In this document: in pieces, positions 1-64,000 of the stretch
How the letters are laid out: each line of letters begins with the position of its first letter
How positions within the stretch are numbered: the stretch's first letter is position 1
Sequence record: MW822011
DNA length: 64,000 nucleotides
Direction: 5' to 3' (one strand)
Source: Shigella phage TB004
Position numbers and translations under genes: made by a program
Notes under the pieces: generated by a model
Databases searched by the model: none
What the model saw: the letters and a program-made list of their open reading frames with translations, nothing else
What the model was told of the DNA's origin: nothing

Positions 1-317
1 CACCTACGTTTTTGTATTTTTGTATAGATGCTTGATAAGCAGCTTCTTGCGAAGTAATCCATCCATAATACGGATCATAATTATCGTTACACATCAATAA
101 AACCCAATACAACTGCGGATTTCCATATATAGCATTTGCTAATTCTTCCGGTCGTGGTGAACCTTTAATATAATAAGTACGTAAGCGGTATCCCGCAAGA
201 GCACGTTTGAAATAGTCTTTATAGTTTCTAAAAATATCTGTCATAGGAATAGTCGGCGCGTTTTTATTCACCGTTTTGGCCGCATATTCAATCGGATCAA
301 AAAATGTAAAGAGCATG
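1..317 (-). CDS. 53: baseplate wedge protein gp53, N-terminal portion (gene continues past window start)
   Basis: minus-strand ATG at 315-317 with GGAGG upstream; frame open to window edge; divergent from gene 4 as in T-even phages. Confidence 0.7.
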
Positions 318-330
318 GGCCCTCCTGTTT

Positions 331-338
331 ATAAATAT
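331..338 (+). promoter_or_regulatory. T4-type late promoter TATAAATA for gene 4
   Basis: exact TATAAATA about 25 nt upstream of ATG 364. Confidence 0.6.
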
Positions 339-345
339 ATTATCT

Positions 346-353
346 ATTTATAA
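346..353 (-). promoter_or_regulatory. T4-type late promoter TATAAATA (minus strand) for gene 53
   Basis: reverse complement of 346-353 is TATAAATA, about 29 nt upstream of minus-strand ATG. Confidence 0.55.
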
Positions 354-363
354 GGAGAATCCA

Positions 364-816
364 ATGGCATATTCTGGAAAATGGGTTCCTAAAAATATAT
401 CAAAATATAGAGGTGACCCTAAAAAAATTATGTATAGATCAAATTGGGAAAAATTCTTTTTTGAATGGTTAGATAAAAATCCAGAAATTATTGCATGGGG
501 TAGTGAAACAGCAGTAATTCCTTATTTTTGTAATGCAGAAGGGAAAAAACGTAGATACTTCATGGATATTTGGATGAAAGATTCTTCTGGGCAAGAATTT
601 TTTATTGAAATAAAACCTAAAAAAGAAACACAACCACCAGTTAAACCGGCACATCTAACAACCGCAGCGAAGAAAAGATTTATGAATGAAATTTATACAT
701 ATTCCGTTAATACTGATAAATGGAAAGCAGCGCAAGCTTTAGCTGAAAAGCGTGGAATAAAATTTAGAATTCTAACAGAAGATGGATTAAGAGCTCTTGG
801 CTTTAAGGGGGCATAA
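364..816 (+). CDS. 4: head completion protein gp4
   Basis: 150-aa ORF; size and position match T-even gene 4; late promoter upstream. Confidence 0.7.
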
Positions 817-1640
817 TGGCTATTTTTCAAATAATTAATGAAAGCACTCCCCAAGTTCCAAAGGTTAAGCAATCATTAAACGAAAAGAAATGGATTCAGA
901 TAGGTCTTGAATACAAAAAGGCCAAAGCAAAAGGAATGACAGGAAAGCAATTTGCTGAAGAAAGAGGAATCAAATATTCTACGTTTACTTCGGCAATGTC
1001 AAAATATGCTTCAGGAATTAAAACTGCTGAAAAGATTCAAAAGCTTGAATCAAAACCAATGAATAAACTCAATAAGCAAGAAAGACAACTGCTTATGATA
1101 AATTCATTCAGGCAAACGTTGCGTGATAAAATTCGTAATGAAGGTGCAGCAATTAATAATAAAACCAGAAAGTGGTTTGCTGAAACTATTAAGCAGGTAA
1201 AAGGACATAAAGTTGTTCGCCCGCAGCCGGGACGAATATATGCTTTTGCTTATGATGCTAAACACAAAGAAACTCTTCCTTATTGGGATAAATTTCCTTT
1301 GATAATTTACCTCGGTTTAGGTAAACATAATTTAATGTATGGATTGAACTTGCACTATATTCCACCTAAAGCTCGTCAACAGTTTCTAGAAGAGCTTTTA
1401 AAGCAATATTCAAATACACCTACTATTACTAATAAAACAAAATTAAAAATTGATTGGAGTCAAGTGAAAGGATTTAGGGGTGCAGACCAAATGATTAAGG
1501 CATATATACCCGGTAATATTATGGGTAGCCTTGTTGAAATCGCCCCGAAAGACTGGGCGAACGTTGTGTTAATGCCACTTCAGCAGTTCGTTTCAAAAGG
1601 AAAACGTTTCTCTGCAAACAAAGTCTGGTCAAATATCTAA
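816..1640 (+). CDS. 2: DNA end protector protein gp2
   Basis: 274-aa ORF, start overlaps gp4 stop; size and order match T4 gene 2. Confidence 0.7.
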
Positions 1641-1746
1641 TTCTATTATCTTCCATTCTTTTCTATTGTTTGTTCTAATTGGAATTGAATGGAAGGGACT
1701 TAGACCCATTATACCACCAACATTTATAAAGCATTATGAGGAATAT

Positions 1747-2277
1747 ATGTCGCAAGCACTGCAACAAATTTTTAACCAAGCAAATACAACTAACTTTGTA
1801 GTATCAATACCGCATAGTAATACTACATCTGCTTTTACTTTAAATGCTCAGTCAGTTCCTATTCCAGGAATTAGAATACCTGTTACTGATACCGTGACTG
1901 GGCCGTTTGGACTAGGCCGAGCACAGCGTCCAGGAGTTACATTTGAGTACGATCCACTCATCGTGAGATTTATAGTTGATGAAGAGCTTAAGTCGTGGAT
2001 AGGAATGTATGAATGGATGCTAGGAACTAGTAACTATCTTACAGGCGAAAATACTGCCCAAAAAACAGGTCCTGAATACATTACTCTTTACATTTTAGAT
2101 AATAGTAAAACTGAAATCGTGATGTCAATAAACTTTTATAAGCCTTGGGTTTCTGACCTGTCTGAAGTAGAATTTAGCTACACGGAAGATTCAGACCCAG
2201 CCTTAGTATGCACAGCAACGATTCCTTATACGTATTTTCAAGTAGAAAAAGATGGTAAAATTATAGCAGAAGTTTAA
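1747..2277 (+). CDS. 3: tail completion / sheath stabilizer protein gp3
   Basis: 176-aa product from ATG 1747 (GAGGA 5 nt upstream); ORF is open from 1666. Confidence 0.65.
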   Translation: MSQALQQIFNQANTTNFVVSIPHSNTTSAFTLNAQSVPIPGIRIPVTDTVTGPFGLGRAQRPGVTFEYDPLIVRFIVDEELKSWIGMYEWMLGTSNYLTGENTAQKTGPEYITLYILDNSKTEIVMSINFYKPWVSDLSEVEFSYTEDSDPALVCTATIPYTYFQVEKDGKIIAEV

Positions 2278-2326
2278 TGCTTAAGTTTCATGTGTTATAA
2301 TCTTAACTAAATTTGAGGAGAAACAT

Positions 2327-3039
2327 ATGAAACTAATCTTTTTAAGTGGTGTAAAGCGTAGTGGAAAAGATACTACTGCAGATTTTATCATGAATAATTA
2401 TTCTGCAGTTAAATATCAACTTGCTGGTCCTATTAAAGATGCATTGGCTTATGCATGGGGTGTATTTGCAGCAAACACTGACTATCCTTGTTTAACTCGT
2501 AAAGAGTTTGAAGGAATTGACTATGATCGTGAAACTAATTTAAATCTGACTAAATTAGAAGTAATTACGATTATGGAACAAGCATTTTGCTATCTTAATA
2601 GTAAAAGCCCAATTAAAGGTGTGTTTGTTTTTGATGACGCAGTTAATTTCGTAGCATTTAACAAGATTGCTGACGTTATAAATAATATTGAAGATCAATG
2701 GTCAGTCCGTCGTCTGATGCAAGCCCTAGGTACGGATTTGATTGTTAATAACTTCGACCGCATGTATTGGGTAAAATTATTTGCTTTAGATTATCTTGAT
2801 AAATTTAACTCAGGTTATGATTATTATATCGTTCCTGATACTCGTCAAGATCATGAAATGGATGCGGCTAGGGCGATGGGTGCTACAGTAATTCATGTAG
2901 TTCGTCCTGGTCAAAAATCCAATGATACTCATATTACAGAAGCTGGATTGCCAATTCGTGATGGCGATTTAGTAATTACAAACGATGGTTCTCTTGAAGA
3001 ACTTTTTTCTAAAATTAAAAATACACTAAAGGTACTATA

Positions 3040-3040
<1 letters not shown>
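2327..3040 (+). CDS. 1: deoxynucleoside monophosphate kinase gp1
   Basis: 237 aa, P-loop GVKRSGKDT; N-terminus matches recalled T4 gp1. Confidence 0.85.
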
Positions 3041-3737
<697 letters not shown>

Positions 3738-3740
3738 TTT

Positions 3741-3781
3741 CACAAAGTTATTTACACGGGGTTTTAGTTGTGATACTATTA
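3741..3781 (+). promoter_or_regulatory. early promoter upstream of ipI
   Basis: TTTACA -35-like element and GATACTAT -10 region shared with other early promoters in window. Confidence 0.45.
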
Positions 3782-3815
3782 CCCTATCAAAACAAATGAG
3801 TGATTGGAGAATAAA

Positions 3816-4088
3816 ATGAAAACATTTAAAGAATTTATCAATGAAGCTACTTTTAACGAAAAAGTAAAAATTAGTAAAGCTGTCAAGACTTTGATTGCTG
3901 ACATCAATTACCTATATGATATTGATTTAACTGACTATGTAACAGTTGGTAACAAACGTAACTTTTTCGTGTTTGACATCTCTGAACTTGACCAGAATCA
4001 AATTAACAACATTGAGCGTTTTGCTAATGATAAGGGTCTTCGTCATGAGTCAGCGGGTTATAAAAAATACGCAATTTATTTAAAATGA
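3816..4088 (+). CDS. ipI: internal protein I (capsid-targeted, IPI-like)
   Basis: N-terminal capsid targeting sequence MKTFKEFINE; locus after 57B. Confidence 0.7.
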   Translation: MKTFKEFINEATFNEKVKISKAVKTLIADINYLYDIDLTDYVTVGNKRNFFVFDISELDQNQINNIERFANDKGLRHESAGYKKYAIYLK

Positions 4089-4119
4089 GTTTACTTTTAA
4101 ATAGGGTTGTGGTACTATT
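4089..4119 (+). promoter_or_regulatory. early promoter
   Basis: GTTTAC -35 and GGTACTAT -10. Confidence 0.45.
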
Positions 4120-4148
4120 ATCTCATCAAAATTAATTAGGAAAATAAA

Positions 4149-4457
4149 ATGAAAACATTTAAAGAATTTATCAATGAAGCGGCTGCGCCAAAGACATTCG
4201 TTATTAATACTCAGGCGAGTCTTGATGATGAATACGCGGAGGCAATTCTGAAGTCACTTGCTAAGAACGGTGTTGAAGTAATTGCTTCGGACTTTAAGAA
4301 AGGGGCTTCCGAGATGTTTATTTCTATAACTAAAGGATCTAAAGCTAAGATTAAATCATCATTCGGAGTTGCTCGTACCGATCAAATCGACAATCATGAC
4401 TTTAAACAAACTGGTGCTAAACGGCAGAATACAATTGCATCACGCGGAATAAAATAG
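4149..4457 (+). CDS. second capsid-targeted internal-protein-like ORF
   Basis: 102 aa starting MKTFKEFINEA (CTS); own promoter. Confidence 0.6.
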   Translation: MKTFKEFINEAAAPKTFVINTQASLDDEYAEAILKSLAKNGVEVIASDFKKGASEMFISITKGSKAKIKSSFGVARTDQIDNHDFKQTGAKRQNTIASRGIK

Positions 4458-4469
4458 TTTATAAAAACA

Positions 4470-4499
4470 GTTTACTTTTAGATAGGGTAGTGATACTAT
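4470..4499 (+). promoter_or_regulatory. early promoter
   Basis: GTTTAC -35, GATACTAT -10. Confidence 0.45.
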
Positions 4500-4527
4500 T
4501 ACCCTATCAACTACAGAGGAGAATAAA

Positions 4528-4713
4528 ATGAAACGTTGTGAATTAATTCGAAATGTTGCTATTGCAATTTCTGCTTCCGCTTTTAGTTTTTCAATGTTTG
4601 TTGGATTTATATGCGGATTATTAACTACAGCAGAAAATGTGTTTTCACTTGTAGTAGCATTTTTAATTGGTTTAATTGCTATCGTTATGGATAAAATTTC
4701 TAAAGGTGAATAG
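4528..4713 (+). CDS. small hydrophobic membrane protein
   Basis: 61-aa ORF with GGAG RBS, mostly hydrophobic. Confidence 0.45.
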   Translation: MKRCELIRNVAIAISASAFSFSMFVGFICGLLTTAENVFSLVVAFLIGLIAIVMDKISKGE

Positions 4714-4714
4714 A

Positions 4715-5095
4715 ATGTATAAAGTGTATGCGGATTATCAGGCTAATCCATCTGAAAAGCCAGGTTGTCAAATTGGATGGGCTCATGATACTTTGCTTGA
4801 AGCAGTAGATGCTGCTCAAAAATTGGGATATAAATATGTAGAGATTGTTCAACCGTCAGGAAAAGTTATTACTCTTGAAGAGTTCAATAACATTAAACCA
4901 AACTTTTTACTTTTTGCAGGTGATAATTATTATCCTCGTGGTGGATATGCTGATTTAATCGCGAAAGCCGCCACTGAAGATGAACTCCGTGATATTATCA
5001 AAGAAAATGAAAACAAACTGATGTATGGTTCTAATCGCTTTGATTGGTGGCAAATTGTAAATGCCCATACTCATACTATTGTTGATGAAGGCTGA
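4715..5095 (+). CDS. hypothetical protein
   Basis: 126-aa ORF from ATG 4715 with GGTGA RBS. Confidence 0.5.
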   Translation: MYKVYADYQANPSEKPGCQIGWAHDTLLEAVDAAQKLGYKYVEIVQPSGKVITLEEFNNIKPNFLLFAGDNYYPRGGYADLIAKAATEDELRDIIKENENKLMYGSNRFDWWQIVNAHTHTIVDEG

Positions 5096-5097
5096 TA

Positions 5098-5385
5098 ATG
5101 ATTCTTTATGCGAAAGTATCGTCCGTTGAAAATGGATATAAATATGATCAAGATGCGGCTAAAGCCTTGATTGATGATTATGGCATTTTAACATGTTTTG
5201 AAGTTGAAAAGGTTTACATTGACCGTTCATCTTCTCAAGTTAAATTAGTAAAGGAAGACCGTAAATTTAATACAGTAAATTTTGATTTCTTTATTGAAAC
5301 AGAAAAAGGTCCTCTTGAATATGATATTTTCAAGAATCCTTTGGGTCTTGAATGCATCGTAAATATGTATTATCATAAATGGTAA
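5098..5385 (+). CDS. hypothetical protein
   Basis: 95-aa ORF immediately after previous gene. Confidence 0.45.
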   Translation: MILYAKVSSVENGYKYDQDAAKALIDDYGILTCFEVEKVYIDRSSSQVKLVKEDRKFNTVNFDFFIETEKGPLEYDIFKNPLGLECIVNMYYHKW

Positions 5386-5482
5386 ATATGCTTTAAGAAA
5401 TATTTGTTATTATTAACTCATATCGCACTGATTAATACCCTCTATCATCAAGGGTTCTTGCTTGAGAGCCTTTGTTAATAAT

Positions 5483-5555
5483 TGGGAATTAGCCAAGTTG
5501 GTAAGGCACTGGATTTTGATTCCAGGATGCAAAGGTTCGAGTCCTTTATTCCCAG
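5483..5555 (+). tRNA. tRNA-Gln (anticodon UUG)
   Basis: cloverleaf; acceptor tgggaat/attccca; anticodon loop ttTTGat; GGTTCGAGTCC T-arm. Confidence 0.8.
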
Positions 5556-5556
5556 C

Positions 5557-5643
5557 GCGAGAATGGTCAAATTGGTAAAGGCACAGCACTTAAAATGCTG
5601 CGGAATGATTTCCTTGTGGGTTCGAGTCCCACTTCTCGCACCA
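5557..5643 (+). tRNA. tRNA-Leu (anticodon UAA)
   Basis: type II tRNA with long variable arm; loop cTTAAaa; ends CCA. Confidence 0.8.
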
Positions 5644-5648
5644 AATTT

Positions 5649-5722
<74 letters not shown>

Positions 5723-5732
5723 ATTTAATTTA

Positions 5733-5806
5733 CTCCGTGTAGCTCAGTTTGGTAGAGCGTCTGCTTTGGGAGCAGAATGTCGCAGGTTCAAATCCTGCCG
5801 CGGAGA
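5733..5806 (+). tRNA. tRNA-Pro (anticodon UGG)
   Basis: acceptor ctccgtg/cgcggag; loop ttTGGga. Confidence 0.8.
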
Positions 5807-5808
5807 CT

Positions 5809-5898
5809 GGAGGCGTGGCAGAGTGGTTTAATGCACCGGTCTTGAAAACCGGCAGTCGCTCCGGCGACTCATAGGTTCAAATCCTATCGCCTCCGCCA
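5809..5898 (+). tRNA. tRNA-Ser (anticodon UGA)
   Basis: type II tRNA; acceptor ggaggcg/cgcctcc; loop ctTGAaa; CCA encoded. Confidence 0.8.
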
Positions 5899-5903
5899 GT
5901 TTT

Positions 5904-5976
5904 GCTGATTTAGCTCAGTAGGTAGAGCAACTCACTTGTAATGAGAAGGTCGGCGGTTCGATTCCGTCAATCAGCA
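5904..5976 (+). tRNA. tRNA-Thr (anticodon UGU)
   Basis: acceptor gctgatt/aatcagc; loop ctTGTaa; CCA encoded. Confidence 0.8.
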
Positions 5977-5977
5977 C

Positions 5978-6055
5978 CAAGGCCCTGTAGCTGGAAGGTT
6001 CAAGCAAGCGACTCATAATCGCCAGATGGTGGTTCAATTCCACCCAGGGCCACCA
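5978..6055 (+). tRNA. tRNA with CAU anticodon (Ile, lysidine type, or Met)
   Basis: acceptor ggccctg/cagggcc; loop ctCATaa; CCA encoded. Confidence 0.7.
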
Positions 6056-6068
6056 AATTAAGAATTAA

Positions 6069-6155
6069 GGGGAGTTATCCCGTAGAGGTAGCGGTGTGGA
6101 CTGTAAATCCATTGTCATTGCGACTCGGGTGGTTCGACTCCATCACTCCCCACCA
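6069..6155 (+). tRNA. tRNA-Tyr (anticodon GUA)
   Basis: type II cloverleaf; acceptor ggggagt/actcccc; loop ctGTAaa; variable arm resembles E. coli tRNA-Tyr; CCA encoded. Confidence 0.65.
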
Positions 6156-6159
6156 ATTT

Positions 6160-6234
6160 GGATGTGTAGCTCAGTGGTAGAGCAGTTGACTGTTAATCAA
6201 TTGGTCCATGGTTCGAATCCATGCATGTCCGCCA
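6160..6234 (+). tRNA. tRNA-Asn (anticodon GUU)
   Basis: acceptor ggatgtg/catgtcc with two G-U pairs; loop ctGTTaa; T-arm GGTTCGAATCC; CCA encoded. Confidence 0.6.
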
Positions 6235-6359
6235 AATTTGTGACAACTGTCACATTAATATCTACTTGACGCGATTATAGGGTTGAACTGATCACTCTTC
6301 TCTTAATTTCGTGTGAAGACATCTTGATTGTTGGAGTAGGTATTAATGTGAACTAATTA

Positions 6360-6436
6360 CGGGGTGTAACTCAATTGTATAGAGTAGCGGTCCTCTAAAC
6401 CGCAGGTTAAAGGTTAGAATCCTTTCACCCTGGCCA
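6360..6436 (+). tRNA. tRNA-Arg (anticodon UCU)
   Basis: acceptor cggggtg/caccctg; loop ccTCTaa; CCA encoded. Confidence 0.75.
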
Positions 6437-6457
6437 AATTATTGAGAGAATAATATT

Positions 6458-7012
6458 ATGAGAAGTGATGTAGACTGGGACCAAATTAATTTGGCTATAA
6501 AAGCTGGATTAATATACCGTGGTAATTTTGAAATAACACAAGAACTAATTGAAAATGTTGCTTTTCTTAAAATAACAGACAAGAAAAAATTCTTTTCTAT
6601 GACTAAAGCCAAACGCTTGTCAATATGGAAAGTATTTTGTAGGACTGCCGCCCTAAATCTTTTGAAATTTAAAGATGAATTTGATATAGAAAAAAGCTAT
6701 CGGCAAGCTTTCGTATACATAATGGTAGATACTACAAATCCTAATTATTATAAAATAGGAAGAAGTATAGAACCCGATGTTAGAGTTATAACAGCAAATA
6801 CATTTTCACCGTTTAAAAGTTTTAAAATAGTATCATTTAGATATTCCCAGGATGCAGTAGAACTTGAAAAATATATGCACAGCATTTATAATCAGGACCA
6901 TATAAATGGCGAATGGTTTTTCTTTCATGACATAAGTTCCATAGTTAAAAAATTAGATACTAAATCTACACAATTTGAAATACCAAATGAGAAGCCGGGT
7001 CGCTACCGGTAA
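6458..7012 (+). CDS. T5orf172 (GIY-YIG-like) domain protein
   Basis: 184 aa; C-terminal motif FVYIMVD...YYKIGRS...ELEKYMH...GEWF typical of T5orf172 domain. Confidence 0.55.
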   Translation: MRSDVDWDQINLAIKAGLIYRGNFEITQELIENVAFLKITDKKKFFSMTKAKRLSIWKVFCRTAALNLLKFKDEFDIEKSYRQAFVYIMVDTTNPNYYKIGRSIEPDVRVITANTFSPFKSFKIVSFRYSQDAVELEKYMHSIYNQDHINGEWFFFHDISSIVKKLDTKSTQFEIPNEKPGRYR

Positions 7013-7292
7013 GTCGTCGGACTGATGTTCCCTGCGTAAGGACTGGTCTTAATAAATCTTTACGATTTGTTAATATCCCCTTACATCACAGCAGAAACGG
7101 CGCACCGAATTATCGATTCGAGGAAATATCTTTGCCGTAAGCCGAGTAGCGTTTTTGACGGAACGTTCGGATATGGTCGAGATATGGCCTTTTAAAAATA
7201 TTGAGTAGCGTCAACTACTTAATAACCGGGTTCGAATCCCGGCGTTTCGTACAAACACTTGCCTTAGCAGGTGGAACCCCGACAAGGTATAT
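7013..7292 (+). ncRNA. non-coding, GC-richer structured segment (possible small stable RNA region)
   Basis: no ORF; tRNA-like T-arm CCGGGTTCGAATCCCGG; repeated GAGTAGCGT; ends at terminator. Confidence 0.3.
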
Positions 7293-7322
7293 AGCCCCTT
7301 CCGAAAGGTTGGGGCTTTTTTG
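7293..7322 (+). terminator. rho-independent terminator
   Basis: hairpin AGCCCC-TTCCGAAAGGTT-GGGGCT followed by T6. Confidence 0.65.
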
Positions 7323-7330
7323 TATAAATA
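7323..7330 (+). promoter_or_regulatory. late promoter TATAAATA
   Basis: exact TATAAATA 35 nt upstream of ATG 7366. Confidence 0.5.
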
Positions 7331-7365
7331 TAGTAAACAATAAACCTACTTTCTAAGGACCATCA

Positions 7366-7746
7366 ATGTATACTTTTAATGAATTTTTAGCCGAAACGGA
7401 AGTAATCACCGAAGCCGGCGTACGTATGACAAAAGAGAAATGGCAAGCTGCTTACGATGCTATTTCTGGTACAAAAACTAGTACAGAGTTTTTCAAAAAC
7501 GTTCAAGCCATGTACGGTATCGACACTTCTAGCCAAAAAGAATATTACAGAGCTTCTAAAGCATTCAAAGATATTGTTAGTGGTGGTGTTTCTGCTAAAT
7601 CGGGTTCGCCTAAAGTAAAACCTGCTCCTACCATTCCTAAACCTGCGACCCCTAAAGCAAAACCTGAGCCTAAGCCGGAAGTAAAAGCACCTCCTAAAGC
7701 TCCTGCTCTTAAGTTTGATACTTCTAGCCTGGAAAAAAAAATATAA
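7366..7746 (+). CDS. hypothetical protein, N-terminal frame ending in Pro/Lys/Ala-rich linker
   Basis: 126-aa ORF; stop lies just after an A9 run at 7733-7741. Confidence 0.5.
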   Translation: MYTFNEFLAETEVITEAGVRMTKEKWQAAYDAISGTKTSTEFFKNVQAMYGIDTSSQKEYYRASKAFKDIVSGGVSAKSGSPKVKPAPTIPKPATPKAKPEPKPEVKAPPKAPALKFDTSSLEKKI

Positions 7747-7987
7747 ACAACTATCTTCGCTTGTTCGTGATATTGAATCCGATACATCTTCACTCGTTCG
7801 TGAATTCAATAGTCTTCGCAATGGCCAACATATCAACAACCTTGATACCCCAGACCTTTATCGTCTTTATTTGACTATCGAAGGTTTGAAGTATACTCAA
7901 CCACTTCACGATGCGATTAAAGAAAAACTTCGTCAGGCAGGTCGTTTGGCTGCTGACGCTGCTCAGTATGCAAAAACCCGTAAATAA
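7742..7987 (+). other. downstream frame without any ATG; probable continuation of 7366 ORF via frameshift in A9 run
   Basis: 82 codons open in +1 frame, no ATG in the whole frame, begins inside the A-run. Confidence 0.45.
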
Positions 7988-8004
7988 TTAAGTTACAATC
8001 ACTT

Positions 8005-8030
8005 AAGCCCCTTCCTATGGTTGGGGCTTT
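8005..8030 (+). terminator. terminator-like hairpin
   Basis: AAGCCCC-TTCCTATGGTT-GGGGCTT hairpin, weak T tract. Confidence 0.4.
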
Positions 8031-8063
8031 CGGGCATCTAGGGCAGATAAATTTTTCACAAAG

Positions 8064-8092
8064 TTGTTTACTTCTCCTTGAGGTATGATACT
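8064..8092 (+). promoter_or_regulatory. early promoter
   Basis: GTTTAC, 17-nt spacer, TACTAT; upstream A/T-rich TTTCACAAAG element. Confidence 0.5.
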
Positions 8093-8124
8093 ATAGACCT
8101 ATCAAAACAAATGAGGAAAACATT

Positions 8125-8628
8125 ATGAGTCTTTATACTGAACTGAATAAAAAATCTGAAGAATCGCGTGACGTTGTTTTTAAAAATGTACAAAAGCGTA
8201 TTTTGGAAAAGATGTATGATGCTGCATCTAAAGGTGAAAAATCATGCCGCTTTCCGATGAGATGTTCTACAGATTTATGCTCAAATACTATTGAATGGTT
8301 AGAAAGCGAAGGTCTTACTGTAGAGAAAAACCCGGCGACTTCTATTGACGGTGAATCATATATTAGTATTTCTTGGGATAAACCACAGGTTAATGAGAAA
8401 GACGGTGATTGGGTTGTGGATGTTAAGACTTCTGATGGTGGACGTTCTGTTGAAGTTTCAGCCGTAGTTAAAGGTACACATGGGCAAAATAGCTGGGGAT
8501 GTGGTGGTGAAGAAAAAGAAATTGTTCTTAGTGTGATTGCAAGGTCCACTAGCAATAAAATTGCCCAGAGCATCATCTATGCTGCGTGCATTGAAGCTGG
8601 AAAAATTTGCAAAATTAAAAATAAATGA
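8125..8628 (+). CDS. hypothetical protein
   Basis: 167-aa ORF with GAGGA RBS. Confidence 0.55.
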   Translation: MSLYTELNKKSEESRDVVFKNVQKRILEKMYDAASKGEKSCRFPMRCSTDLCSNTIEWLESEGLTVEKNPATSIDGESYISISWDKPQVNEKDGDWVVDVKTSDGGRSVEVSAVVKGTHGQNSWGCGGEEKEIVLSVIARSTSNKIAQSIIYAACIEAGKICKIKNK

Positions 8629-8689
8629 TGTACAAACACCAAGGACGGTGTTACTATAGACCTATCAAATCAAATGAGAGGAAAATAAA

Positions 8690-8917
8690 ATGGCTAAAGT
8701 TAGTATTGATGTCGTTGATTATGAATACACAGAAGAAGTTATTCGCAACCGCCACCCTGAAGTTCGTATCGATTCAGTCCAAGATTCCAAGTTCTGGACA
8801 ACTGAGCTTAATCTGAGTGGTTCTTATGAAGCCGTTAAGAAGTTCATGGTTGAAGAATACTGCGAAGGCATGCACCCGGAAGACGCCGAGTTTTATGTCA
8901 ATTTGATTAAAAAATAA
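8690..8917 (+). CDS. hypothetical protein
   Basis: 75-aa ORF with RBS GAGAGGAAAA. Confidence 0.5.
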   Translation: MAKVSIDVVDYEYTEEVIRNRHPEVRIDSVQDSKFWTTELNLSGSYEAVKKFMVEEYCEGMHPEDAEFYVNLIKK

Positions 8918-8987
8918 TTTACAAACTCTTGAGAGCAGAGTATAATGCTCTCATTGGATAATAAACCACCAATTGAAAGGTAATAAT

Positions 8988-9581
8988 ATGAACACACTGA
9001 AGAAACTTGTTGAATTCATCCGCACTAAACTGGGTACTGCTATGGCTAAAAATCTGACTGTCGAAGAACAGTATAACGCAGCTGCAGATAAGTTGATTAC
9101 CCAGATCAAAGAACTAAAAATGGCTTCTGTTAAATCTATTAATGAAGAAAAACGTATTCGCGAACTTGTTATTGAAAAGAATAAGCAAGCCGCTTCTAAG
9201 GAACGTGAAATTCGTAAGCTCCTGGCTGAAGGACAAGATGTTACCATGCATGCCAAGCTTGGTCTTCTGTATCGTCGAACTGCCGAACAACTTAATACAA
9301 AAGCTGACGGGTATGCCGCTATGCGAATTGAAATTGCTCGTAAGGTTGTTGAACTTGACGATGCTCGTCAGAATCTGGCAATCAAACTCGAATACATTCG
9401 TGAAACTCGAGCAGCTAATGCCCTTGGTATCTCTACGGCTGATGATGTAATTGAAATCGCTGCACTGACTAAGGTTGATATCGAAGACACTCTGACTCGT
9501 GTTGAAACGTTCAATGGTAATATTTCTGGGGTTGAAACTACCTCTGCCGATGTTCAGGAATATATTAATTCTCTGAAATAA
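8988..9581 (+). CDS. coiled-coil protein, PspA/IM30-like architecture (tentative)
   Basis: 197 aa from ATG 8988; long heptad-rich helices. Confidence 0.45.
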
Positions 9582-9622
9582 TGATAAGGGGCTTCGGCCC
9601 TTATTACTTGGAGTAAATAGGA

Positions 9623-10237
9623 ATGAAAATGAAAATGCAAAGTGATTTCAATTCAATGTTTGAAGAGTTCCAAAGACAGGTTGATGTTCCAGACCAATTA
9701 CTAAATGCTCTTAAACGTATGGCAGAAGGACGTAATTATTATTGGGGTTCTTCATATGAAACTGATGAAAGTCTTTCTGGAAGATTTTCCAGAGGTAAAA
9801 AGTCTTTAATACGTCCTGGAATACTTATTAACAATATTGAATCAATTCATTTATTGACATGTGATTTTGATGTTGAATTTACTGATTTCATTTCTCCTGA
9901 ATGGACAGTTTGTTATTTAAACGACGATTTTGATTATCTCGGTGTTTATAGTTTAAGTGACGCATGGTTTAAACGTAACTTACAAAAGTCAAATTTATTC
10001 TATATTGATACTACAGTAAAATTTCAGGGAAAGAAATATTTCTTTACTCTTATAGTTGATTCTGAAACGAAGCATGAAAATAAACGTATTCTTAGTAAAA
10101 GAAATATCTTGAATATTGTTGATGATCTTTTTGATAAATTAGTGGAAAATCCTAATTTTGAAAGTGATTTATTACTAGAAAAATTTGTTAAGGAATGTAG
10201 AGAATATGTCAAAGCCATCACTATACCTTCCAAGTAA
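9623..10237 (+). CDS. hypothetical protein
   Basis: 204-aa ORF, RBS GGAG upstream. Confidence 0.5.
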   Translation: MKMKMQSDFNSMFEEFQRQVDVPDQLLNALKRMAEGRNYYWGSSYETDESLSGRFSRGKKSLIRPGILINNIESIHLLTCDFDVEFTDFISPEWTVCYLNDDFDYLGVYSLSDAWFKRNLQKSNLFYIDTTVKFQGKKYFFTLIVDSETKHENKRILSKRNILNIVDDLFDKLVENPNFESDLLLEKFVKECREYVKAITIPSK

Positions 10238-10598
10238 ACCTGTGAAGTATGAACTAAAGCGTCAGCTAATTCCTACTGATGTATTAATAGGTCCTGTGAC
10301 AGCTATATCATTTGTAATTCTATTGATTGTTGGAATGGTTATAGACTTTATGACTGATATTGAATCTGGCGTAATATTTTTGTTAGTATTAATTCTTCCA
10401 TTAGTAGTTCCATTTTTATTGGTACCTGTAAATTGGGTAGGATATTGGTATCAAGGAAGGCATTATCGTAAACGTGTACGTGAATGGAAAGCTCAGTGTA
10501 AAAAGATTGAAAAGGAACACCGGCTTAAACTCGCTGCGTATGAATTTGACGAAATTATGAAATTTGTTAAGGAATCACGATGCAAAAGCCAAAACTAA
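10206..10598 (+). CDS. small membrane protein, paralog family member 1
   Basis: 130 aa, two TM helices, C-terminal FVKESRCK motif. Confidence 0.5.
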   Translation: MSKPSLYLPSKPVKYELKRQLIPTDVLIGPVTAISFVILLIVGMVIDFMTDIESGVIFLLVLILPLVVPFLLVPVNWVGYWYQGRHYRKRVREWKAQCKKIEKEHRLKLAAYEFDEIMKFVKESRCKSQN

Positions 10599-10954
10599 AT
10601 AAAGTCAAATATTCGCTTCCTGAGTCATTTTTAATTTTTGCTGTGGCGTTGGCTGCAGCTCTTGCCGGTAGTCTTATTGGATTAATGATTGACTGTATTA
10701 TTTTAAACATCCGCAGTAACGTCAGCGGTATAGTAGATATAATAGAAGTTTGGAGTGAACTTCATTATACTATAGCAATTTCATTATTTTCATTCTTTAG
10801 CATCATTTTATATTTTCATTATGATAATTTTAAAATAAATTGGCAAAGAAAAAAGGATTACAAAATACAATTAAAAGAATATAATAACTACATGTCTTAT
10901 ATTGAAAATGAATCAATGAAAGAGTTTGTGAGTGATTGTAGGAAAATCAAATGA
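10580..10954 (+). CDS. small membrane protein, paralog family member 2
   Basis: 124 aa, TM helices, C-terminal FVSDCRKIK. Confidence 0.5.
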   Translation: MQKPKLNKVKYSLPESFLIFAVALAAALAGSLIGLMIDCIILNIRSNVSGIVDIIEVWSELHYTIAISLFSFFSIILYFHYDNFKINWQRKKDYKIQLKEYNNYMSYIENESMKEFVSDCRKIK

Positions 10955-11069
10955 TTTTAAAAACTCGCTGGTATGATTTAGATGATGGGGACGATGGCAT
11001 TTCAGTCGATAGAGTTGACTGGAGCGGCTGTTCCGAAGATATGAAAATTTGCTGATTAGGGAGTTTAGA

Positions 11070-11419
11070 ATGGGATATCAACCAGTTAAGCCATCTACTG
11101 CAACAGATGATAAATTCGTGTGTATTCGAAACGGCCGCGCTAAATTAACGAACGCTGATTGGTTTACAGGCAAGAATATGCTTCTATGGTATATCATTAG
11201 TCTTCCTGTGTCATCATTCGTATTTTATTTCTTTGGAAAAAATCCAATGGATAGAATAGGAGATTGGGCTCTTTTTACTCTGCTTGTTAATATTTTTATA
11301 ACAGCAATACTATCAGGAATATGGTGCGTGTTCATTGAAATGCCATGGCGGTTACGTAGACAGCAAAAGATTTTTGATGAAAAGAAATATACTCAAAATT
11401 TAAATAATTTTATCACCGA

Positions 11420-11438
<19 letters not shown>
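11070..11438 (+). CDS. small membrane protein, paralog family member 3
   Basis: 122 aa from ATG 11070, TM helices, C-terminal FITECRKLK. Confidence 0.5.
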
Positions 11439-12405
<967 letters not shown>

Positions 12406-12476
12406 AGTTGTTTACTTTCTCCTAAAACTGTGATAGTATATTCACAGTTACTAATTAAAATATTTAAAGGAAACAC

Positions 12477-13044
12477 ATGAAAACCTATAAAGAATTTATC
12501 GCTGGAAAAGGCCAAAGGCATTAATAAAGATGAGTGGACTTACCGAGGAAACGGCTTTGACCCTAAAACAGCCCCTATTGAACGATACTTAGCTACAAAA
12601 GCTTCCGACTTTAAAGCTTTCGCTTGGGAAGGACTTCGCTGGCGTACCGATCTAAATATTGAAGTTGATGGGCTTAAATTTGGCCATATTCAAGATGTTG
12701 TTGCTAGTAACTTGGATGCAGCTTTTGTTAAAGCTGACGGTGACCTTCGTCGCTGGAATTTAAAACTATTCTCTAAACAGAAAGGCCCGGTGTTTGTGCC
12801 TAAAGCTGGTAAATGGGTTATTGATAATAAATTAGCTAAGGCTGTCAACTACGCTGGTCTTGAATTCGCCAAGCATAAATCATCATGGAAAGGTCTTGAT
12901 GCAATGGCCTTCCGTAAAGAATTTGCTGATGTTATGGCTAAAGGCGGCTTTAAGGCAGAAATAGATACCTCTAAAGGTACGTTTAAAGACGCTAATGTTC
13001 AGTACGCTTACGCTGTTGCTAATGCAGCCCGTGGTAATTCTTAA
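12477..13044 (+). pseudogene. ipIII: internal protein III gene, frameshifted after the capsid targeting sequence
   Basis: MKTYKEFIA then stop after 15 codons; remainder of IPIII-like sequence open in +1 frame; one extra G near 12504. Confidence 0.55.
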
Positions 13045-13152
13045 TAAAGCCGAGTTCGAACCCGGTAATAGATAAATATAGAAACAGACAATTCGCACGC
13101 ATGAATTGTCCCAAACTTAAAGAATAAAACTATTTACATTTAAAGGAAACAC

Positions 13153-13455
13153 ATGAAAACATATCAAGAATTTATTACTGAAGCGCGAGTGAGTGCAGGT
13201 AAATTAGAAGCCGCTATAAATAAAAAGGCCCATTCATTTCACGATTTGTCCGATAAAGACCGTAAGAAACTTGTAAGCCTTTATATTGACAAAGAGCGTA
13301 TTCTCGCTCTTCCTGGCGCTAATGAAGGTAAACAGGCCAAGCCTTTGAATGCTGTCGAAAAGAAAATTGATAACTTTGCTTCTAAATTCGGTATGTCTAT
13401 GGATGACCTTCAGCAAGCGGCTATCGAAGCAGCTAAAGTAATTAAAGGTAAATAA
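13153..13455 (+). CDS. ipII: internal protein II
   Basis: 100 aa with CTS MKTYQEFITE; matches recalled T4 IPII. Confidence 0.8.
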   Translation: MKTYQEFITEARVSAGKLEAAINKKAHSFHDLSDKDRKKLVSLYIDKERILALPGANEGKQAKPLNAVEKKIDNFASKFGMSMDDLQQAAIEAAKVIKGK

Positions 13456-13512
13456 CAGTTTACTTTCTCCTAGAATTGTGATAGTATATTCATAATTACT
13501 TGGAGGGGTAAA

Positions 13513-13877
13513 ATGACTCGTATTAATTTGACTTTAGTATCTGAACTTGCTGATCAACATTTAATCGCGGAATACCATGAATTGCCGCGTGTTTTTGATA
13601 TAATTCGTAAACACGCGGCAAATGGAAAAATGATTATAATCCATGCAAATCAGCTATTAAGTTGAGTCAACAACGACTCGATGAAAAAATTTTAATGAAG
13701 CCGCATTGGTATAAGTATTACGGCAAAAATATTTACATTCAAATAACATGGGAACAAGCTGGACCTCATGATTCTGTGAGGGATTCCCGCCAACCTGTAA
13801 TAAGGTCGAGCCCAAGTGCGGTAATGGGTAAATACAGAAATGGACAATTCATGCGCCACGGAATGGCCCAAATTTAG
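13513..13877 (+). pseudogene. denV: denV (endonuclease V) remnant with internal out-of-frame deletion
   Basis: N-terminal 39 aa match T4 EndoV, then frame breaks; C-terminal ...SQQRLDEKI..WYKYYGK.IY in another frame. Confidence 0.6.
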
Positions 13878-13887
13878 AGATAACAAA

Positions 13888-14427
13888 ATGAGAACATTTT
13901 TAACTGGTCCTTATCTATCCCTGATGAATGCTTTTACACACCATTCTGATGCTAGAGTAGAAGAAATTTGTAAAAATGATTATATCCCACCATTCGAAGA
14001 CTTACTCAAACAGTATTGCACACTTCGACTAGATGGTGGACGTCAATCCGGTAAATCAACTGCAGTAACTAATTTTGCCGCTAATTGGTTGTATGACGGT
14101 GGAACAGTTATTGTTCTTTCTAATACTTCAGCTTATGCTAAAATTTCTGCGGGCCACATTAAAAAAGAGTTTTCTCGTTATTCTAGCGATGATATTCGAT
14201 TCCGCTTATTTACCGATTCTGTCCGTAGTTTTATCGGTAATAAAGGAAGCAAGTTCAGAGGTTTATCGCTTTCGCGGATTTTGTATATAATCGATGAGCC
14301 TGTTAAATCTCCTGATATGGATAAAATTTACGATATTCATATTGAAACTGTGCACCACTGTTGCAATAGTAAATGCTGCATTGGTGGTATTACTCGTCCA
14401 CAGTTTTTCATAATCGGAATGCAATGA
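13888..14427 (+). CDS. P-loop NTPase-like protein
   Basis: Walker A GGRQSGKST and Walker B-like ILYIIDEP; 179 aa. Confidence 0.5.
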   Translation: MRTFLTGPYLSLMNAFTHHSDARVEEICKNDYIPPFEDLLKQYCTLRLDGGRQSGKSTAVTNFAANWLYDGGTVIVLSNTSAYAKISAGHIKKEFSRYSSDDIRFRLFTDSVRSFIGNKGSKFRGLSLSRILYIIDEPVKSPDMDKIYDIHIETVHHCCNSKCCIGGITRPQFFIIGMQ

Positions 14428-14753
14428 TGACAGACACGCAACTTTTCGAATATCTTTATTTTTCGCCAAAAACTATTAAAAATAAATTGGTGAATCATTT
14501 TGAAATTTTGGCAAATAACAACGTCTTGAGCGAATTTTATCCTAAGCAATACAAATTACAAAAAGGTGTATTCAAAGGATGCAGAGTTTTGTGCACTGCT
14601 CCTAATGCAAGATTAATGAATAAAATTCCATATTTTACCATGGAATTTATTGATGGGCCTTTTAAAGGACTAATTACCCAAAGTTTAATGGCATATGATT
14701 CTGAGCCATTTTTAATTAAAGAGCAATCTTGGATAAATTTATTTTCTAATTGA
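14424..14753 (+). CDS. hypothetical protein
   Basis: 109-aa ORF, start overlaps upstream stop (ATGATGA). Confidence 0.45.
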
Positions 14754-14761
14754 GAGGTTAT

Positions 14762-15124
14762 ATGAAAGCATATCAAATTCTTGAAGGCACGCATAAAGGT
14801 ACTATTTATTTTGAAGACGGTATTCAAGCACGAATTATTGTCTCTAAAACTTTTAAAGAGGACTCTTTTGTAGACCCAGAAATTTTCTATGGTTTGCATG
14901 CCCGTGAAATTGAAATTGAAACACAACCTACAGTTAAAATTGAGGGTGGTCAACACCTGAACGTTAACGTTCTGCGTCGTGAAACTCTGGAAGATGCAGT
15001 TAAGCATCCGGAAAAATATCCACAGCTGACCATCCGTGTATCCGGTTATGCAGTTCGCTTTAACTCTCTGACTCCGGAACAACAGCGCGATGTTATCGCT
15101 CGTACCTTTACTGAGAGCCTGTAA
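14762..15124 (+). CDS. autonomous glycyl radical cofactor (GrcA/YfiD-like)
   Basis: C-terminal glycine radical motif [11 protein letters not shown]; last ~60 aa identical to recalled E. coli GrcA. Confidence 0.8.
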
Positions 15125-15345
15125 TGGCAAAGATAATTATTGAAGGTTCTGAAGATGTGTTAAATGCTTTCGCCGAGTGGTTTAGTAATTCAGGCGAACA
15201 GCAATTTAATGAAGCGTGGAATATGGGTGATATTGATGGAATTTATCCTACGACAGAAATTTCTGTTCAAGGATATGGAATTCATGAGCCTATTCGTTTA
15301 GTTGAATATGATTTAGGTACTGGTGAGGAAGTAAAATATGATTGA
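15124..15345 (+). CDS. hypothetical protein
   Basis: 73-aa ORF, overlapping start/stop. Confidence 0.45.
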   Translation: MAKIIIEGSEDVLNAFAEWFSNSGEQQFNEAWNMGDIDGIYPTTEISVQGYGIHEPIRLVEYDLGTGEEVKYD

Positions 15346-15604
15346 AGATATTAAGGGTTATAAGCCACATACTGAAGAGAAAATCGGTAAAGTGAATGCT
15401 ATTAAAGACGCTGAAGTTCGTTTAGGACTTATCTTTGATGCTTTATACGACGAATTCTGGGAAGTGCTAAATAATTGTGAAGACTATGAATTCGCGAAGA
15501 ATTATGCTGAAAGCATCGATCAGTTAACTATTGCTAAAACGAAACTCAAAGAAGCCAGTATGTGGGCTTGTCGTGCTGTGTTCCAACCAGAGGAAAAATA
15601 TTAA
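15338..15604 (+). CDS. hypothetical helical protein at vs.4 position (candidate Acb2-type nucleotide sponge)
   Basis: 88 aa; second ORF upstream of regB, matching recalled position of T4 vs.4. Confidence 0.35.
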
Positions 15605-15882
15605 TGGCTCAATTAAGCGCAGGGTTTGGTTATGAGTATTATACTGCCCCTCGTCGTGTATCTGTTGCTCCTAAGAAAATTCAAAGTCTTGATGACTTCC
15701 AGGAAGTAGTCCGTAAAGCTTTCCAGGACTATGCGCGTTATCTTAAAGAAGATTCACAGGACTGTCTCGAAGAAGATGAAATTGCTTACTATGAGCAGCG
15801 TCTTGAACAGCTTAAAAACCTACATGAGGTTCGTGCAGAAGTTTCAAAGTCTATGAATAAATTGATTAGATTTAAAGAATAA
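15604..15882 (+). CDS. hypothetical protein
   Basis: 92 aa from ATG 15604. Confidence 0.45.
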
Positions 15883-15884
15883 CT

Positions 15885-15915
15885 GTTTACTTTTCCTCTT
15901 GACTGTGGTATAATT
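15885..15915 (+). promoter_or_regulatory. early promoter upstream of regB
   Basis: GTTTAC -35 and TATAAT -10. Confidence 0.55.
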
Positions 15916-15941
15916 TTTCTATCAGTTAAGAGGAGAATAAC

Positions 15942-16403
15942 ATGACTATCAACACAGAAGTTTTTATCCGTCGAAATAAGCTCCGTCGTCACTTTGAGTC
16001 GGAGTTTCGTCAAATTAACAATGAGATTCGTGAGGCATCAAAAGCAGCAGGGGTCTCATCGTTTCATCTAAAATATTCTCAACATCTTCTTGATCGTGCA
16101 ATTCAACGGGAGATTGATGAGACATATGTTTTTGAATTATTCCACAAAATAAAAGACCATGTTTTAGAAGTTAATGAATTCCTGAGTATGCCTCCACGCC
16201 CTGATATTGACGAAGATTTTATTGATGGTGTTGAATATCGTCCTGGGCGTTTAGAAATCACAGATGGAAATCTTTGGCTTGGATTTACAGTTTGTAAACC
16301 TAATGCGAAGTTCAAAGACCCGTCGCTTCAATGCAGGATGGCAATTATCAATAGTCGTCGTTTACCGGGAAAGGCTTCTAAAGCAGTAATTAAAACTCAA
16401 TGA
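15942..16403 (+). CDS. regB: site-specific endoribonuclease RegB
   Basis: 153 aa; size and position between denV and tk match T4 regB. Confidence 0.7.
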   Translation: MTINTEVFIRRNKLRRHFESEFRQINNEIREASKAAGVSSFHLKYSQHLLDRAIQREIDETYVFELFHKIKDHVLEVNEFLSMPPRPDIDEDFIDGVEYRPGRLEITDGNLWLGFTVCKPNAKFKDPSLQCRMAIINSRRLPGKASKAVIKTQ

Positions 16404-16410
16404 GGTAAGC

Positions 16411-16956
16411 ATGAGAAAAGCACTACTCGCTGGTCTATTGGCCATTTCAATGATGGCACATAGCTCCGAGCATACTTTCAGTAATGTCCAACTCGATAAC
16501 ATGCGTTACGCGTATCAATTCGGGGAACAATTTTCTAAGGATGGAAAATATAAAACACATAAAAATATCCACAAGAGCGGATTAGGTCATATAATGGCTG
16601 CTATTTTATGGCAAGAAAGCTCCGGCGGAGTTAATTTAAAATCTAAACCAAAGCATCACGCCTATGGAATGTTCCAAAATTATTTGCCGACCATGCGAGC
16701 AAGAGTTAAGGAACTTGGTTATAATATGACCGATGCCGAAATAAAAAGAATGTTGAATAAACGGTCCAATTCAGCTTCCTGGGCGTACATTGAACTTTCT
16801 TATTGGTTAAATATACATAAGGGCGATATAAGAAAAGCAATATCCTCTTATAATTCGGGATGGAATGTTAAAGCAGGTTCTAAATATGCTTCTGAAGTCC
16901 TAGAAAAGGCTAACTACCTTAAAAATAATAAACTACTGGAAATAGTAAATGACTAA
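16411..16956 (+). CDS. secreted lytic transglycosylase (SLT domain)
   Basis: signal peptide; SLT motifs WQESSGG, YGMFQ, SYNSGW. Confidence 0.65.
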   Translation: MRKALLAGLLAISMMAHSSEHTFSNVQLDNMRYAYQFGEQFSKDGKYKTHKNIHKSGLGHIMAAILWQESSGGVNLKSKPKHHAYGMFQNYLPTMRARVKELGYNMTDAEIKRMLNKRSNSASWAYIELSYWLNIHKGDIRKAISSYNSGWNVKAGSKYASEVLEKANYLKNNKLLEIVND

Positions 16957-17296
16957 AATTTTGGTTTTATGTATAGGATTAATTTCATTTTCTGCTTCTG
17001 CGTCAGCAGATACATCATATACTGAAATTAGAGAATATGTAAACCGTACTGCCGCGGATTATTGTGGGAAAAATAAAGCATGCCAAGCTGAATTTGCGCA
17101 GAAATTAATATATGCATATAAAGACGGAGAAAGAGATAAAACAAGTAGATACAAGAACGATACTTTATTAAAACGATATGCTAAAAAGTGGAATACCTTA
17201 GAATGTTCAGTTGCGGAGGAGAAAGATAAAGCCGCTTGTCATTCAATGGTTGACCGTTTGGTAGATTCTTATAATCGAGGATTGAGTACTAGATGA
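16949..17296 (+). CDS. secreted protein (vs position)
   Basis: 115 aa, N-terminal signal peptide ...SASASA. Confidence 0.45.
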   Translation: MTKILVLCIGLISFSASASADTSYTEIREYVNRTAADYCGKNKACQAEFAQKLIYAYKDGERDKTSRYKNDTLLKRYAKKWNTLECSVAEEKDKAACHSMVDRLVDSYNRGLSTR

Positions 17297-17772
17297 TTGT
17301 AAAATATATCAAGGGCGATATTGTCGCCCTATTTCTTCAAGGTAATATTATTGCGCACGGGTGCAATTGTTTTCATACTATGGGTTCAGGTGTAGCGGGT
17401 CAATTAGCAAGGGCCTATCCTAAAATTTTAGAAATAGATAAAACCACTACTGAGTACGGTTCTCGCGATAAATTAGGCGATATGTCTATTGTTTTTAAAC
17501 ATAGTCCTACGGGATTTGGCATATGCTATAACCTGTATACGCAATACGAACCGGGTCCTAATCTTGATTATGGTGCTTTAGTAAACTGCATGATAGAATT
17601 AAATCTACAGGCAGAAACCCTTTTGTTTAAACCAGTAATTTACATTCCACGCATAGGTTGTGGTATTGCTGGCGGCGATTGGGATAAGGTTTCTAAATTA
17701 ATCGACATGTTTACTCCTGATATTGATTTAATAGTGGTGGATTATGAAAGCACATTACCCGCATCCGTTTGA
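17293..17772 (+). CDS. macro domain protein (ADP-ribose binding/hydrolase fold)
   Basis: GDIVALFLQGNIIAHGCNCFHTMGSGVAGQLARAYP and IPRIGCGIAGGDW resemble macro domain motifs. Confidence 0.55.
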   Translation: MIVKYIKGDIVALFLQGNIIAHGCNCFHTMGSGVAGQLARAYPKILEIDKTTTEYGSRDKLGDMSIVFKHSPTGFGICYNLYTQYEPGPNLDYGALVNCMIELNLQAETLLFKPVIYIPRIGCGIAGGDWDKVSKLIDMFTPDIDLIVVDYESTLPASV

Positions 17773-17956
17773 CCCTAAAAACAAAGCAGAAATTATTCGT
17801 CAATGGGAACGCATTTGCCGTACTAAATGCCCAATTAATAGTCCACATGATGTAGATAAAGACTATATTGGAACATTCGTTGAATATACCTTTATTGATA
17901 AGAAAGGTCGTAAACAGCACGTAGAAGAATATTGCTTAAAGGTTACATGGTTATGA
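17744..17956 (+). CDS. hypothetical protein
   Basis: 70-aa ORF. Confidence 0.4.
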   Translation: MKAHYPHPFDPKNKAEIIRQWERICRTKCPINSPHDVDKDYIGTFVEYTFIDKKGRKQHVEEYCLKVTWL

Positions 17957-18159
17957 GCCAAACTAGTATTCTTAAAAATGCGCATTGTGAAAAGTGTAAA
18001 TGGCCTGTTGTTTTTGCTTTATGCAATGATGAAATGGCTTGTGATTTCGATTATTGGTGCTATTGTTCTAATAAAGGATGCATAAATCATAAAGGCGAAG
18101 GATTTTATTCGGGATTTTATCCTTATCCCGATTTCATTAAAGAAGGTAAACCAAAATGA
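17947..18159 (+). CDS. Cys-rich small protein (putative zinc-binding)
   Basis: CEKC...C-x-C...C...C pattern; AAGG RBS. Confidence 0.4.
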   Translation: MVMSQTSILKNAHCEKCKWPVVFALCNDEMACDFDYWCYCSNKGCINHKGEGFYSGFYPYPDFIKEGKPK

Positions 18160-18329
18160 ATAATTTTGAGTTACAATATGAAGTGTTACGTGAGCTTGAT
18201 AATTTAATTGAACTCGCTGTTAATAAAGGTTTTGCCATTGGAATTGGTCAAAAAGATACTGATCATTTAACTATGGAAATATTTAAGCAAAAGCGAATTA
18301 TTTTAAAACTTCTGGAAATTAATATATGA
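18156..18329 (+). CDS. hypothetical small protein
   Basis: 57-codon ORF coupled to neighbours by ATGA overlaps. Confidence 0.35.
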   Translation: MNNFELQYEVLRELDNLIELAVNKGFAIGIGQKDTDHLTMEIFKQKRIILKLLEINI

Positions 18330-18511
18330 GTCTAAGCATTAGTCAGAAAAGTAGATTATTTGAGCTTATTCATGAACTTCTAGATGAGCATGCAGAAGCA
18401 AACACCTTTTATGATGAATACGGCCCGCTATCTCCCGAACAACAGGAAGAATTTGCTGACCGGTTTGATAAGAAAGAAAACGAATTAATAGCTTATGTGA
18501 ATACGCTTTAA
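18326..18511 (+). CDS. hypothetical acidic protein
   Basis: 61-aa ORF. Confidence 0.4.
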   Translation: MSLSISQKSRLFELIHELLDEHAEANTFYDEYGPLSPEQQEEFADRFDKKENELIAYVNTL

Positions 18512-18520
18512 GAAGGTGAT

Positions 18521-19102
18521 ATGGCTAGTTTAATTTTTACTTATGCAGCAATGAATGCTGGAAAATCTGCTTCTCTTTTGACTGCTGCACATAATTATAA
18601 AGAACGCGGAATGAGTGTATTAGTTCTTAAGCCTGCTATTGATACTCGCGATTCTGTTTGTGAAGTCGTTTCTCGCATTGGAATTAAACAGGAAGCGAAT
18701 ATTATTACGGATGATATGGATATTTTTGAGTTCTATAAATGGGCTGAAGCACAAAAAGATATTCATTGTGTATTTGTAGATGAAGCCCAGTTTTTAAAAA
18801 CTGAACAAGTGCATCAATTAAGTCGAATTGTTGATACATATAATGTTCCTGTTATGGCTTATGGTCTAAGGACTGATTTCGCTGGAAAATTATTTGAAGG
18901 TTCTAAAGAACTTTTGGCGATTGCAGATAAACTTATTGAACTAAAGGCAGTTTGTCATTGCGGTAAAAAAGCGATTATGACGGCTCGATTAATGGAAGAT
19001 GGAACACCAGTTAAAGAAGGTAATCAAATCTGTATTGGTGATGAAATTTATGTTTCTTTGTGCAGAAAACATTGGAATGAATTAACTAAAAAGCTCGGTT
19101 AG
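18521..19102 (+). CDS. tk: thymidine kinase
   Basis: 193 aa, P-loop AAMNAGKSAS, C-terminal Cys cluster; matches T4 Tk. Confidence 0.92.
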   Translation: MASLIFTYAAMNAGKSASLLTAAHNYKERGMSVLVLKPAIDTRDSVCEVVSRIGIKQEANIITDDMDIFEFYKWAEAQKDIHCVFVDEAQFLKTEQVHQLSRIVDTYNVPVMAYGLRTDFAGKLFEGSKELLAIADKLIELKAVCHCGKKAIMTARLMEDGTPVKEGNQICIGDEIYVSLCRKHWNELTKKLG

Positions 19103-19111
19103 TGCAAAAGT

Positions 19112-19119
19112 TATAAATA
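19112..19119 (+). promoter_or_regulatory. late promoter TATAAATA
   Basis: exact match upstream of 19145 ORF. Confidence 0.5.
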
Positions 19120-19144
19120 GGTTTATCTAACTAAAGGGGTATAT

Positions 19145-19357
19145 ATGCTACAATTAACTGAAAAGCAACTTCGCAATCTTACTGTTCTTCAATTAGATGA
19201 AATTCGTAGGGAAGTTGGAAATATCATTTCAGCTTTGCGTCGAGAAGTATCACTCAACCAATCTCCGGCAGACTATACTAGATTGCGAAATTTTGAAAAA
19301 TACCTTGATAAAGTTAAGGCCGTGCATCGGCATAAAGTAAATACAGGACAAAAATGA
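19145..19357 (+). CDS. hypothetical protein (rI.1 position)
   Basis: 70 aa. Confidence 0.5.
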
Positions 19358-19369
19358 TAGGAGGCCTTT

Positions 19370-19663
19370 ATGGACTTAAAAGCAACGGCATTATTCGCCA
19401 TGCTAGGATTGTCATTTGTTTTATCTCCATCGATTGAAGCGAATGTCGATCCTCATTTTGATAAATTTATGGAATCTGGTATTAGGCACGTTTATACACT
19501 TTTTGAAAATAAAAGCGTAGAATCGTCTGAACAATTCTATAGTTTTATGAGAACGACCTATAAAAATGACCCGTGCTCTTCTGATTTTGAATGTATAGAG
19601 CGAGGCGCGGAGATGGCACAATCATACGCTAGAATTATGAACATTAAATTGGAGACTGAATGA
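19370..19663 (+). CDS. rI: lysis inhibition regulator RI
   Basis: 97 aa with N-terminal signal-anchor; matches recalled T4 RI. Confidence 0.8.
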   Translation: MDLKATALFAMLGLSFVLSPSIEANVDPHFDKFMESGIRHVYTLFENKSVESSEQFYSFMRTTYKNDPCSSDFECIERGAEMAQSYARIMNIKLETE

Positions 19664-20046
19664 AATTCAGCGACTTTTCACAAAGTGGAAAACCTTCAAA
19701 GGCAGATGAATACTTAGGTTTATTAATGGCTGCACAAGCTTATTTTCATTCTGCGCATTTTGAAACTAAAAGTTATGCTAGACACAAAGCATACGATTTT
19801 ATTTTTTCCGAGTTGCCAGATTTGATTGATAAATTTGGCGAGCAATATTTGGGGTATTCTGGTAGAAAATACACACCTTCAATTCCAGATGCCAGTAAAC
19901 TTCCTACCGACACAATTAAAATGATTGATCGCATATTAGACCAATCTAACAGCATTTACAAAGAAATGCCTCCAGCCATTCAAAGCACGATAGATGATAT
20001 TACTGGAATGTTTTACCAGAGTAAGTATCTTCTTTCCCTCGAATAA
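19660..20046 (+). CDS. hypothetical protein (rI.-1 position)
   Basis: 128 aa. Confidence 0.55.
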   Translation: MKFSDFSQSGKPSKADEYLGLLMAAQAYFHSAHFETKSYARHKAYDFIFSELPDLIDKFGEQYLGYSGRKYTPSIPDASKLPTDTIKMIDRILDQSNSIYKEMPPAIQSTIDDITGMFYQSKYLLSLE

Positions 20047-20207
20047 CATTAGTCTCCTTCGGGAGTCCTTTTTTCATTTTGCCAGTTTACTTTCCAAAAT
20101 GAGTATGGTATAATAAAACTATCTTATAGATCGGGAGTCCTTTTTTCATTTTGCCAGTTTACTTTCCAAAATGAGTATGGTATAATAAAACTATCTTATA
20201 GAGGAGA
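20047..20207. repeat. terminator hairpin plus tandemly duplicated 72-bp early-promoter cassette
   Basis: unit TCGGGAGTCCTTTTTTCATTTTGCCAGTTTAC...TATAAT... at 20059-20130 and 20131-20202; identical copy at 63929-64000. Confidence 0.8.
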
Positions 20208-20212
20208 ACATC

Positions 20213-20401
20213 ATGAAAATTGAAGCACTTAATCAAGAAGGAAATATCTACGTTATCATTAATGGTGATTTTTTCGTCGACATGGATGAAGTTACTAGTG
20301 AAGAACTTGTAGAACTTCTTAAGAAACGTTATGATATGTGTGATGAAGCTGCAACTCATATGGCGTGTGCAATATTCTCTCTTTCATATGTGGTGGAATA
20401 A
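20213..20401 (+). CDS. hypothetical small protein
   Basis: 62 aa, GAGGAG RBS. Confidence 0.45.
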
Positions 20402-20604
20402 TGATTAGTATCGAACAAGCAGATAAAATTAAAGAATTGGTAGCTTTAATTCGCAAAGCAGACGAGGAACTTAGTGACTTTGCTTGGTTTTCGTCAGGCA
20501 TTGCAAATAAAGGTGCTGAAGAACTTGAAGCTAAGGTTGATAATGCCGTAGAAGCTTTAGATATGTTTCTTGATGAAATTATCGATCATAATACGAGAGT
20601 TTAA
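20401..20604 (+). CDS. small helical protein (tandem family)
   Basis: 67 aa, TAATG overlap. Confidence 0.4.
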   Translation: MISIEQADKIKELVALIRKADEELSDFAWFSSGIANKGAEELEAKVDNAVEALDMFLDEIIDHNTRV

Positions 20605-20606
20605 GT

Positions 20607-20801
20607 ATGCTAACACGTGAACAGTTTGAAAAAATCATTAAATTAGCACGTGATGTTGAAATAGATTCATACCAATTGGCAGTTGAGCATTGTGAAGGAT
20701 ATTCATACGATGGTATAGAAGCGGCTAAAAAGGATTTGGATAAATCCAAAGCTAAGTTAGTTCAATATCTTGAAATGATTAGGTGGAATAATGAAAACTG
20801 A
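20607..20801 (+). CDS. small helical protein (tandem family)
   Basis: 64 aa. Confidence 0.4.
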   Translation: MLTREQFEKIIKLARDVEIDSYQLAVEHCEGYSYDGIEAAKKDLDKSKAKLVQYLEMIRWNNEN

Positions 20802-20964
20802 AAAGCAGATGTTTTTAATGAAGCTAATTGAAGAATATGCTAATGCAGTTTCTGACTATGAGTATTCTTCTCGTGAAAGAGGTACAGCTTTCGCAAAGGA
20901 AGAAATGAAAATCATGGTTGATGCTCACACAAAGCTTCAGAATTTTATTGAAAACGTCATTTAA
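20791..20964 (+). CDS. small helical protein (tandem family)
   Basis: 57 aa, below ORF-track cutoff. Confidence 0.35.
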   Translation: MKTEKQMFLMKLIEEYANAVSDYEYSSRERGTAFAKEEMKIMVDAHTKLQNFIENVI

Positions 20965-21128
20965 TGGTTTACAAGTTGGCAAGGTTATGGTATAGTAATC
21001 TTGTCAACTGCCAAGGAGAAGAGAATGAAAATTTTGTTTGTTGTGTATGTGATGATTCAATATAATTACCCAATGTTTACTTATAATCTAGTGAACAACA
21101 TTATTGATATTATTCAAAGGAGTATGTA

Positions 21129-21314
21129 ATGACAAGTGAGCAGGCTTTTAAATTAAGAGAATTAATTGAGATGTATAGTAAAGCTGTTCATACATCAACA
21201 GTTATTGATGAATCAGCTTTCTCTGGATATGCTAACAAGATTAAATACAAAACTCTTATGGAAGAAGCTAAAGTAAATCTTGATTCTTATATTGAAACTT
21301 TAACTGGTGAATAA
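21129..21314 (+). CDS. small helical protein (tandem family)
   Basis: 61 aa, AAAGGAG RBS. Confidence 0.45.
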   Translation: MTSEQAFKLRELIEMYSKAVHTSTVIDESAFSGYANKIKYKTLMEEAKVNLDSYIETLTGE

Positions 21315-21315
21315 C

Positions 21316-21582
21316 ATGAGCTTTCCTAAATTAGAAGTAGGCGATTTAGTTTTAACAAAATTATGGAATGGTGTTCAATCAGTAGAAATCTGCCAATATC
21401 GTGGAGCAACAGGTAATTTGATGTACACGATTTATAATCCAGAAATTTTGTTAGAGTGTCATTTGGAACGCTTTATAAAAGACACCGATAGTATGCCTTA
21501 TAGTGTATCAATTGTACGTAAATCTGATACAAAGGAATATTCTAAAATTTTAGAACAAATTCGTGCCAATAAAAAGGATTAA
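21316..21582 (+). CDS. hypothetical protein
   Basis: 88 aa. Confidence 0.45.
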   Translation: MSFPKLEVGDLVLTKLWNGVQSVEICQYRGATGNLMYTIYNPEILLECHLERFIKDTDSMPYSVSIVRKSDTKEYSKILEQIRANKKD

Positions 21583-21583
21583 T

Positions 21584-22117
21584 ATGAAACGATTAGTATT
21601 AGAAGTTAGTCCGCTTTTTGGTGAATTGGCTATAGAAAAAGTAAATAACATGTATCGTTTGACGCAAGAAGACGATATGCTATATTTTACGCCTAGTGAA
21701 ATCATTCATTTAACCCAAATTGAATATCCTTATACTGATAAAATAGTAAGCATCAATGATGAGCACAAAATTCATTTTTATTCTTCATGCCCAGGATTTA
21801 ATATTAAAAGTGAGTCAATGTGTTTATCAGTTATCCATTGGGATAGTTTTATAGATAAGATTAAATATTTTTATTATTCTAATGAAAGAAAACATAGTTT
21901 AAAATGGCTCAAAAATTGCAATGCTATTATTACTAACGCTTGCAATCAGAATGATGAAACTCTTTTAAATGTATCAAAATGTTATGAAGAAGGAGATGTC
22001 TTAACTATTCGTCAAATTGACGATTTTCGATCACATATTGTCACATTTACCAAAGACGAAGCTATTGCGCTAAAGACTTATCTTGATTCTGTCATTCCAA
22101 CTATGATTTCAAAGTGA
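21584..22117 (+). CDS. hypothetical protein, paralog A
   Basis: 177 aa; C-terminus ...ALKTYLDSVIPTMISK resembles next ORF. Confidence 0.5.
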   Translation: MKRLVLEVSPLFGELAIEKVNNMYRLTQEDDMLYFTPSEIIHLTQIEYPYTDKIVSINDEHKIHFYSSCPGFNIKSESMCLSVIHWDSFIDKIKYFYYSNERKHSLKWLKNCNAIITNACNQNDETLLNVSKCYEEGDVLTIRQIDDFRSHIVTFTKDEAIALKTYLDSVIPTMISK

Positions 22118-22123
22118 GGAAAT

Positions 22124-22645
22124 ATGTTTATTTCAAGTGAAAGTGGTTTAATTCGTGTTGAATTTAAAAATGACATCTTCCTTATTCAAGGAGATGATAT
22201 TATTAAAATGAGTTATGATGAAATCAAGAAAATTTGTCATGCTCTTGAAAGTCATGGAAAAGTAAATGCTACTATCAATATAGGTGATTTATGGGTGACA
22301 CTTTATGAAGTATCCGAAGGATTTAACATTGAAGATGAAAACAACATCTTAGCTATTGATAAAAGAAGTGATTTGTTTGATGTATTAAAAGTTTATGAAC
22401 AGTCAAACGGTGGAAGAAAAGCTGTATTGATTTATCAAAAACCACATTCATGTGGAACTGCTTCAATCATTTCAAATATTGAAGATGAAACTGATACTTA
22501 TATGTGTGTTTTAAAAGCTGGTGGTGACCATCATCCAGATTTTATTTCTATTCGTCAAAACAATGGAGAAATTTCATTATCAAAATCAGAAGCTGAAGCT
22601 ATGATTAAGTATTTAACAACTGTTACACCTTCAATGAAAGGATAA
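22124..22645 (+). CDS. hypothetical protein, paralog B
   Basis: 173 aa; C-terminus ...AMIKYLTTVTPSMKG. Confidence 0.5.
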   Translation: MFISSESGLIRVEFKNDIFLIQGDDIIKMSYDEIKKICHALESHGKVNATINIGDLWVTLYEVSEGFNIEDENNILAIDKRSDLFDVLKVYEQSNGGRKAVLIYQKPHSCGTASIISNIEDETDTYMCVLKAGGDHHPDFISIRQNNGEISLSKSEAEAMIKYLTTVTPSMKG

Positions 22646-22647
22646 TT

Positions 22648-23109
22648 ATGATTATTAATGAAAGCTCTTGGCACTATAAATTATTCAAAATGTTTAATGA
22701 TGAATGGAAACGACCTAAGACATTGTGCGCGTATTTTTGGTCTATTGTCATTCCTACATTCTTCGCTTCTTTTTTCGGATGTACTATACTCGCAGGTCTA
22801 ACTATCATCTGCGCAGAAATCATGCAGAAATGGCTTATTTTTGGTAGTTTATGGACTCTTATTCCATCAGCATTTATACTTGCTATTTTGCTTGTTTTAC
22901 TTATTATTGGTTCATTTGTTATTCCTGCACAACTGCGTGAAAAATATAAAGATTATAAATGGAAAAAGGATTATGCTTTACATGTAGAAAATATTGATAG
23001 GGCGTATAAAGGTTTACCTCCTATTCAACCCAAGAAATCTATTATCGTCGAATTTTTAAAAACGCGTAAAGCTAAAGTATGTCCTGTTATTGAATATAAG
23101 GTTGAATAA
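22648..23109 (+). CDS. membrane protein
   Basis: 153 aa, two to three TM helices. Confidence 0.5.
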   Translation: MIINESSWHYKLFKMFNDEWKRPKTLCAYFWSIVIPTFFASFFGCTILAGLTIICAEIMQKWLIFGSLWTLIPSAFILAILLVLLIIGSFVIPAQLREKYKDYKWKKDYALHVENIDRAYKGLPPIQPKKSIIVEFLKTRKAKVCPVIEYKVE

Positions 23110-24119
23110 TGAAAACTGTAGTTAAGTCTTATTTTGGTAGTCATCTTTATGGAACTTCTACTCCAGAATCTGATGTAGATTTTAAAGAAATCTTTGTTCC
23201 TCCTGCTCGTGATATTCTTATTGGAAATGTTAAAGAGCATATGAGCAAAAACACTAACAACACATCATCTAAAAATACTAAAGATGATATTGACCATGAA
23301 CTATACAGTCTTAAGTATTTCTTTAAATTAGCAGAAGATGGTGAAACCGTAGCATTGGATATGCTCCACACTCCACCTGAACTGGTAGTTAAATCTGATT
23401 TGCCTGATGTATGGAAGTTTATTCAAGACAATCGTTCTCGTTTTTATACGACTAACATGAAATCCTATTTAGGATATGTCCGCAAGCAAGCTTCTAAATA
23501 TGGTGTTAAGGGTTCTCGTTTGGCCGCATTGCGTGATGTATTGAAAGTAGTTAATCAAATCCCCGATCAGTGGGTTGATTACCGAGAAGACGGTTCCATT
23601 AAGCAGCGCCGCACTAAAGTTGAAGATATTAAGCATCGTCTTCCAGAAAACGAGTTCTGTGAATGGGTGTTTCATAATCATGAGAAAACAGGCCCGCAAA
23701 CGTTCTACACTGTGTTGGGTCGTAAATATCAGACAACACTTTCTCTTATTGAGCTTAAGCAGTCTTTGAATAAACTTGATGCCGAATACGGTGAACGTGC
23801 TCGTAAGGCTGAAGCGAATGAGGGCATTGACTGGAAAGCTCTGAGTCATGCTTGTCGTGGTGGACTCCAATTGTTGGAAATTTACAAAACTGGTGACTTG
23901 GTCTATCCACTTCAAGATGCTCCATTTATTCTCGACGTGAAGCTGGGTAAGCATCCATTTAAAACTGTTCAAGAGTTTTTGGAAGATGTGGTCGATCAAG
24001 TAGAAGCAGCATCCATTGAAGCTTCTAAGAACGGTATGCAGCAAAAAGTAGACATGGGTTTCTGGGATGACTTCCTTGAGAGGGTTTATCTTGAAAACCA
24101 TCGAAGTTATTATAAATGA
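23109..24119 (+). CDS. nucleotidyltransferase (Pol-beta superfamily) domain protein
   Basis: N-terminal motif GSHLYGTSTPESDVDF (GS-x9-D-x-D). Confidence 0.55.
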   Translation: MKTVVKSYFGSHLYGTSTPESDVDFKEIFVPPARDILIGNVKEHMSKNTNNTSSKNTKDDIDHELYSLKYFFKLAEDGETVALDMLHTPPELVVKSDLPDVWKFIQDNRSRFYTTNMKSYLGYVRKQASKYGVKGSRLAALRDVLKVVNQIPDQWVDYREDGSIKQRRTKVEDIKHRLPENEFCEWVFHNHEKTGPQTFYTVLGRKYQTTLSLIELKQSLNKLDAEYGERARKAEANEGIDWKALSHACRGGLQLLEIYKTGDLVYPLQDAPFILDVKLGKHPFKTVQEFLEDVVDQVEAASIEASKNGMQQKVDMGFWDDFLERVYLENHRSYYK

Positions 24120-24121
24120 TA

Positions 24122-24146
24122 GGGAGCCTTCGGGCTCCCTTTTTTT
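24122..24146 (+). terminator. rho-independent terminator
   Basis: GGGAGCC-TTCG-GGCTCCC hairpin followed by T7. Confidence 0.7.
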
Positions 24147-24200
24147 ATTTCTTATGGTACTATACAACTATCAACTACTGATACAGATTTGGAGAATAAA

Positions 24201-25169
24201 ATGAAAACTGTAACTATCAATAAGGGTATCTACTTCGGTAAAGAAATCTCTGGAACTTTTGAGCTCTTAGGCGAATGGTTCCCAGATAATGCTCCGGTAG
24301 ATGCACAAGGAGATGGTAAAGTTTTTGTTGAAATTGACGGTAAACGTCGCGGTGTTTGGGTTTACAAATCAGATATTTCATATGATGGTGTAAAAGTTGA
24401 AGAAGTTAAAGAATCGTATGAAGATATGAAAATCCGCATTAATAAAAGATTTAATGTTATGGGAATGATGACGAATGGTATTATTAACGGAAATATTCGT
24501 TCATTAATTATCTCTGGCGCAGCAGGTATTGGTAAAACGTATTCTTTAGATAAAGCTTTAAATAAAGCAAATGATAATGAATACATTGAATATAAAAGCA
24601 TTAATGGTAAAATCTCTGGTATTGGTCTTTATGAGCAGCTTTGGAATAATCGTGAAGAGAATTCTGTCCTTTTGATTGATGATGTGGATGTTTTCTCTGA
24701 TATGGACATTCTTAATCTTCTAAAAGCTGCTCTGGACACTGGAGAGACCCGTAAAGTCTGCTGGAGCACTGCATCTTCTTACTTAGAAGAAAAAGGCATT
24801 GACCGTGAGTTTGAATTTAAAGGAACGATTGTTTTTATCACAAACGTTGACATTGACCGCGAATTAGACCGTGGTACTAAACTTGCCCCACACTTACAAG
24901 CATTAGTGTCCCGCTCGGTTTATTTGGATTTGGGTGTTCACACTAATGAAGAAATTATGGTCAGGGTTGAAGATGTTATTCTTTCAACTGACATGATGCA
25001 AAAGCGCGGTCTTTCTGATGAAGAAACTTATAAAGCATTATCATGGATGAAAGTTAATGTTAATCGTTTACGTAATGTTTCACTGCGTACTGCACTTTAT
25101 CTTGCTGACTTTATTATGACCGACAAAAACCATTGGGAAGAAATTGCTGAAACGGTATTATTAAAATGA
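24201..25169 (+). CDS. AAA+/P-loop ATPase
   Basis: Walker A GAAGIGKT and Walker B LLIDDVD; 322 aa. Confidence 0.55.
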   Translation: MKTVTINKGIYFGKEISGTFELLGEWFPDNAPVDAQGDGKVFVEIDGKRRGVWVYKSDISYDGVKVEEVKESYEDMKIRINKRFNVMGMMTNGIINGNIRSLIISGAAGIGKTYSLDKALNKANDNEYIEYKSINGKISGIGLYEQLWNNREENSVLLIDDVDVFSDMDILNLLKAALDTGETRKVCWSTASSYLEEKGIDREFEFKGTIVFITNVDIDRELDRGTKLAPHLQALVSRSVYLDLGVHTNEEIMVRVEDVILSTDMMQKRGLSDEETYKALSWMKVNVNRLRNVSLRTALYLADFIMTDKNHWEEIAETVLLK

Positions 25170-25885
25170 AAAAATATTTTACTATCTATAAAACTGAAAT
25201 ATTAAATTTAAAGACAGGTATTAAGAAATACTATTATGGTCGACATATAACTAATAACATCAATGATTCGTATGTTGGTAGTGGAAATTATATAGAACGT
25301 GTAAAAGTGTCAAATAACCACATATTATCAAAAACGGTTTTAGAAGTTTTTGATAATTATGATAAAATGGTACAAGCTGAAATATTATATATCATGGCAG
25401 GTAAATTGAAATATGGAAAAAACTGTGTTAACCTGTCATACGGGGGTGAAGGAGGAAAGGTTGCAGATGAAACTAGGATAAAATGCAAAAAGCATTCTAT
25501 AAATTTATGGAAAAATCCTAATCATATACAGCATATGAAGAAAAAGATGAAAGAGGTCACATCCACGCCGGAAGCTAAATTAAACACTTCAATAAAAACT
25601 TCGCAACGATATAAGGACCCAGTTTTTGTTAGAAAAGTTAGTAATATTATTAAAAAGAAACTAAGCAATCCTGTAGTAAAAGAAAAGCATATTAATGGAA
25701 TTAAAGCTGCAAAGCGTTCTCATTTAACTATATGGCAGTATGAAGATGAATTATTCGAGCTTTGGAAAGAAACTAAATATGGATGGAGAAAATTTACAAA
25801 GGAAGCTATAAAACACGGGTATCCAAATGAACCGTATCGTAGTATGGTATCAACTTTTCAGAAAAGACATTTAGAAGAATCCTAA
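25166..25885 (+). mobile_element. GIY-YIG (Seg-like) free-standing homing endonuclease gene
   Basis: N-terminal GIY-YIG-like motif (TIYK...YYYG...YVGSG) and Lys-rich NUMOD-like repeats. Confidence 0.55.
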
Positions 25886-25964
25886 GACAAAAAGGCAGTT
25901 CAGAAATAGATTATATGGACTGCCATCAAAAAGATGACTAGAATTAAACTGGTAAACGGAGGTA

Positions 25965-26270
25965 GTGATGTTATACTCAAAGGCTCGTGAAATTTACGAA
26001 ACTAAGATTAAAGAAGCTGTATTTCAGTTCGCAACGACAATGCGATGGACAAATGATTGGGAGTATTCAAAAAATCATAAGAAGCCCATGGTGACAAGAA
26101 AGGCTCATATGTTAGTGTTAATAGACCGTGAGCAGATTAAAGCCCGAGAAGCCCTCCAGAATCATAAAAAGGCTGCCTTTGAATGGTTTATGGATAACAC
26201 TGCTCCTAAGACTAAGAAAGCAGTGAGCGCATGGTTCAGTGGAAAAAATTGTGAAAGAAGTTTCTTTTAG
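25965..26270 (+). CDS. hypothetical protein
   Basis: 101 aa, GGAGG RBS. Confidence 0.45.
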   Translation: MMLYSKAREIYETKIKEAVFQFATTMRWTNDWEYSKNHKKPMVTRKAHMLVLIDREQIKAREALQNHKKAAFEWFMDNTAPKTKKAVSAWFSGKNCERSFF

Positions 26271-26330
26271 TGGTTTACAAGACTGTTCCTCTGTGGTACT
26301 ATACAACTATCAACTACGGAGGAACAGAAA

Positions 26331-26858
26331 ATGAACGCTAAAGATATTTTCAACTTGGTAAATTACAACGATGGTAAATTTAAATCTGAAGCACAAAGCA
26401 AGTTCTTTAACGACATCTCAATCGGAGGTGAAATCACTGTTGATGGAGGACAAATTTACAAATCCCGTTGGAATTGGATCGTTATTATTGATGAGATTGG
26501 TATTGTAGAAATTTACAAAAATACGAATAAAAATCGTACATTACACTGGTCTCGTGATACTAACGAACAGTACAAAAAGAATAAAGCATCTAAATTATCT
26601 CGTGTAACTCAAGAAGATATTGAGTTCATCAAGAAAGATATTTTAATGTATGATAACTTAATTGCTGAAGAGCAAGCTGTTATTGATAAATTTGATGAGA
26701 TTAAAGCTTCTCGTGAAATTCCTGATTTTATGAAAGAATCAGTAAATGAACGATACACTCTCATTTCAGAGCGTATTGAAACTTACAAAAAGCAAAGAGC
26801 TGAACGCCAAAATACTCTTCGGAAGTTTGAAGAACGGTTAAAGACGGTACTCGCATAA
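26331..26858 (+). CDS. hypothetical protein
   Basis: 175 aa, early promoter at 26270-26300. Confidence 0.5.
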   Translation: MNAKDIFNLVNYNDGKFKSEAQSKFFNDISIGGEITVDGGQIYKSRWNWIVIIDEIGIVEIYKNTNKNRTLHWSRDTNEQYKKNKASKLSRVTQEDIEFIKKDILMYDNLIAEEQAVIDKFDEIKASREIPDFMKESVNERYTLISERIETYKKQRAERQNTLRKFEERLKTVLA

Positions 26859-26913
26859 CCGCTTTATACCAAGGATGGTATAATGGTTCTAAGCCCTTTT
26901 AATTGAGATTATT

Positions 26914-27321
26914 ATGAAACAGTTGATAATTAAAAGATTGAATTTATTGATATGTTGTTTATGTGTAGTAGTTGCATACGGTTATTACGCAATTAATGAT
27001 TATATGCATTATAAAGATTATGATGTTACTGTAGTTAATACCATTACAGGAACACAAGGAAAAGGGTCTAGTTTATCGTTTATTGCCGTATATGAACTCA
27101 AAGACGGTTATAGATTTAGTGAATATATTTCCCCAGAGATGTATTCTTCAATAGAAAAAGGTGATAATATTACTGTAAGTTTACGTCCTTTCGACGTAAA
27201 ACAGACACTGTTTGATAATATTGTTTGGTTCTTTGGAATGGTATTAGTTCAATCTGTGCGTGGTGCTTATGTAGTCTGTTCAATCATATTCTGTGTATTT
27301 AGCAAAATTGAAATTGAGTGA
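26914..27321 (+). CDS. membrane protein
   Basis: 135 aa, N- and C-terminal TM segments. Confidence 0.45.
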   Translation: MKQLIIKRLNLLICCLCVVVAYGYYAINDYMHYKDYDVTVVNTITGTQGKGSSLSFIAVYELKDGYRFSEYISPEMYSSIEKGDNITVSLRPFDVKQTLFDNIVWFFGMVLVQSVRGAYVVCSIIFCVFSKIEIE

Positions 27322-27328
27322 GGAAAAT

Positions 27329-28219
27329 ATGTCAGTAGTAATTAATAATGTCAATGCAGTAATTAAATCTTTAGTTAATAAAAAAATGATGAATGAATGG
27401 ACTGTATTTCGCAGTGCAGAGCCAGATAAATTTTTTCATAGATTTAACCCAACTTTGGATTTGAATGTTATCGACAAAGATGTTCATGCAGAAATTTTAG
27501 ATAAGTTTAAAGTTGATATTGGATTTGGATTAGAAAAACATCTACAGCGAACAAATGGGTCTGGAATGAGTTTATCTAATCGCATTATGAAAGCCCTTAA
27601 TAAAATTGGAGCGTTGTCTCGTATTAATGCGAGTGAAATTCTTCGTAATTATAATAAAGGATATGACCTTTATGGTCGACTAATGCCAAAATTATCATTC
27701 GATCAAATGATTGCGGATTTGTGGGAAAATCAACGACGATTATTAGCATTGGGCGCTCGATTAGCTAAAGGTCTAGATAAACAAATGATTTTTAAGACCA
27801 ATAACACAGAAGACCTTAAATGCTTTAAATTTAGTATTCGTGGAGATGATTATTACATCAGAGCTCACTCTACAGATTATGTTAATATGGGGCATCATCT
27901 CTGTTTAGCTTTTGAAGTTTTAAAAGAAGCTGGAACATTAGAATATTCATCTGGTGCAAAATGCCCTATTGGTTCAAGTTGTATTTTAATTTATCGCCCG
28001 AATGAATCCAGTTCAACTACATTGCCTACAAAACCTGTACCAGTTCGTAGTAACGAAAAACATTCTGAACAAATTGATTATTTTAATAAACAGATTGAAG
28101 AGCTGAATATTTCTATTCAACAATATGATGATGAAATTTTCAGACTATCTGGATTGAGTAGTAAAGCTAAATCTGAGCGTGAAAAGTTAATTAAAATTGT
28201 TGATTTACTTAAATCTTAA
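27329..28219 (+). CDS. tandem paralog 1, C-terminal coiled coil
   Basis: 296 aa; GAGGA RBS. Confidence 0.5.
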   Translation: MSVVINNVNAVIKSLVNKKMMNEWTVFRSAEPDKFFHRFNPTLDLNVIDKDVHAEILDKFKVDIGFGLEKHLQRTNGSGMSLSNRIMKALNKIGALSRINASEILRNYNKGYDLYGRLMPKLSFDQMIADLWENQRRLLALGARLAKGLDKQMIFKTNNTEDLKCFKFSIRGDDYYIRAHSTDYVNMGHHLCLAFEVLKEAGTLEYSSGAKCPIGSSCILIYRPNESSSTTLPTKPVPVRSNEKHSEQIDYFNKQIEELNISIQQYDDEIFRLSGLSSKAKSEREKLIKIVDLLKS

Positions 28220-28227
28220 GGAACACC

Positions 28228-29256
28228 ATGAAAACTCGTTCTCAAATTGAAGATATGGTTCGTAATGCCAGCTATACTCGTGATGTTATGACATTTTTAT
28301 GTGAAAATAATTTAGACCCTGATAAAGTTAATCGTGTTATTCATCACTTTAAGTATACGAATAGCAGTGAATGGATGCGTAATTTTAGTAAAGCGGGGTA
28401 TATTACACAAATGACTGCTCGTGAGCAGCTCACCGATTTCTGTAAAACTATTGATTATAAAAATCCTCTATTTGTTCAAGGCGTTGGTCAAAGTAAGGTC
28501 GATTTATCATCTGGATTTTTCAATCCAAATCATTATCGTATTGAATGGAGATTTATTGCTCTGTTCCGTAGACAATTAAAGCAAATTTTATCAACTGCGA
28601 GTCGATTAAAAGGTTCTGATATTAACTTAAAGAATCTGAAATTTGATGGTTATACTCTTCAGATGGAAGTAAGACCATTAAAAGAAAATAATAGAACTGC
28701 ACGAATTAGCTTTAAACCTAACACAAAAAATTCTCTTTCAATTTGCGAGTGCCTTAAATCGCAGTTGACAGAAGCATTTAAGTATATGGACGTTGTTGCC
28801 GCTGTTCAGTCTAAGATTTTACCTCGTTTTGAGCGATTTAAATTAGACACAACAACATATGAACTTGATATGATCGTTTCATTTAAATACGATTTTTTGA
28901 GAAAGGACGAAGTCCCACAAGAGAAAAAGCAAGAAGTACAAGATAACTTAAATTTAAATTTATCCAATTACTCATCAAACGATCCTAAATTTTGGATGTA
29001 TAGGTCAAGCAATATAGATGCATGTAAACTTAATAAAGTGAGTTTTCTTCCTACTGAAAATTCAAATTTTAAACCTGTAGAAAAATGGCACGCTGACGCG
29101 ATTGAGAAGTCTCTTAAGGCAGTAGATGATGAACTCGTTAAAGCGACCAATGAAGTGCTAGAAGCTGAAAAGGTGTTAGAACAAGCTCAGTCAAGGGTTC
29201 AAAATCTGACAAAGCAACGTTCTAAACTGAACAATGCACTAAATGCACTGAACTAG
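28228..29256 (+). CDS. tandem paralog 2, C-terminal coiled coil
   Basis: 342 aa; N-terminus MKTR as in paralog 4. Confidence 0.5.
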   Translation: MKTRSQIEDMVRNASYTRDVMTFLCENNLDPDKVNRVIHHFKYTNSSEWMRNFSKAGYITQMTAREQLTDFCKTIDYKNPLFVQGVGQSKVDLSSGFFNPNHYRIEWRFIALFRRQLKQILSTASRLKGSDINLKNLKFDGYTLQMEVRPLKENNRTARISFKPNTKNSLSICECLKSQLTEAFKYMDVVAAVQSKILPRFERFKLDTTTYELDMIVSFKYDFLRKDEVPQEKKQEVQDNLNLNLSNYSSNDPKFWMYRSSNIDACKLNKVSFLPTENSNFKPVEKWHADAIEKSLKAVDDELVKATNEVLEAEKVLEQAQSRVQNLTKQRSKLNNALNALN

Positions 29257-29313
29257 TTTACTTTGCCACAAGGATGTGGTATAATGTTCTTACTTTCTAC
29301 TGAGGAGATTAAT

Positions 29314-30315
29314 ATGACTCGTAACGAATATATCAAATCATTCAATAGTGTTATTGATGATAAAGCTATACCGATGTTTGGTCAAAATAGCGTTATTTCT
29401 ATTATCAATCAATGGCTCAATAGTGTTGATGCAGGTATTGTTTCTTCTACTAAATTTATTCATGAAATTCGTAAAATTTCTAGTCGTGTAGATAAAGATG
29501 TTATCAAGAAAACCTTTAAAGAGTCTCGTCTTCTTTCATATTTGGTTAATCGTGATATTCTTGGTAATTTTGGGAAAGAAATTAAACGAACCAAAGATGT
29601 AGTAGGATATAATTGGTTCGGTGATGTTAATTCTTATCATCTTAATAATAAAGAAGACCCTGAGAATATTTTTACTCGTCGTTGGATTAGTAATTTCAGA
29701 CTTTTCAAAGGACAGATTCTAAAATCAGCTTCTAAATTATGTTATGGCGATTATCGTCAAATTCATCCCTTAGCTGATGATATGATTATCATAAAAGAAT
29801 ATGAACTTGATAAAAATAAAGTATCTATTTTTGTGAATTATGGATTTTTTACACCAGAAACTAACCAAAAGAACATTAATAAATTTTTCTCAATTGCTAG
29901 CACTATAACTCGTCAATTAGAAACCGCATTACTTTGTATGGAAACAGTAGAAAATATTCATACGTATCCTTTTAAGAATATATGCGGTTGGGAAGGATAT
30001 AAAATTGTAGTTAGTCTTCGTGAAGTGAAATGTGCGTACTCACCGACTGATAAAGAAATTTACCAACAAAAATGTGATGAAATTGTGAATACTCCTAAAG
30101 AAGAAATTACACTTGAGGAACTAATGGATAATCTTGATGATTCGCCTGAACCTGTAGAAATTCGTCCAGAAGTTATTGCACTAGAAAAGGCTTATAAAGA
30201 AGTTCTAGAAATTTCTAATAAAGCGCAGAAAGAATATGAGCAGGCTAAAAGGATTTGGGAAGAATCTGTTAATCGCCTGGATCGTCTTGAACAAGCTTTA
30301 CAGTTAATTAAGTAA
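29314..30315 (+). CDS. tandem paralog 3, C-terminal coiled coil
   Basis: 333 aa; own early promoter GTTTAC...TATAAT; SRLLSYLVNRDILGNF shared with paralog 4. Confidence 0.5.
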   Translation: MTRNEYIKSFNSVIDDKAIPMFGQNSVISIINQWLNSVDAGIVSSTKFIHEIRKISSRVDKDVIKKTFKESRLLSYLVNRDILGNFGKEIKRTKDVVGYNWFGDVNSYHLNNKEDPENIFTRRWISNFRLFKGQILKSASKLCYGDYRQIHPLADDMIIIKEYELDKNKVSIFVNYGFFTPETNQKNINKFFSIASTITRQLETALLCMETVENIHTYPFKNICGWEGYKIVVSLREVKCAYSPTDKEIYQQKCDEIVNTPKEEITLEELMDNLDDSPEPVEIRPEVIALEKAYKEVLEISNKAQKEYEQAKRIWEESVNRLDRLEQALQLIK

Positions 30316-30367
30316 TTTAAAGCCAAGGATGGCTCGGAGTATAAATCATTAACCAAGTGAGAAGAAC

Positions 30368-31297
30368 ATGAAAACTCGTAAACATTATATTGATTATTTT
30401 GACAGTCTTATTACTAAACACCGCAATTATCAGATCGGACACAGAGCAGTAATCAATAATATTCTTCGTGATTTCCTTCAATATGTTGGCCAGGAAAATC
30501 ATATCTGTAAAGATACTCAAAACGCTTATTCTCATTCGTTAGGTAATTTGCTCGAATGGTTTAAACGTTCTCGTTTATTATCTTCTACTGTGGCTCGCGA
30601 TAACATTAAAAACTTTATGAAGCCAAGCTTCATTAAAACTACGACATCTATAACCGATTTGGTTGAATTTACTATTGTTAACGATGTTAAAAAGACCCAT
30701 TTGGCTGATTGGTTATCTACCATTCCTGAAACTAAATTTGCTGATAAATTTGCTTGTCAATTCAATACCCAAGTGAATATGCTTTTTAAGCATGCTCGCA
30801 AACTATTTACCGCGGGCGATGACCGTACAAATACAGTTCATGTTAAGGATTGGGTTATTGCTGATGAAGTAACACACAAGCCAGGTGGTTCATCAGTGTT
30901 AATTAATATCCAGGTTCCTTATTATTACTCACGTAATCTCGGCACCATGACAGCTAAAGAAATTAATAAGCACAACAAAACTATTCGTTCGTTGTCTTAT
31001 AAACTTCGCATGATGTTAAAAATTATGGACGTAGTGGAAATGTATGACGAAATCGAAGATAATGGTTCAATGTTATACAGTTCACGCATTCTAATCAAAC
31101 TGAAGAACCTTAATGCATATAAGACAGTTGTAAAAGAGCCTAAAGTAGAAAAGGTTGATAACCTGAGCGAAGAACGTGAATATCTCAATGCTCGCTTAAT
31201 TGAAGTTGAAGCTCAGATTGCCGAACACACTAAATTGTTAAAAGCTCTTAATGCAAAAGCAAATGGTTTACGTAATGCTATTGAGGTATTGAAATGA
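30368..31297 (+). CDS. tandem paralog 4, C-terminal coiled coil
   Basis: 309 aa; SRLLSSTVARDNIKNF. Confidence 0.5.
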   Translation: MKTRKHYIDYFDSLITKHRNYQIGHRAVINNILRDFLQYVGQENHICKDTQNAYSHSLGNLLEWFKRSRLLSSTVARDNIKNFMKPSFIKTTTSITDLVEFTIVNDVKKTHLADWLSTIPETKFADKFACQFNTQVNMLFKHARKLFTAGDDRTNTVHVKDWVIADEVTHKPGGSSVLINIQVPYYYSRNLGTMTAKEINKHNKTIRSLSYKLRMMLKIMDVVEMYDEIEDNGSMLYSSRILIKLKNLNAYKTVVKEPKVEKVDNLSEEREYLNARLIEVEAQIAEHTKLLKALNAKANGLRNAIEVLK

Positions 31298-31611
31298 AAA
31301 AGCGTCTATTAGAAGATATTGCAGCTTCAAGTAATTCCAGTCTAATTAAAATTATTATGGCTGGTGAAGAAGACGATCTGGAAATGCGTGGAAAGATTCA
31401 TGGTTGTGACGATTTAGATTTTAAACCTCCAGCTTGGGATGCCATTATGGCTATGGTTGAACGCCGCGAAAGGGCTTCTAAAAACGTTCCTAATTGTCCT
31501 GAATGCGGTACTGAACAGGTTCAATTGGTCCATTGGCAGACTAGTATTCTTCGTTATAAATGTCGTCATTGCAAACACCGATTTGAGAGAGAAGAAAATG
31601 TCCAAGCGTAA
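31294..31611 (+). CDS. zinc-ribbon protein
   Basis: CPEC...CRHC pair near C-terminus. Confidence 0.45.
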
Positions 31612-31849
31612 AGAATATATGAAGACTGCTGAAATGGCAGTCCGCGAATTAGCAATAGCTTATTATTATGAACATGGTAAATTTCCTGATAGATACAGCG
31701 TGCTTAAATCTGCTTTAACTCGTTCATATAAAAATATGCTATCGGAAGTAAGTGATATTATATACAAACATAAAGAACAAACGGGCCAAAGTCTTGATTA
31801 CGACGAGACTTTTAAACAAGTACTAGGAATTAAGGAATATTATGTTTAA
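31598..31849 (+). CDS. hypothetical protein
   Basis: 83 aa from ATG 31598. Confidence 0.4.
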
Positions 31850-32105
31850 AGTATATGGTTATGATAGCAACATCCATAAATGTGTGTATTGCGATAATGC
31901 AAAACGTCTTTTGACTGTGAAGAAACAGCCGTTTGAATTTATCAATATTATGCCGGAAAAAGGTGTTTTTGATGATGAGAAAATCGCTGAGCTTCTGACG
32001 AAACTAGGTCGTGATACTCAAATTGGTTTGACAATGCCACAAGTATTTGCTCCTGATGGAAGTCATATTGGTGGATTTGACCAATTGCGGGAATACTTTA
32101 AATGA
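31842..32105 (+). CDS. nrdC: thioredoxin/glutaredoxin NrdC
   Basis: 87 aa, CVYC active site; matches recalled T4 NrdC. Confidence 0.85.
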
Positions 32106-32317
32106 TGCTCGAAGGAACTGATTATATCCATGACTACCGCGGAAGCGCGGTATATGTAGGTGATGAGGTTGCAGTTTATTACGGGTATGGAACTTTGATG
32201 ACAGCAAAGGTTATTCAAATTAAAAATAATCGTGCTAAACTCGAAGTTTACTATTCTAATGGTGAAAAGTCTATTTCTAAATGGAAATACGGCGATTGTA
32301 TGGTCAAACTGGGATAA
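32102..32317 (+). CDS. hypothetical protein
   Basis: 71 aa. Confidence 0.4.
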   Translation: MMLEGTDYIHDYRGSAVYVGDEVAVYYGYGTLMTAKVIQIKNNRAKLEVYYSNGEKSISKWKYGDCMVKLG

Positions 32318-32319
32318 AT

Positions 32320-32490
32320 ATGATTTACGATATTAGTGTATCAAGAACTCCGTCAATGGTTACTATTCCTGCTGAAGAATTAGATCGTCTTCAGAAAATT
32401 GAAGAACTTCTTTGGGAAATTGAATCTGATTTGCCATCAGGACTAGAATCCTGGATTGATTATGAAGAACTTAATAAGCTTCGGGGTTAA
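32320..32490 (+). CDS. hypothetical small protein
   Basis: 56 aa from ATG 32320. Confidence 0.35.
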   Translation: MIYDISVSRTPSMVTIPAEELDRLQKIEELLWEIESDLPSGLESWIDYEELNKLRG

Positions 32491-32594
32491 ACCTTGGTGG
32501 GCGGCTAGATGGGAAACAGTAGAGCCAGAGCCGGAAGAACCGGTTTACACTGATGAAGAAACAGTATATAATGAACCTACAATAAATGACATAA

Positions 32595-33059
32595 TTGATA
32601 TGGAGATGGGACATGATTACAGTAGATAAGTGGTTTAGAATTAATCGTGCTGATAAAGGGCTGTGTAATTATTGGCCGGAACTTAGTGCAGGTACTGTCT
32701 TTAAAGTTCGTGAACTTGCAAAAGAATGTGAAGATGATATAGAACCTGATACTGGAATTATTGAAATTGAACTTTCTGACGGAAAGATTATTAACATCTA
32801 CGATAAACCAATTACATATTGGTGCTTGTGGAATACTGAATCAGTAGAAAACGGCGAAATTGAAGAAGTCGTAGAACGAGTTGATCAAGCTCTTCATAAA
32901 CCTAAAGCTGGATTTCAAGGTGAACGCATTTCATATGCATTAGCTAAATTAGCTGCACAAGAAAATAACGATGGCTATGAAGGAAATTTGATGCAAGCTG
33001 CAGCAGAATATATTGAATGGCTTGAAACTCAAATTTCTTTTTCTGAACGAGCATTTTAA
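32595..33059 (+). CDS. hypothetical protein (possibly protease inhibitor Pin; start uncertain)
   Basis: 154-aa ORF adjacent to gene 49; assignment by position only. Confidence 0.4.
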   Translation: MIWRWDMITVDKWFRINRADKGLCNYWPELSAGTVFKVRELAKECEDDIEPDTGIIEIELSDGKIINIYDKPITYWCLWNTESVENGEIEEVVERVDQALHKPKAGFQGERISYALAKLAAQENNDGYEGNLMQAAAEYIEWLETQISFSERAF

Positions 33060-33107
33060 TACTTGAAAATAATAAATACCCTTATCTATTTAAGGTAAGG
33101 GTTTATT

Positions 33108-33581
33108 ATGTTATTGACTGGCAAATTATACAAAGAAGAAAAACAGAAATTTTATGATGCACAAAACGGTAAATGCTTAATTTGCCAACGAGAACTAAAT
33201 CCTGATGTTCAAGCTAATCACCTTGACCATGACCATGAATTAAATGGACCAAAAGCAGGAAAGGTACGTGGGTTGCTATGTAATCTCTGCAATGCTGCAG
33301 AAGGTCAAATGAAACATAAATTTAATCGTTCTGGCTTAAAGGGACAAGGTGTTGATTATCTTGAATGGTTAGAAAATTTACTTACTTATTTAAAATCCGA
33401 TTACACCCAAAATAATATTCACCCTAACTTTGTTGGAGATAAATCAAAGGAATTTTCTCGTTTAGGAAAAGAGGAAATGATGGCTGAGATGCTTCAAAGA
33501 GGATTTGAATATAATGAATTTGACACTAAAACACAATTAATAGCTTCATTTAAGAAGCAGCTTAGAAAGAGTTTAAAATGA
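33108..33581 (+). CDS. 49: endonuclease VII (Holliday junction resolvase) gp49
   Basis: 157 aa, Cys/His zinc motif CLIC...HLDHDH...CNLCN; matches T4 Endo VII. Confidence 0.9.
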   Translation: MLLTGKLYKEEKQKFYDAQNGKCLICQRELNPDVQANHLDHDHELNGPKAGKVRGLLCNLCNAAEGQMKHKFNRSGLKGQGVDYLEWLENLLTYLKSDYTQNNIHPNFVGDKSKEFSRLGKEEMMAEMLQRGFEYNEFDTKTQLIASFKKQLRKSLK

Positions 33582-35395
33582 CAATTGAAAAAGAAATTGA
33601 AGGATTGATTCATAAAACTAATAAAGACCTTTTAAACGAGAATGCTAATAAAGATTCTCGTGTTTTTCCAACTCAACGGGACCTTATGGCTGGTATTGTG
33701 TCTAAGCACATTGCCAAAAATATGGTCCCGTCTTTTATTATGAAAGCACATGAAAGCGGAATCATTCACGTGCATGATATTGATTATTCTCCTGCTCTTC
33801 CGTTTACTAATTGCTGTTTAGTAGATTTAAAAGGAATGCTTGAAAACGGATTTAAATTAGGCAATGCACAGATTGAAACTCCTAAATCAATCGGTGTTGC
33901 TACTGCAATTATGGCACAAATTACTGCACAGGTTGCTTCCCATCAATACGGCGGAACGACTTTTGCGAATGTAGACAAAGTACTTTCTCCTTATGTTAAA
34001 CGCACCTATGCAAAACATATTGAAGATGCAGAAAAATGGCAAATCGCTGATGCGTTGAATTATGCCCAATCTAAAACAGAAAAAGACGTATACGATGCGT
34101 TCCAAGCTTATGAATATGAAGTAAATACTCTCTTTAGTTCAAACGGACAAACTCCTTTTGTAACAATTACATTTGGTACGGGAACTGACTGGACTGAACG
34201 AATGATTCAGAAAGCAATTCTGAAAAATCGCATTAAAGGTCTTGGCCGCGACGGGATAACTCCTATTTTCCCTAAACTTGTTATGTTTGTTGAAGAAGGT
34301 GTTAATCTTTATAAAGACGATCCGAACTATGATATTAAGCAGCTTGCTCTAGAGTGTGCAAGCAAAAGAATGTATCCTGATATTATTTCAGCTAAGAACA
34401 ATAAAGCTATCACCGGTTCATCTATTCCTGTTTCTCCAATGGGTTGCCGTAGTTTCTTGAGCGTATGGAAAGATTCGACTGGTAATGAAATTCTTGATGG
34501 ACGTAATAATCTTGGCGTTGTAACACTGAATCTTCCTCGTATTGCATTAGATTCTTATATTGGAACACAGTTCAATGAACAGAAATTTGCCGAATTGTTC
34601 AATGAACGAATGGATTTGTGTTTTGAAGCATTGATGTGTAGAATTAGTTCATTAAAAGGAGTTAAATCTACTGTTGCTCCTATTCTTTACCAAGAAGGTG
34701 CATTCGGGGTTCGTCTTAAACCCGATGATGATATAATTGAGTTATTTAAAAACGGTAGAAGTTCAGTATCCCTAGGATACATTGGTATTCACGAATTGAA
34801 TATTCTTGTCGGTCGTGATATTGGTCAGGAAATTTTAACTAAAATGAATGCACATCTTAAGCAGTGGACTGAAAGAACTGGTTTTGCTTTTAGCTTGTAT
34901 TCTACACCTGCTGAAAACCTGTGTTATCGCTTCTGTAAACTCGATACCGAAAAATATGGAAGTGTAAAGGATGTTACTGATAAAGGCTGGTACACTAACA
35001 GTTTCCATGTTTCAGTAGAAGAAAATATCACTCCGTTTGAAAAGATTTCTCGCGAAGCGCCATATCATTTCATTGCGACAGGTGGTCACATTTCTTATGT
35101 TGAACTTCCTGATATGAAAAATAACCTAAAGGGTCTTGAGGCTGTATGGGATTATGCTGCACAACATTTAGATTATTTTGGTGTTAATATGCCAGTAGAT
35201 AAATGTTTTACATGTGGAAGTACCCATGAAATGACTCCTACTGAAAACGGATTTGTTTGTTCTATTTGTGGAGAAACTGATCCTAAAAAGATGAACACAA
35301 TAAGAAGAACATGCGGATATTTGGGAAACCCGAACGAACGCGGATTTAATCTTGGTAAAAATAAAGAAATCATGCATAGGGTTAAACACCAATGA
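33578..35395 (+). CDS. nrdD: anaerobic ribonucleotide reductase NrdD (uninterrupted)
   Basis: 605 aa; C-terminal glycyl radical motif RRTCGYLGNP; no intron break. Confidence 0.9.
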   Translation: MTIEKEIEGLIHKTNKDLLNENANKDSRVFPTQRDLMAGIVSKHIAKNMVPSFIMKAHESGIIHVHDIDYSPALPFTNCCLVDLKGMLENGFKLGNAQIETPKSIGVATAIMAQITAQVASHQYGGTTFANVDKVLSPYVKRTYAKHIEDAEKWQIADALNYAQSKTEKDVYDAFQAYEYEVNTLFSSNGQTPFVTITFGTGTDWTERMIQKAILKNRIKGLGRDGITPIFPKLVMFVEEGVNLYKDDPNYDIKQLALECASKRMYPDIISAKNNKAITGSSIPVSPMGCRSFLSVWKDSTGNEILDGRNNLGVVTLNLPRIALDSYIGTQFNEQKFAELFNERMDLCFEALMCRISSLKGVKSTVAPILYQEGAFGVRLKPDDDIIELFKNGRSSVSLGYIGIHELNILVGRDIGQEILTKMNAHLKQWTERTGFAFSLYSTPAENLCYRFCKLDTEKYGSVKDVTDKGWYTNSFHVSVEENITPFEKISREAPYHFIATGGHISYVELPDMKNNLKGLEAVWDYAAQHLDYFGVNMPVDKCFTCGSTHEMTPTENGFVCSICGETDPKKMNTIRRTCGYLGNPNERGFNLGKNKEIMHRVKHQ

Positions 35396-36231
35396 ATTAC
35401 GATAGATTTTATCCCTGTGATTTTGTGAATGATAAATTAACTTTAATATTTGAAGAAAATAATGATTTATTATTGTCATATGTTGATTTGATAATAAAAA
35501 ATTATAATAATCCTAAAATAAAGGGGAAAACGGAAGCACATCACGTGCTTCCCAAATCTATATTTCCTGAATATAAAACAGATAAATGGAATATTGTTAA
35601 TTTGTCATATTATGACCATGCATTGGCTCATTACTATTTAGCTAAAACAAGTAATAGTAAAATGTGTTATGCCTTTCATAGAATGATAAACTCGAATACT
35701 GATAGATTTAATACTGATGAATTGGATGAAATTTTTAAATTGTATTCCAAAGAAAGGGAATTATTTCACCGCTCTATGTCAAAATTATCGAAAAATATAT
35801 GGAAAGATGACGATTTTAGAAAAAGACATAGCGAACTAACTAAGTTAGCAATGCAAAAACCTGAAGTTAGAAATAAAACTTTATTAAATTTGTCAAATGC
35901 AATGAAAACTGATAAAGTTAGAAATAAAATTTCAAGGCTAACTAAGTTAGCAATGCAAAAACCTGAAGTAAAAGAAAAACATAGAAATTCATTAAAGCTG
36001 GCGTATGCAAATCCTGAGGTTATGAAAAGGAAACATCAGCGTCTTCGAGAAAAATATACTCTTAATTTATTTGGCGCATATAAAGATGGTGTTCTTTTAA
36101 AAACATTTAATTATATACCAGACGCAGCAAAATATTTTAATATTTCTAGCAAAGGAAATATTTTAAAATGTTTAAATGGCGAACGTAAAAGTGTTGAAGG
36201 CTATAATTGGAAATATATAAATGAATTATGA
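35392..36231 (+). mobile_element. HNH homing endonuclease gene between nrdD and nrdG
   Basis: HNH motif EAHHVLP...N...HALAH, repeated KLAMQKPEV (NUMOD3-like), C-terminal GYNWKY; start resembles nrdG start. Confidence 0.7.
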
Positions 36232-36691
36232 CAGAATATATCCGTGTTGCTTTGTTAATGGTCCTGGGTGCCGAACTGTTCTTTTCGTTACGGGGTGTTT
36301 GCATAAATGTGAAGGATGTTATAATAAATCAACATGGAATGCTAGAAATGGCGTTCCATTCACTGGTGAAACACTGGAACAATTAATTGAATGTTTGAAT
36401 AATGATTATATAGAAGGATTAACTATAACTGGAGGAGACCCTCTCTATCCTGATAACCGAGATGTTATTCATTGCATCGTTCAAACAGTAAAAAATCTTT
36501 ATCCCAATAAAAGCATTTGGTTGTGGACAGGATACAAGTTTGAAGATATTAAACAACTAGAAATGCTTAAATATGTTGATGTTATTATTGATGGGAAGTA
36601 TGAGAAAAATCTTCCGACCAAAAAGCTGTGGCGAGGTTCAGATAATCAGCGACTTTGGTCAAATACCGATGGGGTGTGGAAACATGATTAA
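36221..36691 (+). CDS. nrdG: anaerobic RNR activating enzyme NrdG
   Basis: 156 aa, radical-SAM C-x3-C-x2-C (CLHKCEGC). Confidence 0.88.
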   Translation: MNYDRIYPCCFVNGPGCRTVLFVTGCLHKCEGCYNKSTWNARNGVPFTGETLEQLIECLNNDYIEGLTITGGDPLYPDNRDVIHCIVQTVKNLYPNKSIWLWTGYKFEDIKQLEMLKYVDVIIDGKYEKNLPTKKLWRGSDNQRLWSNTDGVWKHD

Positions 36692-36805
36692 ATTGAATTA
36701 TATTATGGACACTATAAATGATATGATTTTTCATTTTGGTCCAGAATTTTATTCGCAGTATAGTTTAGTACTTATCAATGCTTGGTTAATCAATTAAGGG
36801 TAAAT

Positions 36806-37021
36806 ATGTATAAATTTCGTAAAGGTTTAGCTGATTTTCTTACAACCGTAACGTTCTTTTTGTTTATGGCAGTTGGTGCTATTTTTCTTATTCCTTTTAT
36901 TGCTATATTTTTCGTGATTAGCTTAATTTCTCCAGAAAAAGGCTTATCTTCTAGCGAATTCAATGAGCGTCTGGATAAAATTACTAACAAGCTGAATTCT
37001 GTTCTTGATAAAAAGGCTTAA
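36806..37021 (+). CDS. small membrane protein
   Basis: 71 aa, central TM helix. Confidence 0.4.
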   Translation: MYKFRKGLADFLTTVTFFLFMAVGAIFLIPFIAIFFVISLISPEKGLSSSEFNERLDKITNKLNSVLDKKA

Positions 37022-37023
37022 TT

Positions 37024-37335
37024 ATGATTAGTTTTGAGCAGTATGTGGTAGAGAGTTGGAAAGGTTTTGATATGTTCGGTAATGACTATTATTTCTATGA
37101 ATGTAGTCTAAATCCTAGTTTTTGGGCTGGACGTGAACGAGAACTCGAAGAAATTAATAACCGTGCTGAATTGTTAGGTGAATTACCTACGGTTTATTTT
37201 ACCTTTGATGCATCTGGATTTGTTATCCAGGTTTATTTTCCTGAAGAAAATTCTGGCGATGATTCTGTTAACCCGCCATACTGGGCTTATCAAGGAATTA
37301 TTTCTCGTGGAACAAAACTCGAACTTAAAGAATAA
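37024..37335 (+). CDS. hypothetical protein
   Basis: 103 aa. Confidence 0.45.
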   Translation: MISFEQYVVESWKGFDMFGNDYYFYECSLNPSFWAGRERELEEINNRAELLGELPTVYFTFDASGFVIQVYFPEENSGDDSVNPPYWAYQGIISRGTKLELKE

Positions 37336-37630
37336 GATTGAAGTCTATGGAATTCCAGATGAAGTAGGTCGTTGTCCTGGATGTCAATCAGTTACAAAAC
37401 TTCTAAAGGAGCTCAATGCTCCTTTTACTTTCTATAAAGTTCTTACAAATAATGGTAAGATTGAGTATGATCGTCCACTGATTGTATCTCTTGCTAAACG
37501 AGCTGGATTCACATCTCTTAACATTCGTTATCCAGTCATTTTCATCAATGATTCTAGACAAAAGAACATTAAACACTTCAAAGAAACTCTCATTTCACTT
37601 GGATATGATAGAGATATCATAGAAGACTAA
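37307..37630 (+). CDS. glutaredoxin-like protein (NrdH-like), start uncertain
   Basis: CPGC redox motif after KIEVYG; candidate starts GTG 37307 or ATG 37259, both inside upstream ORF. Confidence 0.55.
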   Translation: MEQNSNLKNKIEVYGIPDEVGRCPGCQSVTKLLKELNAPFTFYKVLTNNGKIEYDRPLIVSLAKRAGFTSLNIRYPVIFINDSRQKNIKHFKETLISLGYDRDIIED

Positions 37631-37633
37631 GAC

Positions 37634-37655
37634 AGGCCCTCTGGGCCTTTCTTTC
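37634..37655 (+). terminator. terminator-like hairpin
   Basis: AGGCCC-TCT-GGGCCT followed by T-rich tract. Confidence 0.5.
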
Positions 37656-37718
37656 TCACATTCTGTATATTACCATTCTAAGCTATCGTTCCCTTCTTAT
37701 CATTCCCTAAAATAATTT

Positions 37719-37748
37719 TCACAAAGTTGTTTACAAGAAGTTCAAACT
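37719..37748 (+). promoter_or_regulatory. early promoter
   Basis: TTTCACAAAGTTGTTTAC element and TATTAT -10. Confidence 0.45.
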
Positions 37749-37788
37749 ATGGTATTATTGACATATGAATTGCCTTTGAGGATTTGAT

Positions 37789-37965
37789 ATGGTTGATAAA
37801 GAGATTAAAAGGGACCAGTATTATCGTGTTAACGGACATATTGTTATTGTTACAGCAGTAGATGATCTAGATGTTCATTATACTGTACTTAAATGGAACA
37901 AACACATGATTTGTGACCGTGCTGTATTTAGTTCAGTTGCTAAGGAAATTAAACTCCATGGGTAA
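37789..37965 (+). CDS. hypothetical small protein
   Basis: 58 aa, GAGGA RBS. Confidence 0.35.
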   Translation: MVDKEIKRDQYYRVNGHIVIVTAVDDLDVHYTVLKWNKHMICDRAVFSSVAKEIKLHG

Positions 37966-38251
37966 AACGTATCGTCGTAAAGATTTAAAAGTACGTGATT
38001 ATGACTATTTCGGAAAGCGTAAAGCTCCTGATGGTGTAAGTCATAAAGATATGGTTGAAAACATTTTTCGCTCAGATAAATGGCGTAGAATGAAAGGCAT
38101 TGATTCAGAAGTTAAAGATGAGCTAAACCGTCAATTGCGTAGTGAAGTAAGAAAGTTGAAAAAATCAGTTTACATTGACGATGATTTTGATTACAATACT
38201 TCTCAACGAGTTGCTAAGCGTAAATCAAACGAGTGCTATCGTTACAGCTGA
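37958..38251 (+). CDS. basic small protein
   Basis: 97 aa, Lys/Arg-rich. Confidence 0.4.
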   Translation: MGKTYRRKDLKVRDYDYFGKRKAPDGVSHKDMVENIFRSDKWRRMKGIDSEVKDELNRQLRSEVRKLKKSVYIDDDFDYNTSQRVAKRKSNECYRYS

Positions 38252-38258
38252 GGAAAAT

Positions 38259-38390
38259 ATGAATATCAAACGAATGCTTTTTAAACAAGGATTATACACT
38301 TTAAATGTTGCTCCAAAAGGCGATACGACCAAGTGGTCAGTAAATGACTGGATTAAATTCATTGATGAAAACGGTAACTGGAAAATTTAA
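38259..38390 (+). CDS. hypothetical small protein
   Basis: 43 aa, GAGGAAAA RBS. Confidence 0.3.
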   Translation: MNIKRMLFKQGLYTLNVAPKGDTTKWSVNDWIKFIDENGNWKI

Positions 38391-38591
38391 ATGAATCCTG
38401 AATCTAAATTATCACAACGAATTGCTGAAGAACGTGCCAAATTTTTCCAGAACATGAAACACAATGGTATTGAGGATGAAGTTTTTCTAAATTGGTTCTG
38501 GAATAATAAGTATGCAGCATGTGAAGGAGCTTTGTCATTGTCAGTCGCAATGATGTACGAAGGCTGGAAAGGTGCCAAACGGTTTAGCTAA
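38391..38591 (+). CDS. hypothetical protein
   Basis: 66 aa, followed by terminator. Confidence 0.4.
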   Translation: MNPESKLSQRIAEERAKFFQNMKHNGIEDEVFLNWFWNNKYAACEGALSLSVAMMYEGWKGAKRFS

Positions 38592-38609
38592 GGGCTTCGG
38601 CCCTTTTTT
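38591..38609 (+). terminator. rho-independent terminator
   Basis: AGGGC-TTCG-GCCCT hairpin plus T6. Confidence 0.65.
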
Positions 38610-38644
38610 GGATAATAAAATTTTAACGTAATTGAGGATAATGT

Positions 38645-38971
38645 ATGACTATTCAAATTAAAAACGCCATCAATTCTTACGCATATGATAAAGTAGTTTC
38701 TTTGCTAGAAAAAGGCGATATTGTAACTCCTCAAATTTTGGATAAATGGGAAAAAGAGCTTCATCAGACGATGAAACAGAATGATCAGAAAATTGGGCGC
38801 AATACTGTCCGTGAATTGTTGGTTCAATATATCTTGTCAGAATTTGATGTTAAAGCTTTTGGTGTAGAATCTAAAGCTTATCAAAAGCGTGAAATTTCTG
38901 ATAAAACTATTCGTCGTATGAAAAATCAACGCAAGAAAAAATTTGCTGATCTGAAAATTACTAAGGCATAA
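38645..38971 (+). CDS. hypothetical protein
   Basis: 108 aa, GAGGA RBS. Confidence 0.45.
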   Translation: MTIQIKNAINSYAYDKVVSLLEKGDIVTPQILDKWEKELHQTMKQNDQKIGRNTVRELLVQYILSEFDVKAFGVESKAYQKREISDKTIRRMKNQRKKKFADLKITKA

Positions 38972-38973
38972 TT

Positions 38974-39189
38974 ATGAACGAAGCTCTTATTAACGATTTG
39001 CGTCTTGCTGGATATGAAGTAAATACAAACGGCATTGGTTTAACTCAAATTGAAGGAAATGGATTCATCCTTGAGTATGAATTTAGCCAATGGTGGTTAT
39101 ACGCTAATTACGGCGAATTGATTGAATACGTTGACCAATTTGATTCACTAGATGCAGCTCTTGAAGCGGCTAAGTTGATGAATGCATGA
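38974..39189 (+). CDS. hypothetical protein
   Basis: 71 aa. Confidence 0.4.
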   Translation: MNEALINDLRLAGYEVNTNGIGLTQIEGNGFILEYEFSQWWLYANYGELIEYVDQFDSLDAALEAAKLMNA

Positions 39190-39455
39190 AATTTATTAAT
39201 ATTTCTATTACTATTGAAAATTATGGAATTTTCTATGTTGACCAATATATGAAAATTTCATTTTTCCCAAATAAGACTGGTGTTGGATATTGGGAAAGCC
39301 ATGTTTCTGAATTAAATGAAAGCGAATATGTTAGCACACATGAAAAGTTTTTAGACTTTTTATATCATGCTGATTTAACTAGTCATTACATAGATATTCA
39401 TGAATTTAAAAAGATGATGGAGAAAGTGTTCCAAGCATACTGTTTACTTAGATAA
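39186..39455 (+). CDS. hypothetical protein
   Basis: 89 aa. Confidence 0.4.
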   Translation: MKFINISITIENYGIFYVDQYMKISFFPNKTGVGYWESHVSELNESEYVSTHEKFLDFLYHADLTSHYIDIHEFKKMMEKVFQAYCLLR

Positions 39456-39533
39456 CTGATATCCTCTATGCTTTAAGATAGATCTTCAAATATTATGATA
39501 TAATAGATCTATGAATTGAGCTAAGAGGTGAAA

Positions 39534-40091
39534 ATGTCAGAAACTAAGCCTAAATATAATTACGTAAACAATAAAGAGCTTTTACAAGCTATTATTGATT
39601 GGAAAACAGAATTAGCAAATAATAAAGACCCAAATAAAGTAGTTCGTCAGAATGATACTATCGGATTAGCCATTATGCTTATTGCAGAAGGCTTATCTAA
39701 ACGTTTCAACTTTTCAGGATACACCCAATCTTGGAAACAAGAAATGATTGCAGATGGTATAGAAGCTTCTATTAAGGGGCTTCATAATTTTGATGAAACG
39801 AAATATAAAAACCCACATGCATATATAACTCAAGCTTGTTTTAATGCATTCGTCCAACGTATTAAAAAAGAACGTAAGGAAGTTGCAAAGAAATATAGTT
39901 ACTTCGTTCACAATGTCTATGACAGTCGTGACGACGATATGGTTGCGTTAGTAGATGAAACTTTTATTCAAGACATCTACGATAAAATGACGCATTACGA
40001 AGAATCAACCTATAGAACACCAGGGGCTGAAAAGAAAAGTGTTGTAGACGATTCTCCTAGTTTGGATTTTTTATATGAGGCTAACGATTAA
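39534..40091 (+). CDS. 55: late-transcription sigma factor gp55
   Basis: 185 aa from ATG 39534; matches recalled T4 gp55. Confidence 0.85.
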
Positions 40092-40293
40092 CCTCTCCGG
40101 ATTCTTGGAAGAAATACCTGAAGTTGAAGCTATTCCCTATTTACTTAAAATGTATCTCAGGGAAGTTTTAGCTCTTGACATTGATATTGATCCAGAAAAT
40201 CCGTATGATACCGCTTTTAAATCTAATGGTGTAGAATTAAACTATCGGTATCATTTAACAGATGATGATTTTTATTTTATATTAGAGAAATAA
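40075..40293 (+). CDS. hypothetical protein
   Basis: 72 aa, overlaps end of gene 55. Confidence 0.35.
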
Positions 40294-40294
40294 T

Positions 40295-40612
40295 ATGACT
40301 GATAAACCCGAAATTAATGATGAAGTGGAAAAGCTTATTTCTTCTATTGAAGAAAAGAACCGTCTTGAAGCAGAAAGAAAAGCAAATAAGTTATTGTCTA
40401 AAAACAAACGCGAACTGAACCGTCTTTATAAACACGCTCAGATTGCAGCTGAAAACAATAATTTTGCTCAATACGAATATGCTATCAAGAAAAGTCGGGA
40501 TATTCTAAAACAGCCATATAACGATGAACTTATTAGTATTCTTTGGAAGACTACTAGATCGCAGATTGAGGATATGATTGATGCTTACACACGTAAAATT
40601 CAAGCGTCTTAA
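40295..40612 (+). CDS. hypothetical coiled-coil protein
   Basis: 105 aa. Confidence 0.45.
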   Translation: MTDKPEINDEVEKLISSIEEKNRLEAERKANKLLSKNKRELNRLYKHAQIAAENNNFAQYEYAIKKSRDILKQPYNDELISILWKTTRSQIEDMIDAYTRKIQAS

Positions 40613-40784
40613 AATTAATGCAGGATTTACTGAATCTTTGAATGGTCATCTTTGCGTGAAAATTTCTGAAAAAGAATACCATGATAGTTCAATCAAAGAA
40701 GTTAATCCTCCTATTGTAAGAGCAGACCCTAATATGAAAGTGTGGGTTGATTCTTATCAAGTCAAAAAATGGTGGCAACTGTGA
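40578..40784 (+). CDS. hypothetical protein
   Basis: 68 aa. Confidence 0.35.
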   Translation: MMLTHVKFKRLKINAGFTESLNGHLCVKISEKEYHDSSIKEVNPPIVRADPNMKVWVDSYQVKKWWQL

Positions 40785-40960
40785 AAGATGAACGCCAGAC
40801 TTGTGAAATAGATTATAATAAAATTCGTTCCTCTAAAGTAGAAATGATGAGACGCTTTAAAGAGGCTCATGATAAAGCTAAAGCAGAAGGAACTATAACA
40901 TATAAACCCATTAAATTTAGAAGCTCTAATGAGCCTCTGTATGGTGTATTATGTGGATAG
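40769..40960 (+). CDS. hypothetical protein
   Basis: 63 aa, followed by GGAGC-TTCG-GCTCC hairpin. Confidence 0.35.
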   Translation: MVATVKDERQTCEIDYNKIRSSKVEMMRRFKEAHDKAKAEGTITYKPIKFRSSNEPLYGVLCG

Positions 40961-41009
40961 GAGCTTCGGCTCCTATATTGCTTTATAAATTTTTGGTAAA
41001 ATAATTAAA

Positions 41010-41804
41010 ATGAATTATTTAAATATATATAATTTACTGATAGAAAAAGGACTAAACAGAGGCAATGATAAAAGTCTTTTGACATACTATACTGAAACTC
41101 ATCATATAATTCCTAGATGTATGGGTGGTACAGATGATAAAACTAATTTAGTTCTTTTGACACCAGAAGAACATTTTACCGCGCATTTATTATTATTTAA
41201 AATTTATAGACTTCCTAAATTGGCTTTAGCTATTCGTATGATGTGTTATAGTTCTGACGGAACAAGACTAAATAATAAAATGTATGGATGGATTAAAACA
41301 GCTGTATCTTCCTCAATATCGGAAGGCATGAAAGAGTTCTGGAAAGATGATGATAATAAAAAATACATGTCTAACGCTAGACGAAATGCTGGAAAACCAA
41401 TTTATCAATATGATTTAAATGGAAATTTTATTCGCAAATATAGATGTATTACAGATGCTGCAGAAGATATGTCATATAGCTGTTCAAGTTCAATTAAACA
41501 ATGTGTAGATGGGAAAAGGAAAACCGCTGGAGGATTTCAATGGAAATATTATTATTCTGATAACATAGGAAAGCCCTCTAGGATGTCTAATGCAACTAAA
41601 CAAAAAATGTCTAAATCTAAACGTGGGATAACTCAGAAAAGAAATGTGCCAGTATTTCAATATGATACTACTGGAAAATTATTACGAGTATTTCCTAAAA
41701 TTAAAGACGCAGCTGTATCCGTTAAAGGATGCATGTCTAATATTAAAAAGTGCATATCTGGAAAAAGCAAAATTGCTTATGGATATGTTTGGGCCTATTC
41801 GTAG
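41010..41804 (+). mobile_element. HNH homing endonuclease gene (Mob-like)
   Basis: HNH motif ETHHIIPRCMGG...NLVLL...HFTAH; repeated PIYQYD/VFQYD NUMOD-like modules. Confidence 0.65.
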
Positions 41805-41862
41805 TGTTTTATAGAAAATAAAATATTATTTACATGATTTATTGAATGAAAAGAGGAAAACT

Positions 41863-43065
41863 ATGCGTATTTGCATTTTTATGGCTCGGGGTCTTGAAGG
41901 TTGCGGTGTAACTAAATTTTCTCTTGAGCAACGTGATTGGTTCATTAAAAATGGCCATGAAGTAACTCTGGTTTATGCTAAAGATAAATCATTTACTCGT
42001 ACAAGTTCTCATGACCACAAATCATTTTCAATTCCAGTTATTTTAGCTAAAGAATACGATAAAGCACTTAAACTGATTAATGATTGTGATATTCTAATTA
42101 TTAATTCTGTTCCTGCTAATTCCGTTCAAGAAGCTACGATTAATAACTATAAAAAACTTTTAGATAATATTAAACCTTCTATTCGTGTTGTAGTTTATCA
42201 GCATGATCATTCTGTTCTTTCTTTGCGTCGAAATTCGGGATTAGAAGAAACTGTTCGTCGAGCTGATGTTATTTTTAGCCATTCTGATAATGGTGATTTT
42301 AATAAAGTTCTGATGAAAGAGTGGTATCCAGAAACTGTTTCTCTGTTTGATGATATTGAAGAAGCACCGACAGTATATAACTTTCAGCCTCCTATGGATA
42401 TTGCGAAGGTTCGGTCAACTTATTGGAAAGATGTTTCTGAAATTAACATGAATATCAACCGTTGGATTGGTCGTACTACTACATGGAAAGGATTTTATCA
42501 GATGTTTGATTTTCACGAAAAACATCTTAAACCTGCTGGTAGATCCACTGTAATGGAAGGTCTTGAACGTTCCCCTGCTTTTATTGCAATTAAGGAAAAA
42601 GGTATTCCGTATGAATATTACGGTAATCGTGAGATTGATAAAATGAATCTCACGCCGAATCAACCGGCACAAATCCTAGATTGTTATATTAATAGCGAAA
42701 TGCTTGAACGAATGAGTAAATCTGGCTTTGGATATCAGTTGAGTAAACTTAACCAGAAATACTTACAACGCTCACTCGAATATACTCATCTTGAATTAGG
42801 CGCTTGTGGTACAATTCCTGTTTTCTGGAAATCTACTGGCGAAAATTTAAAATTCCGTGTTGATAATACTCCTTTGACCTCGCATGATAGCGGTATCATT
42901 TGGTTTGATGAAAATGACATGGAATCAACATTTGAACGTATTAAAGAATTGTCATCTGACCGAGCTCTTTATGACCGTGAGCGAGAAAAAGCGTATGAAT
43001 TTTTGTATCAGCATCAAGATTCAAGCTTCTGCTTTAAAGAACAGTTTGACATTATTACAAAATAA
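41863..43065 (+). CDS. agt: DNA alpha-glucosyltransferase
   Basis: 400 aa starting MRICIFMARGLEGCGVTKF; matches recalled T4 AGT. Confidence 0.85.
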   Translation: MRICIFMARGLEGCGVTKFSLEQRDWFIKNGHEVTLVYAKDKSFTRTSSHDHKSFSIPVILAKEYDKALKLINDCDILIINSVPANSVQEATINNYKKLLDNIKPSIRVVVYQHDHSVLSLRRNSGLEETVRRADVIFSHSDNGDFNKVLMKEWYPETVSLFDDIEEAPTVYNFQPPMDIAKVRSTYWKDVSEINMNINRWIGRTTTWKGFYQMFDFHEKHLKPAGRSTVMEGLERSPAFIAIKEKGIPYEYYGNREIDKMNLTPNQPAQILDCYINSEMLERMSKSGFGYQLSKLNQKYLQRSLEYTHLELGACGTIPVFWKSTGENLKFRVDNTPLTSHDSGIIWFDENDMESTFERIKELSSDRALYDREREKAYEFLYQHQDSSFCFKEQFDIITK

Positions 43066-43241
43066 AGGGCTTCGGCCCTTTAGCTTTATACGGAGTTTGA
43101 TATAATGATATTTCTTGGATATGTGATACTTTTTCTAGCGTTTTATTTGTTCACTAGAGCATGTTGGATTGGGTTCTTTAGCACTCCAGATGGATTTATT
43201 TCAATAATTTTATTTTGCATTTCAATGACGGTTCTTGATAT

Positions 43242-44261
43242 ATGAAAATTTTAAATTTAGGTGATTGGCATTTAGGTGTTAAAGCCGATGATGAGTGGAT
43301 TCGCGGTATTCAAATTGATGGAATTAAACAAGCAATAGAATATTCTAAGAAAAATGGAATTACTACCTGGATTCAATACGGTGATATTTTTGATGTGCGA
43401 AAAGCGATCACGCATAAAACTATGGAGTTTGCCCGTGAAATAGTTCAAATGCTTGATGGTGCTGGAATCACATTACATACTATTGTAGGAAATCACGATC
43501 TCCACTATAAAAATGTAATGCATCCAAATGCTTCTACTGAGCTTTTGGCTAAATATCCTAATGTTAAAGTATATGATAAGCCTACTACAGTAGATTTTGA
43601 CGGATGTTTGATTGATTTAATTCCTTGGATGTGTGAAGAAAATACTGGTGAAATTCTTGAACACATCAAAACTTCATCTGCTTCTTTTTGTGTTGGTCAC
43701 TGGGAACTGAATGGATTTTATTTTTATAAAGGAATGAAATCTCACGGTCTTGAACCTGATTTCCTTAAGACTTATAAAGAGGTGTGGTCTGGTCACTTCC
43801 ATACTATCTCTGAGGCTGCTAACGTCAGATATATTGGGACACCATGGACACTAACTGCAGGTGACGAGAATGACCCTCGCGGGTTCTGGATGTTTGATAC
43901 AGAAACAGAACGAATGGAATTTATTCCAAACAACACTACCTGGCATCGTCGAATTCAATATCCGTTTAAGGGAAAAATTGACTATAAAGATTTTACAAAT
44001 CTATCAGTACGTGTTATAGTAACTGAGGTAGACAAAAATCTGACGAAGTTCGAATCTGAACTAGAAAAAGTTGTGCATTCATTACGAGTTGTGTCAAAGA
44101 TTGATAACTCTGTCGAGTCAGATGATAGTGAAGAAGTTGAAGTTCAATCTCTTCAGACGTTGATGGAAGAATACATTAATGCAATTCCAGACATCACTGA
44201 TTCTGACCGTGAAGCACTTATTCAATATGCAAATCAGTTATATGTAGAGGCAACACAATGA
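43242..44261 (+). CDS. 47: recombination nuclease subunit gp47 (Mre11-like)
   Basis: 339 aa; phosphoesterase motifs GDWHLG, GNHD. Confidence 0.9.
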   Translation: MKILNLGDWHLGVKADDEWIRGIQIDGIKQAIEYSKKNGITTWIQYGDIFDVRKAITHKTMEFAREIVQMLDGAGITLHTIVGNHDLHYKNVMHPNASTELLAKYPNVKVYDKPTTVDFDGCLIDLIPWMCEENTGEILEHIKTSSASFCVGHWELNGFYFYKGMKSHGLEPDFLKTYKEVWSGHFHTISEAANVRYIGTPWTLTAGDENDPRGFWMFDTETERMEFIPNNTTWHRRIQYPFKGKIDYKDFTNLSVRVIVTEVDKNLTKFESELEKVVHSLRVVSKIDNSVESDDSEEVEVQSLQTLMEEYINAIPDITDSDREALIQYANQLYVEATQ

Positions 44262-44521
44262 CTTTTGATGAATTTAAAAATGTTATGATGAGTCAGCATT
44301 TTGAATGCGAAGTAAAAGATGATATTGGGCATAAAGAAATTATTGAATATTGGTTTGAACCGCTAGAAGTTGAAGATAATTGTATTAAAAAGGTCACGGT
44401 CTGCACTGACTGGGCTGTATCTTTTAACTTCAACATTTTAGATAATGACACACCTAAATCATTACAAGATATGGCTGTATCTTGTATTAAGGATGCATAC
44501 TGTGAAGTTTTCGACATTTGA
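44258..44521 (+). CDS. hypothetical protein
   Basis: 87 aa between 47 and 46. Confidence 0.45.
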   Translation: MTFDEFKNVMMSQHFECEVKDDIGHKEIIEYWFEPLEVEDNCIKKVTVCTDWAVSFNFNILDNDTPKSLQDMAVSCIKDAYCEVFDI

Positions 44522-44708
44522 CATTAATGATGAATTCATAGCAAATATTGATTACACCGAAGAAGATTCTAGATATGTTGGAATAATTTATATCACATCA
44601 AAAGCAGCACAAGGTGTTGTTTGCATGGCTGAATTTGATGAATACTTTTTAGATTATGATGATATGATAGAATGGTCTAAAAGATACATTAAAAGGAATC
44701 TTTTGTGA
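44493..44708 (+). CDS. hypothetical protein
   Basis: 71 aa from ATG 44493. Confidence 0.35.
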   Translation: MHTVKFSTFDINDEFIANIDYTEEDSRYVGIIYITSKAAQGVVCMAEFDEYFLDYDDMIEWSKRYIKRNLL

Positions 44709-46387
44709 AGAATTTTAAACTAAACCGAGTTAGGTATCAAAATATAATGTCAGTAGGTGGAAATCCTATTGACATTCAATTAGATAAGGTTCAAAAAACT
44801 CTTATTACTGGACGAAATGGCGGTGGTAAGTCTACTATGTTAGAAGCCATCACGTTTGGGCTTTTCGGCAAGCCATTCCGTGATGTAAAGAAAGGTCAAT
44901 TAATAAACAGCACAAATAAGAAAGAACTTTTAGTTGAATTGTGGATGGAATATGATGAGAAAAAGTACTATATCAAAAGAGGACAAAAACCAAACGTTTT
45001 CGAAATCACCGTTAACGGTACACGTCTTAATGAATCTGCCAGCAGTAAAGATTTCCAAGCAGAATTTGAACAGCTTATCGGAATGTCATATGCCAGTTTC
45101 AAACAGATCGTCGTACTCGGCACGGCTGGATATACCCCTTTCATGGGCCTATCCACTCCTGCAAGAAGAAAACTCGTCGAAGACCTGCTCGAAGTAGGAA
45201 CATTAGCTGAAATGGATAAGCTTAATAAAGCACTAATACGTGAATTAAATTCACAAAACCAAGTGCTTGATGTTAAAAAAGATAGTATTATCCAACAAAT
45301 TAAAATATATAATGATAACGTTGAACGCCAGAAAAAATTAACTGGTGATAACCTTACTCGTCTGCAGAATATGTATGATGATTTGGCGAAAGAAGCTAGA
45401 ACGTTAAAATCGGAAATAGAAGAAGCTAATGAAAGATTAGTTAATATTGTTTTAGATGAAGACCCGACTGATGCATTTAATAAAATCGGTCAAGAAGCAT
45501 TTTTAATTAAATCAAAAATTGATTCGTATAATAAAGTCATTAATATGTATCACGAAGGTGGATTATGTCCAACCTGTTTGTCACAATTAAGTTCCGGTGA
45601 TAAAGTTGTTTCTAAAATTAAAGATAAAGTTTCTGAATGCACGCATTCGTTTGAACAGCTTTCAACACATCGTGATAATTTAAAAGTTCTTGTTGATGAA
45701 TACCGAGATAATATTAAAACCCAGCAGACGTTGGCGAATGATATTCGCAATAAAAAGCAATCTCTAATCACGACGGTAGATAAAGCTAAAAAGGTTAAAG
45801 CGGCTATAGAAAAAGCATCATCTGAGTTTATTGACCATGCTGATGAAATAGCACTGCTTCAAGAAGAACTTGATAAAATTGTTAAGACAAAAACTAATTT
45901 AGTAATGGAAAAATACCATAGAGGAATTTTGACTGATATGCTCAAAGATTCTGGTATTAAAGGTGCTATTATTAAAAAGTACATTCCATTATTTAATAAG
46001 CAGATTAACCATTATCTTAAAATAATGGAAGCGGATTATGTGTTTACATTAGATGAAGAATTTAATGAGACAATTAAATCCCGTGGTCGTGAAGATTTTA
46101 GTTATGCTTCATTTAGTGAAGGTGAAAAAGCACGAATCGATATTGCCCTTTTATTTACTTGGCGTGATATTGCTTCTATCGTATCTGGTGTTAGTATTAG
46201 TACATTAATTCTTGATGAAGTGTTTGATGGGTCATTTGATGCCGAAGGTATTAAAGGCGTAGCTAATATTATAAATTCAATGAAAAATACTAATGTTTTT
46301 ATAATTTCGCATAAAGACCATGACCCGCAAGAATATGGTCAGCATCTTCAAATGAAGAAAGTTGGTCGATTTACTGTAATGGTTTAA
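44705..46387 (+). CDS. 46: recombination ATPase gp46 (Rad50/SbcC-like)
   Basis: 560 aa, GTG start, Walker A GRNGGGKST, zinc-hook CPTC, coiled coil. Confidence 0.9.
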   Translation: MKNFKLNRVRYQNIMSVGGNPIDIQLDKVQKTLITGRNGGGKSTMLEAITFGLFGKPFRDVKKGQLINSTNKKELLVELWMEYDEKKYYIKRGQKPNVFEITVNGTRLNESASSKDFQAEFEQLIGMSYASFKQIVVLGTAGYTPFMGLSTPARRKLVEDLLEVGTLAEMDKLNKALIRELNSQNQVLDVKKDSIIQQIKIYNDNVERQKKLTGDNLTRLQNMYDDLAKEARTLKSEIEEANERLVNIVLDEDPTDAFNKIGQEAFLIKSKIDSYNKVINMYHEGGLCPTCLSQLSSGDKVVSKIKDKVSECTHSFEQLSTHRDNLKVLVDEYRDNIKTQQTLANDIRNKKQSLITTVDKAKKVKAAIEKASSEFIDHADEIALLQEELDKIVKTKTNLVMEKYHRGILTDMLKDSGIKGAIIKKYIPLFNKQINHYLKIMEADYVFTLDEEFNETIKSRGREDFSYASFSEGEKARIDIALLFTWRDIASIVSGVSISTLILDEVFDGSFDAEGIKGVANIINSMKNTNVFIISHKDHDPQEYGQHLQMKKVGRFTVMV

Positions 46388-46442
46388 TTTATAAGAGATT
46401 ATGCTTTAATTTATTAGAGTATAATCTCTATGGAGGAAAAAC

Positions 46443-46631
46443 ATGGAATATTCAACTGGACAGCATCTATTAACTATTCCTGAAATAAAACGATATATTC
46501 TGAGAAATAATTTTTCTAATGAAGAGCATATAGTTACTGAATCTATGCTTAAGAATGCATTTAAATCAGAATATACGAAAATAATGTCCAACAGAAATGA
46601 AGCTTGGACTGTTACTGATTATTATGACTAA
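46443..46631 (+). CDS. hypothetical protein
   Basis: 62 aa. Confidence 0.4.
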   Translation: MEYSTGQHLLTIPEIKRYILRNNFSNEEHIVTESMLKNAFKSEYTKIMSNRNEAWTVTDYYD

Positions 46632-46640
46632 AGGTGTATT

Positions 46641-47030
46641 ATGACTAAAATTACCGTGAATTATACTGTTGATGTAAAAGATATTCAGCCAAAACACGTG
46701 CGTTCTGAATCAAATCCGCAAAACCAAAATAAAATTCGTCGAGCATGGGTTTTGTCTCTTTCTGATAACGCGATGGAAGTTATTCAGAATAAAATTAAAT
46801 CTGCACCTGCTCGTCATGCGTATTATGAAGCTATCGATCGTGAAGTAAGTAATAAATGGATTGAATTAATGCGCAAACATACGACAGAATCTTTAAATGC
46901 TGGTGCTAAATTTATTATGACTTCATGTGGTGAACGCCTTGAAGATGATTATTGCGGCAATGCAGATGAACGTCTGATTGTTGCTGCTCAAATTGTTGCC
47001 GAAACAATCGCAACTGATTTTAATCGTTAA
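46641..47030 (+). CDS. rpbA: RNA polymerase binding protein RpbA
   Basis: 129 aa; size and position between 46 and 45. Confidence 0.7.
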
Positions 47031-47085
47031 TTGCTTTATTAAATTAGTTATAAAATTAAATCTCATTTGAATTGAAGGAAATTAC

Positions 47086-47772
47086 ATGAAACTGTCTAAA
47101 GATACACTGAATATTTTGAAAAATTTCGCTACTATTAACTCTGGTATTATGCTTAAATCTGGTCAATTTATTATGACTCGCGCGGTTAATGGTACAACTT
47201 ATGCGGAAGCAAATATTTCTGACACTATTGATTTTGATGTAGCAATTTACGATTTGAACGGTTTTCTCGGTATTCTGTCTCTAGTTAATGATGATGCAGA
47301 AATTTCCCAGTCAGAAGATGGTAATATTAAAATTGCTGATGCTCGTTCAACAATTTTTTGGCCAGCAGCCGATCCAAGTACAGTAGTTGCTCCTAATAAA
47401 CCAATTCCATTCCCGGTAGCATCTGTTGTTACTGAAATTAAAGCTGAAGACCTTCAACAGCTATTGCGTGTATCTCGCGGTCTGCAGATTGATACAATTG
47501 CTATCACAGTAAAAGAAGGTAAAATCGTAATTAACGGTTTTAATAAAGTAGAAGATTCTGCTTTAACCCGTGTTAAATATTCTTTGACTCTTGGTGATTA
47601 TGATGGTGAAAATACATTTAATTTCATTATCAATATGGCAAATATGAAAATGCAACCAGGAAATTATAAACTTCTGCTCTGGGCAAAAGGTAAACAAGGT
47701 GCTGCTAAATTTGAAGGTGAACACGCGAATTATGTAGTAGCTCTTGAAGCTGATTCTACCCACGATTTTTAA
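47086..47772 (+). CDS. 45: sliding clamp gp45
   Basis: 228 aa; matches T4 gp45. Confidence 0.92.
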   Translation: MKLSKDTLNILKNFATINSGIMLKSGQFIMTRAVNGTTYAEANISDTIDFDVAIYDLNGFLGILSLVNDDAEISQSEDGNIKIADARSTIFWPAADPSTVVAPNKPIPFPVASVVTEIKAEDLQQLLRVSRGLQIDTIAITVKEGKIVINGFNKVEDSALTRVKYSLTLGDYDGENTFNFIINMANMKMQPGNYKLLLWAKGKQGAAKFEGEHANYVVALEADSTHDF

Positions 47773-47823
47773 TAGAGGGCTTCGGCCCTTTATAATTTAC
47801 ACTAAAACTTGAATGAGGAAATT

Positions 47824-48783
47824 ATGATTACTGTAAATGAAAAAGAACACATTCTTGAACAGAAATATCGTCCATCTACTATCGATGAATGTATTCTTCC
47901 CGCCTTTGATAAAGAAACCTTTAAATCTATTACAAGTAAAGGTAAGATTCCACATATTATTCTTCATTCTCCTTCTCCAGGAACAGGTAAAACAACCGTA
48001 GCAAAAGCATTGTGTCATGATGTAAATGCTGATATGATGTTTGTGAATGGGTCAGATTGTAAAATTGATTTCGTTCGCGGTCCTTTGACTAATTTTGCTA
48101 GTGCAGCTTCATTTGATGGTCGTCAAAAAGTAATCGTTATTGATGAATTTGACCGTTCAGGGTTAGCAGAGTCTCAGCGACATCTTCGTTCCTTTATGGA
48201 AGCTTATAGTTCAAACTGTAGTATTATTATTACTGCTAACAATATTGATGGTATTATTAAACCGCTTCAGTCACGCTGCCGAGTTATTACGTTCGGTCAA
48301 CCGACCGATGAAGATAAAATTGAAATGATGAAGCAGATGATTCGTCGATTGACTGAAATCTGTAAGCATGAAGGAATTGCTATAGCTGATATGAAAGTTG
48401 TAGCAGCTTTAGTTAAAAAGAATTTTCCTGATTTTCGTAAAACTATTGGCGAGCTCGATAGTTATTCATCTAAAGGTGTTTTGGATGCTGGTATTTTATC
48501 ACTGGTTACTAACGATCGTGGTGCTATTGATGATGTTCTTGAGTCTCTCAAAAATAAAGATGTTAAACAGCTCAGAGCTTTAGCGCCAAAATATGCAGCT
48601 GATTATTCGTGGTTCGTAGGTAAACTTGCCGAAGAAATCTATACACGCGTAACTCCGCAAAGTATTATTCGTATGTATGAAATTGTTGGTGAAAATAACC
48701 AGTATCATGGAATTGCAGCTAATACGGAATTACATTTAGCATATCTTTTCATTCAATTGGCATGCGAAATGCAGTGGAAGTGA
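47824..48783 (+). CDS. 44: clamp loader large subunit gp44
   Basis: 319 aa from ATG 47824; Walker [11 protein letters not shown]. Confidence 0.92.
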
Positions 48784-48784
48784 T

Positions 48785-49348
48785 ATGAGCTTATTTGAAG
48801 ATGATATTCAATTAAACGAGCATCAAGTTGCTTGGTATTCAAAAGATTGGACAGCTGTCCAATCTGCTGCTGATTCTTTTAAAGAAAAAGCTGAAAATGA
48901 GTTTTTTGAAATAATTGGAGCTATTAATAATAAAACTAAATGCTCTATTGCTCAAAAAGATTATTCAAAATACATGGTTGAGAATGCATTATCACAATTT
49001 CCTGAATGCATGCCAGCTGTATATGCTATGAATTTAATTGGATCAGGTTTAAGCGATGAAGCCCATTTTAATTATCTGATGGCTGCTGTTCCTCGGGGTA
49101 AAAGATATGGTAAATGGGCAAAACTGGTTGAAGATTCTACCGAAGTATTGATTATTAAGTTACTTGCTAAGCGGTATCAAGTTAATACAAATGATGCAAT
49201 TAACTATAAATCAATTCTTACTAAAAATGGAAAACTTCCTTTAGTATTAAAAGAACTAAAAGGTTTAGTCACGGATGATTTTTTGAAAGAAGTGACTAAG
49301 AACGTAAAAGAACAGAAACAACTCAAAAAACTAGCATTGGAATGGTAA
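48785..49348 (+). CDS. 62: clamp loader small subunit gp62
   Basis: 187 aa; position between 44 and regA. Confidence 0.88.
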
Positions 49349-49349
49349 A

Positions 49350-49718
49350 ATGATTGAAATTACTCTTAAAAAACCTGAAGATTTTCTGAAAGTAAAAGAA
49401 ACCTTGACTCGTATGGGAATTGCTAATAATAAAGATAAAGTTCTGTATCAGTCCTGCCACATTCTTCAGAAAAAAGGACTATACTATATCGTTCATTTTA
49501 AAGAAATGCTTCGTATGGATGGCCGTCAGGTTGAAATGACAGAAGAAGATGAAGTTCGTCGTGATTCGATTGCATGGCTGTTAGAAGATTGGGGGCTGAT
49601 TGAAATCGTTCCTGGTCAAAGAACTTTTATGAAAGATTTAACTAATAACTTCCGAGTTATTTCTTTTAAGCAAAAACATGAATGGAAACTCGTTCCTAAA
49701 TATACGATTGGTAATTAA
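49350..49718 (+). CDS. regA: translational repressor RegA
   Basis: 122 aa; position before gene 43. Confidence 0.88.
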   Translation: MIEITLKKPEDFLKVKETLTRMGIANNKDKVLYQSCHILQKKGLYYIVHFKEMLRMDGRQVEMTEEDEVRRDSIAWLLEDWGLIEIVPGQRTFMKDLTNNFRVISFKQKHEWKLVPKYTIGN

Positions 49719-49796
49719 GCAAGGGGCTTCGGCCCCTTATTTGGAGTATAATATATCAAGAGCCTAATAACTCGGGCTATAAACTAAGGAATATCT

Positions 49797-52493
49797 ATGA
49801 AAGAATTTTATATCTCTATCGAAACAGTCGGAAATAACATTGTTGAACGTTATATTGATGAAAATGGAAAGGAACGTACTCGTGAAGTAGAATATCTTCC
49901 GACTATGTTTAGACACTGTAAGGAAGAATCAAAATACAAAGACATTTACGGTAAAAACTGTGCTCCTCAAAAATTTCCATCAATGAAAGATGCACGAGAT
50001 TGGATGAAACGAATGGAAGACATCGGTCTCGAAGCTCTCGGTATGAACGATTTTAAACTCGCTTATATCAGTGATACATATGGTTCAGAAATTGTTTATG
50101 ACCGAAAATTTGTTCGTGTAGCTAACTGTGACATTGAGGTTACTGGCGATAAATTTCCTGACCCAATGAAAGCAGAATATGAAATTGATGCTATCACTCA
50201 TTATGATTCAATTGACGACCGTTTTTACGTCTTTGATTTGTTGAATTCAATGTACGGTTCAGTATCAAAATGGGATGCAAAGTTAGCTGCTAAGCTTGAC
50301 TGTGAAGGTGGTGATGAAGTTCCTCAAGAAATTCTTGACCGAGTAATTTATATGCCATTCGATAATGAGCGTGATATGCTCATGGAATATATTAATCTCT
50401 GGGAACAGAAACGACCGGCTATTTTTACCGGTTGGAATATTGAGGGATTTGACGTTCCGTATATCATGAATCGTGTTAAAATGGTTCTGGGCGAACGCAG
50501 TATGAAACGCTTCTCCCCAATCGGTCGAGTAAAATCTAAATTAATTCAAAATATGTACGGTAGCAAAGAAATTTATTCTATTGATGGCGTATCTATTCTT
50601 GATTATTTAGATTTGTATAAGAAATTCGCATTTACTAATTTGCCGTCATTTTCTTTGGAATCAGTTGCTCAGCACGAAACCAAAAAAGGTAAATTGCCGT
50701 ACGATGGTCCTATTAATAAACTTCGTGAGACTAATCATCAACGATACATTAGTTATAACATCATTGACGTAGAATCAGTTCAAGCAATTGATAAAATTCG
50801 TGGGTTTATCGATCTAGTTTTAAGTATGTCTTATTATGCTAAAATGCCTTTTTCTGGTGTAATGAGTCCTATTAAAACTTGGGATGCTATTATTTTTAAC
50901 TCACTGAAAGGTGAACACAAGGTTATTCCTCAACAAGGTTCGCACGTTAAACAAAGTTTTCCAGGTGCATTTGTATTTGAACCTAAAGCGATTGCTCGTC
51001 GATACATTATGAGTTTTGACTTGACGTCTCTGTATCCTAGCATTATTCGTCAGGTTAACATTAGTCCTGAGACTATTCGCGGGCAGTTTAAAGTTCATCC
51101 AATTCATGAATATATCGCAGGAACAGCTCCTAAGCCAAGTGATGAATATTCTTGCTCTCCGAATGGATGGATGTATGATAAGCACCAAGAAGGTATCATT
51201 CCAAAGGAAATCGCTAAAGTATTTTTCCAGCGTAAAGATTGGAAAAAGAAAATGTTCGCTGAAGAAATGAATGCCGAAGCTATTAAAAAGATTATTATGA
51301 AAGGTGCAGGGTCTTGTTCAACTAAACCAGAAGTTGAACGATATGTTAAGTTCAATGATGATTTCTTAAATGAACTATCAAATTACACTGAATCTGTTCT
51401 TAATAGTCTGATCGAAGAATGTGAAAAAGCAGCTACACTTGCTAACACAAATCAGCTGAACCGTAAAATTCTTATTAACAGTCTTTATGGTGCTCTTGGT
51501 AACATTCATTTCCGTTACTATGATTTGCGAAATGCTACTGCTATCACAATTTTTGGTCAAGTTGGTATTCAGTGGATTGCTCGTAAAATTAATGAATATC
51601 TGAATAAAGTATGTGGAACTGATGGTGAAGATTTCATCGCAGCAGGTGATACTGATTCGGTATATGTTTGTGTAGATAAAGTAATTGAAAAAGTAGGTCT
51701 TGACCGCTTTAAAGAACAAAATGATTTAGTTGAATTCATGAATCAGTTTGGTAAGAAAAAGATGGAACCTATGATTGATGTTGCATATCGTGAGTTATGT
51801 GATTATATGAATAACCGCGAGCATCTAATGCATATGGACCGTGAAGCTATTTCTTGTCCTCCACTTGGTTCAAAGGGCGTTGGTGGATTTTGGAAAGCGA
51901 AAAAACGCTATGCTCTGAACGTTTATGATATGGAAGATAAGCGATTTGCTGAACCACATCTAAAAATCATGGGTATGGAAACTCAACAGAGTTCAACACC
52001 AAAAGCAGTACAAGAAGCTCTCGAAGAAAGTATTCGTCGCATTCTTCAGGAAGGCGAAGAGTCTGTCCAAGAATACTATAAGAACTTTGAGAAAGAATAT
52101 CGTCAACTTGACTATAAAGTTATTGCTGAAGTAAAAACCGCGAACGATATAGCGAAATATGATGATAAAGGTTGGCCAGGATTTAAATGTCCGTTCCATA
52201 TTCGTGGTGTGCTAACTTATCGTCGAGCTGTTAGCGGTTTAGGTGTAGCTCCAATTTTGGATGGAAATAAGGTAATGGTTCTTCCATTACGTGAAGGAAA
52301 TCCATTTGGTGACAAGTGCATTGCTTGGCCATCAGGCACAGAACTTCCAAAAGAAATTCGTTCTGACGTACTATCTTGGATTGACTACTCAACTTTGTTC
52401 CAAAAATCGTTTGTTAAACCGCTTGCGGGCATGTGTGAATCAGCAGGTATGGACTATGAGGAAAAAGCTTCGTTAGACTTCCTGTTTGGCTGA
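49797..52493 (+). CDS. 43: DNA polymerase gp43 (family B)
   Basis: 898 aa; exonuclease and polymerase motifs including AAGDTDSVYV. Confidence 0.95.
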   Translation: MKEFYISIETVGNNIVERYIDENGKERTREVEYLPTMFRHCKEESKYKDIYGKNCAPQKFPSMKDARDWMKRMEDIGLEALGMNDFKLAYISDTYGSEIVYDRKFVRVANCDIEVTGDKFPDPMKAEYEIDAITHYDSIDDRFYVFDLLNSMYGSVSKWDAKLAAKLDCEGGDEVPQEILDRVIYMPFDNERDMLMEYINLWEQKRPAIFTGWNIEGFDVPYIMNRVKMVLGERSMKRFSPIGRVKSKLIQNMYGSKEIYSIDGVSILDYLDLYKKFAFTNLPSFSLESVAQHETKKGKLPYDGPINKLRETNHQRYISYNIIDVESVQAIDKIRGFIDLVLSMSYYAKMPFSGVMSPIKTWDAIIFNSLKGEHKVIPQQGSHVKQSFPGAFVFEPKAIARRYIMSFDLTSLYPSIIRQVNISPETIRGQFKVHPIHEYIAGTAPKPSDEYSCSPNGWMYDKHQEGIIPKEIAKVFFQRKDWKKKMFAEEMNAEAIKKIIMKGAGSCSTKPEVERYVKFNDDFLNELSNYTESVLNSLIEECEKAATLANTNQLNRKILINSLYGALGNIHFRYYDLRNATAITIFGQVGIQWIARKINEYLNKVCGTDGEDFIAAGDTDSVYVCVDKVIEKVGLDRFKEQNDLVEFMNQFGKKKMEPMIDVAYRELCDYMNNREHLMHMDREAISCPPLGSKGVGGFWKAKKRYALNVYDMEDKRFAEPHLKIMGMETQQSSTPKAVQEALEESIRRILQEGEESVQEYYKNFEKEYRQLDYKVIAEVKTANDIAKYDDKGWPGFKCPFHIRGVLTYRRAVSGLGVAPILDGNKVMVLPLREGNPFGDKCIAWPSGTELPKEIRSDVLSWIDYSTLFQKSFVKPLAGMCESAGMDYEEKASLDFLFG

Positions 52494-52506
52494 TAGAATA
52501 AATCTA

Positions 52507-52527
52507 GGGACCTCCGGGTCCCTTTTT
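52507..52527 (+). terminator. rho-independent terminator after gene 43
   Basis: GGGACC-TCCG-GGTCCC hairpin plus T5. Confidence 0.65.
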
Positions 52528-52595
52528 CATACAAGTAATATAAATCTATACTTAGGAAAAATAGATGATTCTGGACCTCTGGAATTCATTAAAAA

Positions 52596-52650
52596 TTTTT
52601 TCACAAAACTGTTTACATCTCTGTTCTTCCGTGGTACTATACAACTATCA
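52596..52650 (+). promoter_or_regulatory. early promoter with conserved leader
   Basis: TTTTCACAAAACTGTTTAC...GGTACTATACAACTATCAACT, same leader motif as at 24150 and 26280. Confidence 0.5.
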
Positions 52651-52674
52651 ACTGATACGGATTTGGAGAATGAA

Positions 52675-53055
52675 ATGAAAATCGCTATTTTGGTTATTGC
52701 ATTGGGTCTTACTGGTTGTGTAGCTCAAGGACCAGTAGTAAATCAATCTGATGTAGGAAAAATTGTAAACTGTTCAAGCAAATTTTATAATCCTAACGTC
52801 AAGTGTTATAAAGAAGCTCCAAAACAGACAGTAGAACAGATGCAGGCAAATTTTGACGAAGCGATTCGTCCAGATGAATCTGCTCAAGCATATCGTAATT
52901 CAGATGTAATTACACGCGAAGAAAAAATTGAAAACTACTGCGCTGAGCTTTGGGCTAATTGGGCTAATAATTACCAATGGCGTACTGGTAAAAATGCTCC
53001 GATGGAGTATGTAGTGAATTCTTATAATTCATGTGTAAAAAATTTGACTAAGTGA
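52675..53055 (+). CDS. lipoprotein
   Basis: 126 aa from ATG 52675; signal peptide with lipobox LTGC. Confidence 0.55.
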   Translation: MKIAILVIALGLTGCVAQGPVVNQSDVGKIVNCSSKFYNPNVKCYKEAPKQTVEQMQANFDEAIRPDESAQAYRNSDVITREEKIENYCAELWANWANNYQWRTGKNAPMEYVVNSYNSCVKNLTK

Positions 53056-53062
53056 GGAAAAC

Positions 53063-53314
53063 ATGGAAACTTTAGTAGCAGGTTCAATTTTTATGGTTTT
53101 AGTTTCAGGTGTGTTGGCTATTATTATATACATGCTTCCGTGGTTCATCGCCTTGATGCGTGGGTCAAAATCGACAGTAGGAATCTTTTTCACATCTTTA
53201 CTGTTTAACTGGTCAATCATTGGTTGGTTTATTACTTTTATTTGGTCAATTGCAGGTGAAACTAAAAAATCTGTACAGCAAAATCAAGTAATTATCATCA
53301 GAGAGAAGGAATGA
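53063..53314 (+). CDS. imm: immunity to superinfection membrane protein Imm
   Basis: 83 aa, two TM helices; size and position match T4 imm. Confidence 0.75.
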   Translation: METLVAGSIFMVLVSGVLAIIIYMLPWFIALMRGSKSTVGIFFTSLLFNWSIIGWFITFIWSIAGETKKSVQQNQVIIIREKE

Positions 53315-53460
53315 AAAGCAAAATTTTAGCAGTATTGCTTTTAATCTTGATGATTATAATAAGTATATACTATAGCGTAGCAGTTCCTTGTATGATTCCA
53401 ACCCTTATTATAGGGTGGAGTTTATTACTGTTACAAGTTAAATATGAATGCATCAATTGA
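53311..53460 (+). CDS. small membrane protein
   Basis: 49 aa hydrophobic, ATGA overlap with imm stop. Confidence 0.35.
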   Translation: MKSKILAVLLLILMIIISIYYSVAVPCMIPTLIIGWSLLLLQVKYECIN

Positions 53461-53467
53461 GGTTTAA

Positions 53468-54208
53468 ATGATTAACGATTATATGACAGTTGAAGAAATC
53501 CGTCTTGATTTGGGTCTTGCATTAAAGGAAAAAGATTTCGTAATTGATAAAACCGGGGTTAAAACTATTGAAATTATTGGTGCATCATTTGTAGCAGATG
53601 AACCTTTTATTTTTGGCGCTCTTAATGATGAATACATTCAGCGTGAACTTGAATGGTATAAGTCTCAAAGTTTGTTTGTTAAAGATATTCCAGGTGAAAC
53701 ACCAAAGATTTGGCAGCAGGTAGCATCTTCTAAAGGTGAAATTAACTCGAATTATGGTTGGGCCATCTGGTCAGAAGATAACTATGCCCAATATGATATG
53801 TGTTTAGCTGAACTTGGTCAAAATCCTGATTCTCGCCGCGGTATCATGATTTATACTCGTCCATCCATGCAGTTTGACTACAATAAAGATGGTATGTCAG
53901 ATTTCATGTGTACGAATACAGTACAGTATCTGATTCGTGATAAGAAAGTCAATGCAGTGGTTAGCATGAGAAGCAATGATTGCTGGGCAGGCTATCGTAA
54001 TGATTATGCATGGCAAAAATACGTACTAGATAAATTAGTATCTGATTTGAATGCAGGCGACCCATCGCGGCAATATAAAGCAGGTTCTATTATATGGAAC
54101 GTTGGAAGTCTTCATGTGTACGAAAAACAGTTTTATTTAGTTGACCATTGGTGGAACACTGGTGAAACTCATATTGCTAAAAAGGATTATACTGGAAAAT
54201 GGAAGTAA
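53468..54208 (+). CDS. 42: dCMP hydroxymethylase gp42
   Basis: 246 aa thymidylate-synthase-like; matches T4 gp42. Confidence 0.9.
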   Translation: MINDYMTVEEIRLDLGLALKEKDFVIDKTGVKTIEIIGASFVADEPFIFGALNDEYIQRELEWYKSQSLFVKDIPGETPKIWQQVASSKGEINSNYGWAIWSEDNYAQYDMCLAELGQNPDSRRGIMIYTRPSMQFDYNKDGMSDFMCTNTVQYLIRDKKVNAVVSMRSNDCWAGYRNDYAWQKYVLDKLVSDLNAGDPSRQYKAGSIIWNVGSLHVYEKQFYLVDHWWNTGETHIAKKDYTGKWK

Positions 54209-54840
54209 ATGTGCCACATGTTTATAAGTATAAACATCCTAAAACTAAAAAGTGGTATATAGGAAGTCATGATGGTCACAACCCGAATTATGATGGTTCG
54301 GGTGTAGTTTGGCAACATGCTAAAAAGAAATATGGAATAAAATCCTTTAATAAAGAAATATTATATGAAGGACCAATGTTTAGACAGGTTGAAGAAATTA
54401 TTTTAACTTGTTTAGATGCTGCTAATTGTCCGGATTCATATAATTTAAAGAATGAAGCATGGGGAGGAAGTTTTCCAGGCAAATTAAATGGAATGTACGG
54501 TAAAAAACTATCTCCAGAAGAAAGATATAAGTGCGGAAATGCCTTTCGTGGAATCAAGCGTCCTGATCATTCTAAAAGAATGAAAGGCGAAGGTAATCCA
54601 ATGTATGGTAAAAATGAGCAGGCATATGGAATTATAAATCGAGCCAAGGAAAATTCTGGTAAAACTTATGAAGAAATTTTTGGCGTAGAAAAAGCTAAAA
54701 TAATTAAAGAAACGATGTCTAAAAATCGTAAAGGAAAACCTCATAATTTGATAGAAAAAATATGTCCGCATTGCGGACTAAAAGGACGTGGGCCAAATAT
54801 GACAAGATACCATTTTGACAAATGTAAGGCACTTAAATGA
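54199..54840 (+). mobile_element. GIY-YIG (Seg-like) homing endonuclease gene between 42 and glucosyltransferase
   Basis: N-terminal HVYKYKH...KKWYIGSHDG GIY-YIG-like motif; repeated NGMYGK/NPMYGK modules; zinc finger CPHC. Confidence 0.6.
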
Positions 54841-55679
54841 TTCAATTCGTAATTCCAAGCTATCAACGCGTAGGGGCAGTTTCTGCCCTTAATATGTTTC
54901 CGACTGATTATGAACCTCATATTGTAGTACGTGAACATGAAGAAAAAGCTTATTATGACGCTTACGGGTCTAGAGCTAAAATTATAACTATTCCTGATGA
55001 TGTCAATGGAATTGCCGGTACTCGTAAAGCAATTACTGATATGTATGCAGGTCAACGAATCTGGATGATTGATGATGATACTACTATTCGTATGAGTTCA
55101 ATACGAAAGAGAGACGATAAACGGCGTGTAGATAAAGTCAATCAATTGACTCGTGAGCAATTCTATGAATTAATTCAATACGTTGAGGATGCAATGGATT
55201 GCGGGTATTATCATGGTCATGCTCGTCTACCAATTTTTAAAATTACTTCATCTTGGGGTAATTATCGTGAAAACTCATATGGATTCACGAATACATGGTA
55301 TGACCTCGGAAAACTTACGACAGAACAAATTGGGTATGGAAAAATTGATTTATGCGAAGATATGTATGCATTTCTCAATTTAATTAATCAAGGTTATCCG
55401 CATTTGGCCTTGTTCAAATATCTAGTTGTATCTGGAAAATCACACGCTCCCGGTGGGTGTAGTTCAATTCGTAGTAATTCTAAACATAATAGAGCGCTTG
55501 AGCAAATCAATAGAGAGTTTCCAGAGCAAGCTCGTTGGAAAACATCGAATATTGAAAAACGAAAATCGTTGGGTGAAGAAGACGAGCCATTAAAAGTTCT
55601 TCGCATGTGTGTTTCGCGTAAAGAAAAATCAGAAGCGTTTCATAAGTTTAATGCTATTCATCCAATAGCAGTTGATTAA
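54837..55679 (+). CDS. GT-A type glycosyltransferase (candidate beta-alpha-glucosyltransferase of T2/T6 type)
   Basis: 280 aa with DxD motif (MIDDDTT); in beta-gt position but shorter and unlike recalled T4 beta-gt. Confidence 0.5.
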   Translation: MIQFVIPSYQRVGAVSALNMFPTDYEPHIVVREHEEKAYYDAYGSRAKIITIPDDVNGIAGTRKAITDMYAGQRIWMIDDDTTIRMSSIRKRDDKRRVDKVNQLTREQFYELIQYVEDAMDCGYYHGHARLPIFKITSSWGNYRENSYGFTNTWYDLGKLTTEQIGYGKIDLCEDMYAFLNLINQGYPHLALFKYLVVSGKSHAPGGCSSIRSNSKHNRALEQINREFPEQARWKTSNIEKRKSLGEEDEPLKVLRMCVSRKEKSEAFHKFNAIHPIAVD

Positions 55680-55756
55680 TGCCTAAATTTATTGTGTTAT
55701 AATTACTCTATCTTTAACCAGTGAGGAAAATATAATGATGCCTATGGAAAAAATGA

Positions 55757-56938
55757 ATGTCTATTGCAGATTTAAAATCCCGTTTGATTAAAGCTTCCAC
55801 TTCTAAAATGACTGCTGAACTGACTACATCTAAATTCTTTAATGAAAAGGATGTAATCCGTACAAAAATCCCAATGCTTAATATTGCTATTTCAGGTGCG
55901 ATTGATGGTGGTATGCAGTCTGGTTTAACCATTTTTGCAGGTCCTTCTAAACACTTTAAATCAAATATGTCTTTGACTATGGTTGCGGCGTATTTGAACA
56001 AATATCCTGACGCGGTATGTCTATTCTATGATAGCGAATTTGGTATTACTCCAGCTTATTTGCGATCCATGGGAGTTGACCCGGAACGAGTAATTCATAC
56101 ACCAATCCAGTCAGTTGAACAGCTGAAAATTGATATGGTGAATCAGCTTGAAGCTATTGAGCGTGGTGAAAAAGTTATTGTATTCATCGACTCAATTGGT
56201 AATATGGCTTCTAAGAAAGAAACGGAAGATGCCTTGAATGAAAAATCTGTGGCAGATATGACTCGTGCTAAATCACTGAAGTCATTATTCCGTATTGTTA
56301 CTCCTTATTTTAGTATTAAAAACATTCCATGCGTTGCGGTTAACCATACAATTGAAACAATTGAAATGTTTAGTAAAACCGTGATGACAGGTGGTACAGG
56401 CGTAATGTATTCGGCTGATACTGTATTCATTATCGGTAAGCGCCAGATTAAAGATGGTTCTGATCTTCAGGGGTATCAATTTGTTCTAAATGTAGAAAAA
56501 TCTCGTACCGTCAAAGAAAAAAGTAAATTCTTTATTGATGTTAAATTTGACGGTGGTATCGATCCTTATTCTGGATTGTTAGATATGGCTCTTGAATTAG
56601 GATTTGTGGTAAAACCTAAAAATGGCTGGTATGCTCGTGAATTTCTTGACGAAGAAACCGGTGAGATGATTCGCGAAGAAAAATCTTGGCGTGCAAAAGA
56701 TACCAACTGCACTACATTCTGGGGTCCTTTATTTAAGCATCAGCCATTCCGAGATGCTATTAAACGTGCTTATCAGTTAGGTGCTATTGATAGTAATGAA
56801 ATTGTTGAAGCTGAAGTTGATGAATTGATTAACTCAAAGGTTGAAAAATTTAAATCTCCAGAAAGTAAAAGTAAATCAGCAGCTGATTTAGAAACTGACC
56901 TAGATCAGTTAAGTGATATGGAAGAATTTAATGAATAA
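55757..56938 (+). CDS. uvsX: RecA-like recombinase UvsX
   Basis: 393 aa, Walker A GPSKHFKS; near-identical to recalled T4 UvsX. Confidence 0.92.
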   Translation: MSIADLKSRLIKASTSKMTAELTTSKFFNEKDVIRTKIPMLNIAISGAIDGGMQSGLTIFAGPSKHFKSNMSLTMVAAYLNKYPDAVCLFYDSEFGITPAYLRSMGVDPERVIHTPIQSVEQLKIDMVNQLEAIERGEKVIVFIDSIGNMASKKETEDALNEKSVADMTRAKSLKSLFRIVTPYFSIKNIPCVAVNHTIETIEMFSKTVMTGGTGVMYSADTVFIIGKRQIKDGSDLQGYQFVLNVEKSRTVKEKSKFFIDVKFDGGIDPYSGLLDMALELGFVVKPKNGWYAREFLDEETGEMIREEKSWRAKDTNCTTFWGPLFKHQPFRDAIKRAYQLGAIDSNEIVEAEVDELINSKVEKFKSPESKSKSAADLETDLDQLSDMEEFNE

Positions 56939-57275
56939 AGATGATTTAGATTTAGATCTAGAAATTATCGATGAATCCCCCTCTTCGGAGGGGGAAGAAG
57001 AAAGAAAAGAACGTCTTTTTAATGAATCTCTTAAGATAATTAAATCTGCTATGGAAAATGTTATCCAGGAGATTGTCATTAAACTAGAAGACGGTTCTAC
57101 ACACATTGTGTATGTGACAAAATTAGATTGGGTTGATGGAAAAGTCGTAATGGACTTTGCTGTTCTTGACCAAGAAAGAAAAGCTGAGTTAGCTCCTCAT
57201 GTAGAAAAATGTATTACAATGCAACTACAAGATGCATTTAATAAAAGGTCAAAGAAAAAATTTAAATTCTTTTAA
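56931..57275 (+). CDS. 40: head vertex assembly chaperone gp40
   Basis: 114 aa from ATG 56931; position between uvsX and 41. Confidence 0.7.
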   Translation: MNKDDLDLDLEIIDESPSSEGEEERKERLFNESLKIIKSAMENVIQEIVIKLEDGSTHIVYVTKLDWVDGKVVMDFAVLDQERKAELAPHVEKCITMQLQDAFNKRSKKKFKFF

Positions 57276-57284
57276 GGAGTAAGT

Positions 57285-58712
57285 GTGGTAGAAATTATTC
57301 TTTCTCATCTCATATTTGATCAAGCTTATTTTTCAAAAGTTTGGCCATATATGGATTCAGAATATTTTGAAAGTGGTCCAGCTAAAAATACATTCAAATT
57401 AATTAAATCTCATGTCAATGAGTACCATAGCGTTCCATCTATTAATGCGTTAAATGTTGCATTAGAAAATAGTTCATTTACTGAAACAGAATATTCTGGT
57501 GTAAAAACACTTATTTCGAAACTAGCCGATTCTCCAGAAGACCACAGCTGGTTAGTAAAAGAAACAGAAAAATATGTTCAGCAAAGGGCGATGTTTAACG
57601 CCACATCTAAAATAATTGAAATTCAAACTAATGCTGAGCTTCCTCCGGAAAAACGAAATAAGAAAATGCCAGATGTAGGTGCTATTCCTGACATCATGCG
57701 CCAAGCATTATCAATTTCATTTGATAGTTACGTTGGTCATGATTGGATGGATGACTACGAAGCACGTTGGCTATCTTATATGAATAAAGCTCGTAAGGTT
57801 CCATTTAAACTCAAAATTCTAAATAAAATTACTAAAGGCGGAGCTGAAACTGGAACACTGAACGTTTTAATGGCTGGTGTTAACGTCGGTAAGTCATTAG
57901 GATTGTGTTCATTAGCAGCAGATTATTTGCAGCTCGGACATAATGTTCTTTACATTTCCATGGAAATGGCAGAAGAAGTTTGTGCTAAGCGTATTGACGC
58001 TAATATGCTTGATGTTTCTCTTGATGACATTGATGATGGGCATATTTCTTACGCTGAGTATAAAGGAAAAATGGAAAAATGGCGTGAGAAATCTACTCTC
58101 GGTCGTTTAATCGTTAAGCAGTATCCTACTGGTGGAGCAGACGCTAATACATTTCGATCGCTTTTAAACGAATTGAAGCTCAAGAAGAATTTTGTTCCAA
58201 CAATCATTATTGTCGACTATCTAGGTATTTGTAAATCTTGCCGCATTAGAGTTTATTCAGAAAATAGTTACACGACTGTTAAAGCTATTGCAGAAGAATT
58301 GCGTGCTCTTGCTGTTGAAACCGAAACTGTTCTTTGGACTGCAGCACAGGTTGGTAAGCAAGCTTGGGATTCTTCTGATGTTAACATGAGCGATATTGCA
58401 GAATCTGCCGGTCTTCCAGCAACAGCCGATTTTATGCTTGCGGTCATTGAAACTGAGGAGTTAGCAGCTGCTGAACAACAACTCATTAAGCAAATCAAAT
58501 CACGATATGGTGATAAGAATAAATGGAATAAGTTTTTGATGGGTGTTCAAAAAGGAAATCAAAAATGGGTAGAAATTGAGCAAGATTCTACTCCAACTGA
58601 AGTGAACGAAGTAGCAGGTTCACAGCAGATTCAGGCTGAACAGAATCGCTATCAAAGAAACGAATCCGCTCGAGCTCAGTTAGATGCTTTGGCAAATGAA
58701 TTAAAATTTTAG
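57285..58712 (+). CDS. 41: replicative DNA helicase gp41
   Basis: 475 aa, GTG start, DnaB-like Walker A GVNVGKSLG. Confidence 0.92.
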   Translation: MVEIILSHLIFDQAYFSKVWPYMDSEYFESGPAKNTFKLIKSHVNEYHSVPSINALNVALENSSFTETEYSGVKTLISKLADSPEDHSWLVKETEKYVQQRAMFNATSKIIEIQTNAELPPEKRNKKMPDVGAIPDIMRQALSISFDSYVGHDWMDDYEARWLSYMNKARKVPFKLKILNKITKGGAETGTLNVLMAGVNVGKSLGLCSLAADYLQLGHNVLYISMEMAEEVCAKRIDANMLDVSLDDIDDGHISYAEYKGKMEKWREKSTLGRLIVKQYPTGGADANTFRSLLNELKLKKNFVPTIIIVDYLGICKSCRIRVYSENSYTTVKAIAEELRALAVETETVLWTAAQVGKQAWDSSDVNMSDIAESAGLPATADFMLAVIETEELAAAEQQLIKQIKSRYGDKNKWNKFLMGVQKGNQKWVEIEQDSTPTEVNEVAGSQQIQAEQNRYQRNESARAQLDALANELKF

Positions 58713-58760
58713 TTTACAAGCCGACAAGACTATGGTATAGTAGTCTTGTTGGTTAAATGA
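58713..58760 (+). promoter_or_regulatory. early promoter with inverted repeat flanking -10
   Basis: GTTTACAAGCCGACAAGAC TATGGTATAGTA GTCTTGTTGG. Confidence 0.5.
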
Positions 58761-58770
58761 GGAGATTTTT

Positions 58771-58953
58771 ATGGAATTGGTAAAGGTAGTTTTTATGGGG
58801 TGGTTTAAGAATGAAAGCATGTTTACTAAAGAAATCACAATGATGAAAGATGACGTTCAATGGGCTACTACTCAATATGCTGAAGTTAATAAAGCGCTAG
58901 TTAAAGCTTTCATTGATGACAAGAAAGTATGTGAAGTGGATTGCCGAGGATAA
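58771..58953 (+). CDS. dmd: Dmd-like protein (discriminator of mRNA degradation; antitoxin to RnlA/LsoA)
   Basis: 60 aa, first gene after 41 as recalled for T4 dmd. Confidence 0.6.
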   Translation: MELVKVVFMGWFKNESMFTKEITMMKDDVQWATTQYAEVNKALVKAFIDDKKVCEVDCRG

Positions 58954-58954
58954 T

Positions 58955-59212
58955 ATGCATATCGTTTTATTTAAACCTACTCCGTATAACGTCAGGAAAA
59001 ATACTCAATTCAAAGCACTTATTGCAGATACGTGGGAATTGGTATTAGATATTCCGGCAGAAGAAAGTCCTCCATTTGGTCGAGTGGAATTTATTAAGTT
59101 TGCTGTGCGCCCTACGAAGCGACAGATTCGCCAATGCAAAAGATACTTTCGTAAAATCGCCAAGTTAGAGAAACAGTTTGTAACATGTGATTATGCAGAA
59201 GTTTTAAAATAA
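58955..59212 (+). CDS. hypothetical protein (61.4 position)
   Basis: 85 aa. Confidence 0.45.
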   Translation: MHIVLFKPTPYNVRKNTQFKALIADTWELVLDIPAEESPPFGRVEFIKFAVRPTKRQIRQCKRYFRKIAKLEKQFVTCDYAEVLK

Positions 59213-59270
59213 TTGTTTACTTTTATTGGAAATTGAGATACTATAAACATAAACTACTGAGGAGATTATC

Positions 59271-59564
59271 ATGAAAAAATTTATCTTTGCTGCAATTTTT
59301 GCCTTATCTTCTTGTGCTGCTCAGCCTGCTATGGCGGGTTATGACAAAGATTTGTGTGAATGGTCTATGACTGCAGATCAGACTGAGGTTGAAACTCAAA
59401 TTGAAGCGGATATTATGAATATCGTTGAGCGTGATCGTCCTGAAATGAAAGCTGAGGTACAAAAACAACTTAAGTCTGGCGGTGTAATGCAGTATAATTA
59501 TGTTCTGTATTGCGATAAAAACTTTAATAATAAAAATATCATCGCTGAAGTGGTAGGTGAATAA
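59271..59564 (+). CDS. sp: spackle-like periplasmic lipoprotein
   Basis: 97 aa, signal peptide with LSSC lipobox; size and position as recalled for T4 sp. Confidence 0.6.
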   Translation: MKKFIFAAIFALSSCAAQPAMAGYDKDLCEWSMTADQTEVETQIEADIMNIVERDRPEMKAEVQKQLKSGGVMQYNYVLYCDKNFNNKNIIAEVVGE

Positions 59565-60175
59565 TGCTCTATCAAATGCACAAGTGCAAAGATACATACA
59601 AATATAAAGGTGCCCAGTGTTATATCATTAATCGTGAAAACGCGGGTCCAGGTCATTCACATCAATCACGGTTTGTATTCGTTAAAAACAATGAAATTAT
59701 AGCAGTTGCTAATTACATGCTTGTGACTAATGATGTTAATCCAGTGCCTTTTACATATTATAATCTAATGGATTTGGCGTACGATTATAATTGGTTTAAT
59801 CATGATACTTTGGCTCATATTGAAGGCGTAGGATTTGACATCTCTTATTCTAGTTACTCGTTGTGTCCTATGAGCCGAGCTCATAAAGAGCCTGAATATT
59901 TTTCATTTCGTCGGCGCGTAGACTTTAAACGCAGCACAGAGTATGTCGGTGGAATCTTTGTTAAAGATAATCGAATTACTCGCATTATTTATCCTTTGGG
60001 CTGTGGTCAAAAAGATATTGATGTTGATTTAGACTTTACTGAAAACATCATTAATCATATTGCTTCTGTGTATTTTGATATTGATCACAAAATTGTAATA
60101 TGTGGATATGAATTACCATCAGAAAAACAGTCTATTGATGACCAAATTTTTAATGCTTTTATGAATAGAGGTTAA
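59564..60175 (+). CDS. hypothetical protein (61.2 position)
   Basis: 203 aa. Confidence 0.5.
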   Translation: MLYQMHKCKDTYKYKGAQCYIINRENAGPGHSHQSRFVFVKNNEIIAVANYMLVTNDVNPVPFTYYNLMDLAYDYNWFNHDTLAHIEGVGFDISYSSYSLCPMSRAHKEPEYFSFRRRVDFKRSTEYVGGIFVKDNRITRIIYPLGCGQKDIDVDLDFTENIINHIASVYFDIDHKIVICGYELPSEKQSIDDQIFNAFMNRG

Positions 60176-60176
60176 T

Positions 60177-60341
60177 ATGAAAACATATAAAGAATTTATT
60201 AAAGAAGATATGGTCGCTGGAGATTCAGGTGGTAATCCTGAAAATATCTCCACTGGAACAACGTCAGGCGCTGTAGTAAATAAAGGTCCTGAACAGATTC
60301 CTAAAAAGAAAAAAGAGGAATCTAAAGAAAAAGAAGAGTAA
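60177..60341 (+). CDS. small capsid-targeted peptide (CTS-bearing)
   Basis: 54 aa starting MKTYKEFIKE, same CTS as internal proteins; GAGG RBS; Lys/Glu-rich tail. Confidence 0.45.
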   Translation: MKTYKEFIKEDMVAGDSGGNPENISTGTTSGAVVNKGPEQIPKKKKEESKEKEE

Positions 60342-60343
60342 AA

Positions 60344-61372
60344 ATGTCATCAATACCTTGGATTGATAATGAGTTTGCATACCGTGCATTAGCTCATTTA
60401 CCTAAATTCACACAAGTAAATAATAGTTCAACTTTTAAATTACGGTTTAGATGCCCTGTTTGTGGAGATTCAAAAACCGACCAAAATAAAGCCCGTGGAT
60501 GGTATTACGGCGATAATAATGAAGGAAATATTCATTGTTATAACTGCAACTATCATGCACCAATCGGAATATATTTAAAGGAGTTTGAACCTGATTTATA
60601 TCGTGAGTATATCTTTGAAATAAGAAAAGAAAAAGGTAAAAGTCGTCCAGTAGAAAAACCTAAAGAACTTCCTAAACAACCTGAGAAGAAAATAATTAAA
60701 TCTCTTCCGTCATGTATTAGATTAGATAAACTGGCGGAAGACCATCCAATTATAAAATACGTAAAAGCTCGTTGTATTCCAAAGGATAAATGGAAATATC
60801 TTTGGTTTACAACCGAATGGCCTAAATTAGTTAATAGCATAGCACCAGGAACATATAAAAAGGAAATACCTGAGCCTCGTCTTGTTATTCCAATTTATAA
60901 TGCTAATGGAAAAGTTGAGTCTTTTCAAGGACGTGCATTAAAGAAAGATGCTCCCCAAAAATATATCACCATCAAAGCTTATCCTGAGGCAACAAAAATC
61001 TATGGTGTCGAACGGGTTAAAGATGGTGATGTATATGTTCTAGAAGGACCTATAGATTCGCTTTTTATTGAAAATGGTATAGCTATTACGGGCGGTCAAT
61101 TAGACCTAGAAATTGTTCCATTTAAAGATAGACGTGTATGGGTTTTGGATAATGAACCTCGTCATCCTGACACTATTAAACGAATGACTAAATTGGTTGA
61201 TGCAGGAGAAAGGGTTATGTTTTGGGACAAATCTCCCTGGAAATCAAAAGATGTTAATGATATGATTAGAAAGGAAGGTGCAACCCCTGAACAAATTATG
61301 GAATATATGAAAAATAATATTGCGCAGGGATTGATGGCTAAAATGCGGCTATCTAAATATGCTAAGATTTAA
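60344..61372 (+). CDS. 61: DNA primase gp61
   Basis: 342 aa, zinc ribbon CPVCGDS...CYNCNYH plus TOPRIM-like core. Confidence 0.92.
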   Translation: MSSIPWIDNEFAYRALAHLPKFTQVNNSSTFKLRFRCPVCGDSKTDQNKARGWYYGDNNEGNIHCYNCNYHAPIGIYLKEFEPDLYREYIFEIRKEKGKSRPVEKPKELPKQPEKKIIKSLPSCIRLDKLAEDHPIIKYVKARCIPKDKWKYLWFTTEWPKLVNSIAPGTYKKEIPEPRLVIPIYNANGKVESFQGRALKKDAPQKYITIKAYPEATKIYGVERVKDGDVYVLEGPIDSLFIENGIAITGGQLDLEIVPFKDRRVWVLDNEPRHPDTIKRMTKLVDAGERVMFWDKSPWKSKDVNDMIRKEGATPEQIMEYMKNNIAQGLMAKMRLSKYAKI

Positions 61373-61569
61373 ATTAACCCAACTAAAGCAAATGCTAAAT
61401 CTACGAATGTATCAAGAGTAATTACCGGAATACTAACGCCATGAGCAATAGCAACTGGCGATAAAATAAAGTTCCAGAGTAAAATTCCTATCATAGCAGA
61501 AATAGTAAAAGCTATACGTTTTTTATTACCTTTGATGGCATCAACAAGTGCCATTAATTTTTGTACCAT
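61369..61569 (-). CDS. small membrane protein on opposite strand
   Basis: 66 aa, two TM helices; AGGAGG RBS 7 nt upstream; stop overlaps gene 61 stop. Confidence 0.55.
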   Translation of the reverse strand: MVQKLMALVDAIKGNKKRIAFTISAMIGILLWNFILSPVAIAHGVSIPVITLDTFVDLAFALVGLI

Positions 61570-61609
61570 GCGTCGTCCTCCTTTAAATTAAATATTTATC
61601 GCAAATTTT

Positions 61610-61650
61610 ACAAAATTTGTTTACTTTCTCAGCTTGCTGTGGTATTATAA
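61610..61650 (+). promoter_or_regulatory. early promoter
   Basis: GTTTAC -35, TATTAT -10 upstream of 61674 ORF. Confidence 0.5.
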
Positions 61651-61673
61651 AATAAACTGCTGAGGATAATATA

Positions 61674-63013
<1,340 letters not shown>

Positions 63014-63075
63014 TTGCTTATATATTCAAATGATATAATTATTTAACTTATTAATGAATTGAAAGGAAAAATAAT

Positions 63076-63594
63076 ATGCCACATTTCAACGAATGTAGTC
63101 AACTGATCGAAGGCGCCGATAAAGCTCAAAATGAATACTGGGATATTCTCGGTGATGAAAAAGACCCACTGCAGGTTATGCTTGATATGCAGAAATCTTT
63201 GCAGGTTCGTTTAGCTAAAGATAAACCTGAATATAACCGTCATCCTGATGATTTGGCTACTGCAGGCGAAGTTGTTGATTGGCTGCGTAATCAGAAAGAT
63301 TACATTGATGATGAATTCCGCGAACTTCTGACTTCTCTTGGTGGTATGAGCAATGGTGAAAAAGATGCATCTGCTGTATGGAAGCCTTGGAAGTCGCAGC
63401 ATGGTGAACGCCGTGAAACTCTAATTACTGATTTGTCTCCTCAAGACCAGTTGGAAATTAAATTCGAAATGATTGATATTCTTCATTTCGTTCTGAACAT
63501 GTTCCAAGGTCTCGGCCTTACTGCTGAAGAAATCTTTAAACTTTATTATTTGAAGAATGCTGAAAACTTCGCTCGTCAAGATCGAGGTTATTAA
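63076..63594 (+). CDS. 56: dCTP pyrophosphatase gp56
   Basis: 172 aa; matches recalled T4 gp56. Confidence 0.85.
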   Translation: MPHFNECSQLIEGADKAQNEYWDILGDEKDPLQVMLDMQKSLQVRLAKDKPEYNRHPDDLATAGEVVDWLRNQKDYIDDEFRELLTSLGGMSNGEKDASAVWKPWKSQHGERRETLITDLSPQDQLEIKFEMIDILHFVLNMFQGLGLTAEEIFKLYYLKNAENFARQDRGY

Positions 63595-63628
63595 TATAAA
63601 TGACGGCTTAAAAGCTGTGAGAATTTAT

Positions 63629-63636
63629 TATAAATA
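63629..63636 (+). promoter_or_regulatory. late promoter TATAAATA for soc
   Basis: exact TATAAATA about 30 nt upstream of soc ATG. Confidence 0.6.
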
Positions 63637-63666
63637 GTCATGTAATTTAAATAAAAGGAGAATTAC

Positions 63667-63912
63667 ATGGCTAGTACTCGCGGTTATGTTAATATTAAAA
63701 CATTTGAGCAGAAATTAGATGGAAATAAGAAAATTGAAGGAAAAGAAATTTCTGTAGCTTTCCCTCTTTATTCTGACGTTCACAAAATTTCTGGTGCTCA
63801 TTACCAGATATTCCCTTCAGAAAAAGCAGCATATACTACTGTATACGAAGAAAATCAACGTGATGCATGGATTGCTGCAAACGAAGATCTGTGGAAAGTA
63901 ACTGGTGGTTAA
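63667..63912 (+). CDS. soc: small outer capsid protein Soc
   Basis: 81 aa MASTRGYVNIKTFEQKLDG..., matches T4 Soc. Confidence 0.9.
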   Translation: MASTRGYVNIKTFEQKLDGNKKIEGKEISVAFPLYSDVHKISGAHYQIFPSEKAAYTTVYEENQRDAWIAANEDLWKVTGG

Positions 63913-63920
63913 TAATTCAA

Positions 63921-64000
63921 GGACTCCTTCGGGAGTCCTTTTTTCATTTTGCCAGTTTACTTTCCAAAATGAGTATGGTATAATAAAACTATCTTATAGA
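63921..64000. repeat. terminator hairpin plus early-promoter cassette, third copy of 20059-20130 unit
   Basis: GGACTCC-TTCG-GGAGTCC hairpin, T6, then identical 72-bp promoter unit ending at window edge. Confidence 0.8.

Follow-up and report, generated by a model that had tools for sequence, protein, structure and literature searches.

A ten-residue leader shared by two unrelated small proteins most likely brings them into the head of a T-even phage for injection with its DNA

Introduction

Close described counterparts of the genes reported here include those of the phage T4 internal proteins. IPI* (PDB 2JUB), IpII and IpIII are injected inhibitors of GmrSD Type IV restriction enzymes (PMC9026906, PMC12373910). 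They resemble the Ip9 and Ip7 proteins treated below in being small, in having a leader at the N-terminus that includes a gp21 site, in their non-essential accessory character and in being encoded at one of the two internal-protein loci, which run from 57B to the tRNA genes and from e to denV. Ip1, Ip2 and Ip3 each inhibit one different GmrSD enzyme, with no cross-protection, and the authors of that work proposed that all proteins of both internal-protein loci target GmrSD variants (PMC12373910). As to delivery, the first 10 residues of IpIII are enough to bring even foreign proteins into the head (Mullaney and Black 1996, via PMC9026906). Targeting depends on leader residues 4 and 7 and processing on residues 8 and 10, and gp21 cleavage follows L/I-x-E (PMC9026906).

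Outside T4, the leader-bearing protein Bas37_0260 of phage KarlGJung, encoded at the ipI locus, inhibits McrBC (preprint, bioRxiv 10.1101/2025.11.20.689424). It shares with the genes described here the locus, a two-gene arrangement in place of ipI and a similar leader, MKTYQEFIAE, but its mature domain is unrelated to those of Ip9 and Ip7. We rejected the possibility that Bas37_0260 is itself Ip7 or Ip9, because the 77-aa sequence belongs to a different family in our survey; the protein is not encoded in the DNA analysed here.

The Ip9 and Ip7 genes of phages RB32, RB15, K3 and T2 owe their names to Repoila, Tetart, Bouet and Krisch (EMBO J 1994), who are also credited with describing cassette shuffling and polymorphism at this locus. 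The RefSeq record of RB32 (NC_008515) gives the order 57B-Ip5-Ip9-Ip7-tRNA.4 and annotates both Ip9 and Ip7 as "flanked by 43 bp direct repeat", so the core of what we describe has stood in public annotation for years: the ip9–ip7 pair, the polymorphism of the locus and the flanking direct repeat are already known. A parallel exists in the PeSL cassettes of RB49/phi1-type phages, which likewise consist of a repeated promoter and inverted-repeat unit (Arbiol et al. 2010, PMC2839356). PeSL units and the T-even cassette alike flank small accessory genes and provide homology for modular shuffling, but the T-even elements associated with internal-protein genes have T4 early promoters and weaker, more AT-rich stems, and the same authors regard them as analogs, not homologs, of PeSLs (PMC2839356).

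Results

Two open reading frames share a leader

The DNA analysed, hereafter the window, is a 64,000-nucleotide stretch of Shigella phage TB004 (record MW822011). Two consecutive open reading frames on its + strand, at 3816–4088 (90 aa) and 4149–4457 (102 aa), are both open and both begin MKTFKEFINEA. An earlier note on this DNA had claimed that the same 30-nt cassette opens the two frames, and this is exactly so: ATGAAAACATTTAAAGAATTTATCAATGAA, encoding MKTFKEFINE, is found at 3816–3845 and at 4149–4178 with 0 mismatches in both copies, whereas 100 dinucleotide-preserving shuffles of the sequence gave zero copies and none is expected by chance. The full direct repeat extends to 42 nt (copy 1, 3806–3847; copy 2, 4139–4180; both + strand), of which 41 are identical (98%), and it runs from the Shine–Dalgarno sequence GGAG through the ATG and the 10 leader codons into the beginning of the Ala11 codon. 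When the two proteins are compared by BLASTP, the alignment is limited to residues 1–11 and no similarity follows Ala11; judged by this comparison, their mature parts are unrelated to each other.

The leader agrees with the determinants described for T4. In both proteins the aromatic targeting residues are F4 and F7, and residues 8–10 read I-N-E, a gp21 site of the L/I-x-E type, followed by A. The first protein holds one more I-x-E match, ISE at residue 57, inside its folded domain. Removal of the leader is predicted to leave mature proteins of 80 aa (9.3 kDa, pI 8.2) and 92 aa (9.9 kDa, pI 9.65).

A third copy of ATGAAAACATTTAAAGAATTTATCAATGAA, with 27 of 30 nt identical (3 mismatches), lies far from both internal-protein loci at 60177, the start of gene 61.1 (60177–60341, 54 aa; "uncharacterized protein 61.1" in T4). 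Its product opens with the leader-like MKTYKEFIKE, followed by D, and its other 44 residues are of low complexity and rich in Lys and Glu. To go by this N-terminus, the gene 61.1 product could be another head-targeted peptide.

The two genes are homologs of ip9 and ip7

The product of 3816–4088 is 94.4% identical to RB32 Ip9 and 95% identical to RB15 Ip9 (UniProt Q38376). That of 4149–4457 is 100% identical to RB32 Ip7 and 99% identical to the T2 protein, and it also matches CC31 Ip7. Both fall into PHROG families described as "internal head protein" (phrog_7673 for the first, E = 1e-54; phrog_2667 for the second, E = 2e-41). We are all but certain that the two frames are ip9 and ip7. The proposal that they are internal-protein genes is thereby supported, both by homology to the named T-even proteins Ip9 and Ip7 and by a leader that fits the capsid-targeting and gp21 rules.

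The surrounding gene order is gene 1 (dNMP kinase), 57A, 57B, ip9, ip7, trna.4, trna.3, trna.2 and then ten tRNA genes. Gene 57B (3282–3737, + strand; annotated 57B in RB32) and trna.4 (4528–4713, + strand), which encodes a 61-aa predicted membrane protein, are the conserved left and right borders of the internal-protein locus, and ip9 and ip7 lie between them. Over its full length, the 57B–trna.3 stretch is ~97–98% identical to Salmonella phage Lv5cm, Escherichia phages SYGD1 and HMD-9 and others. Relatives that are ~97% identical across the ip9–ip7 locus are complete Tequatrovirus genomes, and the window is Tequatrovirus DNA. The earlier note had placed the pair at the ipI locus. Its position in the 57B-to-tRNA "ipI" locus stands, but the first gene is ip9, not ipI, and IpI is absent from the window; for this comparison the true IpI was fixed through PDB 2JUB, together with the UFV-AREG1 copy. 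By T4 gene order, the gp21/gp22 head-gene cluster presumably lies outside the 64-kb window.

Gene 57B, which goes by the name "RNA ligase" in many phage records to this day, matches the Pfam family Acb1 (PF23474), an anti-CBASS phosphodiesterase (E = 2.6e-60). A counter-defence gene thus lies directly upstream of the internal-protein cassettes.

Each gene is preceded by a promoter-like cassette

A T4 early-promoter-like motif lies upstream of each gene, on the + strand. The promoter scan placed that of ip9 at about 3750–3779 (ATTTAC-N17-TACTAT, with a TG-extended −10) and that of ip7 at 4089–4118 (GTTTAC-N18-TACTAT). The + strand of the window has 16 copies of the pattern [GT]TTTAC-N16-18-TAYWAT and the − strand has none, against ~1.5 expected for the two strands combined, and nearly all copies stand just upstream of a Shine–Dalgarno sequence and an ATG. 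This strand bias and proximity to start sites fit a real, strand-specific promoter class. The suggestion that each frame has its own early promoter is supported at the level of the sequence motif, from which the putative ip9 and ip7 promoters are assigned. One early-promoter sequence (GTTTACTTTCCAAAATGAGTATGGTATAAT then AAAACTATCTTATAGA) recurs in identical form at 20085–20114, 20157–20186 and 63955–63984, two copies spaced 72 bp apart and the third 44 kb off.

A third promoter cassette precedes trna.4 (4470–4508, + strand) and carries an intact hairpin around its −10 (4481–4508) with a perfect 12-bp stem (−16.8 kcal/mol, z = −2.6). The trna.4 gene has the promoter, Shine–Dalgarno and ATGAAA parts of the cassette, without the leader. 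Upstream of ip9, a weak inverted repeat GGGGT...ACCCT (3758–3785, + strand) overlaps the −10 region, and the segment 3738–3805 folds at −13.9 kcal/mol (z = −1.97). The inverted repeat upstream of ip7 is degenerate, broken in that the left arm of one variant stands beside the right arm of another, and the segment 4086–4140 folds at just −2.3 kcal/mol. A strong stem is thus found in one of the three cassettes of the window, that of trna.4, and the stems are A/T-rich. Two pairs of arm variants, ATAGGGTA/TACCCTAT and ATGAGGTA/TACCTCAT, have the appearance of compensatory changes, although the covariation count was no better than in shuffles. We found no terminator-like site, defined as a hairpin with a U-run, in these regions, including between ip9 and ip7. 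The arrangement therefore departs from a PeSL, which combines a Sigma-70-like promoter with a G/C-rich terminating stem-loop: a promoter motif is present and terminator-like sites are absent.

Alignment of 14 intergenic regions of the locus, from the window, RB32, T2 and UFV-AREG1, revealed a common block of ~80 bp that runs from GTTTAC through GTGATACTAT and TACCCTATC to GGAGAATAAAATGAAA and is conserved from the −35 to ATGAAA. The block also precedes trna.4, which does not encode an internal protein, and it has mosaic variants (for example, AAAATTAATTAGGAAAATAAA versus AACTACTGAGGAGAATAAA). The leader of ip9 itself differs by phage, reading MKTYQEFISE in RB32, MKTYQEFINE in UFV-AREG1 and MKTFKEFINE, the ip7 type, in the window. 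We infer that this variation is the kind of product expected of exchange or conversion within the cassette.

The locus varies in gene number and kind

The earlier note had called the ipI locus hypervariable, and our comparison across T-even phages agrees. We surveyed 39 loci, comprising 36 fetched from viral contigs via 57B, two annotated loci and the window. They contain 71 leader-bearing open reading frames, with 0–4 such genes per locus among those examined, and the mature parts fall into 20 families without detectable mutual similarity. The leader consensus, drawn from the 70 ten-residue leaders of the 71 frames, is M-K-[TS]-[YF]-x-E-F-[IL]-x-E, with A or S as the usual next residue. Of the 39 loci, 11 carry an Ip9-family gene and 10 an Ip7-family gene; five have both, once in reverse order. 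Because the two families pair elsewhere with other families, they assort independently.

Individual phages illustrate the differences. RB32 has the same order from Ip9 through Ip7 to trna.4 as the window, and the same repeat, with an extra Ip5 in front. T2 carries Ip5-Ip7 and lacks Ip9, in contrast to the Ip9-Ip7 of the window, and UFV-AREG1 carries IpI-Ip9-Ip7 and a fourth leader-bearing gene, whereas the window is without IpI. The contiguous 57B-ip9-ip7-trna.4 block is nonetheless found, at 88–99% nucleotide identity, in at least 26 of the 30 phage records listed.

Two sets of variants were seen among the relatives. The 77-aa "ip7 protein" of Escherichia phage OLB35 (P0017) is a chimera, with an N-terminal half similar to Ip7 (about 91% over 48% of the query) and a C-terminal part similar to Ip9 residues 56–90 (80%); from its sequence, it looks like a deletion fusion of adjacent ip7 and ip9 genes. 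Several members of the Ip7 90%-identity cluster are 134–136 aa long rather than 102 aa (for example, QWY90506.1 of phage 132), which could stem from a start called further upstream or from a fusion.

The second internal-protein locus has an intact ipII and a broken ipIII

Further internal-protein genes lie at the second locus, after the lysozyme gene e. An intact ipII occupies 13153–13455; we rejected its reading as an ipI homolog, because cluster names show ipII and IpI is absent. No homologs of IpI, Ip4 or Ip5 were found in the window. The ipIII homolog (12478–13044) is frameshifted. Compared with phage vB_VIPECOOM01, it has an 11-bp deletion (TGAAGCTTCTG) at leader codons 9–12, which removes the Glu10 codon and shifts the frame to MKTYKEFIAGKGQRH and a stop, leaving the remainder in another frame up to 13044. 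The ipIII of the window is either a pseudogene or the result of an assembly error.

Nearby, denV (endonuclease V, 13513–13877) has, by comparison with vB_VIPECOOM01, an internal deletion of ~187 bp that is bordered by short AATGG repeats and leaves a 50-aa N-terminal open reading frame and a C-terminal remnant. In the best 12 records listed, denV matches in at least two pieces, as expected if those records are without the deletion.

Broken ipIII indicates that decay of internal-protein genes does happen in this phage, which raises the question of whether ip9 or ip7 is likewise a decaying remnant that keeps its leader and is no longer made or packaged. We regard this as highly improbable for either gene. 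Both frames are intact, each has a Shine–Dalgarno sequence and a promoter motif, homologs occur in 193 (Ip9) and 283 (Ip7) phage records, and dN/dS lies between 0.04 and 0.14.

Ip9 and Ip7 are predicted alpha/beta domains under purifying selection

In diverged pairs, dN/dS is 0.04 for Ip9 and 0.07–0.14 for Ip7, with dS saturated in some pairs; by this measure, the mature regions of both proteins are under purifying selection. AlphaFold2 (AF2) predicts both as small alpha/beta domains. The model of mature Ip9, of high confidence (pLDDT 91.3), has the order alpha-beta-beta-alpha-beta-beta, and that of mature Ip7, of moderate confidence (pLDDT 73.7), has a beta-alpha-beta-beta-alpha-beta core followed by a low-confidence, Lys/Arg-rich C-terminal tail (residues 77–92). 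Structural comparison of the predicted domains gave no informative match, searches with Ip9 and Ip7 against Pfam gave sub-threshold noise only and those against PDB sequence profiles gave nothing significant. We likewise found no sequence or fold similarity of either protein to the characterised inhibitors Ip1, Ip2, Ip3 and Bas37_0260.

The basic character of the predicted mature proteins (pI 8.2 and 9.65), the Lys/Arg-rich tail of Ip7 and the presence of ~1000 internal-protein molecules embedded in the DNA of the T4 head (PMC3012670) would also suit mainly structural cargo, that is, proteins that neutralise DNA charge or aid packaging or ejection with no specific host target. We consider this improbable for Ip9 and Ip7. 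A locus with 0–4 genes and 20 unrelated families in the survey fits arms-race cargo better, selection on both domains is strong and fold-preserving, and the T4 internal-protein genes are non-essential, each tested one having a specific target (PMC12373910).

The Ip9 domain occurs outside T-even phages

A complete HMMER search with mature Ip7, covering 1.84 billion representative proteins, returned only three clusters, all T4-like internal proteins. The Ip7 domain is thus confined to T4-like phages and has no distant relatives to learn from. The mature Ip9 domain, by contrast, extends beyond T-even phages, with leaderless stand-alone homologs in the siphoviruses Kagunavirus and Seuratvirus at 44–51% identity. 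Examples are a 72-aa gene of Kagunavirus UTEC10 (L041, 2504–2722; 51% identical) and a 74-aa gene of Seuratvirus KS_A3 (L042, 2492–2716; 45% identical), both leaderless and both matching phrog_7673. The KS_A3 copy is annotated "internal head protein", the description that phrog_7673 carries; on these leaderless homologs, the label is probably an over-transferred annotation.

In Kuttervirus aagejoakim (L043, 494–3586), the last ~80 residues of a 755-aa protein (phrog_3867) that starts MAIPSFLNFLEES are Ip9-like. The two genes that follow start MKPFIEYFKEQ (189 aa, putative structural) and MKGFPDFLKEA (57 aa), and the N-termini MKPFIEYFKE and MKGFPDFLKE are leader-like and finish in x-E. Vi01-like phages have a gene for a prohead protease of the Peptidase_U9 (gp21) family (PMC3220722). 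Going by these N-termini, the Kuttervirus cluster may be an internal-protein-type locus in Ackermannviridae. A tentative and rather doubtful extension of these findings is that the effector domain of Ip9 is no T-even invention but a portable module of phages, used leaderless in Kagunavirus and Seuratvirus and as a C-terminal domain in Kuttervirus.

Discussion

Because MKTFKEFINE followed by A agrees with all of the T4 leader rules, binding to the core, cleavage after Glu10, retention in the head and co-injection would be expected for both Ip9 and Ip7. On the strength of these rules, we think it very probable that the two proteins are packaged, processed and injected. A search of the literature on Ip7 or Ip9 function, virion proteomics or injection gave nothing relevant.

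The mechanism that we propose treats each gene as one cassette, in which a T4 early-type promoter, whose −10 usually lies within an inverted repeat, is followed by a Shine–Dalgarno sequence, the 30-nt MKTFKEFINE leader and an unrelated effector domain. Through its leader, each protein would attach while nascent to the prohead's gp22 scaffolding core, and the gp21 prohead protease would cut after Glu10, between I-N-E and A. The mature basic proteins, of ~9.3 and 9.9 kDa, would then remain in the head beside the DNA and be injected with it. [quoted passage not shown] The near-identical promoter-to-leader sequence before every gene would offer short homology for recombination, and relatives would for that reason differ in the number and kind of these genes at the locus.

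Inhibition of Type IV enzymes is common to the four internal proteins that have been characterised, which sets an evenly balanced prior expectation for each of Ip7 and Ip9, and we put the chance that a Type IV restriction enzyme is the target of either one at about even. T2 is restricted by GmrSD-ECOR21 and GmrSD-ECOR17 (PMC12373910) and yet carries Ip7, so Ip7 does not cover those two enzymes.

That observation also bears on a rival account, in which Ip9, Ip7 or both are injected counter-defence proteins aimed at something other than a Type IV nuclease, such as another immediate-early defence or a host function. The leaderless Ip9 homologs of non-T-even phages leave room for such a target, and the lineages that carry the Ip9 domain, as a leaderless protein in Kagunavirus and Seuratvirus or at the C-terminus of the 755-aa Kuttervirus protein, stand apart from T-even phages, which suggests a target not tied to glucosyl-hmC. 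The anti-CBASS enzyme encoded next door, 57B, also counts in favour of the rival account. Modified DNA has, however, been reported for Seuratvirus and Kuttervirus, and this keeps a Type IV target of Ip9 compatible with the distribution of the domain. The four characterised leader-bearing proteins all inhibit Type IV enzymes (PMC12373910; 10.1101/2025.11.20.689424), and GmrSD-family enzymes are very diverse, some of them promiscuous. On balance, we judge a target outside the Type IV class to be possible but rather unlikely. The account that we favour overall, and consider likely, is that of ip9 and ip7 cassettes at the 57B–trna.4 locus whose products are delivered by the leader and have Type IV inhibition as their most likely role.

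Should the Ip9 domain prove to be a portable module, it would be directed at a defence or host factor that several phage lineages have in common rather than at a glucosyl-hmC-specific nuclease, and T4-type leader-based head delivery would extend to Ackermannviridae. The repertoire of this phage, with Ip9, Ip7 and IpII present, IpI absent and ipIII broken, leads to a testable expectation as to which E. coli strains with GmrSD are open to infection by it and which are not. Ip7 and Ip9 are common orphan members of the internal-protein class, and, since every characterised member (Ip1, Ip2, Ip3 and Bas37_0260) inhibits a Type IV enzyme, they are good candidates for target screens.

Follow-up and report, generated by a model that had tools for sequence, protein, structure and literature searches.

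A single gene interrupted at a nine-adenine tract

The window considered here is a stretch of 64,000 nucleotides from Shigella phage TB004 (record MW822011). Within it, the plus-strand region 7366–7987 is one gene with a normal product of about 206 aa, broken in this record at a run of nine adenines (A9, positions 7733–7741). The 5′ part of the gene (7366–7746, +) encodes a protein of 126 aa that ends with …SSLEKKI at a stop codon located at 7744–7746; in frame 0, positions 7729–7746 read …CTG GAA AAA AAA ATA TAA. This part comprises a capsid-targeting-like N-terminus, a helical N domain and a linker, and extends four residues past the domain boundary before the premature TAA. The 3′ part (7742–7987, +) lies in the +1 frame and encodes a conserved three-helix C-terminal domain (YKQLSSLV…AKTRK), with the true stop codon at 7985–7987. 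The +1 frame is open from position 7715 to this TAA and contains neither ATG nor GTG, and few TTG or ATT codons. When one A was deleted in silico, an ORF of 621 nt encoding 206 aa was obtained. Relatives of the gene are in frame with eight adenines (A8) at this place, reading GAA AAA AAA T (E-K-K-Y). A Shine-Dalgarno-like AAGGA (7355–7359, +) is found 6 nt ahead of the ATG, and a ribosome-binding site is annotated at the equivalent place in phage 55. The original prediction, made from the sequence of this locus, described an ORF ending just past the A-run after a Pro/Lys/Ala-rich tail, followed by a +1 frame open to 7987 without ATG. Re-reading of the sequence agrees with all the described elements, and the statement that A8 would fuse the frames is confirmed both by the one-A deletion and by the A8 present in nearly all relatives.

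The protein can be divided into four parts, as predicted from its sequence and an AlphaFold2 model: a 10-residue capsid-targeting-like propeptide, a helical domain, a disordered linker and a three-helix C-terminal domain. The model was made on P0001, which is 98% identical to the window protein. It predicts a small helical N domain at residues 20–72 (pLDDT about 85), a disordered segment at residues 74–112 (pLDDT 32–41) and the three-helix domain at residues 122–206 (pLDDT about 85–89). In this model the C-terminal domain opens with a helix whose initial turn corresponds to the codons of the A-run (E-K-K-Y). The Pro/Lys/Ala-rich linker is encoded by positions 7588–7710 (+), approximately residues 75–115. 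It has an internal period of 42 nt, and alleles differ in it by a 6-nt indel. A faint similarity of the linker with the TonB spacer is purely compositional. The whole protein is basic (pI 9.5–9.8) with 34 lysine and arginine residues.

The gene is flanked, in a cassette-like manner, by two near-identical GGGG/CCCC stem-loops at 7293–7316 and 8006–8028. The upstream element (7293–7321, +) consists of an AGCCCC..GGGGCT stem with a GAAA loop, followed by T6. It is likely a terminator, the same element being annotated as putative terminator in phage G53, and it likely isolates the gene from upstream transcription; it was not called by a simple terminator scan. The downstream stem-loop (8006–8028, +) is its direct-repeat partner. 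A match with TATAAATA, the T4 late-promoter consensus, is located at 7323–7330 (+), 36 nt upstream of the ATG. Its intergenic position lends it plausibility, but it is a consensus match only, as the window contains 11 such matches versus 11.6 expected by chance.

The backbone of the window is Tequatrovirus-like, 96–98% identical to JE01, with the gene order gp4, gp2, gp3, 1, 57, internal-protein genes, a 10-tRNA cluster, e, tk, nrdC, 55, 47/46 and 45/44. From 6976 to at least 8350, the sequence is instead about 97% identical to the Mosigvirus G53. The alignment with phage 55 extends to 10596, with just 87.5% overall identity. Positions 7326–8110 have no counterpart in JE01. It has been proposed that ORFans are shuffled in T4-type phages by stem-loop cassettes of the PeSL type (Arbiol et al. 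2010, PMC2839356). The present locus resembles them in that the gene lies between near-identical stem-loops, has its own promoter-like element and sits in a Mosigvirus-like patch within a Tequatrovirus-like backbone; recombination at the hairpins is putative. Unlike in PeSL cassettes, the promoter-like element corresponds to a late consensus (TATAAATA) and not to an early sigma-70 promoter.

Conservation of the gene and length of the tract in relatives

The fused 206-aa protein matches PHROG 2280, a family of unknown function, with an E-value of 1.1e-58 over residues 1–201 and over the entire profile (1–178 of 178). The gene occurs in 71 phage records, nearly all of them Mosigvirus, with 95–99% nucleotide identity, and is annotated in the records checked as a single ORF of 206–208 aa. 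More broadly, one ORF of 202–208 aa is found in Mosigvirus, Dhakavirus, Winklervirus and further genera. With tblastn, an uninterrupted single ORF was seen in 130 of 140 records, which include Dhakavirus (about 65% amino-acid identity), Winklervirus and phages of Kosakonia, Yersinia, Klebsiella and Enterobacter. The full-length match with PHROG 2280 and the single ORF of the relatives confirm that both ORFs belong to a single two-domain gene, each representing one half of it, as had been proposed. The locus should thus be annotated as one gene, frameshifted or needing a homopolymer re-check, and not as two hypothetical ORFs.

In an alignment of 13 sequences, the junction between the two halves is continuous (…FDTSSL(E/V)KKY(K/N)QL…), with K-K-Y invariant, and the C-terminal half is the best-conserved region of the protein. 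In the downstream half, compared among 16 distinct DNA alleles, 18 codons vary only synonymously versus 2 with amino-acid changes. This half is under purifying selection in the family to which the A9 alleles belong. Such near-purely synonymous variation indicates a coding sequence that is translated and selected in the population at large. No match to the protein was found in Pfam, NCBIfam or the PDB sequences, and Foldseek searches against PDB and BFVD gave no significant fold match outside its own family. Among the non-significant hits were helical-hairpin look-alikes of the WXG100/EsxA type (E > 2). A literature search found no paper on the PHROG 2280 gene or on Mosigvirus homopolymers. No match to the tract was present in E. 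coli complete genomes, and a scan of genome contigs was likewise empty.

The length of the A-run was compared across related phages, as had been suggested: A8 is the norm, A9 and A7 are rare, and other genera have A6 or AAAAAG. The Mosigvirus allele reads GAA AAA AAA TAT (E-K-K-Y), which is A8 and in frame. JS98 and CLB_P2 have GTT AAA AAA TAT (A6), and CBH8 has GTT AAA AAG TAT, both reading V-K-K-Y. From these alleles, the long run is a lineage-specific by-product of codon choice whose in-frame length is eight. Among the matches listed, about 68 of the 71 phage records have the A8 length, which was directly read at 20 loci, and the off-length records are PNJ-6 (A9), CEV1 and ECCR664 (both A7). 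The CEV1 product, P0022, runs into the −1 frame. The simple repeat in this coding region thus switches the frame by its length, A8 being in frame and A9 or A7 out of frame. Close relatives are polymorphic for A7, A8 and A9, some of these variants being possibly sequencing errors.

A9 alleles are found in the window, PNJ-6, a Logan contig (SRR23581750), an ENA metagenome scaffold and an IMG/VR contig. Each of them gives a full-length protein once set to A8, and the downstream frame is open in all. For four of the five, the nearest or tied-nearest neighbour is an A8 allele; the exception is the Logan contig, which most resembles the partial ENA A9 scaffold. All ten contigs with an identical downstream neighbour gene have A8, about six of them from outside the phage collection, and the metagenome contig OBCQ01000004 also has A8. 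PNJ-6, in which the gene is annotated as a truncated 128-aa ORF, can be compared with the A8 phage PNJ-9: there are no substitutions over about 760 nt of the gene region, and over 40 kb at 99.7% identity there are two indels, of which the A-run is the sole coding one. Truncated products are also on record in protein form. P0020 is a 126-aa product on 9 contigs, which are possibly not independent samples, and P0021 is another. P0031 is a 90-aa call of the downstream ORF on a 169-kb IMG contig. P0019 and P0035 are PGAP ‘partial’ proteins, from contigs of about 170 kb, that end with …DTSSL directly before the tract. The window’s own 126-aa product was not found elsewhere in public assemblies, nor was a genome nearly identical to that of the window, with either A8 or A9, the best match being 99.3% over 2 kb. 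Judged from these sequence comparisons, the frame has been broken recently and repeatedly, and at the tract alone.

Long homopolymers are otherwise scarce in these genomes. The 64-kb window contains 247 A5, 52 A6 and 2 A7 runs, together with 117 T5, 22 T6 and 1 T7, and the A9 tract is its sole homopolymer of at least 8. Compared with an analytic first-order Markov model for the 64 kb, A/T runs of at least 7 number 4 versus about 69 expected, and runs of at least 8 number 1 versus about 26. The same sharp cut-off at run length 6–7 is seen in JE01 (Tequatrovirus, 49 kb) and in PNJ-6 and PNJ-9 (48 kb each); in the two PNJ phages the tract is again the sole run of at least 8. The A9 tract is therefore an extreme outlier in a run-depleted genome, and its outlier length makes it a prime candidate for replication slippage and for base-calling error alike.

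A putative capsid targeting sequence and a candidate internal head protein

The first ten codons of the gene (7366–7395, +) encode MYTFNEFLAE, which matches the targeting sequence of T4 internal proteins and includes a cleavage motif of the gp21 type (L-x-E). A second motif, I-T-E, is found at residues 14–16 (MYTFNEFLAE|TEVITE|A). The corresponding N-terminus in JS98 is MKTYNEFLNE|S. In the phage T4 protein IPIII, the first 10 residues constitute the capsid targeting sequence, in which targeting depends on residues 4 and 7 and cleavage by the gp21 prohead protease on residues 8 and 10 (PMC9026906). Here positions 4, 7, 8 and 10 are F, F, L and E. The window encodes other proteins with such N-termini: ORF 13153–13455 starts with MKTYQEFITE and belongs to PHROG 7857 (‘internal virion protein’), and ORFs 3816–4088 and 4149–4457 start with MKTFKEFINE and belong to PHROGs 7673 and 2667 (‘internal head protein’). 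By a back-of-envelope estimate, about 4e-4 six-frame matches to the strict motif M-x-T-[YF]-x-E-F-[IL]-x-E would be expected by chance.

Given this capsid targeting match, we propose that the PHROG 2280 protein is probably an unrecognised internal head protein, a candidate for being packaged and injected with the DNA. The likeness with T4 IPI, IPII and IPIII (Mullaney & Black 1996, via PMC9026906 and PMC3012670) includes the decapeptide with its aromatic residue at position 4, Phe-7, Leu/Ile-8 and Glu-10, the basic and lysine-rich composition and, as a consensus match only, a late-promoter motif upstream. Like the T4 internal-protein genes, the gene is dispensable and variably present, and it lies in a plastic region that adjoins other internal-protein genes. 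In contrast, it encodes a protein twice the size of IPI, IPII and IPIII, with a linker and two helical domains, and the likeness ends at the propeptide. No homology of the mature part with these three proteins was detected in Pfam, NCBIfam, PDB sequence or fold searches. [quoted passage not shown] The targeting sequence gives a testable role, that of a packaged and injected protein, to a family labelled ‘hypothetical’ in well above 100 T4-like genomes. Since the truncated A9 product would keep the targeting signal, it could still be packaged.

Origin and possible consequences of the ninth adenine

The original prediction proposed either a single two-domain protein made by a +1 shift at the A-run, or a length error or variable tract. 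Of the first proposal, the single protein was retained, as relatives have one ORF, while the shift was not, as homologues are in frame and there is no stimulatory RNA fold. The second proved to be the right class of explanation, with A8 in nearly all relatives. For the two frames to be the normal state, the full protein would have to arise by programmed recoding, i.e. +1 ribosomal frameshifting or transcriptional slippage on A9, with a set ratio of short to long products. We consider this very unlikely, even if several features would suit it. AAA-AAA-A would let tRNA-Lys re-pair perfectly at +1, before a rare AUA codon and a stop codon, and the short product is a well-defined domain plus linker. 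Nine adenines is also the length where slippage of bacterial RNA polymerase becomes appreciable, runs of nine As or Ts marking the point from which many bacterial genomes counter-select slippage-prone tracts (PMC1088944). Yet the arrangement is not conserved, the homologues being in frame with A8, A6 or AAAAAG, and the A9 alleles are scattered among A8 alleles without forming a lineage. The A6 or AAAAAG of more distant genera indicates that, as a recoding signal, the tract lacks conservation. The 119 nt downstream of it have no greater folding propensity than shuffled sequences (z = −0.19), and no upstream Shine-Dalgarno-like stimulator of a +1 shift is present at the tract. In addition, slippage of E. 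coli RNA polymerase on poly(A) is reported to be weak, with no deletion seen in runs of up to A8 (PMC6260861). Recoding, whether a programmed +1 shift or transcriptional, was rejected because relatives are in frame and neither structure nor stimulator was found. As a recoding candidate the locus is ordinary, and it should not carry a programmed-frameshift annotation. Less probable still is that there are two separate genes, the downstream frame being translated independently from its own start. The TTG at 7715 does open a 90-aa ORF that gene callers annotate in A9 contigs. However, no Shine-Dalgarno sequence precedes 7715, the 90-aa ORF starts with 9 codons (LILLAWKKK) that overlap the upstream frame and are without any match, and all A8 genomes have here the uninterrupted C-terminal half of a single protein. 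An independent start of the downstream ORF, which the original prediction had named as evidence against it, was searched and rejected, with no ATG or GTG in frame and no usable Shine-Dalgarno sequence.

We lean towards the reading that A9 is a genuine and recent allele with one added A, produced by replication slippage and representing an OFF state of the contingency-locus type. Slipped-strand mispairing (Streisinger slippage) of the phage DNA polymerase at the longest homopolymer of the region would have extended A8 to A9. The resulting allele would be recent and probably reversible, OFF or truncated, and the A9 DNA would direct mainly the 126-aa protein, with targeting signal, N domain and linker but without the C-terminal domain. 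A distinctly less probable, though serious, alternative is that the phage truly has A8 and an intact gene, the extra A being a homopolymer miscall in the consensus, hence a sequencing or assembly artefact. A8 is the state of almost all relatives, and no homopolymer in the window is longer than the tract, which makes it the likeliest site for a miscall even in an otherwise clean assembly. A9 instead of A8 is a typical error of long-read and pyrosequencing platforms and of some polishing steps. Off-length calls are scattered singly and include low-quality or older records: ECCR664 (A7) has further indels in the same gene and looks poorly assembled, the CEV1 (A7) record is a 20-kb fragment and the PNJ-6 record is a ‘partial genome’. 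The proteins P0019 and P0035, ending directly before the tract, may point to assembler trouble there. The downstream frame, devoid of any decay, fits a non-event as well as a recent event. On the other side, comparison of the window with JE01 over 49 kb found no other homopolymer-type split gene despite roughly 300 A5–A6 runs; the one further interrupted gene, a denV-type ORF, has lost about 187 nt between short repeats through a genuine deletion. PNJ-6 is just as clean across 40 kb. A9 also occurs in three independent metagenome or read-archive contigs with differing sequence backgrounds, and P0020 adds one truncated product on 9 contigs that may not be independent samples.

If A9 is a genuine slippage allele, full-length protein could still be made from it when RNA polymerase drops one A (or adds two), or when tRNA-Lys slips +1 before AUA-UAA. 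Such a rescue would yield only a small full-length fraction. As slippage of E. coli RNA polymerase on poly(A) is weak, any rescue is probably small and may be negligible; a little could come about by chance, through slippage of RNA polymerase or of the ribosome on A9. As in Thermus thermophilus dnaX (A9), the 9A/8A sites of IS elements and disrupted E. coli ORFs (Baranov et al. 2005, PMC1088944), the A9 tract joins overlapping frames, and transcripts one A shorter would encode the full protein. Citrobacter tssM (PMC4256274) is a further comparison system of frameshift rescue by transcriptional slippage. Unlike at the dnaX and IS-element sites, the two-frame arrangement is not conserved among homologues here, and rescue needs a one-A deletion or a two-A insertion, for which the E. 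coli polymerase is poor (PMC6260861).

As a special case of the slippage allele, the A8 tract could be maintained because reversible switching, ON/OFF or full/truncated, is advantageous. The benefit could for example be the escape from a host defence that senses the injected protein, or a trade-off against the defence that is blocked. We regard this as unlikely. A8 persists in genomes nearly purged of runs of at least 7, and variants with one A more or less both recur in nature in unrelated backgrounds. By a rough count, out-of-frame alleles represent about 1/10 of public contigs, far above the per-site mutant frequencies of 3e-4 to 7e-4 reported for T2 repeats, an estimate that is inflated by possible miscalls and by resampling of the same phages. 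The T-even internal proteins are dispensable, host-specific counter-defence factors (PMC3012670), and contingency loci have been demonstrated in T2 and T4. Nevertheless, the tract is merely E-K-K in preferred codons and is absent from the Dhakavirus and Winklervirus homologues. Its conservation in Mosigvirus (95–99% identity) is uninformative, since about 0.5 changes are expected at its three synonymous sites. Slightly less probable again is the more detailed proposal that A8 is a maintained switch on an unrecognised injected internal head protein, cassette-moved from Mosigvirus into a T4-like backbone, in which slippage would toggle between full-length and truncated-packaged protein (or none). 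The accompanying idea that populations would keep both states, as the C-terminal domain blocks one host defence or is sensed by another, is equally doubtful.

The closest parallels are T2 agt and T4 rIIA, in which frameshift switching occurs at mononucleotide repeats, an A-run at gene bases 288–296 in the former and A6 in the latter (Gomez, Barrick & Waters, bioRxiv 10.1101/2025.10.21.683753). Changes of ±1 in these repeats revert 1e3 to 1e4 times faster than point mutants, and reads reveal T2 repeat mutants at frequencies of about 3e-4 to 7e-4 per site (bioRxiv 10.1101/2025.10.21.683753). These runs are the classical Streisinger frameshift hot spots of T4. Like them, the tract described here is a coding poly(A) run in a dispensable gene of a T4-like phage, ±1 variants switch its frame and recur independently, and the mechanism would be DNA polymerase slippage. 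In contrast, rates were measured in T2 and T4 whereas sequence records are compared here, the PHROG 2280 gene and its tract are not among the described contingency loci, and the OFF state is here the consensus and not a minority of reads. A tract found as A7, A8 and A9, the single long run in genomes that purge such runs, constitutes a natural case for the proposed idea of phage contingency loci. Homopolymer variation of the Streisinger or contingency type is already known, and the PHROG 2280 tract would be a further case in T4-like phages.

The mosaic patch and its repeats

The gene split by the A9 tract (window 7366-7987, PHROG 2280) lies in a mosaic patch, window 6976 to about 8900, that shares about 97% identity with Mosigvirus phages, as compared with G53 over 7000-8350. 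Both flanks of this patch, window 1-6052 and 11418 onward, are 96-98% identical to the Tequatrovirus JE01, in which any counterpart of window 7326-8110 is missing. As judged from the sequence, the gene was apparently imported together with the Mosigvirus-like patch. It is bracketed by a pair of near-identical stem-loops (AGCCCCTTCC..GGTTGGGGCT) at 7293-7316 and 8006-8028, which form direct repeats on either side and resemble the cassettes of stem-loops proposed for modular shuffling in T4-type phages. Within the gene, the linker-coding region contains direct repeats with a 42-nt period (PK.KP.P units, window 7595-7712). A 6-nt indel here, either AGCAGT or AGCAAT, makes the linker two residues longer in some alleles than in others, and linker length is thus itself polymorphic.

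Homopolymer lengths and database variation

The A9 tract (7733-7741) is the only run of at least eight nucleotides in the whole window, which contains 52 A6 runs, 22 T6 runs and three runs of seven. A first-order Markov model predicts about 69 runs of at least seven and about 26 of at least eight. The same sharp cut-off in homopolymer length is found in JE01 and in PNJ-6 and PNJ-9, which carry the A9 and A8 alleles of the tract, respectively. That long homopolymers are so far below the Markov expectation suggests strong counter-selection against slippage-prone runs in T4-like genomes.

In some database records, the homolog of this gene is split or shortened elsewhere than at the A-run. The homolog of Salmonella phage SHP1 (KY979109; L006, 601-1217) is frameshifted around codons 47-69, that of SSE1 has a 1-nt insertion near its start, and that of ECCR664, an A7 allele, contains additional indels. 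Sequence quality is therefore a possible source of variation and may lie behind at least some of the differences recorded for this gene. Two NCBI proteins annotated as partial, EJG6624994.1 (P0019) and EPO1808574.1 (P0035), end with FDTSSL, immediately 5' of the codons of the A-run. Their source contigs, about 170 kb long, belong to Shigella and E. coli assemblies and seem to stop at the tract. Such ends would be consistent with length heterogeneity among the reads, or with difficulties of the assembler, at this position.

tRNAs and the tRNA-like region

One of the 10 clustered tRNAs, at window 5981-6055, is called as tRNA-Met (CAT). The AUA-reading tRNA-Ile of T4 likewise carries a CAU anticodon, and the called tRNA-Met may thus be a tRNA-Ile. 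If so, this would matter for how slow decoding is at the AUA codon directly after the A-run. In the Mosigvirus phage 55, a 94-nt stretch (L001, 2860-2953) is annotated as tRNA-Lys. The homologous stretch, approximately window 7160-7255 within 7013-7290, has a T-arm-like GGGTTCGAATCCCGG at its end, and neither ARAGORN nor Rfam called a tRNA in this region. The stretch may encode either a small RNA resembling a tRNA or a tRNA that has decayed.

Other ORFs in the window

A 184-aa ORF (6458-7012, + strand), with the tRNA cluster on one side and the tRNA-like region on the other, contains a T5orf172/MUG113 domain (Pfam E 4e-9). This domain is GIY-YIG-related, and the ORF is therefore likely a gene of the homing-endonuclease type. 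Mosigvirus relatives have a different ORF, of 114 aa, at the corresponding position. The denV (endonuclease V) homolog at 13513-13877 is also broken: about 187 nt, approximately residues 41-98, are absent compared with JE01. The missing segment lies between short AAATGG..AA repeats, and its loss alters the frame; what remains are two ORFs, of 50 and 71 aa. This looks like a genuine deletion rather than a homopolymer problem. Finally, a 54-aa ORF of PHROG 1823, function unknown (60177-60341, + strand), starts with MKTYKEFIKE, which again matches the capsid targeting sequence. This ORF is not part of the known internal-protein clusters and may encode an additional small packaged protein.

Follow-up and report, generated by a model that had tools for sequence, protein, structure and literature searches.

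Conserved C-terminal tails ending in a common motif in the T4-type e.5 to e.2 genes of Shigella phage TB004

T4 Imm and Sp are small, early, non-essential inner-membrane proteins, and T4 lysis depends on the holin t. Class II holins share the topology predicted for the proteins discussed below and have an endolysin gene nearby, but they are shorter than these proteins, which measure 122 to 130 aa with tails of 45 to 50 aa. In the Psp and Lia systems, LiaI is a small membrane protein that serves the PspA homolog LiaH as a membrane anchor; PspC, often present in multiple paralogs, is encoded by genes that favor neighbors coding for membrane proteins (PMC9239133). Genes e.4, e.3, and e.2 of T4 (UniProt P39222, P32274, and P32273; PHROGs 2604, 2330, and 2203) are already known and are annotated as "conserved hypothetical, predicted membrane protein"; the T4 RNAs of e.2 to e.5 are early, and the proteins of all four genes have been detected (PMC9697503, supplementary files 4 and 6). 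The trio thus belongs to the best-studied virulent phage, yet it has no recorded function in annotations, in family libraries, or in the T4 omics paper (PMC9697503), and literature searches by gene name found nothing specific.

Gene layout of the e.5-nudE cassette

The window analyzed here, a 64,000-nucleotide stretch of Shigella phage TB004 DNA, is Tequatrovirus (T4-like) genome sequence, with 94 to 96% DNA identity to Tequatrovirus genomes and T4 synteny kept; a search for related loci returned five. A sequence-only reading of the window had pointed to three consecutive small ORFs, and these are found at 10206-10598 (130 aa), 10580-10954 (124 aa), and 11049/11070-11438, the last coding for 129 aa from a TTG at 11049 or for 122 aa from an ATG at 11070. 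Based on the DNA identity, the synteny, and PHROG matches of 1e-54 to 1e-70, the three ORFs almost certainly correspond to the catalogued, functionally uncharacterized T4 genes e.4, e.3, and a disrupted e.2, whose T4 orthologs have the same order, strand, and overlaps and show 84 to 96% protein identity.

All genes of the locus lie on the plus strand. Gene e.6 (8988-9581), which codes for a long helical-hairpin protein of 197 aa, is followed by e.5 (9623-10237; phrog_2607 at 7.5e-109), the first overlapping gene of the cassette, whose product is a soluble protein of 204 aa. Gene e.4 (10206-10598) overlaps e.5 by 32 nt and matches phrog_2604 over its full length (1-130 of 130 by hmmscan, 1.9e-70), and e.3 (10580-10954) overlaps e.4 by 19 nt and matches phrog_2330 over 1-122 of 122 (hmmscan, 3.8e-62). 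According to assignments precomputed in the protein database, which also underlie our use of PF26896, all 99 homologs of e.4 belong to PF26873; those of e.3 number 45. The start ATG of e.2 overlaps the e.3 stop (ATGA), and the gene is present as an N-terminal fragment (10951-11055, 34 aa) that is terminated by a frameshift and matches positions 1-32 of phrog_2203 and phrog_35263, and as a C-terminal part (11070-11438, 122 aa from an internal ATG) that matches positions 47-166 of phrog_2203 at 7.3e-54. The overlapping run is closed by nudE (e.1; 11420-11875), a Nudix hydrolase gene according to the annotation of its orthologs, the start of which overlaps the C-terminal motif and stop of e.2 in the junction sequence AGGAAATTAAAATG. 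The overlapping genes e.5-e.4-e.3-e.2-nudE are presumably translationally coupled, and the lysozyme gene e sits two genes downstream of the trio.

The C-terminal motif and the relationship of e.4, e.3, and e.2

The tails of e.4, e.3, and e.2 finish in a motif of the F[VI]x[ED]C[RK] type, which reads FVKESRC in e.4 (10563-10583), lies at 10925-10942 in the e.3 end FVSDCRKIK, and at 11409-11426 in the e.2 end FITECRKLK. The relatedness of the three C-termini, on which the sequence-only reading had remarked, was borne out, but the motif is carried by four genes: the C-terminus of e.5, a protein with no hydrophobic segment, is EKFVKECREYVKAITIPSK, with FVKECR at 10184-10201. In the six frames of the 64-kb window, the strict motif occurs three times, against a mean of 0.165 in shuffled sequences (1 of 200 shuffles reached three), and a relaxed version occurs five times against 0.38 expected, a count reached by none of 200 shuffles. 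Four of these five relaxed matches stand 3 to 11 residues before the stops of four consecutive genes, and across ∼155 kb of T4-type sequence the motif is restricted to the cassette. We collected 22 instances in eight Straboviridae genera, on soluble and two-TM proteins encoded downstream of e.6. In a cross-genus alignment of e.5 (17 to 19% identity), F188, C192, and R193 make up three of the eight invariant columns, and the C-terminal motif is the most conserved part of this soluble protein. The consensus of the amphipathic tail end is hydrophobic-E-x-[F/W]-[I/V]-K-E-C-[R/K], with a moderate hydrophobic moment (0.14 to 0.84). Since some members have V, I, S, or M in place of the Cys, this site has the appearance of a packing position rather than of a reactive thiol.

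All motifs of the window lie at or just 5' of the next start codon, with AAGGAA or AGGAAA among the motif codons 5 to 10 nt from the ATG. Some of these codons (AAG GAA, AGG AAA) double as the Shine-Dalgarno sequence of the next gene, a double use that we attribute to genome compaction. Furthermore, the 16-nt sequence AAATTTGTTAAGGAAT is repeated exactly at two junctions: the first copy (10181-10196) encodes KFVKE at the end of e.5 and includes the AAGGAA that precedes the start of e.4, and the second (10560-10575) encodes KFVKE at the end of e.4, its AAGGAA preceding the e.3 ATG by 5 nt. This repeat, also present in phage FriedrichMiescher, is the sole perfect repeat within 9600-11500. Together with the deletions and chimeras (P0098, P0196, P0199) that show recombination between cassette genes, these features could make the motif a by-product of gene junctions, arising from translation initiation, coupling, or recombination in hydrophobic ORFs that are otherwise unrelated. 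At the e.5/e.4 and e.4/e.3 junctions, constraints on RNA and on protein are inseparable, given that the frames overlap and show zero polymorphism. Elsewhere, however, the motif is retained when the Shine-Dalgarno sequence lies outside it (e.5 of VR20, with AAAGGGG downstream) and when no start codon follows closely (a Jiaodavirus protein of 102 aa whose reading frame stops 28 nt short of e), and phage Miller has it ∼30 aa ahead of the e.5 C-terminus. Its F, C, and R residues are preserved across synonymous and two-step codon changes, the tails show normal synonymous divergence, and the similarity between e.4 and e.3 covers 41 tail residues. We consider that the codon data largely refute an origin as a junction by-product, which is in our view very improbable.

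The three ORFs had also been read as a triplicated paralogous family. This view stands for e.4 and e.3, which profile comparison shows to be diverged paralogs: their tails align with an hhalign probability of 93.5% (P=2.3e-7) over 41 columns that comprise the whole non-hydrophobic cytoplasmic tail, Smith-Waterman shuffle z scores amount to 6 for the whole proteins and to up to 8 between pairs of orthologs, and the two proteins have an N-terminal M-x-K-P-x-L..VKY peptide in common. The similarity of this pair thus extends beyond hydrophobicity, the point on which the earlier reading had staked the family. The hhalign signal required the inclusion in the profiles of orthologs from Mosigvirus, Gaprivervirus, Dhakavirus, and Jiaodavirus, and profiles built from Tequatrovirus alone (Neff 1.3 to 1.6) gave no convincing signal. 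Protein e.2 aligns with e.3 over the last 14 residues only (hhalign 45%, P=2.2e-4; tail-only z of 2 to 7), and its profile shows no similarity to that of e.4 (hhalign 0.8%). A micro-homology in TM1 (CCTGTGACA..TCATTTGTA/PVT..SFV) links e.2 to the others, e.2 has the same layout and tail tip as e.4 and e.3, and the natural chimera P0098 joins e.4 to e.2, in register, within TM1. Given that the support for e.2 is thin, the triplicated family is plausible as a whole and shown for two of its three members.

No intermediates leading from e.4 to e.3 or e.2 were found in an exhaustive HMM search with an e.4 profile among 1.84 billion representatives; the seven clusters recovered consist of e.4 orthologs, fragments, and chimeras, with segments of e.2 or e.3 entering only through the chimeras P0098 and P0199. 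A recent duplication was rejected, the 16-nt junction repeat being the only perfect repeat and the other repeats being chance-like in AT-rich DNA.

Topology, selection, and candidate functions

The hydrophobic helices of the sequence-only reading were recovered as two Kyte-Doolittle segments per protein, and the C-termini are as it quoted them. Proteins e.4, e.3, and e.2 are each two-helix hairpin proteins of the inner membrane, and the distribution of charges, with net positive N-terminal peptides and tails and acidic loops, predicts that both termini lie in the cytoplasm (N-in/C-in), in agreement with an AlphaFold2 model of e.4. The predicted periplasmic loops are short, about 5 to 18 residues. 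In e.4, an N-terminal peptide (1-25) is followed by TM1 (∼24-49), an acidic loop, TM2 (∼54-78), and a basic helical tail (79-130); the AlphaFold2 model of the monomer has helices at 24-49 and 54-129, the tail forming a single helix that runs on from TM2 with a pLDDT of 82 to 90. The TM segments of e.3 span ∼17-43 and ∼62-80, ahead of a cytoplasmic tail (81-124), and the C-terminal part of e.2 consists of two TM helices and then a tail.

Judged from charge and hydropathy, the three proteins match the topology of class II holins: a pair of TM helices, termini that are both predicted to be cytoplasmic, and a charged C-terminal tail. With the lysozyme gene e so close downstream, the trio might act in lysis as class-II-holin-like or antiholin-like proteins working with this adjacent endolysin. 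However, the RNA of e.2 to e.4 is early in T4 (PMC9697503, supplement) whereas holins are expressed late, the tails are far longer than those of class II holins, no holin family was matched, and the motif is also found on soluble proteins, which makes a function in lysis highly improbable.

The constrained part of the trio is the cytoplasmic tail. Tail dN/dS values are 0.14, 0.12, and 0.07, versus 0.69, 0.39, and 0.49 for the TM1-loop-TM2 cores, and column identity is 0.94 to 0.97 in the tails versus 0.70 to 0.89 in the cores, with synonymous divergence equal between the two. The motif codons contain synonymous variants, and Arg is encoded in the motif by AGA, AGG, CGA, and CGT. The low tail dN/dS, the normal synonymous divergence, and the use of both AGR and CGN codons for Arg indicate selection on the protein rather than on the RNA.

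On the proposal that the trio serves in superinfection exclusion or envelope protection, the proteins would work as T4 Imm and Sp do, countering the DNA or lysozyme of an incoming phage from within the membrane or periplasm, and would have diversified by duplication. This proposal draws on the small, early, membrane-borne, and non-essential-looking character of the proteins. The cores are their most variable parts, loop indels are seen among close relatives, and the copy number differs among genera. Nevertheless, dN/dS exceeds 1 in no region and the strongest constraint falls on the tails. The conserved part of e.4, e.3, and e.2 is a long cytoplasmic tail common to soluble proteins, and not a membrane or periplasmic surface as in the comparison with Imm and Sp, to which no sequence similarity was detected; the shortness of the periplasmic loops also speaks against this role. 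No Pfam, NCBIfam, or PADLOC model resembles the trio, Pfam giving noise only at E≤1 and PADLOC a single noise match of e.4 to a "4TM effector" (0.034). We therefore regard the exclusion or envelope role put forward in the sequence-only reading as unsupported and unlikely.

That the soluble neighbor e.5 carries the tail helix of the trio suggests a shared intracellular partner rather than an envelope function. Our preferred, still tentative, working hypothesis, which we draw from conservation patterns alone, is that the motif is a docking helix presented by membrane anchors to a common cytoplasmic partner. As anchors or adaptors, e.4, e.3, and e.2 would keep this partner close to the inner membrane in the early phase of infection, the variable TM core being chiefly an anchor, and e.5 to e.2 would form a translationally coupled cassette exposing a common docking helix. 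Candidate partners are e.5, e.6, the trio members themselves, or a host protein. The moderate hydrophobic moment of the motif and the broken or shortened state of e.2 in several phages weigh against this hypothesis. Since the selected tail helix also tags a soluble neighbor and recurs across Straboviridae, three "hypothetical membrane proteins" are turned into a tractable question, that of the binder of the ΦExF[IV]KECR helix.

The gene of one candidate, e.6, is located directly upstream of a motif-bearing e.5-type gene in each of the eight genera whose fetched region includes it. The structure model of e.6 consists of a helical hairpin of 145 residues followed by short helices, and the best 10 Foldseek matches in the PDB are all Vipp1 or PspA, with E values of 6e-4 to 5e-2 and full-length coverage; PDB searches with e.5 and e.6 by sequence and with e.4 by fold gave nothing. 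As with LiaI, PspB, and PspC, small inner-membrane proteins are encoded here beside a long helical-hairpin protein, with up to three hairpin membrane proteins after e.6 and e.5. The locus could thus resemble a Psp/Lia-like membrane-stress module, in which e.6 would act as a coat protein of the PspA/Vipp1 (ESCRT-III-type) kind, e.4, e.3, and e.2 would be anchors like LiaI or PspB/C, and their tails would dock on the e.6 hairpin, perhaps by mimicking the C-terminal [DE]Y[IL]xxLK helix of e.6 itself; LiaI is such a small anchor for LiaH, and membrane-protein neighbors and multiple paralogs are features of PspC (PMC9239133). We consider this reading to be quite unlikely. Protein e.6 is a candidate PspA relative only, a soluble protein with the same tail, such as e.5, has no counterpart in the Psp or Lia systems, and the models of PspB, PspC, and LiaI-LiaF-TM in Pfam and NCBIfam did not match e.4, e.3, or e.2. 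Equally doubtful is its full form, a phage membrane-maintenance module e.6-e.5-e.4-e.3-e.2 in which a divergent PspA/Vipp1 polymer, e.6, would be recruited through the C-terminal docking helix by up to three anchors and the soluble adaptor e.5, and whose role would be the protection or remodeling of the membrane of the host in T-even infection. Should the partner be e.6, and should e.6 truly be PspA-like, T-even phages would bring their own membrane-stress machinery.

Gene annotation and the disrupted e.2

Even if nothing binds the helix, annotation gains from these results, through the recognition of unsupported names and of the split e.2. The name "sulfurtransferase" given by NCBI to homologs of e.4 and e.3 has no NCBIfam or Pfam support, and family searches likewise gave none for the propagated names "DNA primase" (homologs of e.4 and e.3) and "host specificity protein" (e.6).

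Intact e.2 codes for 162 aa. Judged from its sequence, the e.2 of the window is a disrupted ortholog, split by the loss of one nucleotide from an A-run, which reads A5 in the intact alleles (L009, L010) and A4 at 11044-11047 of the window. Instead of the single intact ORF of ∼162 aa of phrog_2203/PF26896, the profile is matched in two pieces. The third ORF of the sequence-only reading, described as ∼125 aa long, is thus present, but it covers only the C-terminal portion of a gene that is split. By inspection, no in-frame X XXY YYZ slippery heptamer was seen at the break, and programmed frameshifting was set aside in favor of a plain 1-nt deletion. An exact-pattern scan of IMG/VR found neither the A4 nor the A5 allele. 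We suggest that the split e.2 be annotated as disrupted. The internal ATG of the C-terminal part is preceded by a Shine-Dalgarno sequence, AGGGAG, at 11058-11063, and the 122-aa part probably arises by internal initiation at this conserved SD-ATG. T4's own e.2 is cut to 102 aa, the deletion of the window lying at a different place, and 122-aa forms of e.2 are called in other phages as well (P0150, P0151, P0157, P0162). Based on the broken gene described here and on these shortened forms, at least one member of the trio is dispensable.

Genomic setting and the split e.2 gene

Many Tequatrovirus (T4-like) genomes match the region 9600-12500 at 94-96% identity, and the interval 10206-11438 runs exactly from the start of e.4 to the stop of e.2, all three of its genes being already catalogued T4 ORFs. 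On the + strand, e.6 (8988-9581), e.5 (9623-10237), e.4 (10206-10598), e.3 (10580-10954) and e.2 (10951-11438, in two pieces here) are followed by nudE (11420-11875) and the T4 lysozyme gene e, and successive genes from e.5 to nudE all overlap, by 4-32 nt. A strong, near-consensus sigma-70-type promoter (TTTACA-17-TATAAT, 11/12; 8918-8946) lies 40 nt ahead of e.6 and probably drives early expression of the e.6-to-e run; promoter-like sequences across the region total a count at chance level. Between e.6 and e.5 lies a GGGGC(UUCG)GCCC tetraloop hairpin (9584-9604) with no T-run after it on the + strand, which is of the extra-stable C(UUCG)G type known from T4 intercistronic regions. T4 data (PMC9697503 supplement) class the e.2-e.5 RNAs as early and include detection of all four proteins. 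No match to e.2-e.6 was obtained in Pfam, NCBIfam, PADLOC or PDB sequence searches.

The sequence-only reading correctly described the three ORFs and their C-termini, and its observation is borne out with two corrections; each ORF has two hydrophobic segments. First, a fourth gene carries the C-terminal motif, namely, the directly upstream e.5, a soluble protein of 204 aa ending in …EKFVKECREYVKAITIPSK. Second, the third ORF does not cover the whole of e.2, which is intact at 162 aa in most relatives. At 11044-11047, the window has four A's versus five in the matching intact alleles of two other phage loci (L009 and L010), and this missing A splits e.2 into a 34-aa N-terminal fragment and a 122-aa C-terminal part, the latter starting at a conserved internal ATG (11070) with AGGGAG ahead of it. 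The break may be a homopolymer sequencing error; the 122-aa form also occurs in other phages, and T4's own e.2 is shortened to 102 aa.

Upstream of e.6, a 75-aa ORF (8690-8917) matches Pfam Phage_FRD3 (PF05798; 1.3e-37) and is, as judged from this match, a frd.3-like gene in the e.7/e.8 position of the phage. The e.6 of the window is 97-98% identical to Mosigvirus/RB69-type e.6 and ∼89% identical to most Tequatrovirus e.6; e.4 and e.3 (10206-10954) are of the Tequatrovirus type and thus form a mosaic with e.6.

Ancestry of the three membrane proteins

The proposal of a triplicated paralogous family is plausible, and is shown for two of the three genes, e.4 and e.3. Whole-protein Smith-Waterman comparisons against shuffles gave z scores of 5.9 (e.4/e.3), 3.7 (e.3/e.2) and 1.8 (e.4/e.2), and profiles of close relatives only (Neff, 1.3-1.6) gave weak local signals. 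We enriched these profiles with orthologues found by tblastn at 25-55% identity in four other genera (Mosigvirus, Gaprivervirus, Dhakavirus and Klebsiella Jiaodavirus phages). With hhalign, the cytoplasmic tails of e.4 (82-126) and e.3 (82-122) then aligned throughout with 93.5% probability (P = 2.3e-7), e.3/e.2 reached 45% (P = 2.2e-4) over the last 14 residues only, and e.4/e.2 gave no signal. When the e.4 profile was searched exhaustively (HMM) against 1.84 billion representatives, it recovered seven clusters, none of them with a full e.3 or e.2 member. The only perfect DNA repeat is one of 16 nt at gene junctions. A natural chimera (P0098) switches from e.4 (residues 1-31) to e.2 within TM1, with the register kept, at a PVT..SFV stretch that the two proteins share. 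Based on these results, e.4 and e.3 are ancient paralogues; e.2, which has the same architecture and tail tip, is a candidate third member.

The P0098 fusion occurs in full phage genomes. Further natural rearrangements in the cassette are an e.4 with neither TM helix (P0196) and a tail chimera of e.3 and e.4 (P0199). On two short contigs, the e.4 N terminus or the e.2 tail is fused to Firmicutes-like HTH proteins (P0099 and P0195), which may be assembly chimeras.

A cassette-wide tail motif and its possible role

The six frames of the 64-kb window contain the strict motif F[VI]x[ED]C[RK] three times (shuffle mean, 0.165; 1 of 200 shuffles reaches 3), and a further 91 kb of T4 does not contain it. 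A relaxed pattern occurs five times (0.38 expected; none of 200 shuffles reaches 5), and in four of these, 3-11 residues separate the motif from the stop codon, the four genes concerned being consecutive. The motif is invariably present, at the end or inside, in the protein that follows e.6; among e.5-position proteins, body identity falls to 17-19%, and F188, C192 and R193 are three of the eight invariant columns. In four other genera, the e.4- and e.3-type proteins also terminate in the motif. Further carriers are, in Jiaodavirus, a soluble protein of 102 aa and two additional 2-TM proteins; in Karamvirus, a soluble protein of 113 aa and a 2-TM protein of 124 aa; and, at the e.5 position, proteins of Citrobacter phage Miller and an Aeromonas Biquartavirus phage. 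The motif is therefore a protein feature of a cassette wider than the membrane trio. The consensus of 22 instances is hydrophobic(-3)-E-x-[F/W]-[I/V]-K-E-C-[R/K]; in some members V, I, S or M occupies position +4, suggesting that this residue packs and is not a reactive thiol.

We also considered that the motif is purely an artefact of gene junctions or RNA. At most junctions, 5-10 nt separate its AAG GAA or AGG AAA codons from the following start, and these codons double as Shine-Dalgarno sequences. The motif is nevertheless kept where the Shine-Dalgarno sequence lies outside it or where the next start is not close by, so the RNA role is an overlay, not the cause. The codon data make the artefact improbable: the Arg codons used are AGA, AGG, CGA and CGT, and synonymous variants are found in the e.3 and e.2 motifs. 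Among seven Tequatrovirus sequences, dN/dS in e.4, e.3 and e.2 is 0.14, 0.12 and 0.07 in the tails versus 0.69, 0.39 and 0.49 in TM1-loop-TM2, with synonymous divergence alike in all parts (0.17-0.23), which favours selection acting on the protein.

Net-positive N-terminal peptides, short acidic loops and strongly basic tails predict N-in/C-in hairpins with cytoplasmic tails of 32-52 residues. The AlphaFold2 model of e.4 is without structural neighbours in the PDB; it comprises helix 24-49, a 4-residue turn and a single continuous helix (54-129), with confidence peaking in the tail.

These data establish the identity and anatomy of the three proteins, and we tentatively propose a docking role, with slightly less than even confidence. 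The trio would be membrane anchors whose functional surface is the cytoplasmic helix. Early in infection, its tip, a docking motif common to soluble e.5, would tether a common partner, or the proteins to each other, at the inner membrane. The earlier interpretation is partly supported: the paralogy holds for e.4 and e.3, and superinfection exclusion, which suits the variable TM cores but neither the cytoplasmic constraint nor the soluble motif carriers, is unlikely. A role in lysis is highly improbable, since T4 depends on holin t for lysis and e.2-e.4 are expressed early. We found no description of the shared cassette-wide tail motif or of a case for cytoplasmic function.

We found e.6, which always precedes e.5, in 1139 phage records; its single-sequence AlphaFold2 model is a long helical hairpin. 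Since LiaI is a small membrane anchor of the PspA homologue LiaH (PMC9239133), the cassette with e.6 could by analogy be a Psp/Lia-like module, which we regard as unlikely.

Variation and naming of the cassette in relatives

Membrane-gene copy number differs between phages: Jiaodavirus has three 2-TM genes, Dhakavirus FB (L007) is without e.4 altogether, and VR7 has an N-terminally truncated e.4 of 88 aa (L005, 2381-2647) without e.5 and e.6 nearby. Downstream of e.3 or e.5, Mosigvirus, Gaprivervirus, Dhakavirus and Karamvirus carry a second tandem array, with no copy in the window, of two to five small soluble ORFs (65-101 aa; L003, 2857-3651; L004, 3191-4457; L005, 2984-3565; L007, 2851-3654; L016, 4303-4829), all ending in W-[V/Y/L/F]-x-S-S-x-x-C-stop or a shortened Y-x-S-S-C-stop. 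Homologues are named "sulfurtransferase" (e.4 and e.3) and, for one e.3, "DNA primase," without support from NCBIfam or Pfam, and "host specificity protein" (e.6), with no Pfam match behind it; these NCBI-derived names look like propagated errors.

Follow-up and report, generated by a model that had tools for sequence, protein, structure and literature searches.

The ipIII gene of Shigella phage TB004 (MW822011), at positions 12477-13044 of the 64,000-nucleotide stretch of DNA analysed here (the window), is most probably a real and recent null allele. A single microhomology-mediated deletion of 11 bp would have taken Glu10 of the capsid-targeting sequence (CTS) together with the first three residues of the mature protein and shifted the frame, leaving a 179-codon ipIII body without a start codon or a targeting signal in a lineage presumably under relaxed selection for the functions of e.2, ipIII, and denV. 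The event is probably one of ordinary decay in a dispensable accessory anti-restriction gene, new as an allele but of a known kind, and calling for no new mechanism. The window is a Tequatrovirus (T4-like) segment in which the order nudE-e-ipIII-ipII-denV is the same as in T4, JE01, and VIPECOOM01, and the split gene occupies the hyperplastic ip locus, flanked by the lysozyme gene e on one side and by ipII/denV on the other. Its elements are as follows.

12465-12476, plus strand: ribosome-binding region of ipIII, TAAAGGAAACAC, intact and the same as that upstream of the ATG in JE01, Shfl2, and VIPECOOM01
12477-12524, plus strand: residual 5' ORF of ipIII, consisting of CTS codons 1-9 (MKTYKEFIA), then out-of-frame GKGQRH and TAA
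12503-12505, plus strand: deletion junction, at which the 11 bp AAGCTTCTGTG (or an equivalent register) are absent relative to six aligned relatives
12505-13044, plus strand: ipIII body, read in the +1 frame as EKAKGINKDEW...ARGNS, with its stop at 13042-13044

The original prediction, that an ORF opening with the CTS MKTYKEFIA ends after 15 codons and that the remainder of an IPIII-like protein lies open in the +1 frame, is borne out on both counts. The start codon at 12477-12479, preceded by the conserved AAAGGAAACAC, opens a 15-residue peptide (MKTYKEFIAGKGQRH) that ends at TAA 12522-12524, with a second TAA adjoining at 12525-12527. The +1 frame is free of stops from 12481 up to TAA 13042-13044 and encodes ...EKAKGINKDEWTYRGNGFDPK...ARGNS; over the 179 codons from 12505 the body frame contains no stops, whereas the two remaining forward frames contain 5 and 34. 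Homology to T4 IpIII (Ip3) extends over the mature protein in comparisons with five annotated IpIII proteins, the body being 94% identical at the protein level to T4 IpIII and 97-99% identical to those of JE01, Shfl2, VIPECOOM01, and KIT06, and nucleotide identity between the window and T4 is 86.5% over a local stretch of 901 bp (12300-13200). A Pfam scan of the frame-restored IpIII returned no match and is uninformative, PF26861 and PF26874 being listed for the products of the relatives. By chance, 0.01 matches to the CTS pattern would be expected in the window, and five are present. Judged on these sequence features, ipIII of the window is a genuine split gene rather than a chance ORF. It resembles T4 ipIII/Ip3 (PF26861 Phage_T4_IpIII) in its locus, its ribosome-binding site (RBS), and CTS codons 1-9, but differs in the loss of Glu10 and Ala-Ser-Val, in its shifted frame, and in the separation of CTS and body, and it is predicted to be non-functional.

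The body of the gene has been orphaned. It lacks the CTS, and no canonical start before GTG 12790 bears a Shine-Dalgarno (SD) motif. The claim that its frame has no ATG before 12712 holds insofar as no canonical in-frame start precedes that position, but the first ATG, GTG, or TTG in the IpIII frame, at 12712, is a TTG, and it lacks an SD; an ATG at 12716 is out of the IpIII frame, and the earliest in-frame ATG is at 12904. Initiation at GTG 12790 would yield only 84 aa of IpIII. As in a pseudogene, no alternative canonical start with an RBS rescues a near-full-length IpIII, and the gene no longer has a complete CTS (MKTY[KQ]EFIAE) that ends in the I-x-E prohead-protease site and reads on in frame into the mature protein. 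The ribosome-binding region has a counterpart at ipII, whose start at 13153 is likewise preceded by AAAGGAAACACATG. A scan of 12350-13200 for sigma-70 promoters found none, which says nothing about T4 middle or late promoters.

The cause of the split is not the extra G that had been proposed. A DNA alignment with six relatives (JE01, Shfl2, T4, VIPECOOM01, KIT06, and VEc74) places 11 consecutive bases missing from the window, ATCGCTG[AAGCTTCTGTG]GAAAAGG, and excludes a one-G insertion as the lesion; the comparison with T4 ipIII that had been suggested thus combines the high protein identity given above with an 11-bp gap in the window. The junction now reads ATCGCTGGAAAAGG, and the TG found at both edges of the deletion constitutes a 2-nt microhomology, with three equivalent registers. 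Lost with the deletion are the second and third codon positions of Glu10 and the codons for Ala-Ser-Val. Glu10, the final CTS residue, occupies P1 in the I-A-E prohead-protease site, whereas Ala-Ser-Val form residues 1-3 of mature IpIII, the annotation of T4 record X04567 assigning residues -10 to -1 to the signal and 1-183 to the mature protein. The break, described in the original prediction as falling immediately after the CTS, is indeed at the boundary between CTS and mature protein, but it removes Glu10 and mature residues 1-3. Relative to the intact orthologues, the 11 bp are not divisible by three, and it is because of their loss that the body stands in the +1 frame and that a premature stop arises at 12522.

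Dropping one G at about 12504 does restore the frame, as had been claimed, but the product, MKTYKEFIAE-KAKG..., still lacks the A-S-V-E/V residues that are kept in all five aligned relative proteins. The choice between a null allele and a sequencing error was therefore rightly framed, but a single-base error alone cannot account for the sequence, because the G-removed product would still be without four residues present in all the aligned relatives. This option hence entails that a unique 12-bp in-frame deletion coincided with a spurious G at its exact junction, and one real 11-bp deletion appears, from the alignment, much more parsimonious.

An assembly or consensus artefact, in which the true genome would be full-length or carry a 12-bp in-frame deletion, the extra G at 12504/12505 would be spurious, and IpIII would be functional, is unlikely. 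In the 12-bp variant, the deletion would fall between GAA repeats, GCT[GAAGCTTCTGTG]GAAAAG, giving the sequence ATCGCTGAAAAGG and a product in which MKTYKEFIAE is followed at the cleavage site by KAKG..., with both CTS and cleavage site intact. That removal of one G recovers an uninterrupted frame in which the I-A-E motif is intact speaks for such an artefact, but the artefact requires two rare events at one nucleotide, and GG is not a long homopolymer. A mixed stock of wild-type and deletion phage could garble the consensus exactly at the indel, and the uniqueness of the junction to the window would also suit an error, yet no other record contains either variant, 12-bp or 11-bp. The perfect preservation of the ipIII body has been counted in favor of an artefact as well; the absence of further decay is equally compatible with an artefact and with a very recent mutation. 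Relative to close relatives, the body shows 14-17 synonymous and 2-6 non-synonymous differences and, with divergence mostly synonymous and no stops, ipIII would have been under purifying selection until very recently, which implies that the lesion is young. Mis-assembly across the CTS repeats common to ipIII and ipII is unlikely, since it would be expected to fuse ipIII with ipII into a chimera instead of removing 11 bp internally.

In the collections searched, the ipIII allele was seen solely in the window, and neither reads nor a second assembly carrying it turned up. The junction 28-mer had no exact matches in IMG/VR, JGI metagenome contigs, or GTDB genome contigs. The best full-length match of 12440-12580 among 50,697 phage records was 92.1% identical, which corresponds to the 11-bp gap, so that the 11-bp and 12-bp variants of ipIII are on no phage record. 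An exact-protein look-up likewise found no record of the 110-aa and 84-aa ipIII fragments or of the 50-aa denV fragment. The closest genome over 25 kb is that of phage sutha, at about 96% identity, and a 195-aa neighbor protein was encountered on two contigs whose genes are arranged differently.

The state of the surrounding genes bears directly on the quality of the assembly. The neighborhood of ipIII comprises the following features.

10951-11438, plus strand: homologue of e.2 (Y06M), a membrane protein, split by a frame break (tblastn and alignment)
11420-11875: nudE
11911-12405: lysozyme gene e
13153-13455, plus strand: ipII, intact and CTS-bearing, with a 100-aa product (PF26874 Phage_T4_IpII)
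13513-13742, plus strand: denV pseudogene, from which about 187 bp have been lost internally and out of frame at an AATGG direct repeat, leaving a junction at 13621-13625 (alignment)

ORFs of phage sutha of at least 60 aa were translated and compared with the window by tblastn, and among the approximately 167 ORFs with hits no frame break was found on a real gene strand other than that of e.2. The genes for DNA polymerase, helicase, primase, clamp, clamp loader, gp46/47, UvsX, and NrdD are all uninterrupted in the window, and because these long essential genes are whole, the assembly is not indel-prone; with e.2 alone broken on real gene strands, a generally error-prone assembly is excluded. 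In e.2, a run of five A is short of one A (A4 at 11044-11047), changing ATGAAAAATTTG to ATGAAAATTTG. A one-base homopolymer change is typical of sequencing error, and e.2 is the sole nearby lesion that could be explained by base calling, so that, as read from the sequence, its break could be either a real frameshift or a homopolymer error; e.2 is also truncated in other phages (L030, L031). If e.2 were such an error, the ipIII lesion could be one of the same kind, but the approximately 60 kb remaining outside the 3 kb that hold e.2, ipIII, and denV show no frame breaks, which points to a very low per-base indel error rate.

Furthermore, the lesion in denV, 470 bp downstream of ipIII, is certainly real, because a 187-bp deletion, the loss of a stop codon, and several substitutions go beyond base-calling error. 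The former stop codon is now CAA (13740-13742), and the substitutions in the N-terminal part include a change to His of the conserved Arg in ..AEYRELPRVF..; the 50-aa N-terminal fragment still matches PF03013. The gene encodes endonuclease V, a pyrimidine-dimer glycosylase, and UV sensitivity is predicted for the phage. The denV pseudogene argues against an artefact in ipIII by indicating that the lineage carries decayed accessory genes at this very place. All three broken genes of the 64-kb window are non-essential accessory genes within a hypervariable interval, and their clustering appears to be what relaxed selection would be expected to produce, rather than random error. It is from these three disrupted accessory genes in a hypervariable stretch of 3 kb that relaxed selection for their functions would follow for the lineage, and a single 11-bp deletion in ipIII also fits both the adjoining denV pseudogene and the independent ipIII lesions of other phages.

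Across the Tequatroviruses, the interval from e to vs.8 (12405-13900, compared with L006-L031) is extremely mosaic, with at least six gene orders that draw on denV, ipII, ipIII, ip4/DUF7412, and small ORFs. The layouts seen include e-denV, e-denV-ip4, e-ipIII-ip4, e-ipII-denV, and e-ipIII-ipII-denV, and the mosaicism is consistent, at the level of sequence, with recombination at common promoter, RBS, and CTS repeats. Many relatives lack ipIII altogether, and where present the gene is normally intact, 258 of the 260 ipIII-carrying phage records detected by tblastn covering at least 80% of it. Escherichia phage VEc74 (MT932213) has a 17-bp out-of-frame deletion, GCTTTGACCCTAAAACA (L018, about 490-510), which lies about 60 bp into the mature region, 3' of the junction site of the window; in the VEc74 record, the annotation of ipIII is limited to a 166-aa 3' ORF. 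In ECO07P3 (OP172786; L019, 983-1497), a deletion joins codon ~75 of denV to ipIII at the RRWNLKLF region, the two genes meeting at a common TCGCTGGAAT. As in the window, these are small or medium out-of-frame deletions of ipIII with short microhomologies in otherwise complete Tequatrovirus genomes, but the sites and sizes of the lesions differ, and they represent independent events rather than the same allele. Both records annotate the ipIII remnants as ordinary CDSs. For the window, ipIII should be flagged as an 11-bp-deletion pseudogene, and not 'corrected' by removal of a G.

The consequences of the loss can be anticipated from T4. The first 10 residues of IpIII constitute the CTS, with residues 4 and 7 involved in targeting and residues 8 and 10 in processing (PMC9026906). 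Translation from the intact RBS and ATG of the window would end after 15 codons, as the reading frame demonstrates, and we infer that the phage packages no IpIII into its heads and injects none. T4 strains without IPIII are viable, with a burst of about 40% of normal and slower head maturation (PMC9026906), and, by analogy, this reduced burst suggests that the loss of ipIII may be costly. In experimental evolution of T4, ipIII has been lost repeatedly, and the clones that lost it need a supply of IpIII, which may even be CTS-less, in order to plate on ECOR17 (PMC9391042). In ECOR17, the type IV restriction system GmrS1/GmrSD2, encoded by two genes, is the specific target of Ip3, an injected inhibitor directed at one GmrSD subtype; Ip1 and Ip2 provide no cross-protection, and the ip3-less phages T2 and T6 are restricted (PMC12373910). 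From this published work, growth on ordinary hosts should continue, possibly at the price of a reduced burst, but ECOR17-type GmrS1/GmrSD2 is predicted to restrict the phage unless Ip3 is supplied, which is a testable host-range prediction. The laboratory strains share with the phage of the window the loss of IpIII, and the expected phenotype, with its reduced burst, slower head maturation, and failure on ECOR17, is taken from these viable strains; they are the result of construction or selection (the amber IPIII- and IP0 strains of Black, e-ipIII-ipII deletions, and toxIN-evolved clones), whereas the allele of the window resides in a different Tequatrovirus. The broken ipIII, denV, and e.2 genes, together with the independent ipIII lesions, point to fast erosion of anti-defence and repair genes in the hyperplastic regions of T-even phages.

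Two further explanations accept the lesion as real. On the one hand, the loss could have been adaptive, with IpIII sensed by, or costly against, a defence of the usual host and the null allele positively selected. An abrupt loss after long purifying selection would agree with this, but no IpIII-triggered system is in evidence in the present data or the cited papers. The recurrent independent losses and absences of ipIII among relatives are predicted equally well by relaxed selection, and the fact that the unrelated genes denV and e.2 have decayed alongside speaks for neutral erosion, making adaptive loss very unlikely. On the other hand, ipIII might still be expressed through recoding or non-canonical initiation, yielding a certain amount of IpIII whose CTS would be uncleavable or absent. 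Recoding would involve a +1 slip within codons 2-15, for instance of tRNA-Lys on GGA-AAA-G or at a pause on the rare CAA-AGG-C, and would profit from a +1 frame fully open from 12481 and from the re-pairing that AAA-G presumably allows to Lys-tRNA. The arrangement resembles the +1 frameshifting of E. coli prfB in that a short 0-frame ORF stops and the functional product lies in the +1 frame. Unlike programmed frameshifts, which are conserved, it is unique to the window: no conserved split was found among homologues, and VEc74, the sole other split seen, is broken at a different site. No slippery heptamer of the prfB or Ty type was found by inspection of the window's ipIII, nor does it have a correctly spaced SD stimulator or a stimulatory RNA structure, the predicted folding being no more stable than that of shuffled sequences (z = +1.01; 168 of 200 shuffles fold as well). 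A programmed frameshift is ruled out by the lack of conservation and of RNA structure, and any slipped product would in addition lack Glu10, which is required for processing (PMC9026906). Initiation could instead occur at the in-frame ATT 12520, 8 nt downstream of GGAAAAGG, an SD-like AAGG lying upstream at what would be a suitable spacing. CTS-less IpIII supplied by the host is active in the cytoplasm (PMC9391042), but the product of ATT 12520, being without a CTS, could not be injected ahead of restriction, and continued expression by either route is extremely unlikely. Taken jointly, the prospect that the split gene lives on through a low-efficiency slip or ATT 12520, or that its loss was positively selected through an IpIII-triggered defence, is a very slim one; a slip or ATT initiation would, if true, amount to a natural re-wiring of an injected anti-restriction protein into a variant with an uncleavable targeting peptide or one confined to the cytoplasm.

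Besides the probable null allele of ipIII, the window retains CTS-bearing genes in ipII, whose 100-aa product is identical to a protein in 449 collection blocks, and in two genes at the ipI locus. These and a further CTS-like ORF are located as follows.

3816-4088 and 4149-4457: tandem pair of genes at the ipI locus, with a CTS-like MKTFKEFINE start and products of about 90 and 102 aa
60177-60341: 54-aa ORF directly upstream of primase (gp61 homologue), with a perfect CTS-like MKTYKEFIKE start

The pair at the ipI locus encodes candidate injected internal proteins that, to judge by their sequences, are unrelated to IpI, IpII, and IpIII beyond the signal. The 54-aa ORF, which we take to occupy the place of T4 61.1, continues into a Gly/Ser-rich segment and then a Lys/Glu-rich tail, and its capsid targeting is putative. 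Lastly, a perfect inverted repeat with a 9-bp stem (AGACAATTCGCACGCATGAATTGTCC region) lies between ipIII and ipII, at 13086-13111, and is terminator-like on the minus strand only; a related GGACAATTCATGCG motif is present at 13841-13855, downstream of denV.

Follow-up and report, generated by a model that had tools for sequence, protein, structure and literature searches.

A denV pseudogene with a 187-bp deletion and an apparently undescribed leader RNA upstream of vs.8 in a T4-like Shigella phage

Positions 13513-13742 of the window (the whole stretch analysed here, 64,000 nucleotides of Shigella phage TB004, record MW822011) are best read as a denV pseudogene. denV encodes T4 endonuclease V (EndoV), the pyrimidine-dimer DNA glycosylase; the window appears to carry a JE01-type allele of it minus 187 bp between two AATGG repeats, and we put the probability of this reading, under which the phage would be expected to lack EndoV, at about 0.9. 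The nucleotides that follow, 13743-13877, belong not to denV but to the 5' leader of vs.8, and probably fold into a conserved RNA with a three-way junction. The pseudogene is ordinary gene loss for T-even phages: denV was known before to be lost in nature, and only the allele is new. The leader RNA, apparently undescribed, matters more.

A denV remnant in two pieces

The window comes from a T4-like (Tequatrovirus) genome and is presented on the strand opposite to T4 GenBank numbering. Its best public matches are only ~95-97% identical (JE01: 96.8% over the locus and 95.6% over 20 kb), and the genome is therefore a mosaic absent from the phage collection that we searched. The genes around the locus are, in order:

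11420-11875, nudE
11911-12405, e lysozyme
12478-13044, ipIII
13153-13455, ipII
13888-14427, + strand, vs.8, followed by vs.7 and vs.6

The denV remnant occupies the same place as denV of T4, after ipII and before vs.8, and can be divided as follows:

13502-13508, + strand, intact Shine-Dalgarno sequence GGAGGGG, 4 nt 5' of the denV ATG (read from the sequence)
13513-13620, + strand, N-terminal denV fragment, codons 1-36 in the original frame, with R22H, G29D, V31I and V35A (alignment to JE01 denV, Pfam, PHROG)
13621-13625, + strand, deletion junction with one AATGG copy, where JE01 has two (pairwise alignment)
13626-13665, + strand, continuation of the N-terminal ORF out of frame, up to TGA at 13663-13665 (translation)
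13620-13739, + strand, C-terminal denV fragment, codons 99-138, readable in frame 3 only, 95% identical to JE01 DenV (tblastn and translation)
13740-13742, + strand, site of the old denV stop codon, TAA in JE01 and in loci L019 and L022, CAA in the window, SP1, W143 and T2 (alignments)

Three-frame translation of 13513-13877 gives, in frame 1 from the ATG at 13513, codons 1-38 in frame, a 39th matching codon, 11 unrelated codons and then the TGA, and the only product from the denV ATG is a 50-residue peptide of 38-39 EndoV residues plus the 11 unrelated ones. The match of the first 39 codons and the position of the stop had been noted in the initial annotation, and translation, Pfam and PHROG all agree with it: the N-terminal fragment scores 24.4 bits against PF03013 Pyr_excise (cut-off 23) and E 2e-16 against PHROG 1183, 'endonuclease V N-glycosylase UV repair enzyme'. 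In frame 3, the EndoV C-terminus (...SQQRLDEKILMKPHWYKYYGKNIYI) is read at 13620-13739 (tblastn E 7e-23 against JE01 DenV), 40 codons with no start of their own, and the frame stays open as far as TAG at 13875-13877. The earlier placing of the C-terminus in a different frame therefore stands, whereas its extension to 13877 is true of the open frame only: denV homology ends at 13739, and 13743-13877 is assigned below to the vs.8 leader.

Searched against the whole window by tblastn, T4 and JE01 DenV match only 13513-13635 (aa 1-41) and 13620-13739 (aa 99-138), with no second denV copy in the 64 kb that the window covers of the ~168-kb genome. The N-terminal 38 and C-terminal 40 residues are 85% and 95% identical to JE01 DenV, and 80% and 56% identical to T4 EndoV (PF03013; PDB 2END, 1VAS, 2FCC). 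Taken together, these matches greatly exceed anything expected by chance. While all 13 distinct intact DenV homologues are 137-138 aa long, the ORF in the window is interrupted; measured against the T4 EndoV family it lacks a single ORF, residues ~39-98, R22, G29 and the stop codon, and is to be classed as a pseudogene and not as a member enzyme.

Deletion between AATGG repeats

The nearest intact allele, the 417-bp denV of phage JE01, aligns with the window throughout save for one 187-bp gap. AATGG occurs in JE01 at denV nt 109-113 and 296-300, 187 bp apart, and because the bases flanking the two repeats differ, the microhomology is exactly 5 bp; as 187 is not a multiple of three, the frame is shifted. 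That the 39th codon matches as well is fortuitous and due to the repeat, AAT GGA AAA reading N G K like the original AAT GGT AAG. Relative to a JE01-type allele, C-terminal homology resumes at W99 right after the junction; it had been placed about 30 nt beyond the break, an apparent offset that arose because the comparison used the more divergent T4 allele. Missing are ~62 codons, residues ~39-98 (187 nt being 62 1/3 codons), and not the roughly 70 first estimated. Alignment to intact alleles thus supports the original proposal that denV was cut to a remnant by an internal out-of-frame deletion, sets the junction at 13621-13625, and yields no full-length in-frame denV.

Judging from this footprint, the 187 bp would have been lost between the AATGG direct repeats by replication slippage or by illegitimate recombination at microhomology. 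Deletions between short direct repeats are well documented in the T4 rII system, and the window junction with its 5-bp microhomology resembles these spontaneous rII deletions. There is also a likeness to the cassette shuffling mediated by PeSL (promoter-early stem-loop) elements in hyperplastic regions of T4-type phages (PMC2839356, PMC4122927), in that the locus is flanked by repeated promoter/stem-loop cassettes in a region where ip genes and denV move between phages; however, the deletion is internal to a gene and the PeSL repeats themselves are unused. As to other occurrences of the junction, an 81-nt query against 50,697 phage records returned only two-piece matches spanning 268 bp, a junction 19-mer had five chance matches in IMG/VR, all unrelated, and a junction 28-mer had zero matches in JGI metagenomes.

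What was lost and what decayed

The nucleophile of T4 endonuclease V is the amino group of the N-terminal Thr2, and the catalytic acid is Glu23 (structures 2END, 1VAS and 2FCC). Both (MT..., ...YHE(23)LPR) are kept in the N-terminal fragment, contrary to the initial statement that the catalytic core is missing. Their retention would not be expected to rescue function without the remaining fold. The deletion takes out the middle of a small single-domain fold and leaves the C-terminal WYKYY aromatic segment out of phase, and either loss is enough to abolish function.

The four replacements R22H, G29D, V31I and V35A are found in 0 of 13 distinct intact DenVs (from 22 loci, 62-100% identity), among which positions 22, 29 and 31 are invariant; two of them change Arg22, a conserved basic DNA-contact residue, to His and the conserved Gly29 to Asp. 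Over the N-terminal 108 nt there are 4 synonymous and 4 non-synonymous differences from JE01, and the old stop has changed from the TAA of JE01 to CAA. With point decay beside the deletion, the pseudogene is, on this sequence comparison, real and not brand new; the four unique replacements and the loss of the old stop would have followed the deletion.

The phage is predicted to match T4 v- mutants and T2 roughly in UV sensitivity and to depend on host systems for pyrimidine-dimer repair, which would be relevant if it were used or stored under UV exposure. T2 and T6, naturally denV-defective T-even phages, are said to be about twice as UV-sensitive as T4, as Streisinger in 1956 and Harm in 1963 reportedly found. 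They resemble the phage studied here in being wild T-even phages without a functional v/denV gene, and denV is absent at this locus from the T2 and T6 records examined; however, there the gene is wholly absent and its neighbourhood rearranged (in T6, e is followed straight by regB), whereas the window keeps a two-piece remnant in a T4-like order.

Relatives, history and rival explanations

DenV is common: 1,062 of the 1,114 matching phage records have a tblastn match covering at least 80% of the protein, and the matches fall in 21 more places than there are records, so two-copy genomes exist. The gene occupies one of two sites, after ipII (T4, JE01 and the remnant in the window) or between e and ipIII (loci L008, L010, L030 and L034). 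The alternative site is empty in the window, where the e-ipIII space is 72 nt only. The nearest relative at the locus is SP1, whose DNA is 98.5% identical and whose IpII and Vs.8 do not differ from those in the window. SP1 and W143 have a smaller remnant of the same copy, in which GACTCG repeats bound a deletion that reaches from the start codon to codon ~117 and the old stop is likewise CAA, and besides it an intact denV upstream of ipIII. The remnant in the window is thus like theirs in being the same copy and in having a deletion between short direct repeats, but it keeps more of the gene (codons 1-38 and 99-117), has another junction and is without a second intact denV. Another denV remnant, aa ~96-137, is the only denV sequence genome-wide in vB_EcoM_G8. 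A tentative history, to which we give somewhat less than an even chance, is that the remnant decayed while a second copy covered the function in an SP1/W143-like lineage, and that the e-ipIII cassette then went missing through recombination.

These relatives bear on the three other explanations that we have considered for the locus. An intact denV could lie beyond the 64-kb window, making the remnant a redundant second copy in a phage still proficient in UV repair. SP1, W143 and SH-2 do have both an intact denV and this remnant, and the tblastn count attests two-copy genomes, but the intact copy of all three sits at e-ipIII, the very site that is empty in the window, and denV at any third site was not seen among the T4-like loci examined; we consider this explanation unlikely. 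Considerably less probable is that the real phage has an intact denV and that the 187 bp went missing in assembly or sequencing. The junction is known from one assembly and was in no other record or contig searched; however, a 5-bp microhomology is far too short for assembly collapse, SP1 and W143 show the same copy even more degraded, and the remnant has decayed independently, with four unique replacements, three of them at invariant positions, and a lost stop.

Least credible of all is that the locus still functions, by frameshifting across the junction or through an active 50-residue N-terminal peptide. The promoter-like sequence, the Shine-Dalgarno sequence, the ATG, Thr2 and Glu23 are all kept, yet even an in-frame fusion would be without residues ~39-98 of a single-domain 138-residue enzyme, the invariant R22 and G29 are replaced, and an Rfam scan of the region found no frameshift-type element. 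The pseudogene reading, which we prefer, makes the locus a clean, datable-looking case of accessory repair gene loss in T-even phages, by microhomology deletion and then point decay, and a caution for annotators: 'endonuclease V' labels at this locus may hide remnants.

The sequence upstream of vs.8 is a leader

The gene downstream of the remnant is taken to start later than in T4 annotation:

13888-14427, + strand, vs.8, a 179-aa P-loop protein of PHROG 1488 (unknown function), likely start MRTFLTG at 13888

The N-terminus of Vs.8 from this Met, M-x-x-LT-x-x-YL-x-LM-x-AF, is kept in homologues down to 36% identity, while the frames upstream of it vary between phages; the Met at 13888 is the likely true start. 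Annotation gives T4 Vs.8 a length of 219 aa and a start 27 nt past denV (NC_000866, our locus L001, positions 1137-1256 compared with window 13776-13887). T4 has an 8-nt insertion (GCTTATAG) that fuses the frame through the RNA element to vs.8, and it is because of this insertion that annotated T4 Vs.8 has 40 extra codons. The comparison indicates that the real T4 Vs.8 also starts at the Met of MRTFLTG and is 179 aa long.

The leader is conserved at the nucleotide level in T4-like phages, whichever gene lies upstream of it. From 13745 to the vs.8 start, the window and T4 are near identical, whereas their denV genes are only ~78% identical, and 21 IMG/VR contigs contain an exact copy of a 20-mer from the leader centre, some of them from phages with a Vs.8 of only 36-64% identity. 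Could 13743-13877 instead be protein-coding, as an N-terminal extension of Vs.8? T4 records do annotate vs.8 from 27 nt past denV, and open frames cross parts of the region. However, the frame ends in TAG 10 nt 5' of the vs.8 ATG in the window, JE01, SP1 and W143, T4 differing by its 8-nt insertion; the indels between phage groups (12, 4-5 and 33 nt) are not all multiples of three, and it differs from phage to phage which frame leads into vs.8 in phase. A 30-nt core is identical even though the Vs.8 proteins are 36-64% identical, compensatory changes and G-U pairs fall at paired positions and are workable on the + strand only, and the same core is present in other phages without vs.8. A coding role is accordingly very unlikely, and a coding spacer was rejected for the inconsistency of its frame between phages. 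The region is, by these comparisons, better taken as an RNA leader.

Between denV and vs.8, the T4 GenBank records annotate no regulatory feature, and literature on vs.8, the T2 v- allele and phage RNA motifs gave nothing usable. In T2 (AP018813, locus L039), vs.8 is split over three frames (5757-6392, - strand) and one Pa pair of the RNA core is broken by a G-to-T substitution (AAGG to AATG); gene and leader may have decayed together, or the record may contain a sequencing error. Further downstream in the window, the C-terminal end of Vs.6 (14750-15124, + strand) is the glycyl-radical motif of the autonomous glycyl radical cofactor GrcA/YfiD, and the gene is annotated grcA in one related phage record; the vs.8-vs.6 cluster 3' of the RNA element thus includes a glycyl-radical spare part.

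Structure of the leader RNA

The proposed structure comprises the following elements:

13750-13871, + strand, structured vs.8 leader RNA (covariance model, pair counts, RNAalifold)
13764-13769/13776-13781, + strand, P1 hairpin, its loop with an extra sub-hairpin in other groups
13790-13792/13825-13827, + strand, P2, closing stem of the three-way junction
13793-13796/13803-13806, + strand, Pa hairpin ACCU-GUAAUA-AGGU with loop GUAAUA
13810-13812/13816,13818-13819, + strand, Pb hairpin GCC-CAA-G(U)GC
13840-13845, + strand, conserved AUGGAC
13855-13857/13865-13867, + strand, P4 hairpin GCC-ACGGAAU-GGC with loop ACGGAAU, 20 nt before the start codon

The core follows the pattern (P2) N-ACCU-GURANA-AGGU-CNA-[3-bp hairpin]-GGUAA-N' (P2), in which the joining strands CGA and GGUAA of the three-way junction are invariant. 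R1, a covariance model built on the core, recognises a single copy in the window, at 13784-13835 (67.6 bits, E 2.6e-17; the next best match reaches 11.9 bits), and finds a copy 5' of 39 of the 40 IMG/VR Vs.8 genes, with a tandem second copy in three.

Pairing is maintained through base changes in each helix. The innermost P2 pair is A-U, U-A, C-G or U-G and the next P2 pairs are C-G or G-C; the Pa closing pair is A-U or G-C; Pb occurs as GCC/GGC, GUC/GAC and CGC/GCG, and P4 as GCC/GGC, GGC/GCC and AGC/GCU; P1 shows paired single-base deletions. Such G-U pairs as occur work on the + strand only, which is the strand of the genes. Counted over three alignments, in which the core is largely invariant and its invariant positions are silent on pairing, the cells that pair compare with slid controls as follows:

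Core alignment: 29 distinct sequences, 89.8% of cells paired, best slid control at most 50%, 3 pairs changed on both sides
Full length, 7 helices: 20 distinct sequences, 93% paired, slid control at most 45%, 6 pairs changed on both sides
Core including other phage families: 42 distinct sequences, 91.6% paired, slid control at most 44%, 5 of 11 pairs changed on both sides

In shuffle controls, whose significance is overstated as the sequences are related, 0 of 500 reach the observed covariation score of the 42 cores and 2 of 500 reach the 6 both-side pairs of the 7-helix model. RNAalifold independently finds Pa, Pb and P4. Folded as a single sequence, the leader is no more stable than its shuffles (z +0.5), and for this reason the structure rests on comparative evidence, by which the vs.8 leader appears to be a structured RNA with a three-way junction upheld by compensatory change.

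Two pairings were set aside. A first RNAalifold pairing of ACC with GGU was dropped, as diverse sequences show ACCU-AGGU with A-U changing to G-C, and a P3 helix, UUUACA/AUGUG, was left out of the model, having two competing registers and no clean covariation by eye. No known family accounts for the element: Rfam 15 gave nothing relevant at E at most 10 for the region or at gathering threshold for the whole window, and no family at E at most 1 in eight motif-bearing loci of other phages. ARAGORN calls no tRNA or tmRNA in 13000-14500, and the Rfam tRNA matches in the window lie only at 5483-6433. The latter are ten tRNA genes on the + strand, one of which (6071-6150) barely passes the Rfam threshold (30.2 bits against 29).

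Some T4-like phages have tandem three-way-junction modules 5' of vs.8 (L050 967-1130, L062 974-1136, L077 994-1136, and also L098 and L147). The second copy in L077 has quite different hairpins (ACCUUAAU-CUUA-AUUAAGGU and GAGAC-CGC-GUCUC) in the same architecture.

Distribution of the leader RNA

The core is present in ~700 phage records, T4 included, and nothing is annotated under the element in the records examined. A degenerate core pattern also matches contigs without Vs.8, among them ~46-kb phages, Klebsiella phage KpCHEMY26, rV5-like phages of ~137 kb and a 93-kb contig; 119 rV5-like records contain the whole 241-nt neighbourhood. The non-T4 copies score 35-52 bits with the T4-derived model and add to the P1 covariation (GAAUG/CAUUC, GAGUG/CACUC, GUGUAU/AUACAC). 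Most are on the same strand as tRNA genes and ~0.1-1.5 kb away from them, one lies between two tRNAs and another closes a large tRNA cluster; in L105 and L109 a strong intrinsic terminator comes directly after the element.

The loci of unrelated phages with the core and no vs.8 nearby are L083, L088, L096, L100, L101, L103, L104, L105, L108-L112, L117, L120, L124, L131, L133, L137, L139, L144, L149 and L152; HMD-6 and JLBYU08 are rV5-like examples. No exact copy of the 20-mer occurs in 185,579 bacterial and archaeal genomes. Two bacterial matches to the degenerate pattern were discarded as chance, lying inside a glyoxalase-like coding sequence of Alcaligenaceae MAGs, and L130 is of the same kind.

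Candidate roles

That 13750-13871 represents an undescribed, widespread class of phage structured RNA, a vs.8 leader in T4-like phages and a neighbour of tRNA clusters elsewhere, acting as a new cis-regulator or as a stable small RNA alongside phage tRNAs, is a proposal to which we give even odds. One candidate role is that of a cis-acting leader over the downstream genes, either a riboswitch or a polymerase- or protein-binding element; such a role would fit because of the orientation, the invariant unpaired bases and the arrangement of element, terminator and gene. Alternatively, processing of tRNA-cluster transcripts may yield the element as a stable small RNA. A third candidate, which concerns just the vs.8-proximal block (also found alone in four loci), is a translational operator. 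The P4 loop in this block shows A-N-GGA, with a second conserved AUGGA ~15 nt upstream, and the two resemble the consensus of CsrA-type sites. The Pa hexaloop GUAAUA is spelled like the 1093-1098 loop of 23S rRNA, which we mention as a lead only.

The leader RNA shares with riboswitches, put and CsrA-type leaders a compact junction, invariant unpaired nucleotides and a position upstream of, and co-oriented with, genes; the likeness to riboswitches, being one of architecture and position only, is suggestive. It matches no Rfam family. The nearest functional analogy may be put of phage HK022, ~70 nt with two long stem-loops that bind the zinc-binding domain of the RNA polymerase beta' subunit (PMC9378689). 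That description of put also sets the two apart, as the vs.8 leader would be a three-way junction with 3-4-bp hairpins.

What T4 annotation treats as the start of Vs.8 thus includes ~120 nt that behave as a conserved folded RNA, shared by hundreds of genomes from unrelated phage families. If confirmed, this would give the most studied phage genome a further RNA element and offer a handle on the vs.8 operon and on phage tRNA-cluster transcripts.

Repeats and recombination marks around the locus

Upstream of the denV remnant there is a repeated cassette:

13458-13500, + strand, early-promoter-like sequence plus stem-loop, a PeSL-like cassette 5' of denV and a 91% direct repeat of 12410-12452, 5' of ipIII

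Each 43-nt copy (12410-12452 and 13458-13500) consists of TTTACT...TAGTAT plus an inverted repeat, and a generic sigma-70 scan made no call on it. The 13458-13500 cassette is conserved in JE01, SP1 and W143 and nearly fits the T4/PST PeSL promoter consensus TTTACW-N17-TAYWAT (PMC4122927); we regard it as a putative promoter cassette. PeSL cassettes have been proposed to mediate gene shuffling in T4-type phages (PMC2839356, PMC4122927).

In the ipIII-ipII spacer (13042-13123, + strand), the 3' two-thirds of the RNA element recur as a degenerate copy, 75% identical over 53 nt. This copy begins at UAAUAA, where ipIII has its stop codons; GACAAUUC/GAAUUGUC takes the place of its last hairpin, and 13098-13111 is inverted relative to 13842-13855. 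The copy suggests past recombination within the RNA element. A 19-nt direct repeat (AAAAcTATTTACATTtAAA, 89% identical, + strand) is found at 13126-13144, just 5' of ipII, and at 13725-13743, at the denV end; recombination between the two copies would remove ipII and denV together. In G8-type phages, ipIII is followed by TATTTACATTCAAATAA and then by the RNA element.
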